NCBI RefSeq assembly: GCF_964188315.1
Contig: NC_135661.1
Coordinates: forward strand, 87,358,001 to 87,422,000
Reading direction: 5' to 3'
Length of the DNA stretch: 64,000 bases
From: Podarcis muralis
Taxonomy: Eukaryota
Shown: positions 1 through 64,000 of the stretch, one piece after another
Layout of the letters: each line of letters begins with the position of its first letter
Position numbering within the stretch: the first letter of the stretch is position 1
Made by a program: the position numbers and the translations under genes
The notes under the pieces: model-generated
What the model was told of the DNA's origin: nothing
The model's input: only the letters and a program-made list of their open reading frames with translations
Databases searched by the model: none

Positions 1-350
1 CTGGACACAGAATGGACCTGCACCTCCATGGACAGCTGTGAGTCCAAAATGACTCCCAGGCTGCGCACCTGGTCCTTCAGGGGCACAGTTACCTCATTCA
101 GGACCAGGGAAAACTCCCCACCCACCCACCTCCTGCCCCCCAAAAACAGTATTTCTGTCTTGTCAGGATTCAACCTCAATCTGTTAGCTGCCATCCATCC
201 TCCAACCCCCTCCAGACACAAGCACAGAGGTGGAGCCTCTAAGTCCCTTTGGCTCTGCTCATCGTTGGATCCGGGCAACGCAGCGCTTGCTATAAGGCTG
301 CCTCATTTCCTGATAGTCTGACATTGTGTGTGTCTCTTTCTCTTTCCAAG

Positions 351-3300
351 AAAGCGGACGGCACCTGCAACACCAGCTTCAAGAAGACTCGCCAACCGGA
401 GCAGGTGACGCAGGCCTTCTGGGACTTTGTGGACGGAGACAGGAGAGTCCTGGTGAGGGTCCGGATTCTGCCCCAGGGCACTAAGCCCTTTGCAGGGAGG
501 GGGGCCCATTTGACACTTTCCATGCTTTTCCTTGACATGCCGCTTTTGAGATTTCCGTGGCCCCCTGCCCACTTTTGGTTTAGGTTTTTAAACCTTTTTG
601 TAAAAGCAGCACTAGAATTTTCACAGTTGAGTCTTCAGCCCCTTTGCCTTCTTCAAGTTTGGCTTTGTTTAAAACTTGCTATTTAGGTTTTCAAACCTTT
701 TTTGTAAATTCAGTATTAGAAACTGTATTTTTGAGTCTTCAATCCTTTATTACTGCAGTTTGCTTTACCTAAGTCGAGCTAGGATTATATAATACGTCAG
801 AATTTTGGGGGTTCTACCCTTGTTTGAATTTTGGTCCTTTAAAGTTTACGGTTTTTCTGTTTCCTTCTGAGGAAACTGAATAGTTCAGTGAAACGAGGTT
901 TGTAGCCGGCATCCCGTTAAGGCTTTGTTTTAGGGTTTTCTAATTTTTTTCCTTAAGCTTTTTGATTTTTTATTATTTAGTTGATTTCCACAAGGTAATA
1001 TTTCTAGTCGATTACTTCTCGTTTCAGGGATTTTCGCGGTATTTGTTTTGTGCACTTTGGGGAAAGGCAGCCCATCTCCTCCAGGGTATTCCTGGCACCT
1101 GCCCCAGTCGTGGCTCTGGGAAGGCCATAGAATTTGGGAAGGGACCGTCGTATATCCTCTCAGGTCTCTCCTTCTTCTTTCCCCAGACAAGCTACCTGGA
1201 GCGGCTGCAGGAAGTCAGGCGGGCGCTCGAACAGTCCGAGTTCTTCAAGACGCACGAGGTGGGTCTCTTTCCGTGGAACGAGGGGGGACTTCTGAGGGCA
1301 TCTGGTGGGTTGCTGTAGGGTCTGGGGCGCTTGGCTTTGGGGGCCCTGCCTCTCATTCCCCCCGCCACGCAGGAGCTCAGGGTGCTTTTTCATCTCGTTT
1401 TCGCTTTCCGTTTGCATGGTGCCTTTCTAAGGTAAAAGGCGGTTTGCAAGCTCAAGAAACTGCAGGATGCGCAAGGAAGATGGCACATCAATCTGATCCA
1501 ATGCCAACAAGCCTTAATCTAAAAGCAAAGGCTTAAATGGATCCCAATCCATTAGGACAGTACGCAATAAAATTAACTTTCAGGATCTGGATAGTTAGCC
1601 TGGGTGAAGTCTTGACGTTTTCATCCCCCCAAAAGTTTTTGGGTTTGTGCTGAAATTAGGCTGCATTTTAATGTTGTATTTTAATCTTGTTTTGTAAGTT
1701 GTATTTCAATCAATTGTTTTATATCTGGTTTAGCCGCCCTGAGCCCCGTTTTGGGGAGGGCGGGGTATTTTCCACACAACAACAAAAAAAGCAAAAAATA
1801 ACAATACAGAAAAACACAAAAACAAGCATATATTAAAAAAAATCTAAATCTTACAAATTAATAATATAAACACTAAAAAGGAAAACAAACATTGACTTCC
1901 ACCAATTCCACAGAACCTCCTTTACCTCTCATTGTATCTTCCTGTTTTCCTTTTTTTTTTAAATCATATTTATTGAAATTTCCAAAATACAAAAAGTAAA
2001 AATAAAACAAAAATAAAATACATTTGAAACCTTACTTTCAGTACCCACTTTCTGGGACTCCCCCATCCCCCTCCCTACCATATTCCCCTTTCATAACTTT
2101 GGTTCTACAAGCTCTCACTCCCAATTTAAAACTTAATTTGTTTGACCCAATATTCAAATTTAAATTATACAATCATCATCATTACCTTAAAAAAAATAAA
2201 AATAAAAGATTCTCTCCCCAAGGTCCACCCCAGTTTCCTTCCACGAATTCCCTTTTTTTTAAATAAAGACGCCCCCCAACAAAGTATAAAAAACTATATA
2301 AAGATATAAAAGATAAAAGGTATATAAAAAAAAATTCAAAAAGTAGTTACACAGCCTTTGGATTCTAAATCCCCCCCCCCCCTTCCCTGGTTTGAATTCC
2401 CCATGTCCATCAGTCTGTCTGTTTTCTGCCTGGAAATCTTAGATCCATAATCAGATTTTTCCCCAGTTCCACCTTGCCAGTTTTTTTTTTTAAGTTTATC
2501 TATTTTTATGGTGTTTAACTTCAAACATCCAATCCAAAAACGGCCCCAAAGGGCCTTTAGCTTCCTTGGTCTTTAAGGCTCCGCCCATTGTTCTTTCCAT
2601 GTCGTAGTCAGGTTTCTTGTCCTGTTCTGCTGCTAAGACGTTCTAGTTCGGAAATTTGGTACCTCTACAGGGGTTGTTGCTATTCAGGAACAAAAGCTTA
2701 CGTCCAGTCCCTTCCTTTCTTCAATAGAAAATTCTATTGTCTCCTTTAATGTAAACACCCCTGTAGACGAAATACTGTTTCAGTTTTGCAGCTTTCCCGG
2801 GAGATAACAAGTCCTGTACGATTCCAAGAGTATTTTTCCACTTACGACCGTTCTTGTAATGTCCCGAAACCCCTCTAGGGGGATTGTAGTAACTTTGTTT
2901 CCTCTGATCCGATTGTTGTTCCTTATTTTCGACATTTTGTATCCAAATCGTAACAAATTGTAACGAAATTAACTAGCAAAGTCCTCATAGCAGAGTCCTC
3001 TTTAAATTTTCCGACTTTGACAGCTACTTTGACAGCTGTCAAAGTCTCCGTCTCTTTTCACCAGGCTCTCTCACAAATCGCCCCGGTTCCCAGGGAGGGT
3101 TACGTTTTCCTTCTCACTCCACTCTTCTCCTCCAGCACAGTTCTTGTAATTTCCCATCGTGGAATTCTTAATTTTTGTCAGAAATACGCTTCTCTCTAGA
3201 CCTTGATTACCCAGTCCTTGTTTTAAAATGCTTACAGTAGGGAGGGGGACTGACTTCCTTTTTGGATCCCCCCCGCTCGTGCCAAATCCGAAAAAAAAAT

Positions 3301-5198
3301 TCCTTTCCCCCCCCCTCCTTTTAAACCCGGTTTCCGAATTACTCACGGGTTGTTGTTAAAAGTCCGAATTTTCAATGGAAGAAGTCAGCGCTCTCCGCCG
3401 GATGGCATGCGGCTTCGCTCGGCAGGGAAAGCAGAGGACTCACAGCACCACGCCACTCCCCGGCACCCGATCCGTAGCCTTTAAAAAGGCTCCTTCACGA
3501 GTCGGGAGGGCGCTAACGGTGCCAGCCGAGTCACCCATGTCCACGGGCTCCGTACCTGTGGTTTTTAAGGGTCCCCGCGTCGCCGGCACGGTAGGACCCA
3601 GCCCCTGCCGAGCAGACTCCCTCCGGAGCTCGGAGGGAGTCCGCCATTCGGCGATGGCGCCAACCCGGAAGTCCATATCTTCCTGTTTTCCTGATCATCT
3701 CTATCCTAACATCTAGATATAAATCCCTCTTTCTTATCCTTTCACTTCATAAGGTTATTCCAGCCAGATTTCTGTCCTCGAACCTTGACTTTTAAAGTAT
3801 TCATTTCGGCACTCCCATTCCTTTTTCACTTCACTTTTTGGTTTTCGTCTTATTGTATCTGTCAATTTGGCTAATTCTAAATATTCTGAAAACTTACATA
3901 ACCATTCTCCCCTAGTGGGTAACTGATTCCCTTATTTCATGAAATCTATGCACTACTTGATTGTACCCCTCAAAGTGGTACAAAGTGCAAAAAATTAAAA
4001 GCAATAAAAAAATAGCAAATCTTTTTTTTAAAAAACCCCAGAGTTACAATAAAAAAAAAGATTAAGACTCACACCAGCAATTTCTAAGCATCTGGGTAGA
4101 AGGGTTGGCCAATATCTGCTTTTCATCATCGCAATATCTTGCCAGCGAAACATTGCAATATACCAGTATGTCACAATAATGATGGTAGGCATAGCTGTCA
4201 AGTGTCCCTTATTTGGTGGGAAAGTCCCTTATCCCAGCGCCGTGTCCCGCTGCTATCCCTTATTGATGATGTCCCTTAAATTTCCCGGGTGGGGCCAGAG
4301 AAAGTGTCCTCTGATAAAGCGCTTCCAGAGGACACTTTCTCTGGCCCCACCCTAAGAACAAAGATCTCCCGGCAGAAGGGAAAGGGGTAAGGCAAGAAAT
4401 CCCAGCAGAGAACTGCAAGTATGTGTGTGGCATAGCTGTCAACCGTCCCTTATTTGGCGGGAAAGTCCCTTATCCCAGCACCGTGTCCCGCTGCTGTCCC
4501 TTATTGATGATGTCCCTTAAATTTCCCGGGTTTCAAAGGAAGCAGCTCCTCTCCCTCCCCCCCTGCCGGCCAGGGAGGAGGGAGGCTCCAACTGTGTTGC
4601 TTGGCTGCGTTGCTCACCCAATAAGGAGTCTATAAGAACGACTGGGGGGGTGGAGCTTGCCAATCAAATCGGCCGCGTTGCCAGGGGACTCGCCTTTGCT
4701 CAGCGCTTCCCAGCGGAGAGGTGATGGTGGTTTTCCTTGCTGCATCCCCTTTGCCGGGTTGCTGCGCTGTGGGAACCACTGCTTGAGGCTTTGTTTCGCT
4801 GCTGGCTGGGCTTTCTGCCTTTGGCTGGGAGGGGCTCAGAAGTTGAACATACCTGTGCTTGGAAAATCCCTTATTTTGGCTGCTGATCCCTTATTTTTAA
4901 ATCTGTAAGTTGACAGCTACGATGTTAGGCTTGCCGAAGCAAGGGTGCTTTTAGCACACTCATTCATGTTCTCTTTTTCCTTTCTCTCTCCAAGGTGGTG
5001 GGCAGCTCTCTTCTCTTCATCCACGACCAGACGGGTCTGGCACGGGTGTGGATGATCGACTTTGGCAAGACTGTGCCGCTGCCCGAGAAGCAGACTCTGA
5101 CTCACCGCCTGCCCTGGCAGGAAGGCAACCGCGAGGACGGCTACCTCTGGGGCCTGGACAACCTCATCGCCATCTTGGAGCGGATGTTGGGGGAGTGA
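351..5198 (+). CDS. ITPKC: Inositol-trisphosphate 3-kinase C, last three coding exons (351-452, 1187-1258, 4995-5198); gene starts upstream of window
   Basis: Each exon has AG/GT boundaries and phase 0. They join to [125 protein letters not shown]. This has the IP3K SSLL and MIDFG motifs. Paralog C is assigned from sequence and from the neighbouring genes. Confidence 0.93.
1770..3700 (-). mobile_element. Cluster of decayed L1 pieces (5' UTR, ORF1-like region and poly-A tails) in the last ITPKC intron
   Basis: Minus strand begins GGACTTCCGGGTTGGCGCCATC (3676 downward), is CpG-rich then A-rich, and has poly-T runs on the plus strand at about 1950 and 2480. Confidence 0.55.
4190..4921. mobile_element. 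Composite non-autonomous hAT-like element with two left ends (4190 and 4431)
   Basis: TIR CATAGCTGTCAA...TTGACAGCTACG; 8-bp flanks ATGGTAGG/ATGTTAGG (1 mismatch); repeated subterminal CCCTTAT motifs. Confidence 0.75.
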
Positions 5199-8100
5199 GC
5201 CAGGAAGATGCAGCCGACACGTCGAGACGGGGGGCCGCCTTGGCTCCCCCGGGACTCTGCCGTTTAATTTATTCAGCCAGATATGCTACTGGAACCAGGG
5301 GGATACAGGGCCTGGGGCAGAACTGGAAGAGCCCCAGGGGCCTTTTGGATGGGGCCAGCTGGTTTTTGCACCGCTAAGTTTATTTATTGGCGTGACGGAC
5401 ATGGTGGGAACCCCCCCCCCGACTGCTGTCCTGCACATGGTGGACAGTAAAGACAGAGCTCACTAGGGGCATTGGGACTGAGTTTGGGGACGTGGGATTA
5501 TTGGGGTGCCCGGTTTAGGGTCAAGACTTTGAACCACAGTGCTGGCAGTGCCCATTTCCCAAATGTCGGGAGAGACTAGAAAGCGGGGTGGGTGGGTGTT
5601 TGGAGGCGGGGCTTGCCTCTGCTCCTCCCCCAAATAAGCCCCACCCACACCTGAGCCACAGCCTGGAGGCGTCGGTCAAGCGAAATACTTGCGTTTCTCT
5701 TCAGGGTTTGGGGAGTAAAGAGAAACTTGTGTCTTCCCTCTGCTTTGACCGTTAACTTTCCTGGCGCCCAGATAACTGCCTTGGCAAACAGGAGCAGTTT
5801 GTTGCTTTCACAACCTGATGTACCAAAGGGCTTGGGGGAGAACACCTTCCCCAATCGCTGCAGAAATGAATGGTGGAGTTCCACTGCCCTCCAAATTGCT
5901 TTGGCAGGGCCAGGCTGCCTATTTTTGGGGTGCTGAATTTGGGTTAGCAGAAACCAGCGGATAGGATCTCCCTGGGGGTGTGTGGTTTTTTTTTTTATGG
6001 TGTTTGGGAGGGGATTGTGGCTGTCCTTCGTCCCGCCAGAGAAGGGAGCCGCTCCTCTGTATTTGAATGTATGTGTTTCTGTAAATTTTTATATGTAAAA
6101 AAGTTTTTTTTTTTTTTAAGGGACATAAAGAACTACAAGTGATGTGCTGTTGCGTCTTAGCTTTATTTCAAGGTTGCATAATGAGAGAATGAATGAATCT
6201 TCAGAAGATTGTGGCTTAGCCTTTACCAAAGTGTTGATTGGTTAGGGGTGTTAATGGAGAAATCTGAGGGCTCCCTCAGGACTACCAGAGCAAAACAGCA
6301 GCCAGTAGGATTGGTCTTGATTGAAGACTGTCGCGACAGGACTCCCACCTGCCGCCAGGTGAAACAAGATGGAAGCCCTGAACAAAAGAAGACCCCAACT
6401 TTTATTAGCTGCTAATCTCCCATGCTACACCCCCAAGACTACATCACAAAGAGGAGGGGTTGAGGGAGGAGTTGTGGTGGTAACCTGAGTGTCTTGTCAC
6501 CTGTTCCACCTTTCCCCCTCCCCATGAGTACTTTCCAGTGGCCAAAAGGGAGTTTGCAGTTTCCTGCCCCCAGAGGGAAGAGCTGATCACTGTCCTTTGT
6601 TTCAGTCCCTGCTGAATCCACTCCCATATGCAAGTTCTTTGTGAGTGTGGTGGTCTTCTGTCTGGGACCATCAAGGTTGGCATGCCAACTGGGCAGGGCT
6701 CATGTGTATGTGCTGGTATGCTCAAGGCACTATGGCTGCCCTGTATCAAACTTTCCCCATGTTGTAGTCCTTTCTTCATGGAGTAAGATAAAAGTGGAAC
6801 GGTGCAGATCCGATGTATGGTTGATTTTCTATGAATTTATAACAGAAGTGTCGCGTATGTCGTGTGTAAGTTTGTACAAACTGAATGATTGGGGGGGGGG
6901 GGGTTTCCTGCAACAGGGGGGACCAGATTCCTCCCTCCCCAGCCCATGGTGAAAGAAGGCCACCTGTCCCCATGTACCTCTCAGAACCACAGAATTAGAA
7001 GGGGCCCAAAGAGGTCATCCAGCCCAACCCCGTTTGCTTGGGCTCCTGGTCCCCTAGTTTTTCATCTGCACGTGCACAGATGACAGTGGGGCTTTACAGG
7101 CTGTGTCCCACAGAGAAGAGGGCTAGAAGACTGCCCAGCAGAGATGGAGAGGCATGGCAGACAAGACCCCCAGCCCAATTTCCATGAGGATTTACAAGCC
7201 TTTTCCCAAATCCTGCCCAGCGTGACAGCCTTCGTGACAGAGATCTATTTGTGAGGGTTCAAGGGTCCCAGCAGGGAGGGACCGGAGGACGACTGTCACC
7301 CTGGAAATCCTAGCCTGCGTGCAACAAGGAAAGAGGAGCTATTTTGGGAGCAGGACACAAAGACTGCTCCATTTCCCGTTGCCACAACCAGAGACCCTCC
7401 CCAGGAAGGGTGTGGAGCAGGAGAGGGAGAGATGGAAATAGCATTGGGAGGGGGGGCAGGCTGTGGTTTATGTCAAAGCGGGTGCAGAATGCTGCAGCAA
7501 GGCTCCTCACGGGGTCCCTGCCATGGGGGCATATTCACCCAATGCTCTACCAGTTGCACTGGCTGCCGGTGGAGTACAGGCTCAGATTGAAGGTGCTGGG
7601 TTTGACCTTTAAAGCCCTTCACGGCCTAGGACCCTCGCACCTATGGGACCGCCTTTTTCCTTTCTCCTCCTGCAATGAGGCTACATTTTAATATTTCAAT
7701 ATTTTAATGTATTTTAATTTTGTTTTTAAGTTGTATTCATTCAACTTGTTTTTATTATTGCTTGTTAGCCGCCCTGAGCCTGGCCTTAGCTGGGGAGGGC
7801 GGGGTATAAATAAAAATTATTATTATTATCATCATTATTAAAGGACCCCATGGACCCCGAACGCTGCTCCTTCCAGGCCCCAAAGCCCAGCAGTCTCCTT
7901 GGAGTGGTTCCACCCACAAAAACAGGAACCCCTCCGCACCTCGGGGCAAATCCTTTCACGCAGAGATCTCTCAAGGCACAAAACTACCACTCCTTTGCCG
8001 TTTCCTCTCTTTTAATTTTTGAAAGTGCTTTCCAACAACCTCCATCTTCTGTACTTGGAACAGGCATGCAGCCGTGGGGAGCAGGGAACCATTTGCAGAG

Positions 8101-8798
8101 GTGGGGAAACTGAGGCCGAGAGGGGTGACTCACCCAAGGCCAGACACACACTCCCTAGCAGAGGCAGAACTGGACCGGACCCGACATTTCTTCCCCTTCT
8201 CTCTGTTGGACGCACACTCCCGCAAAATCACAGCTTTAGCAATGCATCTCAATGCAGAAGGCACTCCCGGAGGGCAAATTTATCTCTCCGTTTCCCCAAT
8301 TAGCTTATTCTATTGTGTTCTTTTTTTAAAAAAATGCACGCATGGTTATTATTGGCATTGGACTGGCTTGGCTCCAAAAGGAAAGGAAATTCCAGGCATT
8401 ATTTTATTTTTTGTCCTTGAAAGCTCGCTATTCTGGGAAGGCAGCAGTGAAGAGATGGCCTCTTGCTTTTCCTGACTGCCCCAGAGGACTCAGTCAAGCC
8501 GGCCTCCCCTGAGGGCCCACCTGGACAGCTCTGGACAGCTCGGCCCATTGCGAGAAGTGAGGTGACAGGGAACCAGGCAGAGGGCCTTCTTGGTAGTGGC
8601 ACCCGCCCTGTGGAACGCCCTCCCACCAGATGTCAAAGGGAACAACAACTACCAGATTTTTAGAAGACATCTGAAGGCAGCCCTGTTTAGGGAAAGTTTT
8701 AAATATTTAATGCTGTACTGTTTTTAACATTTGATTGGGAGCCGCCCAGAGTGGCTGGGGAAACTCAGCCAGATGGGCGGGGTATAAATAATAAATTA

Positions 8799-9041
8799 CA
8801 GTGGTACCTCGGGTTACATACGCTTCAGGTTATATACGCTTCAGGTTACAGACTCCGCTAACCCAGAAATAGTACCTCGGGTTAAGAACTTTGCTTCAGG
8901 ATGAGAACAGAAATCGTGCTCCGGCGGTGCAGCGGCAGCAGGAAGGCCCCATTAGCTAAAGTGGTGCTTCAGGTTAAGAACAATTTCAGGTTAAGTACGG
9001 ACCTCCGGAACGAATTAAGTACTTAACCCGAGGTACCACTG
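8799..9041. mobile_element. Tc1/mariner (Tigger-like) MITE
   Basis: TA|CAGTGGTACCTCGGGTTA...TAACCCGAGGTACCACTG|TA: inverted termini with TA TSD. Confidence 0.9.
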
Positions 9042-9042
9042 T

Positions 9043-9081
<39 letters not shown>

Positions 9082-9748
9082 TATTAATTTATTATGATGT
9101 GGGATTTGGTGTTCTTGGTTCTGTAGCAGAGAAGACCAAGTCCTCCTGGGCAGAAAAGAGCTGGCTGGAGTGCCTTTCTCCAAGAGAGTCTACCACACTC
9201 CCACGAACGCCAGACAGGACCTTTTGGTATTCCAAAAAACGGGGGGCTGGGTCACTCTTTAACCTGAGATGCGACACCTTGGGGAGTATGCAAGAGCCCA
9301 AGCTGACCAACTCACTGTTCTGTGTGCAGCAGCTACGAGGAGGGCAGGCGGCCCCAGGGACCCATGCAGAGGTGCAATGGGCTGCCTCTTTCGTGGGCTC
9401 TCACAACAGCAACCTGGTCAGCCTGGCCCACAGGCAGGGAATGAGGAGGTGGCCTCCTGGTTTTCAACTTCTCCTCCAGAAGCCAAGGGGCTTGCCAGCT
9501 TTAGGTGACAGTCGGAGTGAGTTGCTGGGGTGTTCATGTACAGGGGCAAGAAGAAGAAATAAACTCTGAGCTTGCAGCTGGGTAGAAGTCCAGGCAGTGG
9601 GGCATAGTGGTTTGAGTGTCAGGGTAGGACCTGGGAGGCCAGCGTTCAAAAAACCCCTCGGCCATGAGGGGTGGTTGTGAGGATAAAATGGGAAGGAAGC
9701 AAACGATGCAGGACACCTTGAATTTCTAAAAAGTAAAAAGCTGGGGTA

Positions 9749-10099
9749 AAGGTAAAGGGACCCTTGACCATTAGGTCCAGTCATGGCCGACTCTGGGGTT
9801 GCGGCGCTCATCTCGCTTTATTGGCCAAGGGAGCCGGCGTACAGCTTCCGGGTCATGTGGCCAGCAGGACTAAGCCGCTTCTGGCGAACCAGAGCAGCAC
9901 ACGGAAACGTCATTTACCTTCCCGCTGGAGTGGTACCTATTTATCTACTTGCACTTTGACGTGCTTTCGAACTGCTGGGTTGGCAGGAGCAGGGACCGAG
10001 CAATGGGAGCTCACCCCGTCGCGGGGATTCGAACCGCCAACCTTCTGATCGGCAAGTCCTAGGCTCTGTGGTTTAACCCACAGCGCCACCCTCGTCCCA
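9749..10099 (-). mobile_element. Sauria SINE, full length
   Basis: tRNA-like head GGGACGAGGGTGGCGCTGTGG...GTTCGAATCC and an (ACCTTT)n tail; TSD AAAAAGCTGGGGTA at 9735-9748 and 10100-10113. Confidence 0.9.
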
Positions 10100-10495
10100 A
10101 AAAAGCTGGGGTATGAATGCAATAAAAACACGGCCTGTTCCTGTTTCTTTCCTGGGCAGCTCAGCTGGCACAGGAGAGCTACCCGTCGATGGATGGGGTC
10201 TCTCACCCGAGACAAGTCCATTTCACAGAATTTCAGTTGGAAAGGGACCCAAGGGTCATCTAGTCCAACCCCCTGCAATGGGGGCGCTCCTAAGGCACAA
10301 AGGCATGAGCCCTCCCCATGTCTGACCCCTGCAGCTGGGACTCGGGGGTATACTGCGCCTGCACAAAGAGGCTCCACAGCTATCGTGCCCAATGGCTGTT
10401 GCTAAAGCTCCCATCTGCATCCACAACTTATTATGGCTCCTGGTCCGTTTGGTTCTGGTCGGAGCTTTGGAAAGCAGTTCCTTCTTCTGGCCAGC

Positions 10496-13400
10496 TCAGC
10501 GTGGCCGGTAGCCCTTTGGCCCAGCTGGCCGCAGAAGCACAGCCTTCCCACAAAGGCCCTCGTGCACCCCCCCAGCTGGCACAATGTAGACCTTTCCGTC
10601 GGCTGCCCGCTTGGGGCTGAAGTCCGTCAGCTGCCCGTTGCTGGCCTCCACCTGGGAGTAGCTCCAGAGCTGGTAGCGGCCGCTCTTGCCCTGCTTGGAC
10701 AGCAAATACGTCTCTGCTGCGGAAGAGTCCAGCGAGAGGGTCGAGGCCACGGCTGGGCTGGCATGGAAGAGGCCCCGGATCTCCTCGTCCTCCTGGCAGG
10801 CGGCCAGCTGGACACTGTCCTCCAGACCCAGCAGAGCTCCTGGGTAGAAGGAGGGAAAAGAGAGAAGTCTATGAAGGTGACCTGGGTGCGATTGCTGGAC
10901 AGCCCTGGTCCTGAACTGGCAGCCTTTGGCTCGCAGGAAACCCACTGAGCTCGCACTTGGGTCTGTTTTGCACTCAAAGTATGGCCAAGGGGTGCCAAAA
11001 TCCCAAGGGAGCAGAAAAGACTTGTGACCACAGCTGCTTGGATGCTATTGGCCCAGAGATGGAAAGAAGTCCGTACCAGAAAAGAATGGCAGATTAAGTT
11101 GATGGATTATGCCAAAATGGCAAAAATGACCAGAAGAATCAGAAATCAGGAAGACCAAAATTTTAATAAGGAGATTTATAATTTATCTTAAAAACCATTG
11201 TAAACAGCTAAAATCGTTAGTAGGATTGGTTTAGCACTTGTAGTTTAATGTTGAATTTTGGACATAATGGAGATGTAAAGGATCTGGATTATCATAAAAG
11301 ACCCACAAAGTCCAGGAGATTCTTTGGAATCCTGTTTTTATGTTGTATGTTGGATACTTGACTGTAAAGCTTCAATCTGAAAAACCAAATAAATTAGGTA
11401 ATAATATTGTGGTTATGGTTTGATAGATAGATGACAGCGCACAGCAGAAGGGGAGAAACCACAGCTCCATGGAAAAAGGGGTGGGAAGTCAACAACAAAA
11501 AGAGAAAAGATGTCTGTGTTTTGACTGTATACGAAAAAACTGTTGAAAATTATAAATGCAAAAAAAGAATCCTGTGCTTTAAGCATTTGCTTCAAAGCTA
11601 GGGCAGAATAAGTGTCCCGAGCAGGGGATGGTTTGAGAGGTTGCAGGAGAAAGTTGTTGGTGCAGATTGGGGAGTGATATGCCCTGGAACTGAGCTTTGA
11701 GCAACTGAGTGCAAGAAGTGGCCTGGGAAGAGCCCAAGGCCCACAGCACCAGCCTGGGCACTGCTGCCCCCTCCTGGGCAGTGCCCTGCCTTGCCAGCAG
11801 AGCCATTTCTCTCCTCTGGAGCCTCGGAGGTGAGGGAGCAGCCAGGCACCGGCCGGCTCCTTGCGAGGAGAGTTGCAGTGAACTGGGGAACATACCTGAG
11901 GCAATGGCCCAGTGAGCCTTGTAGCCGCTCCGGAGGCAGGGCTCGTGGTTGGAGTCTTCGTCGTAGCTGCGCTGGGTGTTAAGGTCTTGGTGAAGAGAGT
12001 CTTGCTCACATGGGCAGAGCGGAGGGCAAGCTGTCTCACCAAAGAAGCCTGGAAGAGGGCCTGGCAGGAGTGCGGCCCCTGGGGCAAGGCAGACCCAGTC
12101 TTGGACCAGCTCATTTGAGCTTGTTTTCTGCTGCCACACTCTAGTGTCCAGATCAGGGATCAGCAAACTTTTTCAGCAGGGGGCTGGTCTACTGTCCCTC
12201 AGACCTTGTGGGGGGCCAGACTATATTTTTTTGGGGGGAAATGAATGAATTCCTATGCCCCACAAATAACCCAGAGGTGCATTTTAAAGAAAAGGACACA
12301 TTCTACCCATGTAAAAACACGCTGATTCCCAGACTGTCTGTGGGCCAGATTTAGAATGCGATGGGGCCGGATCCGGCCCCCGGGCCTTAGTTTACCTACC
12401 CATGGTCCAGATCAAGTCAAGGGAAGTCATAGTCCTGCTCTCTTCTGCCTTGTCCAGATCCCACCTGGAGTCCCGTGTCCAATTCTGGACACCAGTTTAA
12501 GGAGGTGATTGACAAGGCTGGAAAGTGGGGAGATTAGGGCGACTGAGATGATTTAAGAGTCTGGAAGCCAAGCATTATGAGGGGCGCTTGAAGGAGCTGG
12601 GTATGTTTAGCCTAGAGAAGAGGAGATTGAGAGGAGATATGTGAGCCATCTTCAGATATCTCAAGGGCTGTCACATGCAGGAGGGAGCAAGCTCGTTTTC
12701 TCCCGCTCTGGAGGGTAGGACTTGAACCAATGGCTTCAAGTTACAAGAAAGGAGATTCCAACTAAACATCAGGAAGAGCTTTCTGACAGGAAGAGCTGTT
12801 TGGATGGATGGCAGCTAATGGATTGAGGTTGAATAATGACAAGACAGAAGTACTGTTTTGGGGGGACAGGGGGCGGGCTGGTGTGGGGGACTCCCTGGTC
12901 CTGAATGGGGTAACTGTGCCCCTGAAGCACCAGGTGCGCAGCCTGAGTCATTTTGGACTCACAGCTGTCCATGGAGGCGCAGGGCAATTCTGTGCCCAGG
13001 GCAGCTGTCTACCAGCTCCATCTGGTACGCAGGCTGAGACCCTCCCTGCACGCAGACTGTCTCACCAGAGTGGTGCATGCTCTGGTTATCTCCCGCTTCA
13101 ACTACTGCAATGTGCTCTACGTGGGGCTACCTTTGAAGGTGACCTGGAAATTACAACTAATCCAGAATGCGGCAGCCAGACTGGTAACGGCCACTGAGAC
13201 CACATAACACCTGTCTTGTAAGACCTACATTGGCTCCCAGTACGTTTCCAAGCACAATTCAAAGTGTTGGTGTTGACCTCTAAAGCCCTAAACGGCCTCG
13301 GTCCTGTATACCTGAATGAGCGTCTCCACCCCCATCATTCTGCCAGGACACTGAGGTCCGACTCCAAGGGCCTTCTGGCGGTTCCCTCATTGCGAGAAGC

Positions 13401-16400
13401 AAAGCTAGAGGGAACCAGGCAGAGGGCCTTCTTGGTAGTGGCGCCCACCCTGTGGAACACCCTCCCATCAAATGTCAAAGAGATAAACAACTACCTGGCA
13501 TTCAGAAGACATCTGAAGGCAGCCCTGTTCAGGGAAGTTTTTAATGTGTGACATCTTAGTGTATTTTTGGTCTTTGTGGAAGCCGCCCAGAGTGGCTGGG
13601 GAAACCCAGCCAGATGGGTGGGGTACAAATAATAAATTATTATTATTATTTGACAGTGGAACGGTCTCCCTCCAACCCTACCATTCTAGGAAGAAAGCAA
13701 ACATGAAAGGCACCCACCCCAGCTCCCCATATCCCTCCCCTTTCCCACCAGGAAGGATACGGTATCAACACAGGGAAGCCTTGGCTAAGGTGATGAAGGA
13801 TCCTTTGGTAGTTTTCTCCCCCCAGGCCTCCAGAGAGCAGCTCCGCCTGGCAGGGGAACACCTCCTCTGCTAGCTTGGACATGTTGGCAGCTGGAGCAAG
13901 CAGACCAAGAGGGCAAGGGAGGAGTTGGTGGGGCTGGGGTGCTTCCAGAGCAGCATCTAGAAAGGCCCCACCACCACCACCCGGCCACTCAGTCTCTGCC
14001 AGGCTCATGCAGGGAGATGACACGGATCACAAGCCAAAATTTGGGCAGCGGTGTCTGCCGCCCCCCTTCTTGGCGACCCACCTGAGAACATTTCCCCCTG
14101 GGCTGTGTAGCCTCTCTCCAAAGCCACCTGAACAATTGTCTCCAGGGAAACAGCCTTGGGGGGAGAGAGCAGCGCCCCAGCCATCCACAAGGCCACCAGG
14201 CCACACCTGGAGGAGGAGGAGGAGGGAGGAGGAGGAAGAAAAGCAGAGAGGTTGGAGCGCTGTACTAAAATCTGAGCCCTACTTTTTTTTTTAAAAAAAA
14301 AAGCCTTTTGATATACGATATACGATATCTTTATTGTCATTGTCCCATGCAGAACAATGAAATTGCAATCTGAGAAATGTATACATGCTGAAACTACTAC
14401 TTAAGAACATATCCATTGTTTTGTCTCATCTTCTAGTATATATGGGATATATGGTGTATTTGGTTGGCACTGTAATATTGCTTCTGTATTGGGGATTCCC
14501 CATCCTCCTTCTGAGGTGGGGAGGTGCAGGTATTTGGGGCTTATTCTTGGGTTTTTTTGTATGAGAAGATAAAGGAGTGTAGTTTTCGCTGCCATCTGCG
14601 GATTTGGGTTTGGGGAATCCAGACTGGGAGGGTTTGGAATAGGTAGGTTAGTTTGGGGAGGGTGATCATTTTGATCATGGCTATTTTGCCTGAGAGGGTG
14701 AAATTCATGTTGTCCCATCTTTTTAGGTCTTTGTTTATTTGTCGCCACAGGGGCTTGTAGTTGTGGAGGTATAACTTATTGAGGTTTCTGGTTACAGTGG
14801 TACCTTGGGTTAAGAACTTAATTCGTTCCGTAGGTCCGTTCTTAACCTGAAACTGTTCTTAACCTGAAGCACCACTTTAGCTAATGGGGCCTCCTGCTGC
14901 TGCCGCGCTGCCGGAGCACGATTTCTGTTCTTATCTTGAAGCGAAGTTCTTAATCCGAGGTGCTATTTCTGGGTTAGCGGAATCTGTAACCTGAAGCGTC
15001 TGTAACCTGAAGCGTCTGTAACCCGAGGTACCACTGTATTTGAACCCCTAGGTATCTGAACTTGGTGTGGCAAAGTTTTATCTTGGTGACATTAGTGAAT
15101 CCTTTTTTGGTGTGAGGAGGCGTGTTGAAGCACATAGCTTCTGACTTTGCAAAATGGTCTGACACCATTGTACTTAAGAACATATGAAGAGGCTACTGGA
15201 TCAGACCAAGGGGGCTCCATCTAGTCCAGCAACCTCTTCTCACATTGGTCAGCCACATGCCCCTTGTGGGGAGGCCACAAGCAGGAGCTCAACACAAGAG
15301 CAGCCCCCTCTCCTCCTGCAATTTCCAGCAACTAGTATTCAGAAGAGCTGCTGCCTCAGACAGTGGAGGGCAGAGCAGAGCCAATCTGGCTAGGAGCCAT
15401 CGATAGCCATGAATTTCTCCAATTCTCTTTTAAAGCCATCCAAGTTGGGGGCCCTCCTGTGGGAGGCAGTTCCAAAGTTTAACTGTGTGTTGCATGAAGA
15501 AATACTTTCTTTTACCTGACCTGAATCTTCCAATGCTCAACTTCATCGGATGCCCACGAATTCCAGGGTGATGAGAGAGGCAGAAAAACCATTTCTCTAT
15601 CCACTTTCTCTGCATGCCTGCATTTCATAAACTTCTCTCGTGTTGCCTCCTGCTGGACTTTTCCCTAAACTGAAAAGTTTATTGCACTTGCTTCTTGTTT
15701 TCCTAGCCCTGCCCGTGAAGGTGAGAAGGGGAAGAAGCAAAGCAGTGCCAGAACACCCCATCCTCTTGGTATCTGTGACCCTCAGGGTCCCTTAAAGGTA
15801 CAGGGACCCCCTGACCATTAGGTCCAGTCGTGGATGACTCTGGGGTTGCGGCGCTCATCTTGCTTTATTGGCCGATGGAGCCGGCGTACAGCTTCCGGGT
15901 CATGTGGCCAGCATGACTAAGCCGCTTCTGGCGAACCAGAGCAGCGCACGGAAATGCCGTTTACCTTCCTGCCGGAGTGGTACCTACTTGCACTTTGACG
16001 TGCTTTCGAACTGCTGGGTTGGCAGGAGCAGGGACCGAACAACGGGAGCTCACCCCGTCGCAGGGATTCAAACCGCCAACCTTCTGATCAGCAAGTCCTG
16101 GGTTCTGTGGTTTAACCCACAGGGTCCCTTACAACTCTATAATTCTACAATTCTAAGAACTGGCTCAGTTAGCACTGCCCCCTAGCTGGACCAGGCAAGG
16201 ACTTGGACGCTTGTACTAGTTTTTGACCCTCTTGTGCGGCCACTCAGAATGTGTAAACTTAACTGCCTCGAAAATTTGAAAAGACAGGCGCCGGCGTAGT
16301 TTGAATATTGGTCCTCAGATAGCCTTGGGGTCTGGCGGGCTTCTGGGCTAGACATCTTGGGAAACCCAATTTTGTACCTGTATTTGGTTGCTAGGGTCAT

Positions 16401-19400
16401 CTGGCCCTAGCCTTGTGTTTAGATCACCCACCAGCAGGACCTTTGCCCTCGGGGCTTGGACGCTGGCTTTCACACAAAGAAAACTCTACTTTCGGTGCAG
16501 CGATGAAATATACACAACCCTGAAACATCCCATCTAAAATCAGAGGGCTGGGACCCAGGTTCAAGCCCCTTCTCCAGTCTGAGAAGCTACAGAGCTCTCT
16601 TAATTCACAGGGCTATTATGGGGATAAAACACTGTTTTGTGCTCCTCGGAGGAGGGGTAAACTATTAACAGAATTCTGGAGTGCATGAAAAGGTTTGGAG
16701 TGGTTGTGTAGCATAGTTCAAACTCCCACCTCCTCAGCAGGTTGCTACTTCACAGTTTCCTTTTGCAGTAAAGAATAAATCCCATACTCACTGGGGGCCT
16801 TCTTGGATTAAGGAAGACACGGGGCGGTTGAAAAGGAGCCACTTCAAATGCATGCTGAAGCTGGAAGAGAGATAGAGAAATAGAAATAGAAAGAGTCCCT
16901 TAAGAGCCACTTAGGGGGCCGGTCCAACATTAGCAGCACTTTCGCCCCCTGCATAATTAACAAGGCTCTCCTCCCCAAACACTTAATAGGAGCAATCTAG
17001 GGAAGCTGCCTCTTGGGGGTGGGGGGTGCTCTGTGGCTTACAGGAAATGGAAATGGCAGCAATGCGAAATTGGAGCCCTAATGAGACAAAATGGACCACG
17101 TTAAAAGGCAAGCATCCTCTTTCCAAGCAGAGAGAACTTTTTGGAAGTAGAACATTTCGGCGGCACGTTGCAAATGAAACCATCACGGACGCAAGCCCCT
17201 AATCAAGCATCAAGAGAAATTGACTGGGGAAATGGCGCAAGGTGCACCCCCCCCCCCCCCCGGAATGTTCTCAGCAGTATTTGCAGTGACACAGAGCTTC
17301 TCTTTTCTCCAAGCTGCTCACACCAAATATAGATGCTGCAGGTTCAGGCTGATGGTTGCGAAGCCAATCTGCCGTTTTTAAAGCAAAAAAACACAGGTAG
17401 TGGAAGAGAATGCCATGAACACGACACAGCCCCAACTGCCCCTCTTAGCAATGAAGCTTGTAGACATCGTAGACATCACAGCATCTCAATAGTGCCAGGG
17501 TTATTAAGTCTACTGGCAATCTTTGCCAACTGGATTCAGTATGAAGAATCTTGACTAAAGTCTACGAAATTCTACAATTCCATGATTCTAGAAATCACAC
17601 AATCCTAAGCCTTTAAGAAAGCATATGGTGCAGTTTACACTTCTGTATTTTAAATGAAACCTAGGAATGTAGGCAGACTGCCTCTGGACCCAGATGAACA
17701 GGCATCCCCAAACTCGGCCCTCCAGATGTTTTGGGACTGCAATTCCCATCATCCCTGACCACTGGTCCTGTTAGCTAGGGATGACGGGAGTTGTAGTCCC
17801 AGAACATCTGGAGGGCTGAGTTTGGGGGGTGCCTGCATATGGACATAAGAAGAGCCTGGCTGCTGGATCAGGCCAGCATTCTGTTCTCACAGTGGCCAAC
17901 CAGGTGACTCTTTGGGGAAGCCCCCAAGCAGGGCCTGAGCACCAGCACAACTCTCCCCTCCTACAGTATTGGAAGCATTGCTGCCTCCAAGGAGCCATCT
18001 GCAGACAGCCCTCTCCTCCTCCATGCATGTGTCTCATCTCACGTGAAACCACTGCCACCCAAGACATTTTCACAAGGACTATGGCATGGGCAGCAAGTCT
18101 CTGATGATGGTGATAACGATAATAATAATAGTTATACCTCGGGTTACAGACGCTTCAGGTTGCGTTTTTTTGGGTTACGGGCCACCGAAACCTGGAAGTA
18201 CCGGAACAGGTTACTTCCGGGTTTCGGCAGCCGCGCATGCACAGAAGCGCTATATTGCGCTCTGTGATGCACAGAAGCGCAACACAACTTTTGTGGCGAC
18301 CACACAGGGCCCCGGACGTTTGACAGTCTATTGACCCTGTGCCACCACTGTAATTGCTTTCTTCGCTGCCACCAACCCGTTTCTCACGGGTACACACGGA
18401 GTCCAGTCAGTTGTTAACATTAACAAATAATCAAGTTTATTTTTATAGGCATGAACAAGCTTATGGTTACAGTTAATTTTTCTTGCCTGTTTCTTAATCT
18501 TAGTCCCTTAACCGTCCTATTCGTTCCTAACAACTTCAAACTGATTATCCCAACTATCTATCTGACTCCACCTAACAATTCCTCTCACAACACAACTCGG
18601 CCAACCCATAGACTATTCCTCCCTTCTCCTTCTTCAACCGAATCGCAACCCGCGTGTGCGCAGATGCGGGTTGCGAATGTGCATGCCGCACGGATCATGT
18701 TCGAAAGCTGAGCGTCCACTGTACCCCACTACTCTGACTGTGTGGCAGCTGCCCCTCTCCTTCCTCCGAGACAAGGAGGGAGAACAGCACTCTAGGCAGC
18801 ACCGCAGAGACCTGAAAAGCGCCCCTCCTGACCCCCACTGAGAGTCAGGGACCCCCCACCCACGACCCCCCACAACTGTACCCCACTCCTCTGACTGTGT
18901 GGCAGCTGCCCCTCTCCTTCCTCCGAGACAAGGGGAGAGAGCAGCACTCTGGGGCCCCTCCTGACCCCCACTGAGGGGCAGGGACCCCCCACCCACGACC
19001 CCCCACAACTGTACCCCACTCCTCTGACTGTGTGGCAGCTGCCCCTCTCCTTCCTCCGAGACAAGGGGAGAGAGCAGCACTCTAGGCAGCACCGCAGAGA
19101 CCTGAAAAGCGCCCCTCCTGACCCCCACTGAGAGTCAGGGACCCCCCACCCACGACCCACAACTGTACCCCACTCCTCTGACTGTGTGGCAGCTGCCCCT
19201 CTCCTTCCTCCGAGACAAGGGGAGAGAGCAGCACTCTGGGGCCCCTCCTGACCCCCACTGAGGGGCAGGGACCCCCCACCCACGACCCCCCACAACTGTA
19301 CCCCACTCCTCTGACTGTGTGGCAGCTGCCCCTCTCCTTCTTCCGAGACAAGGGGAGAGAGCAGCACTCTGGCGCCCCTCCTGACCCCCACTGAGGGGCA

Positions 19401-20583
19401 GGGACCCCCCACCCACGACCCCCCACAACTGTACCCCACTCCTCTGACTGTGTGGCAGCTGCCCCTCTCCTTCCTCCGAGACAAGGGGAGAGAGCAGCAC
19501 TCTAGGCAGCACCGCAGAGACCTGAAAAGCGCCCCTCCTGACCCCCACTGAGAGTCAGGGACCCCCCACCCACGACCCCCCACAACTGTACCCCACTCCT
19601 CTGACTGTGTGGCAGCTACCCCTCTCCTTCCTCCGAGACAAGGGGAGAGAGCAGCACTCTGGCGCCCCTCCTGACCCCCACTGAGGGGCAGGGACCCCCC
19701 ACCCACGACCCCCCACAACTGTACCCCACTCCTCTGACTGTGTGGCAGCTACCCCTCTCCTTCCTCCGAGACAAGGGGAGAGAGCAGCACTCTGGCGCCC
19801 CTCCTGACCCCCACTGAGGGGCAGGGACCCCCCACCCACGACCCCCCACAACTGTACCCCACTCCTCTGACTGTGTGGCAGCTGCCCCTCTCCTTCCTCC
19901 GAGACAAGGGGAGAGAGCAGCACTCTGGCGCCCCTCCTGACCCCCACTGAGGGGCAGGGACCCCCCACCCACCCATGACCCCCCACAACTGTACCCCACT
20001 CCTCTGACTGTGTGGCAGCTGCCCCTCTCCTTCCTCTGAGACAAGGGGAGAGAGCAGCACTCTGGCGCCCCTCCTGACCCCCACTGAGGGGCAGGGACCC
20101 CCCCACCCACGACCCCCCACAACTGTACCCCACTCCTCTGACTGTGTGGCAGCTGCCCCTCTCCTTCCTCCGAGACAAGGGGAGAGAGCAGCACTCTGGC
20201 GCCCCTCCTGACCCCCACTGAGGGGCAGGGACCCCCCACCCACCCATGACCCCCCACAACTGTACCCCACTCCTCTGACTGTGTGGCAGCTGCCCCTCTC
20301 CTTCCTCTGAGACAAGGGGAGAGAGCAGCACTCTGGCGCCCCTCCTGACCCCCACTGAGGGGCAGGGACCCCCCACCCACCCACGACCCCCCACAGGCGC
20401 TCCCCACCTGGCCCTCCGGCGCCTCAGGAGCTCCCGAACGCCGTCCTGGTCCCCAGGGTCCACTTGCTCCAGCGCGGCCTTGAGGAGCTGAGCCCCACAT
20501 AGCCTGGGGGGAGGCGGAGGGGGAGGAGGGGGTGGGGGAGGGGGCAAGGGTGCTGCTGCAGCCCCCTGGGGTGCTCTGGACAT
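10496..20583 (-). CDS. ACTMAP: Actin maturation protease (C19orf54), 6 coding exons: 20583-20408, 16860-16792, 14206-14082, 13890-13761, 11966-11896, 10839-10496 (915 nt, 304 aa)
   Basis: Exon lengths 176+69+125+130+71+344 splice in frame. The protein has an N-terminal 13-Pro run, LIQEGPQCGLVALWMAG (catalytic Cys motif), GYTAQGEMFS, YDEDSNHEPC, KAHWA and YLLSKQGKS..YQLW, all matching recalled C19orf54. It lies head-to-head with SNRPA, as in human. Confidence 0.95.
11040..11590 (+). mobile_element. L1-like 3' end
   Basis: Decayed EWQIKLMDYAKMAKMT-type terminus with an A-rich 3' region. Confidence 0.55.
12151..12405. mobile_element. Short hAT-like MITE
   Basis: CAGGGATCAGCAAACT...AGTTTACCTACCCATG ends resemble CAGGG-type hAT MITE termini. 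Confidence 0.5.
12812..13651 (+). mobile_element. L2-clade LINE, 3' part, inserted into a CR1 3' end (CR1 at 12410-12811, resuming at 13652)
   Basis: RT C-terminal remnant SRFNYCNVLYVGLP..LQLIQNAAARL and a (TTA)n tail. CR1 sequence GAGCTGTTT|GACAGTGGAACGG rejoins across the insertion. Confidence 0.85.
14330..14790 (-). mobile_element. L1 ORF2 fragment
   Basis: ORF 14401..14748 contains KYLHLPTSEGGWGIPN, matching the L1 ORF2 GGL.LPN motif. Confidence 0.65.
14795..15036. mobile_element. Tc1/mariner MITE (same family)
   Basis: CAGTGGTACC TIRs and TA flanks. Confidence 0.88.
15793..16125 (-). mobile_element. Sauria SINE (5'-shortened)
   Basis: Same body and tail as the other copies. Confidence 0.85.
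18724..20394. repeat. Minisatellite of about 12 units (133-137 bp and 154-157 bp types) in ACTMAP intron 1
   Basis: Recurrent CTGTA anchors end at 18723, 18880, 19013, 19167, 19300, 19433, 19590, 19723, 19856, 19993, 20127 and 20264. Confidence 0.97.
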
Positions 20584-20649
20584 GCTTCTGCTTAGCAGGG
20601 GAATGGGAGGCCTTTTGCATCGGGAGGGTCCATGGGTGAAAGAGGGGTC

Positions 20650-21400
20650 ACAGGTCAAGGCAGGTCAAAGGTCACGCCGGTCTGGCTTGGGGCAACGCGA
20701 GGGTCGCTTTCCGTGACGCCAATTCTCACCGCCGACTCTTCCCTCGCCCGGCTTGCCGTGCTATTACGTCATCAACAGGCGACAACGCAGCCACCGCCTC
20801 TCCGCCCCTCAAATGACCGCTTTTTTCTTCAACAAATCAGTGAGCAAAGACTCCGGGACCGGGGTGACTGGCAGGCCGTGTGGCCCTATCGGCGGACGCG
20901 GACGGAGCGCCCAATCAGAACCTTCTGTTTGGAAAGGGGCGGGGGCAGAAGCCAGAACGCCGCGTCGTTAGGGGGCGGGGAAGAGGGAAGAAGACGGAGC
21001 CCCCAGGCAACCTCTGATTGGGCAGCCGGGCGCCCAAGAGAAGAAACGCCGTTACGCGGCTTGCTGATTGGGGAGTCCGAACTGGGGGGCGTGGCTTGGT
21101 TCCGCGCGCCGGGAAGGACGAGGCGTCTTTCTTTCTCCTCGTCGGTTTCCGCCTGCGCTGGGCCTGCGTCGAATCGGTGAGGCATCGGGCAACGGGGGGG
21201 CCATCGGGGCGGGAGGCGACGCGGAGTCGCGAATGGCGGGCCGGGCCTTCCTGGCGGCAGCGCGGTTTTTATCCCGCGGTCCATTTTTCGATGCCGGCAG
21301 CGGGCGGAGGCGCCGCAACATCCGGGCATTTCCCCTACTTCTCGGCACTGGACATCCGGGCACTCGCCGTTGCTCCGCTTGCCTTAACATCCGGGGCTTT
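20650..21400. promoter_or_regulatory. CpG-island bidirectional promoter of ACTMAP and SNRPA; probable SNRPA non-coding exon ending at 21176 and splicing to the acceptor at 22835
   Basis: CpG-dense. CCAAT at 20911, ATTGG at 21017 and 21067, CRE-like TTACGTCA near 20764, GC boxes. Candidate donor G|GTGAGG at 21176/21177; polypyrimidine-CAG acceptor at 22831-22834, upstream of the SNRPA ATG. Confidence 0.75.
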
Positions 21401-21652
21401 CGGCTTGTGCCCAATCCAGCAGCCAGGCTCTTCTTGGGTCAATGTGGAACCTCCAGGTCCAGCGGCAGTCTATCAGGATTGCCAAGTTCTTTGGAGCATT
21501 GGGCCCCTGGGAGAAGTGGAGGCTGGGCTACAAAATCATCATCACCATTTTATTTGTATGCCGCCTTTCCACAGTTAAAACAATAGTCAAGGCGGCTTAC
21601 AATAGGAAAAGATTTACAGAATTACAAATAGAGCAAAATAGTCATACAAAAT

Positions 21653-22009
21653 TTTGAATTCTGGTGCTGGAGGAGACTCTTGAGAGTCCCATGGACTGCA
21701 AGAAGATCCAACCTCTCCATTCTGAAGGAAATCAGCCCTGGGTGCTCACTGGAAGGACAGATCTTGAAGCTGAGGCTCCAAGACTTTGGCCACCTCATGA
21801 GAAGAGAAGACTCCTTGGAAAAGACCCTGATGCTGGGAAATGGAGGGCACAAGGAGAAGGGGACGACAGAGGAGGAGATGGCTGGACAGTGTTCTGGAAG
21901 CTACCAGCATGAGTTTGACCAAACTGCGGGAGGCAGTGGAAGACAGGAGTGCCTGGCGTGCTCTGGTCCAGGGGGTCACAAAGAGTCGGACACCACTAAA
22001 CGACAACGA
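21653..22009 (+). mobile_element. RTE-BovB LINE, 3' fragment
   Basis: Encodes decayed ..LEGQILKLRLQDFGHLMRREDSLEKTLMLG / EGTRRRGRQRRRWLDSVLEAT..WRALVQGVTKSR, the typical BovB 3' end. Confidence 0.88.
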
Positions 22010-22405
22010 TAAAAGTCATAAAAATAAAATACATTAAAAGCTACATAACCAAACTGAACAATTTCCACATTAAAATAAAGACACAAAAAGTTAATACCAG
22101 TAACAATGGCAAAAATCTCCAACGAAACTTCTCCCACAATACCCCAATCCTTGCTGGACAGCAGCCACAGAAGCAGTCTTTATGAGGCCTGTCATGCCCC
22201 GCCCTGGGCCAGGTGGAGAGAGGCAGGAACAGGGCCCTCTGGCACTCAGCAGGGGAGTCCTCCCTGGCCAGCATGCCCCCCCCCCGGCCTGATCCACCAG
22301 GATGTTCTTAGGCCCTTGTCTCCCTCTTTTCTGTGTTTTGGAGCCACGCAGTGAACAGTGTTGGAGGGAAAAGGGCCAAATTTCCCTATAACTGCTGCCT
22401 CATCT

Positions 22406-22644
22406 GGGAGCCAGTGTGGCGTAGTGGTTAAGAGTGGTGCACTCGTAATCTGGTGAACCAGGTTCGCATCTCTGCTCCTCCACATGCAGCTGCTGGGTGA
22501 CCTTGGGCTAGTCACAGTCTCTCAGCCCCACTCACCTCACAGAGTGTTTGTTGTGGGGGTGGAAGGAAAAGGAGATTGTTAGCTGCTTTGAGGCTCCTCC
22601 TGGTAGTGATAAAGTGGGATATCAAATCCAAACTCCTCTTCTTC
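22406..22644 (+). mobile_element. tRNA-derived SINE of a second family
   Basis: A/B-box-like head GCCAGTGTGGCGTAGTGGTTAAGAG...GGTTCG and a CTCTTCTTC tail; second copy at 58857-59096. Confidence 0.75.
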
Positions 22645-22863
22645 ATCTGGACTAGAAAGCTGTTTTGCCTTGCTCAGGACGGTCTGCATTAATGCTTTCT
22701 GAAAAAGAGTTCCAGCTTTTGGGGGTGGGGGCAGACTTTGCAGCAGCTGTGTCTACTTTAGCATAAGTGTCTCTATTGTTCAGAAATGTGTCCCATTTCT
22801 TCCTGTTCTGACAAGTTTTGTTTTGCCCCTCCAGAGTCTGCTGTTGACAGTGTGGTCGTCGTG

Positions 22864-27712
<4,849 letters not shown>

Positions 27713-27995
27713 TGCCTCCGCTGTCCCTGGGCAACTCTCTCCCTGCCCTTTCTAGTTAGTGCCTGTGAAATGGTTGGGGGGGGGCTGTTGTTCTGTTCTG
27801 TTCTGCGAGGTAAGTGGTGTGTGTGCGTGAGAGTGAGAGTGAGAGGGAGCCCAGCAGCACAAAAGGACACCCAGATCTTGCTGTTCCTGAGCCAAGAGAC
27901 CCAGACAAGCTGCCCCCTGGCTACTCTTGGGGACTTGGAAGTGTGTGTGTGTGTGTACGTACACAGGCAGCTGGGGATAGTAGCCGACTCCTTGC

Positions 27996-28046
27996 AAAAG
28001 CATTGTACCCAGGGTCTGACGGCCAGACATTGCACCTGGAGCTTTT
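27996..28046 (+). promoter_or_regulatory. U1A polyadenylation inhibition element (PIE) in the SNRPA 3' UTR
   Basis: AAAAGC ATTGTAC CCAG G GTCTG ACGGC CAGAC ATTGCAC CTGG A GCTTTT. Two U1A boxes (28002-28008, 28029-28035) sit in asymmetric internal loops closed by AAAAGC/GCTTTT, CCAG/CTGG and GTCTG/CAGAC. Confidence 0.93.
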
Positions 28047-28055
28047 CTGTTTTGC

Positions 28056-28061
28056 AATAAA
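28056..28061 (+). terminator. SNRPA polyadenylation signal AATAAA
   Basis: Canonical hexamer starting 10 nt after the end of the PIE stem, followed by T-rich sequence. Confidence 0.85.
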
Positions 28062-40830: not shown

Positions 40831-41176
40831 GGGTGGCGCTGTGGGTTAAACCACAGAGCCTAGGACTTGCAGATCAGGAGTTGGCAGTTCGAATCCCCGC
40901 GACGGGGTGAGCTCCCGTTGCTCGGTCCCTGCTCCTACCAACCTAGCAGTTCGAAAGCATGTAAAAGTGCAAGTAGATAAATAGGTACCCCTCCGGTGGA
41001 AAGGTAAATGGTGTTTCCATGCGCTGCTCTGGTTCGCCAGAAGCGGCTTAGTCATGCTGGCCACATGACCCGGAAGCTGTACGCCGGCTCCCTCGGCCAA
41101 TAAAGCGAGATGAGCGCCGCAACCCCAGAGTCGTCAGAGACTGGACCTAATGGTCAGGGGTCCCTTTATCTTTACT
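40831..41176 (+). mobile_element. Sauria SINE
   Basis: Same consensus as the other copies. Confidence 0.88.
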
Positions 41177-42559
41177 ACCGTAAGTTAGGATTCGCTGACC
41201 CCACACCTCACGGTACTCCTCCGGCTGCCTGGGCCTCAGAGACGGCAGACCCCAAATGCGCTATCGCCTATTGCCCCCAACCCCTGGACAGACAGAGTTT
41301 GGCTCATCTGGGTCCTCGGTAGGGCCAAGGTGGGCAGCTGTGATGGAGGCACCTTCTCGTACGGTGGCCAAGTAGCAGCTGGAAGAGGAGAAGGTGGTGT
41401 TGGCACCCCTCTTTGGAGGGGGACCCCCCGGGGCTGTCTGCCAGCTGCTTCGTTCGACGGGGCACATGCGAGGGACAGGACGGAGGTCTCGTTTGCCTCG
41501 GCATCTGGATCAGACCCGCTTTCAGGGTCCAGGTGCCAATGTCCTAGGCTGGCCGGCTGGGTCCACCCTCCTTTCTACTCTTCCTGCCGGCCAAACCGGT
41601 TTGGCAGGATCCGGGAGCGCAGGCGGCGCCAGGGCCAGGCGAGTGCCCACCCCACACGGAAGAAGGCGCCTGGGCTAAGAACAGGAGCCTGCCGGATCAG
41701 GACAGTGCCCCCCCCCGCCCCAGGCTCCTGTTCTCACAGGGGCCCCAAGGAGGAGAGCCAATGCTGTATCCAAGCGCAATAACGCGTCAGGGGAAGCCCA
41801 GGGTCAAGAAATAAGCTGGGGAGGCAAAGCCGAGTCCTTCTGACTCTTCCTCCATGAATTTGCACATTCCTCTTTCAAAGCCATCAAAGTCCCCCCCACT
41901 CCGGCCTCTTGTGGGAGGGAGTTCCGCCGTTTAACTCTGCGCTGCGTAAAGAAGCCCGTCTTTCAATTTATCCGGAACTTTCCAATCTTACCCATAAGAT
42001 TGTTAACCCGGCTTGGCCAAGGCTGGTGTGAACTCTGGGGGAAAGGGGCCACGTCCAGCCTTGCGGGGGGGGGGTGCGTTGGCGCCAGGGGGTCGTGCAC
42101 AAAGTGTTTTGGACCGGAGGACCTCCTGCCCCCCGCCCCCCAGCTTCCCAATTTCCAGTAACGCCTCGGGTGTGTTTCCTGTTTTCGCTGGGATGCGCCG
42201 TCCCGGGCGGGGGGGAGGGGTGCTTTTCCCGGCTACTGTCTGATGCGCAAAGCAGGAAGACGCCCCCTCCAGAAAGAAACACATTGTCAGGAAGGACATG
42301 TTTTCCATTTCAGAGAGACAAAGCAGGGAATGTGGGGGGGGGGGGGTTGCAGGAGGGGACAGGGAGCCTGGCTTCAGCCCACAGCGCCGCCCTTTACGCA
42401 TGGCAGGGAGGGTGAGACTGGATGACCTCGGGGGTCCCCACCCCCTCGACGATCCTGTGATTTCCTGAGGAATCCCGTCCCTCGAGCCGCCTGAAGGGTG
42501 TTCATAGAATCGAGGAGTCCTGGGAAGGAGACCCCCGACGGTCATCTAGTCCCACCCTT

Positions 42560-42825
42560 GTTCCATGCTGGATCTAGGCTGGGGAAGGGGCTCGCCGCCC
42601 TCCCCGTCGAGGGCGGAGGCTGCCGCGAGGTGAGGGGGCAGGTACAGACCCCGCCCCCGCAAAGGGGCGTGTCCTCCTGGGCGGGGAGGCGTGGCCCCGA
42701 CGAGGCGCTCCCCTCCCTGCCTGCCTGTCTGCGCCCGGGCGCACAGCCTGGAAGGAGCGTCCGCTGCCGCCGCCGCCTCTCCGCCCGTCCGTCCGCCCGC
42801 GCGCTTTCTGCGAGGGGACCCCGCG
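42560..42825 (+). promoter_or_regulatory. CpG-rich promoter/5' UTR of the RhoUV-like gene
   Basis: High GC and CpG content with several GGGCGG/CCGCCC boxes directly upstream of the ATG at 42826. Confidence 0.65.
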
Positions 42826-45800
42826 ATGCCTCCGCAGGGCGAGTCTCTCCCGCCGGTGCCCCCGCGCCGCCCCCGCGAGCAGCGGCGCCTGCGGGGCCTC
42901 GAGTGCGTCCTGCTGGGCGACGGCGCCGTCGGGAAAACCAGCCTGGCGCTCAGCTACAGCACCAACGGCTTCCCCGCGCGATACGTCCCCACCGCCCTCG
43001 ACCGCTTCTCCGGTACGCGAGCGATGCGCGGGGGTGGGTTGGGATGGATGACCTTTGGGGGTGCCCTTCCCGCTCTGCGGGGACGAGCAAGAGCAGCGAC
43101 GACACTGCTTCGCGGGAGGTTTTGCTGTTTTATCCGCGGAAGTCATTCTTCAGCTGCCATTGCAGGGGGTTGGGATGGATGACCTTTGGGGGTCCCCTAC
43201 CGAACCGTGCAGGTCTGTGATTCCATACGGGGCGTGACTAGTGCTAAGCGCTATTCCTGCTCAACAGCCAGAGGGCATCGCCAACGTTGCAGGTTTACCT
43301 GCTCCCCAAAGAGGGGCCCTGCCCGGAGCACGGTTTGCAGGGGCTCCTGCAAATCCTTTTTCACGGGAGACCCCGGCAAGAGTCTCTTCCTGCTTGCCTC
43401 GTTCTGCCAGGAAAGATTTGCAGGCCTGGAGTCGACCGCATCCGAGTTTTCCTTTCCTAGTTCCTACCTGGAGAAAGACAAACTTTCATTTCACCAGAGT
43501 AGCCTCAGTCTGAGCGAAGGCTGCCGGAGGAGATCTATGGATGACGCGGGAAATGCAAACTAAACAAATGACGTCAGAATAATAATATTAAATAAGTATA
43601 AAAGTGGTTGGGGGTTGGCCTATATGTTCGCTGGGGTGCCTCCCAAACTATGACGCAGTGAATAACGAGGTTTTGCAATGGAGCACGGGTCGGGGATTGT
43701 TGAGTTGTGCTCCCTGCACTGCAGGAGTTGGGCTAGAATTTTATTATTATTATTATAAGTATTTTATTAGAATCATTTCATTCATAAAGAGATGGCGGGA
43801 GGGGGGAGAAAAGAGTTAGTGGGAATGATAAATAAGAAGAAAATACTGTCACCATACTTTAATATGCAGGTGTGTATATTCTTATTATCCTAATACACAA
43901 ATAATTGTCAGTAAGATAATATATTCTGCATAAACTCATTCCAGATAGAATTATATTTATCCAAAGACCCTCTGCTTCTCCAGCCATGTATTAAGGGGAA
44001 TTGTCTCTCTCTTCTTCCCATTCATCAATATCAGCCTCTGTTCCGGGTTCGAGTCCTGACGGAGTCACCAAAAACTAAATCAAGATCAGCCTCTAGGCTA
44101 GATGACCCCGGGGGGAGTCTTCAGAGGAGTCTGTTAAGAACCACAATTCTCCTTCTTCTGCTAGGGATCCTTGAGCTGCAGCCCTTGTGTTCCATGGGGT
44201 TGGGCTGGATGACCTTTGGAGGTCCCTTCCGCCTCCAGTGCCAGGGAGACTGAGCAGGAAGGCGCTGGGCTCTGACTTCCACAGCTGGGTGAGGGAAAGC
44301 CCCGATGCTGTGTCTTGATCTGGGGCGGCTGGGTCTGTCTGCCTCCCCAACTCTGACCCCCCATTTTTCTGTTTCGCCCCCCAGCTGTGGTGCAGGTCGA
44401 CGGAGACCCCATCCGGCTGCAGCTGTGCGACACCGCAGGGCAGGTAAGGAGGCCGGACGGGATGGGTTGGAGACTGACCTGGACTTGGCACGTTGACCTG
44501 GCCCTTCCTAACCGTCCCTGGGGCCTTCTTGAGGTCTAGCAACTTGTTTTTTCGAATTTATTCCCGAGGGTTGCAAGCCTGCCACTGAACCACTTTCCCC
44601 TCCGCAAATGGCGCAGGTGGCTTCCCCTCCCTGCAACCTGTAAGGGCAAAGGTGTCCCGGAGGCGAGAGGCGCAGGTGGGCTTCGCGGGGCCACATTTAT
44701 TTGGGGCCCCCTGCTCTGCGCCTCTTGAATCTGGCTTGTGGGGAAACTGAGGAGGGTCGGCTCTGGTGTCCGGGGTCCTAATACAGACACGTAGATATTG
44801 ATCCATTCTGGCTGTGGTTGCAATTTGCCTTTGAAATAGGCATATTGCTTAATTTTTACTTCTACAAAAAATAACAAACCTTTGTCAACACAAGAAATAC
44901 AAGACAAACTAGAAGACACCCAAATGTCCTGGTTAACACATCACCAATTACATGCCTTCTTAAACAATCCAGCAGTAAAATCAGCAGCAACTAGGCCCCT
45001 GACAACCTTCGAAAACCTCCTTCAAAGGGACACGGTAAAGGGATGGTATCCGCCGTATACAAAATACTACTACAAAATCCCACAAACTCCCTAGACGCAA
45101 TCAAAAAACAATGGGAGGATGACATAGGCTATGAGATTAACCCCACTCAATGGACCAAAATGTGGTCTAGGTAAAGGTAAAGGGACCCCTGACCATTAGG
45201 TCCAGTCGTGGCCGACTCAGGGGTTGCGGCGCTCATCTTGCTTTATTGGCCGAGGGAGCCGGCATACAGCTTCCGGGTCATGTGGCTAGCATGACTAATC
45301 CGCTTCTGGTGAACCAGAGCAGTGCACGGAAACGCCGTTTACCTTTCCGCCGGAGCGGTACCTATTTATCTACTTGCACTTTGACCTGCTTTCGAAGTGC
45401 TAGGTTGGCAGGAACAGGGACAGAGCAATGGGAGCTCACCCCATTGCGGGGATTCGAACACTGACCTTCTTTTCGGCAAGTCCTAGGCTCTGTGGTTTAA
45501 CCCACAGCGCCACCCGCATCCCAAAATGTGGTCTAAACCCCCCTTTAAATCCATATCAACAAAAAGAGAAGAACTCACTCTGAAACTCACCTACAGGTGG
45601 TACTTAACACCAAGAAAACTAGGGCTAATACGCCCAGGAACCTCACCAAAATGCTGGAGAGGGTGCACCTCCACAGGCACATACCTCCACATGTGGTGGG
45701 AGTGCCCCAAAATCCAACTATTCTGGACAACAGCCATACGAGAAATAAGTAAAATAACCAAACAAGTATTAGAAACCACCCCAGAATTGGCCCTACTAAA

Positions 45801-47315
45801 CATCTTCCAAGACAACAATGCCCACTTACACCACAAAGAACTCATAACCCACCTACTTTCAGCAGCCAGAAACACCATAACCAGACACTGGAGAGACCTG
45901 TCAGGAGTAAGCATGGACCAATAGTACTAAATAGTATGGGAAACAGTCTTACTAGAAAAATTAACCAATAAACTGAAACTGACACAGGGACAAATAGAAG
46001 AAGACGCCTTCACCCCGGTATAGCTCCCCTTTATCACACACACAGCCCACAAGACAATGACAAAAATCCACCAACGGCATACAAATCAATATGGCTAAGT
46101 TAAAGGGACCCCTGACCATTAGGTCCAGTCGTGGCCGACTCATCTCGCTTTATTGGCCGAGGGAGCCGGCATACAGCATCCGGGTCATGTGGCCAGCATG
46201 ACTAAGCCGCTTCGGGCGAACTGATGGGGACTTGGGTGGTGCTGTGGGTTAAACCACAGAGCCTAGGGCTTGCCGATCAGAAGGTCGGCGGTTCAAATCC
46301 CCGCGACAGGGTGAACTCCCTTTGCTTGGTCCCTGCTCCTGCCAACCAACAGTTTGAAAGCACGTCAAAGTGCAAGTAGATAAATAGTTACCACTCTGGC
46401 GGGAAGGTAAACGGCGTTTCCATGCGCTGCTCTGGTTCGCCAGAAGTGGCTTGGTCATGCCGGCTCCCTCGGCCAATAAAGCGAGATGAGCGCCGCAACC
46501 CCAGAGTCGTCCGCGACCGGACCTAATGGTCAGGGGTCCCTTTACCTTTACCTATGCTGCCCTTCCTCCCTAGAAGAGGGTTGGCCTAGATGCCCGCCAG
46601 GGCACCCCCTCCTAGCCCTGTGGTTAGAATCAACTAGGGTCATCGTTTTCTGATTCACCGGAGCACTTTAAACAGAGGTTGCCTGGCCACCTGCCACGGA
46701 TTCTCGGGTGGCAATTCCTGCCGCGTTGGAGGGGGTTGGTCTAGATGGCCCCTGGAGGACCCCTTCCAGCTCTGCGGTTCCCTGGTTCGGTGCCTTCAGG
46801 GACCCCAGCTTGCAGGGCGCCCCTCTCTCCCTCTTCACGGCCTCCCCTCTTTGCCCCCCCAGGACGAGTTTGACAGCCTGCGGCGCCTCTGCTACCCGAA
46901 GGCGGACGTGGTCCTGCTCTGCTTCAGCGTCGTGTCTCCGACCTCGTTCCAGAACATCTCTGAGAAGTGGCTCCCCGAATTGCGCCGCCACTGCCCCGCC
47001 ACGCCCGTCCTGCTGGTGGGCACCCAGTCGGACCTGCGCCAGGACGTCAAGGTCCTCATCGCCCTGTCCCGGCGCCGGGAGAAGCCTGTGTCCCCCTCGG
47101 CCGCCCGCACCCTCTCCGCCAAAGCCGGCTTGCTGGGCTATGTGGAGTGCTCGGCTCTCACCCAGCACAACCTAAAGGAGGTCTTTGACACGGCCATCAC
47201 CGCAGGGCTGCGCTGCGCCCGTGGCCCCCCGCCCAAGCCGCAGCGTCGCAGCACCGCCAGCCGCATCCGGACCCTCTCCAAGGCTTGGTGGAGGAAGCAC
47301 GTCTGCCTGTCATAG
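42826..47315 (+). CDS. RhoU/RhoV (Wrch1/Chp)-family atypical Rho GTPase, 3 exons: 42826-43012, 44385-44443, 46863-47315 (699 nt, 232 aa)
   Basis: The exons splice in frame (187+59+453). The protein has an N-terminal PPVPPRR, P-loop GDGAVGKT, DTAGQ, TQSD, ECSALTQ, and ends LSKAWWRKHVCLS*. The exon structure is that of RHOU/RHOV. No symbol is given because orthology to RHOU or RHOV is doubtful (see findings). Confidence 0.95.
44760..46100 (+). mobile_element. L1-clade LINE ORF2 3' remnant in RhoUV-like intron 2
   Basis: ORF 45526..45924 carries the L1 C-terminal Cys/His motif CWRGC....TYLHMWWECPKI..FW. Confidence 0.85.
45170..45520 (-). mobile_element. Sauria SINE inserted in an L1 ORF2 remnant
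   Basis: 15-bp TSD CCAAAATGTGGTCTA at 45155-45169 and 45521-45535. Confidence 0.92.
46101..46552. mobile_element. Inverted pair: 3' part of a Sauria SINE (-, ~46101-46220) abutting a near-full Sauria SINE (+, ~46225-46552)
   Basis: The tail sequence GGGACCCCTGACCATTAGGTCC occurs on opposite strands at the two ends. Confidence 0.8.
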
Positions 47316-48409
47316 CGCTGGGCGATTCCCGCATGGCCTGACCCCTTCCAATGGGTTCGCCTGCAGACTGGACCAACTGAGGGGCGTAGGCTTTTGAGAG
47401 GGGCCAGGCCGGGCCGGCCTTCCTCGCAGGGACTTCGGGCGGAATCTCGGCAGGGCCAAACAGATCTCGAAAAGGATCCCAAAGACGTTTCCTCGTCTCC
47501 GAGAGGGACGTGGCCGGGCTTTCGTTTAGGGACGCTCTGCCAGCACGGCTGGAGAGAGCGGATGCTTCTCAACGGCTGCGTTTGGGTCCCGGTTGCTGGT
47601 CTCCCTTTAGGGCATGTGAGACCAGGAGACTGGACCATTGACCTGATCTTCTCATGCTCTTGTGGAACCTCCAGCCCCAGAGGCAGTCTATCCGGATTCT
47701 TAAGTTCTGTGGGGGTATTTGGCTACCGTGAGAACTGGACTTTATGGGCCACTGGCCTGTTGCAGCAGCCAAGCTTCTTAAACGTTTTCATGGGACCTCC
47801 ATCTCCAGAGGCAGTCTATCTGAATTCTTAGGTTTTATGGGGTATTTGGCCCCTGTGTGGCTGGACTAAATGGGTCCCCTTTGGGTCTCATTCAGCAGCC
47901 GCGCTCTTCTAATGTTCTTGCGCTTCCCCCCCACCTTGGGATTTGGGACCTTCAGCTCCCAGCCCCACTGAGAAGGGCCATATATTTGTAGACCCTGGTA
48001 TCTCTGGGGAGATGGGACCAGGTTGGGGGCAGATGCTTTGGGGAGGCTGTGACTGGAAGCTTTGCCTCCCCACCCCCAAAAATAAAACTTCTGCACATAG
48101 TTTAGCTGAGAGCGCCATGGAGCAGCCCTTTGGCTAGAGTGGGGGTTTACTTGCAGAAGTGTGAGATGGGGTGACATTTTTTAAACCACTGAAAATTTTG
48201 TAGAGTTGGAAGAGAATGTGTCCCCCCCCCCCCCCCGGGCCACCTAGTCCCAAGCCCCTGCAATGCAGCAAGCACAGCAAACTTTGGTTCTTGGTTTCGG
48301 AAGGAGAATATTTCGGGTGGGGGGAAAGTTTCTGAAAACGAAAAGTTGTAGAGTGGTTTTTTTACGCCATTTGTGCCTTTTCCCTGAGACGAAACCCAGG
48401 CCTTGAAAC

Positions 48410-48453
<44 letters not shown>

Positions 48454-48455
<2 letters not shown>

Positions 48456-48679
48456 AGTGGACGCTCGGGTTGCGAATGTGATCTGTGCGGGATGCACATT
48501 CGCAACCTGCAGCGTTCGCAACCCTTCAGCGATTCTGCGCATGCGCAAAGTGCGATTTAGCGCTTCTGCGCATGCGCGGCCGCTAAAACCCGGAAGTAAC
48601 CCGTTCCGGTACTTCCGGGTTGCGGTGGTCCGTAACCTGAAAAAACGCAACCTGAAGCGTCTGTAACCCGAGGCATGAC
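48454..48679. mobile_element. Tc1/mariner MITE variant next to a (GT)n microsatellite
   Basis: TACAGTGGACGCTCGGG...CCCGAGGCATGACTGTA; internal hairpin GGTTGCGAATGTG...CACATTCGCAACC. Confidence 0.75.
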
Positions 48680-50735
48680 TGTATTTGGTCTGACCCAGGC
48701 AGCATGGTCAGACTAGGACCAGGGTTCGAATCCTCGCTCGGCCACGAAGCTCCCCGGGTGTGACGTTGGAGCTCAGCCACCGCCTCTCTCAGCCTGACCT
48801 ACCTCACAGGGTTGCTGTTGCAGGGATTAAATGAGGATCGGGAGAACCAAGTAACCTTGGATAGAGTGGGATGGAGAGGCAAGAAAAGAATTAATAATAA
48901 AACCCCAAGTTGCGCCCCCAATAAAATCCTTTGAGACAACCTGACATCTGAGCCCTGTTGCCCCCCCCCCCTTGCAAGGAGGCAGGTGGAAATGTGCTTT
49001 TTTGGGGGGGGAATTCCCCCACCTGCCCATTTTCTCTTTCCAGGTCCTCGTTCCCTTTGCCTTGCAGGGGACCTGCAAAACTTTCCCTCCTTCCCCTTCA
49101 TTTCTCTTTCCATGGAAAAAATAAAATAAAATCCTGGGAATTGGGAGCTGCTTTCTCTTTTTTTCCGTTTCCTGTTTCTCCTCCACCTGTGTCCTTCCTG
49201 AAAAGCAGTTGGGTTTTTTTTGCAAGCTTGAATTCTCCAGCCTCCTGGCTGCAAAGGGGAGGGGGGGGAAAGTCTGCTTTGTAGTTCTCAGTGCAATCGC
49301 CTCCCCCCCCCCCAAATACCACCCCACACACGTACAGGAATTTGGAAAATTACAAAAGGTGACGGGTTTTTACATTTTGCTGCAACGCAGAGATGAAATG
49401 TGTGTCGCTGCTTTTCTTTCTGGGGGGGGTCAGAGAACAGCCTCCCCCCCCGCAAGAAAAATCTCTAGGTTGCATTTGCACAGGAGGATTTCTGACTTTT
49501 TTTGTGGGGGGGGGGGAGATCCCTTTGAAGTATTTTCCCTCGATTAAAAATAAGCTGTTTGCTTTCTTCTCCTGTGTGAATGCCTGCCTTGGGTCTGGTC
49601 CCCCCGCCCCCCATGTGGGTCAGAGGCGGAAGGGAGGAAAGGGACTTGGGGTTTCACACACCCCCAAAAAAGGGGGCGGGAAGAGAATCACGTGCTCCAC
49701 CTGAAGCCTCGTGGAGGAAAAGTTGGGGCAGAAATGCAATAAATGAACAGTGAGAAAAGAAGTATTTTTGTTTCTCCCTCATTCAGCTAGAGGCAGCATG
49801 ACTTGGGCCAGAGTTGGCTGGGACCCCATGAGCTATCTAGTCTGACCCCCTTCAATGTCTTATCTGTGATAAAGAGATGGATTTTGTGTCTATGTCCTGG
49901 GCCCCGTTTCTGTCTCTGCGATTCCCCAGTAGCCCCCACTTCCTCCCCCCACCCAATGTTTTGTCACGGTTCTCCTTTCAATATGACCCCCTTCCAGACA
50001 GAACGCCCCCTTTTGCCCCTCTCTCCAAATCCCAGACAGAGGCGATGGTTCTAACCCAGAGGTTGCCAACGTTGTGCCCTCCGAATATGCCTGGACCACA
50101 AGTCCCATCATCCTTGACCACTGGGGTTGATGGGAGTTGGAGTCCCAAGAACCTCTGGAGAGGGGGGGCTGCTGTCCCTGCCATGTCGGCTGCCCTCTGC
50201 TCCAGCTAATTTGGTGAGTAGGGAAAATGTACTCTGCACATGCTCAGAGGCACCTGAGCTTTAAAGGCGCAGCTCTGCGTGTCCCTGGGCTGCACTTTGG
50301 CCTTCGTGGCAAGCCTGGGCCTGTTAATATTAACAGGACAGCAGCGGACATGTCAGCCTCGCTTGCGCCCTGTTCTCCGCTGGGGCTCCTCATAGGAGAA
50401 GTTGCTTTTCCTGCCCCCGGAGGCAGAATCTTCGGCTGGGAGACTCTGTTCAAGGCCAGGCAATTGGGGGAAGCAGCCGGAAAAGGGGTAAGAAGGGAAC
50501 AGAAACCCGGGAGGCTGGCAGGTCTGTCTGCCTTTCTCCTCCCTCCTGGCTTAGGCGCCGCCTTTTGATAGACACTCATGGAATTGTAGAGTTGGAAGGG
50601 GCACCCAGGGGTCATCCAGCCCAACCCCTGCAATGCAGGAATCTCAGCGGAAGAATCCCTGACCGATGGCCATGCAACCTCTGCTTAAAAACCTCCAAGG
50701 AAGGAGATTGCACCACCTTCCGAGGGAGCTGGAAG

Positions 50736-51112
50736 NNNNNNNNNNNNNNNNNNNNNNNNNNNNNNNNNNNNNNNNNNNNNNNNNNNNNNNNNNNNNNNNN
50801 NNNNNNNNNNNNNNNNNNNNNNNNNNNNNNNNNNNNNNNNNNNNNNNNNNNNNNNNNNNNNNNNNNNNNNNNNNNNNNNNNNNNNNNNNNNNNNNNNNNN
50901 NNNNNNNNNNNNNNNNNNNNNNNNNNNNNNNNNNNNNNNNNNNNNNNNNNNNNNNNNNNNNNNNNNNNNNNNNNNNNNNNNNNNNNNNNNNNNNNNNNNN
51001 NNNNNNNNNNNNNNNNNNNNNNNNNNNNNNNNNNNNNNNNNNNNNNNNNNNNNNNNNNNNNNNNNNNNNNNNNNNNNNNNNNNNNNNNNNNNNNNNNNNN
51101 NNNNNNNNNNNN
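50736..51112. other. Assembly gap (377 N)
   Basis: Run of N characters. Confidence 1.
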
Positions 51113-52808
51113 CTCCTGCCTGCCTCCCTCGCCTCTTCCTGGGGGTTTTCCGGAGCCTGGGCTCCAGGCCCACAACCTGGCAGCCGCCCCACCCTGCTCT
51201 GTGGGGCAGAGGGAGGCTGAGAGCCTGCAGGCCTCCTCCTCTTTGGCGAGGGCAGCCAGCGCTTCTTGGGTGCCCGCCTGCCTCTTGCCCGCCACCCCTG
51301 GCACCTTCCCTCCCCTGCTGCAACCTGCCCAGCTGCCGCCATCTTATCGGGGCATCAAAGGCGGCCTGCTGGCACACAGCCCGGCCTGCCAGCGGGCGCC
51401 GGATGAGGCCCAGGAGTCCTTGGGACTTTGCCCTAAGGGGTGTGCCCAGCCATTCCGCGGGATGGGGTGAAAGGGGCAGACCTCTTCCCCCTGAGCATGT
51501 GCAGAGTGCATCTCTTGATGACGAGGCAGGGCAAGCTGCAGGCGGGCCCGGATCTCCTTCTTCGTCCTGTTATTAAAGAGGGCAACCTTGGCATTAGAGT
51601 TTAGACTCGTTGGATGGTAGAGTCGGGAGGGGACCTCCAAGGGCCATCTAGTCCAGCCCCCTCCAAATGCAGCAATCGCATTTCAACTGGAAGTGGGGCT
51701 CAGCGACGCCAGGATTCACTTTGCCATCTTTTGTCCTGTGGGTTACAAACCGGTCGGACAGTATAACACGGCACGGAAAGAAAAAGTGAGTGCCTCTGAG
51801 CGCGTGCGGAGTGCACTTGCCTCGCCACTCAACTGCAGCCAGTTGGAGGCAAGCAGACACCTGCCCTGGGGGTGCTACAACCTGGTCAGAGCCTGCAAAG
51901 AGAGGGGGGCCAGTCTAGGCGATGATCAGCCATGTTGGGGGGGGGCAACCAATTCCAATTTCTGGGTTCTGGAGCGGCTGAGGCTGCAGGACTCCTGGGT
52001 CCTCTCCCGGACTCCTGGGTCCTCTCCCTGCCCTCATTCTCCAGGGCTGGCAGGCTCCTTGACTGGCCCCACCCTGCTGCAGGATCTAACTTGATATGAG
52101 GGGGGGCAGGAGGAGGAGGAGGAGGAAGGGCCCAAGCTGCACCCTCCCTGCCCATCAGCACCCGCAGGGGGCGGCTGCCGGCTTGGCAAGGACAGACTGT
52201 TCCTGCTGGAGTTGGCGCTCAGCTTGGCCTCGCCCGCCCCCCTACCTGTGGGCCTCGCAGGGAGGGCGTGTAGGGGCTTGCATGGCGGGGCAGGGGGGGG
52301 AGGGAGAGAGATGGAGGAAAGAGGAAAAACTTGGGGTGGGGGAGCAGTTGGGTTGCCTTTCAACTGGGCACGGAAAAGGGTTTGCCAAGTTGTGCCAGCA
52401 GGGGTGCCCTGGACGCACCTTGGGATCTTCGAAAGCTAAGATCCTGGAGGCACAGACTTGCAGGCTTGGAAGCGACATCTAGTCTAAGCCCCCGCAATGC
52501 AGAAATGCGTCCAAGACAGATGGAGAGGTCGGCCGCATGGGTGGGGGCTGTGAAAAAAAGAGAGAGGCAAATTCCACGCTGGGGATCCTCGCAAAGGAAT
52601 TGGGAATAAAACGGATGCATCTATGCCGTGACGGCATTGGCAGTCCTGTGCCTGGTTCTGGGTGCCTCGTCTCAAAACGGAGATCGAAGAGCTGGAAAAG
52701 GTTTTGAACATGATCGAGGAAGGGAGGGAGTCGCTGTGGCAGCATTTGGGACTTTGGAGAAGAGCTAAAAGGCAAAAGGTTTTTCAGAATATGCCTGGGG
52801 GGAGGGCA

Positions 52809-53289
52809 TTGTTGTTTTTTAGTCGTGTCCGCCTCTTCGTGACCCCCTGGACCAGAGCACGCCAGGCACTCCTGTCTTCCACTGCCTCCCGCAGTTTGGT
52901 CAAACTCATGCTTGTAGCTTCGAGAACACTGTCCCACCATCTCGTCCTCTGCCGTCCCCTTCTCCTTGTGCCCTCCATCTTCCCCAACATCAGGGTCTTT
53001 TCCAGGGAGTCCTCTCTTCTCCTGAGGTGGCCAAAGTCTTGGAGCCTCAGCTTCAGGATCTGTCCTTCCAGTGAGCACTCAGGGATGATTTCCTTCAGAA
53101 TGGAGAGGTTTGATCTTCCTGCAGTCCATGGGACTCTCAAGAGTCTCCTCCAGCACCAGAATTCAAAAGCATCCATTATTCGGCGATCAGCCTTCTTGAT
53201 GGTCCAGCTCTCACTTCCATACACCGCTACTGGGAAAACCAGAGCTTTAACTACACGGACCTTTGTTGGCAAGGTGATGTCTCTGCTTC
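52809..53289 (-). mobile_element. RTE-BovB LINE, 3' fragment
   Basis: ORF 52784..53272: TKVRVVKALVFPVAVYGSESWTIKKADRRIMDAFEFWCWRRLLRVPWTA. Confidence 0.9.
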
Positions 53290-55789
53290 ACCTTGCAGAG
53301 GGGAGGAGGGCATGGAGAACAGTTTTTCTTGTAACCCAAAACTCGTGGGCACCCAGTGAACATTCAGGACAGATAAGAGTCTTTATTCGAGCAGTCCAGG
53401 GTTAATCTGTGGAACTCCTTCCCACAGGAGGCAGGGATGAGAACCAACTTGGATGTCTTTAGAAGAGGATTGAACAAATTCACAGGGGAGGAGGCAGAAC
53501 CAGGTGGGCCCTTGGCCTGATCCAGCAGGCAGGGTCTTAGGATGCCCTTACGCCACAGGGGCATCAGCGCCAGACCAGCTCCAAGCATGAATCAGCCGCG
53601 GATTTCACAGGGCACCAGAGCCCCAGGCTGCCCTCTGCTCCAGCTCCAAGGGCCTTTCCCTGCCTGCAGGGAGGGCGTCAGAGGAGCCAGCCATCCCAGT
53701 CTCCCTGTGGGTCCTCTCCCTCCCAGGTCGGGTGAGAGGGATTAGCTGTTCCTCCTCCCGGTGCCAGGCTTTGGCTGGGTCAACCCGCTTCCTTGTGATC
53801 ACGTTGGCAAGAGCAGCCGAGCCAGTTCTTTGTCCGCCGGTCACTGGAGGAGCCTCTGCCCGTTTGCCCGTCTTTGGGAAGAGGCTCTGGATCGGGGCCG
53901 GCGACTCGTTTGCGCTCCAGGGTGTGATCCTGGTCTGGTTGGAGCCCCCAGAGATGGGCAGGACCCCCCGGGACACAGAGGGAAGGGTGTGCGCTCTTGC
54001 AGGCTGGCTTCTCTGGTGGCACATGGTGGCTCAGCGCTGTGGCACCAGACCTGGCATGCTTCTGTCTGGCCAGCTGCCTGTGGGTTGGACATCCTGGGGG
54101 GGCAGGATGAGTGCCGGGCCTGACCAAGGGAGAAGAGAGCAGGACTAAGACTTCCCTTGATCTGGACACTCGATTCTGTGGATGCAGCCGAGAATAGCCT
54201 TCGCTTGTTTTGCTGTTGCATCACACTTTTTGTCAACCGGGACAGCAACGCAAGGGCCCTGACTGTCTTGTTAGGCTCACGAGCACGTGAGTTTCAACCC
54301 CCCCCCCCCATCCCCAAAGGATCTGGGTGGAATTCGGACCTACTAAAACTTTCCCCTTTCTCTATCGTGAACATGAAATTTATCACGGTCAGAGACCACC
54401 TTGAGAAACACAAACGGAAATACAATCCCAACTGCAAAACAAACATTTAAAACAATATACAACAATGGATTTTAAGTTTAGAAGTGCGAAAGGCATATAA
54501 ACACATTAAAACTTTAAAATAGAGAAAGGACCCAAAGTCGCCCGTGGATCCGGATTAGGGAATTTTCTTCACAAACTAGATTGAATCGCGGGATGGTATG
54601 TGCCTACAGATGTGTGCGCCTAATCTGGAGACAATCCGGGTAGTCTTGTGGTTTCTCTGTCTGTACAGTCCTTGCCCCCCCCCACATGCCAGTGGCTTTG
54701 TGGGCATCTGGGAAAGGCCATGAGGGTGCCCTTGCACCCGTGGGTGCCCTGTTGGCTACCCCTGCAGGAAAAGAAGCTGGAATAATAATGCAGGCAGGCC
54801 CTCTGATGACCTGGAGAACTCTGTCCCTGAATCCCAGGTATGTGCGGATTGCTTGGAAGGATGAAAGGGAAAGGCACTCTGCAGCAGCTCAGAGGCACTC
54901 TTGGTATGTTCTGGACAGGACTCGATTTCCTCAAGACAGAGGCGGGATCTGAGGCAGTTAGCAAGTCCAGCTCTGCTCTTTGAGGCTATTTATTCCAGGT
55001 CCAGGTGAGCGGCTTGCATTTGCATGGTGCTGATGGATCTCTGCCCATGCTCAGGGGTCCTTTCTTCATTTTTACTTTGCATTTCACCCCACTCATATTG
55101 GGCACTGAAAACATTTTCCTGGACAGGTGCTGGTTCTTGTAGGCCAGTTCTGGACCCGTAACCAAGAACCACGGAATCAGGAGGGAGCCCAAGGGCCTTG
55201 CAACGCAGGGATTTGCAGAGCTGGGAGAGAAATTGGGAAAGAGCCTTTCTGGGAGTCCCAGAAAGGAGAATGAAGTGGGAAAGGGTGCAGCAAGCCCCAG
55301 AAGAACCCCCACGCTCTGCAAGCGCAGAGAAGTTCCTGCCCTGGTGTTACAAAAAGAGAAAAACACTCTGTCTTTGGCTCCAGGCCTCTCCAGCTTTCGC
55401 AACAGGGGATGGAGCAACCGGTGGCTGTTTCTTCCTGGGACCTTCAGGCAGGTTCCTGACCCAGTTTATTACGCAAAGCTAACTCAAGGCTACCACCTCC
55501 TGCAGGAAGTAGGCACTGCAAGCCGGCGAGTTCCCCCCCATAGAATCATGAAACTGGAAGGGATCCTGCAGGTCATCTAGCCCAACCCGCTGCGATGCGC
55601 CTGCTACCGGGGGCACGCTCCTTGCGGAAAAAGTACCCCTTGACTTGGAAGTGCACAGAGGGCGGGATGCGTTGAATCCAATCTGGAGGAAAGCCGCTTT
55701 GTGTACGCTCAGAGGCAGCTTCCTTCTCCAGATTCCTGGAGGATAAGACCATCGAAGGCGATATGCAACCTCTGGGATAATAATAATAG

Positions 55790-56304
55790 TTATTGTTGTT
55801 GTTGTTGTTGTTTAGTCGTTTAGTCGTGTCCAACTTTTCGTGACCCCCTGGACCAGAGCACGCCAGGCACTCCTGTCTTCCACTGCCTCCCGCAGTTTGG
55901 TCAGACTCATGCTGGCAGCTTCAAGAACACTGTCCAACCATCTCGTCCTCTGTCGTCCCCTTCTCCTTGAATGTGGGGATGTTTCCCAACATCAGGGTCT
56001 TTTCCAGAGTTTTCTCTTCTCCTGAGGTGGCCAAAGTCTTGGAGCCTCAGCTTCAGGATCTGTCCTTCCAGTGAGCACTCAGGGCTGATTTCCTTCAGAA
56101 TGGAGAGGTTGGATCTTCTTGCAGTCCATGGGACTCTCCAGAGTCTCCTCCAGCACCATAATTCAAAAGCATCCATTCTTCGGCGATCAGCCTTCTTTAT
56201 GGTCCAGCTCTCACTTCCATACATCACTACTGCGAAAACCATAGCTTTTACTATACGGACCTTTGTTGGCAAGGTGATGTTTCTACTTTTTAAGATTCTG
56301 TCTA
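55790..56304 (-). mobile_element. RTE-BovB LINE, 3' fragment
   Basis: ORF 55907..56377: DITLPTKV-type motif NITLPTKVRIVKAMVF..YGSESWT; (CAA)n tail. Confidence 0.9.
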
Positions 56305-57249
56305 ATAATAATAATAATAATAAATTATTTATACCCCGCCCTCCCTGGCCAAAACCGGGCTCAGACATCAACATCAAATATATAACATATTACCATAAAA
56401 TCAAGCAATCAATTTGAACACAGGCCCAGACGGGGGGTGGGGGGGTTATATGGGCCACTTGTCCCAGGCCTCCGATTCCAAATGGGGCCTCGGTCAGAAT
56501 ATTTATCTATATTTTCCATTTTGTCTTTATATGCAGATACGGTTCAAGCCTTGAAATAAAATTATTCGTCAGCATAACTTTTGTGAAAATTATTTACATA
56601 ATTATTTATAAGACTTCAGTTACCCCCAGGGTAAAAAAAAAAAAGGGGGGGGGCACATTATCCACCTGCCCCGGGCCTCTGCCTGCCCCTGCACATCATA
56701 AACTCAAAAGTGCCGTCATGTGCATGCATGGAAGCGGCAAAGCGCGACCCACGCATGCAGAGTCGCGTCTTATGTCCGCTTTAGGATGCGAACGGGGCTC
56801 CAGAACGGATCCCGTTCGCATCCAGAGGTACCACTGTATTCTTTTATTTGGACTTTGTTACTTGAACCAACCTGAAGCTGCACTCATTTTATTTTATAGG
56901 TTTTGTTTTCCATCCGTAACACACACACATTTCTGTTTTACAATTTAAAATATTCATTTAAACAACCTTAAAATCTCAATTGCTTCCCTTCTTTTCTTTC
57001 TATGGTTCATTTTGCATAACATAAATCCCCTCATATTATATATAAACCAAACCATTCCGTATTCCATTATTACACCCATCACAACTTATTCACACTGCTG
57101 AATTTATCTTAATGCTGCCGACGTTTTCAAATGTACACAAACACCCCCCATATAGTCAATAAACGTTTTCCAATCTTCTTTAAACATATTTTCTTGTTTT
57201 CCACATTTTAAACTTTGTCCATCGTCATCACTGCTCCGCCCGCTTTTAT

Positions 57250-57673
57250 AACACATTGCAAAATAAAAGCCGAAAACGGAAGGAGCCCGCGCCAGCCATT
57301 CATTCATCCATCCGCCCAGGGCTGCACTTCGTTCGCCGCGTCGCCAGGGGGCGCTCTCGCTCCAGCCGCGCGCGGGAAAAGGGGAGAGGAGGGGCGTGGC
57401 TCGGACGGACGGGGCTCGCTTGCGCCGTCGACGCCCGCGATGGCCGCTTGACGCTATAAAGCTCCGCCGGAGGAGGAAGACGCCATAAGAGCGCGACAAC
57501 CCGGAAGCGGCTGGGCGCCGCCATATTGCGCGAAGCGCTTTCCAGGCTCCGGGCAGGAAGAAGGAGAGGAAGAAGAAGAAGAAGAAGAGGAGGAAGAAGA
57601 AGGCGGTGGAAGAGGAGAGGAAGGAGGAGGAGAGGAGGGGCCGCCTCCCCCTCAGCTCCCCGCCGGCCCAGCC
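57250..57673 (+). promoter_or_regulatory. RAB4B CpG-island promoter and 5' UTR
   Basis: CpG-rich; TATAAA at 57455, ETS-like CCGGAAGCGG at 57501, YY1-like GCCGCCATATTG at 57517, purine tract at 57555-57640. Confidence 0.7.
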
Positions 57674-63971
<6,298 letters not shown>

Positions 63972-64000
63972 GTATGTCTCTGCAGTGGCCTTCCTTCCTG

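What the first reader, a model, noticed from the sequence alone, without database searches (positions are those of the whole stretch)
42826..47315. Intact third RhoU/RhoV-family GTPase gene between MIA and RAB4B, where mammals have none
Seen: a complete, in-frame 3-exon, 232-aa Rho gene with a CpG promoter, lying directly upstream of RAB4B in the same orientation. Established: the human 19q13.2 order is ITPKC-ACTMAP-SNRPA-MIA-RAB4B-EGLN2, with MIA and RAB4B adjacent. Human RHOU sits upstream of RAB4A on 1q42, in the region carrying ITPKB, COQ8A and EGLN1; RHOV is on 15q15 near ITPKA. Inference: this gene is the ohnolog on the ITPKC/RAB4B paralogon, a third vertebrate RhoUV member retained in squamates and lost in mammals. 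Pipelines would probably label it 'RhoU-like', and I know of no functional study.
Basis: partly seen in the sequence, partly recalled or inferred. Interest (0 to 1): 0.88.

Follow-up and report, generated by a model that had tools for sequence, protein, structure and literature searches.

The report
Lizard ortholog of fish rhoub GTPase
The intact Rho GTPase gene between MIA and RAB4B in the wall lizard is the ortholog of the fish gene rhoub, an old third RhoU/RhoV-type paralog kept by sharks, fishes, amphibians, turtles and lizards but not found in mammals. It is already annotated as 'RhoU-like', although reviews treat rhoub as a zebrafish-only duplicate.

Summary
Exons 42826-43012, 44385-44443 and 46863-47315 (+) splice with GT-AG into a 232-aa Rho GTPase. 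The product is identical to the RefSeq protein 'RhoU-like' of Podarcis muralis. Exon 1 sits in a CpG island, and the gene order is SNRPA-MIA-gene-RAB4B, all on the + strand.

In a 91-protein ML tree the gene falls in a third gnathostome clade (support 100/99), separate from RhoU/rhoua (100/99) and RhoV (100/100). That clade holds the shark, coelacanth, bichir, gar and teleost genes already named rhoub. It also holds amphibian, turtle, tuatara and squamate 'RhoU-like' genes. So this is the tetrapod ortholog of a named gene, not a squamate speciality.

A turtle, a frog and two other lizards carry it in the same SNRPA-MIA-x(-RAB4B) slot. Several squamates have separate RhoU and RhoV genes as well. 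The gene is under purifying selection (15 synonymous and 0 nonsynonymous differences between two Podarcis species; dN/dS 0.10 against Zootoca).

No mammal, bird or crocodilian member appeared in the searches. Accessible reviews call rhoub a zebrafish duplication, so its antiquity is a modest correction. Not tested: P. muralis's own RHOU locus, transcripts in the lizard, and the 2R paralogon.

The parts
42501..43300 (+). CpG island over the promoter and exon 1 of the Rho gene
   Evidence: GC 0.63-0.77 and CpG o/e 0.86-1.04 in 400-bp windows. The transcription start was not mapped.
42826..43012 (+). Exon 1: ATG, N-terminal extension with the PPVPPRRP (PxxP) motif, P-loop GDGAVGKT and switch I
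   Evidence: Pfam Ras hit. Donor GT at 43013.
44385..44443 (+). Exon 2, 59 nt, ending in the DTAGQ (G3) codons
   Evidence: AG acceptor and GT donor. A 59-nt middle exon is conserved in all 8 orthologs examined.
46863..47315 (+). Exon 3: switch II, Rho insert, G4 TQSD, G5 CSAL, basic-Trp tail and C-terminal Cys (…WWRKHVCLS), stop codon
48081..48086 (+). First AATAAA after the stop codon, a possible polyadenylation signal
   Evidence: This is a motif match only.
24351..24503 (+). SNRPA exon (RRM1), upstream neighbour two genes away
   Evidence: Matches U1A at 94 bits against 70 bits for U2B''.
29703..33846 (+). MIA, the immediate upstream neighbour (signal-peptide exon near 29703-29837; last exons end at about 33846)
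   Evidence: Called 133-aa SH3_2 product (mapped to the window). KLADKKLCADAEC motif. Weak PDB match to MIA 1I1J.
57201..57800 (+). CpG island and first coding exon of RAB4B (ATG at 57674)
62084..63971 (+). RAB4B exons 2-4 (62084-62164, 63122-63236, 63909-63971)
   Evidence: The spliced translation reads through cleanly. The best PDB match is Rab-4B 2O52, at 69.7 bits against 65.3 for Rab4A.

Best explanation
This is the functional Podarcis muralis ortholog of rhoub (RhoUb). RhoUb is the third member of the vertebrate RhoU/RhoV subfamily of atypical Rho GTPases. It arose from a duplication of the RhoU-type gene before sharks and bony vertebrates diverged. It persists in cartilaginous and ray-finned fishes, coelacanth, amphibians, turtles, tuatara and squamates. 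In tetrapods it occupies the slot SNRPA-MIA-RHOUB-RAB4B. It was not found in mammals, birds or crocodilians.

Inferred mechanism, by homology with RhoU/Wrch-1: a small GTPase switch with all five G boxes intact. It would be tethered reversibly to membranes by palmitoylation of the single Cys three residues from the C-terminus, helped by the Trp-Trp-basic tail. It would be recruited to SH3 adaptors through the conserved N-terminal PPVPP motif, and it would signal through switch-I effectors of the PAK/Par6 type.

Shown here: gene structure, identity with the annotation, clade membership, synteny, purifying selection and motif conservation. Inferred only: palmitoylation, SH3 and effector binding, nucleotide cycling, expression in the lizard, and a 2R whole-genome-duplication origin.
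For: Gene model and identity with the RefSeq protein.

ML tree of 91 RhoU/V proteins: the RhoUb clade has support 100/99 and contains 4 sharks/rays, coelacanth, bichir, sturgeon, gar, 7 teleosts, 6 amphibians, 4 turtles, tuatara and 10 squamates including the window protein. RhoU/rhoua has 100/99 and RhoV 100/100. U+B together have 95/80.

AU test: holding all tetrapod 'RhoU-like' genes together with true RhoU is rejected (p = 0.021, delta lnL 39.5).

Same gene order in other tetrapods: turtle ACTMAP-SNRPA-MIA-x-RAB4B, frog SNRPA-MIA-x, Zootoca MIA-x-RAB4B, Hemicordylus SNRPA-MIA-x.

Separate RhoU and/or RhoV genes in species that also have this gene: Lerista, Varanus, Protobothrops, Hemicordylus, Pelodiscus, and Podarcis raffonei (RhoV on another chromosome).

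Selection: 15 synonymous and 0 nonsynonymous differences between P. muralis and P. lilfordi, against 5-7% intron divergence. dN/dS is 0.096 against Zootoca and 0.16 against Hemicordylus.

Motifs across the 36 clade members: G1 in 35/36, Thr35 context in 36/36, G3 in 35/36, G4 in 36/36, G5 in 36/36, PPVPP in 33/36, WW-basic-Cys tail in 35/36.

Clade-diagnostic tails: WWKKYVCxx for B, against WWKKYCCFV for U and WKKFFCFV for V.

RhoU biology used for the mechanism (PxxP binding to Grb2/Nck SH3 domains, CFV palmitoylation, PAK effectors): review PMC6959303.
Against: The narrower AU test, which holds only the sauropsid members together with RhoU, is not rejected at 0.05 (p = 0.067). Orthology of the sauropsid genes to fish rhoub therefore leans partly on their shared position with the frog gene.

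In ray-finned fishes the upstream neighbour is a reticulon gene, and no rab4b exon lies within 10 kb. The RAB4B linkage is thus shown only for tetrapods.

I obtained no transcript evidence for any squamate. The one candidate contig turned out to be genomic.

Sauropsid members evolve much faster than RhoU: lizard-turtle identity is 72% against 93%. They also have an altered switch I, so effector use may differ from RhoU.

The lacertid tail has His where RhoU has the Src-target Tyr.

Absence from mammals and archosaurs rests on missing hits in annotated proteins, not on inspection of their MIA-RAB4B intervals.
Confidence: 0.85

Rival explanations
1. It is a lineage-specific (tetrapod or sauropsid) duplicate or translocated copy of RHOU that resembles fish rhoub only by chance or by long-branch effects.
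For: The AU test that holds sauropsid copies together with RhoU gives p = 0.067, which is not a formal rejection. The sauropsid stem branches are long, 0.29 and 0.21. Lacertids have PPVPPRR as in RhoU rather than the PPVPPH of other clade members.
Against: Support for the joint clade is 100/99. The tetrapod-wide version of this hypothesis is rejected (p = 0.021). The frog gene in the same SNRPA-MIA slot groups with coelacanth, shark and fish rhoub. The single-Cys YVC tail is shared with fish rhoub and not with RhoU. True RhoU exists separately in other squamates and turtles, and is more than 90% identical among them.
Confidence: 0.05
2. It is an intact-looking but decaying relic: an unexpressed gene or pseudogene in the making, on its way to the loss seen in mammals.
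For: Protein evolution is fast in sauropsids compared with RhoU. No squamate transcript was recovered here. The conserved tail Tyr is replaced by His or Cys in several lizards.
Against: There are 15 synonymous and 0 nonsynonymous differences between two Podarcis species. If substitutions fell in proportion to site numbers, the chance of this is about 1e-9. dN/dS is 0.10-0.18 within lizards. The reading frame, splice sites and all G boxes are intact in every squamate sampled. The promoter keeps its CpG island.
Confidence: 0.03
3. The U/B split is ancient but is not a product of the two vertebrate whole-genome duplications. It could be a segmental or tandem duplication before the gnathostome radiation, in which case the '2R ohnolog on the ITPKC/RAB4B paralogon' label is wrong even though the orthology to rhoub holds.
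For: No paralogon analysis was possible with these tools. The cyclostome sequences join RhoU only weakly (87/26). The fish loci do not show rab4b nearby.
Against: The topology ((U,B),V), with invertebrate single-copy genes outside, fits two rounds of duplication plus one loss. From general knowledge of the human map (not tested here), RHOU-RAB4A-ITPKB-COQ8A-EGLN1 on 1q42 mirror COQ8B-ITPKC-SNRPA-MIA-RAB4B-EGLN2 on 19q13.2, and RHOV lies near ITPKA on 15q15.
Confidence: 0.12

Closest known systems
rhoub (ras homolog family member Ub) of zebrafish and other fishes
   Same: Same clade (100/99) and same three-exon structure with a 59-nt middle exon. Both have a short N-terminal extension with one PPVPP motif and a single-Cys WW-basic tail. 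Identity to gar, coelacanth and shark rhoub is 62-67%.
   Different: Lizard and turtle copies have diverged faster. Their switch I is altered (FPARYVPTALDRF against YPTKYVPTAFDDF), and lacertids have His instead of Tyr before the tail Cys. In gar, shad and seahorse the upstream neighbour is a reticulon gene rather than MIA. The reviews I could read describe rhoub as a zebrafish duplication (PMC10903452, PMC9099977).
RHOU / Wrch-1 (human; structure 2Q3H)
   Same: It is the sister paralog (U+B 95/80). The G domain aligns without gaps at E 1e-82. Shared features are the central PPVPPRR SH3-binding motif, TQSD in G4, and a non-CAAX tail of the kind reported to be palmitoylated in RhoU.
   Different: It is not in the RhoU clade. 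The tail has one Cys (VCLS) rather than CCFV. The N-terminal extension is about 25 residues instead of about 46, and it lacks the first and third proline-rich motifs. It lies next to RAB4B, not RAB4A. RhoU is far more conserved (93% against 72% lizard-turtle identity).
RHOV / Chp
   Same: Same subfamily. Sauropsid RhoUb shares the switch-I residues Ala30, Arg31 and Leu37 (Cdc42 numbering) with tetrapod RhoV. Both have Cys at position -3.
   Different: RhoV forms a separate 100/100 clade outside U+B. RhoV lacks the PPVPP motif and has the tail WKKFFCFV. Podarcis raffonei has its own RhoV on another chromosome.

Membership tests
RhoU/RhoV (RhoUV) subfamily of Rho GTPases | Rho-type G domain with G1-G5 boxes and a Rho insert | tested here: met
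   Pfam Ras on both large exons. Gap-free alignment to RhoU 2Q3H over residues 21-199, E 1e-82. GDGAVGKT, Thr35, DTAGQ, TQSD and CSAL are all present.
RhoU/RhoV (RhoUV) subfamily of Rho GTPases | Groups with RhoU and RhoV to the exclusion of invertebrate single-copy RhoU-like genes, and scores higher to RhoU than to Cdc42 or Rac | tested here: met
   The vertebrate U+B+V clade has support 100/98 against 8 invertebrate RhoU-like proteins. RhoU scores 280 bits against about 222 for Cdc42 and about 211 for Rac1.
RhoU/RhoV (RhoUV) subfamily of Rho GTPases | Non-CAAX C-terminus that is palmitoylated on a Cys near the end, with a Trp/basic stretch | tested here: inconclusive
   The sequence fits (…AWWRKHVCLS, Cys at -3). 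Palmitoylation itself cannot be tested with these tools.
RhoUb / rhoub orthogroup | Monophyly with the named rhoub genes of sharks, coelacanth, gar and teleosts | tested here: met
   Clade support 100/99. The tetrapod-plus-RhoU constraint is rejected at p = 0.021. The sauropsid-only constraint gives p = 0.067.
RhoUb / rhoub orthogroup | Conserved genomic position | tested here: inconclusive
   The SNRPA-MIA-x(-RAB4B) order is shared by frog, turtle and three lizards (plus the window). Gar, shad and seahorse instead have a reticulon gene upstream and no rab4b within 10 kb. No DNA was available for the shark, and the coelacanth protein was not on record.
RHOU proper (Wrch-1) | Membership of the RhoU/rhoua clade, and a CCFV/CCLA double-Cys tail | tested here: not met
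   It lies outside the 100/99 RhoU clade. The tail is VCLS with one Cys.
RHOV (Chp) | Membership of the RhoV clade, the tail WKKFFCFV, and no PxxP motif | tested here: not met
   It lies outside the 100/100 RhoV clade. It has PPVPPRRP and a WWRKHVCLS tail.
2R ohnolog of RHOU | The duplication is older than crown gnathostomes and younger than the split from invertebrates | tested here: met
   Sharks and rays lie inside the B clade. Invertebrate genes lie outside U+B+V.
2R ohnolog of RHOU | The paralogs lie on chromosome regions descended from one ancestral linkage group | not testable with these tools
   Only 10-kb flanks could be fetched. The match between 1q42, 19q13.2 and 15q15 is recalled from the human map and was not computed here.

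The most novel reading that the evidence does not exclude
After mammals and archosaurs lost RhoUb, the copy retained in lepidosaurs and turtles changed its job. Its switch-I effector loop converged on the RhoV pattern (Ala30/Arg31/Leu37; squamates and tuatara also have Phe28). Its rate of protein change is several-fold that of RhoU, while it stays under purifying selection. This would mean a re-targeted effector repertoire rather than simple redundancy with RhoU.
Probability: 0.2. Interest if true: 0.45.

Novelty: new member of a known kind. Interest (0 to 1): 0.3.

Why it matters
Textbook accounts and reviews count two RhoU/V genes in vertebrates. They explain zebrafish rhoub as a fish duplication (PMC10903452, PMC9099977, PMC6959303). 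The tree and synteny here show that rhoub is an ancestral gnathostome gene, with living orthologs in amphibians, turtles, tuatara and squamates. The mammalian pair is therefore a reduced set.

This matters for interpreting zebrafish and Xenopus RhoU experiments, because a second RhoU-type gene may compensate. It also matters for naming: 'RhoU-like' genes, Bombina 'RhoU' and Zootoca 'RhoU' are all RhoUb. And it fills the RAB4B-side gap in the RHOU-RAB4A / RAB4B paralogy.

The correction is modest. The gene is already annotated, the kind of protein is well understood, and ohnolog loss in mammals is common.

Tried and rejected
(1) Transcript evidence. The 187-aa Logan protein P0018 looked like a spliced product on a 1-kb contig. 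Its first 38 residues are intron read-through before exon 3, and it is 97% identical to a turtle gene. It is therefore genomic and says nothing about expression.

(2) P. muralis RHOU and RHOV. The exact-match look-ups found RhoV only for P. raffonei. The 46-member reptile RhoU cluster listed no lacertid among the 15 members shown. The scan's own notes hold nothing on RAB4A or RHOU elsewhere in this genome.

(3) Fish synteny. A tblastn of the lizard RAB4B N-terminal 91 residues against the gar, shad and turtle loci gave nothing within 10 kb. In the turtle, only exon 1 and intron 1 of RAB4B fall inside the fetched flank.

(5) Boureux et al. 2007 (Rho family evolution) and Dickover et al. 2014 (zebrafish rhoua) are not in the held library. 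An earlier description of tetrapod RhoUb cannot be excluded.

(6) All unnamed hits were checked for a hidden bird, crocodilian or mammal member. Every RhoUb-type hit matched a squamate, turtle, amphibian, fish or ray.

(7) The representative search gave unnamed, partly fused proteins. I used it only to find a RhoV query.

(8) dN/dS at the turtle, frog and fish depths is unreliable, because GC3 is 0.81-0.96 and dS is saturated. Only the lizard comparisons are quoted.
Full report
WHAT IS THERE. The window is a stretch of Podarcis muralis chromosome record OZ076960.1, assembly GCA_964188315.1. Joining 42826-43012, 44385-44443 and 46863-47315 on the + strand gives a 699-nt reading frame. Every exon end has a GT donor, and every acceptor has a pyrimidine tract and AG. 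The 232-aa product is identical to P0001, the RefSeq protein XP_028597808.2 'rho-related GTP-binding protein RhoU-like [Podarcis muralis]'. The same sequence is deposited for P. lilfordi.

An exhaustive search for GT-AG exon triplets that translate exactly to the annotated protein found one solution here. It also found one solution in each of seven orthologous loci: P. lilfordi, Zootoca, Hemicordylus, a turtle, a frog, gar and shad. All have a 59-nt middle exon. Exon 1 lies in a CpG island at about 42501-43300. The first AATAAA follows the stop codon by 766 nt.

NEIGHBOURS. All neighbours are on the + strand.
- An SNRPA exon lies at 24351-24503 (U1A 94 bits against 70 for U2B'').
- MIA runs from about 29.7 to 33.8 kb (133-aa SH3_2 product; motif and weak PDB match).
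- The Rho gene lies at 42.8-47.3 kb.
- RAB4B follows, with its own CpG island at 57201-57800, its ATG at 57674 and exons at 62084-62164, 63122-63236 and 63909-63971. These splice cleanly and match Rab-4B best.
- Nothing is called in the 10-kb spacer, which holds a 377-N gap.

WHAT IT IS. Pfam finds the Ras family on both large exons. The closest solved structure is human RhoU (2Q3H), aligned without gaps over residues 21-199 at E 1e-82, ahead of Cdc42 and Rac.

The best database relatives outside squamates are 'RhoU-like' proteins of tuatara, turtles, frogs, newts and caecilians. Next come proteins that NCBI already names 'ras homolog family member Ub' in coelacanth, bichir, gar, teleosts and several sharks. 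Searches seeded with a true RhoU and with a RhoV supplied the other two groups, cyclostome sequences and invertebrate outgroups.

An IQ-TREE analysis of 91 proteins (LG+C20, 243 columns) gives three gnathostome clades:
- RhoV, support 100/100.
- RhoU/rhoua, support 100/99.
- A third clade, support 100/99. It contains shark and ray rhoub, coelacanth, bichir, sturgeon, gar and teleost rhoub, six amphibians, four turtles, tuatara and ten squamates. The window protein lies inside the squamates (99/98).
RhoU and the third clade are sisters (95/80), RhoV is outside them, and invertebrate RhoU-like genes are outside all three.

Forcing all tetrapod 'RhoU-like' genes to join true RhoU costs 39.5 log-likelihood units and is rejected (AU p = 0.021). 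Forcing only the sauropsid ones to join costs 23.3 units and is borderline (p = 0.067).

A simple tail signature agrees with the tree. RhoU ends WWKKYCCFV or CCLA. RhoV ends WKKFFCFV. The third clade ends WWKKYVCxx with a single Cys. Lacertids end WWRKH(V/A/I)CLS.

SYNTENY. The turtle Carettochelys has ACTMAP(-)-SNRPA-MIA-x-RAB4B. The frog Spea has SNRPA-MIA-x. Zootoca has MIA-x-RAB4B. Hemicordylus has SNRPA-MIA-x. The tetrapod genes are therefore positional orthologs. Because the frog gene groups with fish, coelacanth and shark rhoub, the tetrapod-wide AU test is the relevant one.

In gar, shad and seahorse the upstream neighbour is a reticulon gene, and no rab4b exon lies within 10 kb. Linkage to RAB4B is thus shown for tetrapods only.

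IS IT AN EXTRA GENE? Several species carry this gene together with separate RhoU and/or RhoV genes:
- Lerista: P0005, P0441, P0457.
- Varanus: P0011, P0290, P0377.
- Protobothrops: P0036, P0434, P0453.
- Hemicordylus: P0003, P0123.
- The turtle Pelodiscus: P0021, P0435.
- Podarcis raffonei: P0461, with RhoV P0450 on a different chromosome.
I could not retrieve P. muralis's own RHOU with the tools allowed. The 'translocated true RHOU' alternative is excluded by phylogeny, not by inspecting that genome.

IS IT FUNCTIONAL? P. muralis and P. lilfordi differ at 15 coding positions, all synonymous, while their introns differ by 5-7%. dN/dS is 0.096 against Zootoca and 0.16-0.18 against Hemicordylus. 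Across the 36 members of the clade the G boxes, the PPVPP motif and the WW-basic-Cys tail are each kept in 33 to 36 members. No lizard transcript was available, and the one candidate contig proved to be genomic. Full-length proteins on contigs of about 1-2.5 kb that best match caecilian, skate and catfish members indicate transcription in those groups only.

HOW IT PROBABLY WORKS. By homology with RhoU/Wrch-1 (review PMC6959303), I infer the following.
- It is a GTPase switch. Its central N-terminal PxxP motif (PPVPPRRP here, PPVPPH in most clade members) binds SH3 adaptors such as Grb2 and Nck.
- Its C-terminal Cys is reversibly palmitoylated rather than prenylated.
- Its switch I engages PAK/Par6-type effectors.

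Differences from RhoU:
- The N-terminal extension is about half as long and lacks the first and third proline-rich motifs.
- There is one tail Cys rather than two.
- The Tyr that Src phosphorylates in RhoU is His in lacertids and Cys in several other lizards.
- Sauropsid members carry FPARYVPTALDRF in switch I, where fish, amphibian and coelacanth members have YPTKYVPTAFDDF and RhoU has YPTEYIPTAFDNF. Ala30, Arg31 and Leu37 (Cdc42 numbering) match tetrapod RhoV. This accounts for the 'RhoU/RhoV mosaic' impression in the scan's note s1-193706.
- Sauropsid RhoUb also evolves several-fold faster than RhoU (72% against 93% lizard-turtle identity).

LOSSES. No mammal, bird or crocodilian sequence falls in the clade among the named hits. 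None does among the unnamed ones either, each of which best matches a squamate, turtle, amphibian, fish or ray. For mammals this agrees with the standard count of 20 human Rho genes (PMC6959303). It also agrees with the known adjacency of human MIA and RAB4B, which is general knowledge and was not tested here. For archosaurs, absence could still be an assembly or annotation artefact. The gene has GC3 of about 0.9 and lies in a region that is hard to assemble in birds.

COMPARISON WITH WHAT IS KNOWN. The gene is annotated, and its fish orthologs are named. [quoted passage not shown] They list only RhoU and RhoV for vertebrates. I found no paper on tetrapod RhoUb. The main evolutionary study of the family could not be read.

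It rests on recalled map positions and was not computed here.

VERDICT. This is a real, intact, constrained gene. It is the lizard ortholog of rhoub, a third ancestral RhoU/V paralog retained widely outside mammals. It is not a squamate novelty. Interest is modest.

Noticed in passing
window 45168-46554 (intron 2 of the Rho gene): Two tRNA-derived SINE-like copies lie in inverted orientation (45168-45522 against 46227-46554; arms 81-95% complementary), plus a partial direct copy at 46097-46221. They flank a LINE-like ORF fragment of 132 aa at 45526-45924 with a Cys/His-rich C-terminal segment. Together they fill about 1.4 kb of the 2.4-kb intron.
   Followed up: partly
window 43036-43070, 43167-43201, 44197-44231, 46578-46612, 46733-46767: Five same-strand copies of a motif of about 35 nt (GGGTTGG..TGGATGACCTTTGG..CCCTTCC) lie in introns 1 and 2. 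This is probably the conserved end of a dispersed reptile repeat. I did not classify it.
   Followed up: no
window 42901-43012 (switch I, exon 1); alignment: Sauropsid RhoUb has RhoV-like switch-I residues (Ala30, Arg31, Leu37), and squamates and tuatara have Phe28 where turtles keep Tyr. Fish, amphibian and coelacanth RhoUb keep the RhoU-like pattern. This looks like convergence on RhoV after the amniote split.
   Followed up: partly
P0055 (Bombina), P0459 (Zootoca), P0049 (Acipenser), P0025/P0033 (Pseudonaja, Naja): Public names are inconsistent. Bombina, Zootoca and sterlet proteins named 'RhoU' are RhoUb-type by tree, cluster membership or tail. Two snake entries carry the UniRef name 'Small nuclear ribonucleoprotein polypeptide A', which may reflect confusion with the SNRPA gene that lies upstream of this gene in the lizards examined.
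   Followed up: partly
L003 (gar), L004 (Alosa), L011 (Hippocampus): In three ray-finned fishes a reticulon-family gene lies directly upstream of rhoub on the same strand, where tetrapods have MIA. I did not determine which reticulon it is.
   Followed up: no
P0462 against P0001: The earlier RefSeq version of the P. muralis protein (XP_028597808.1) differs from the current one, and from this window, at three residues (E116D, R153H, P208L). These are either polymorphisms or corrections between assemblies.
   Followed up: no
window 50736-51112: A run of 377 N lies in the spacer between the Rho gene and RAB4B. I left it as it is.
   Followed up: no
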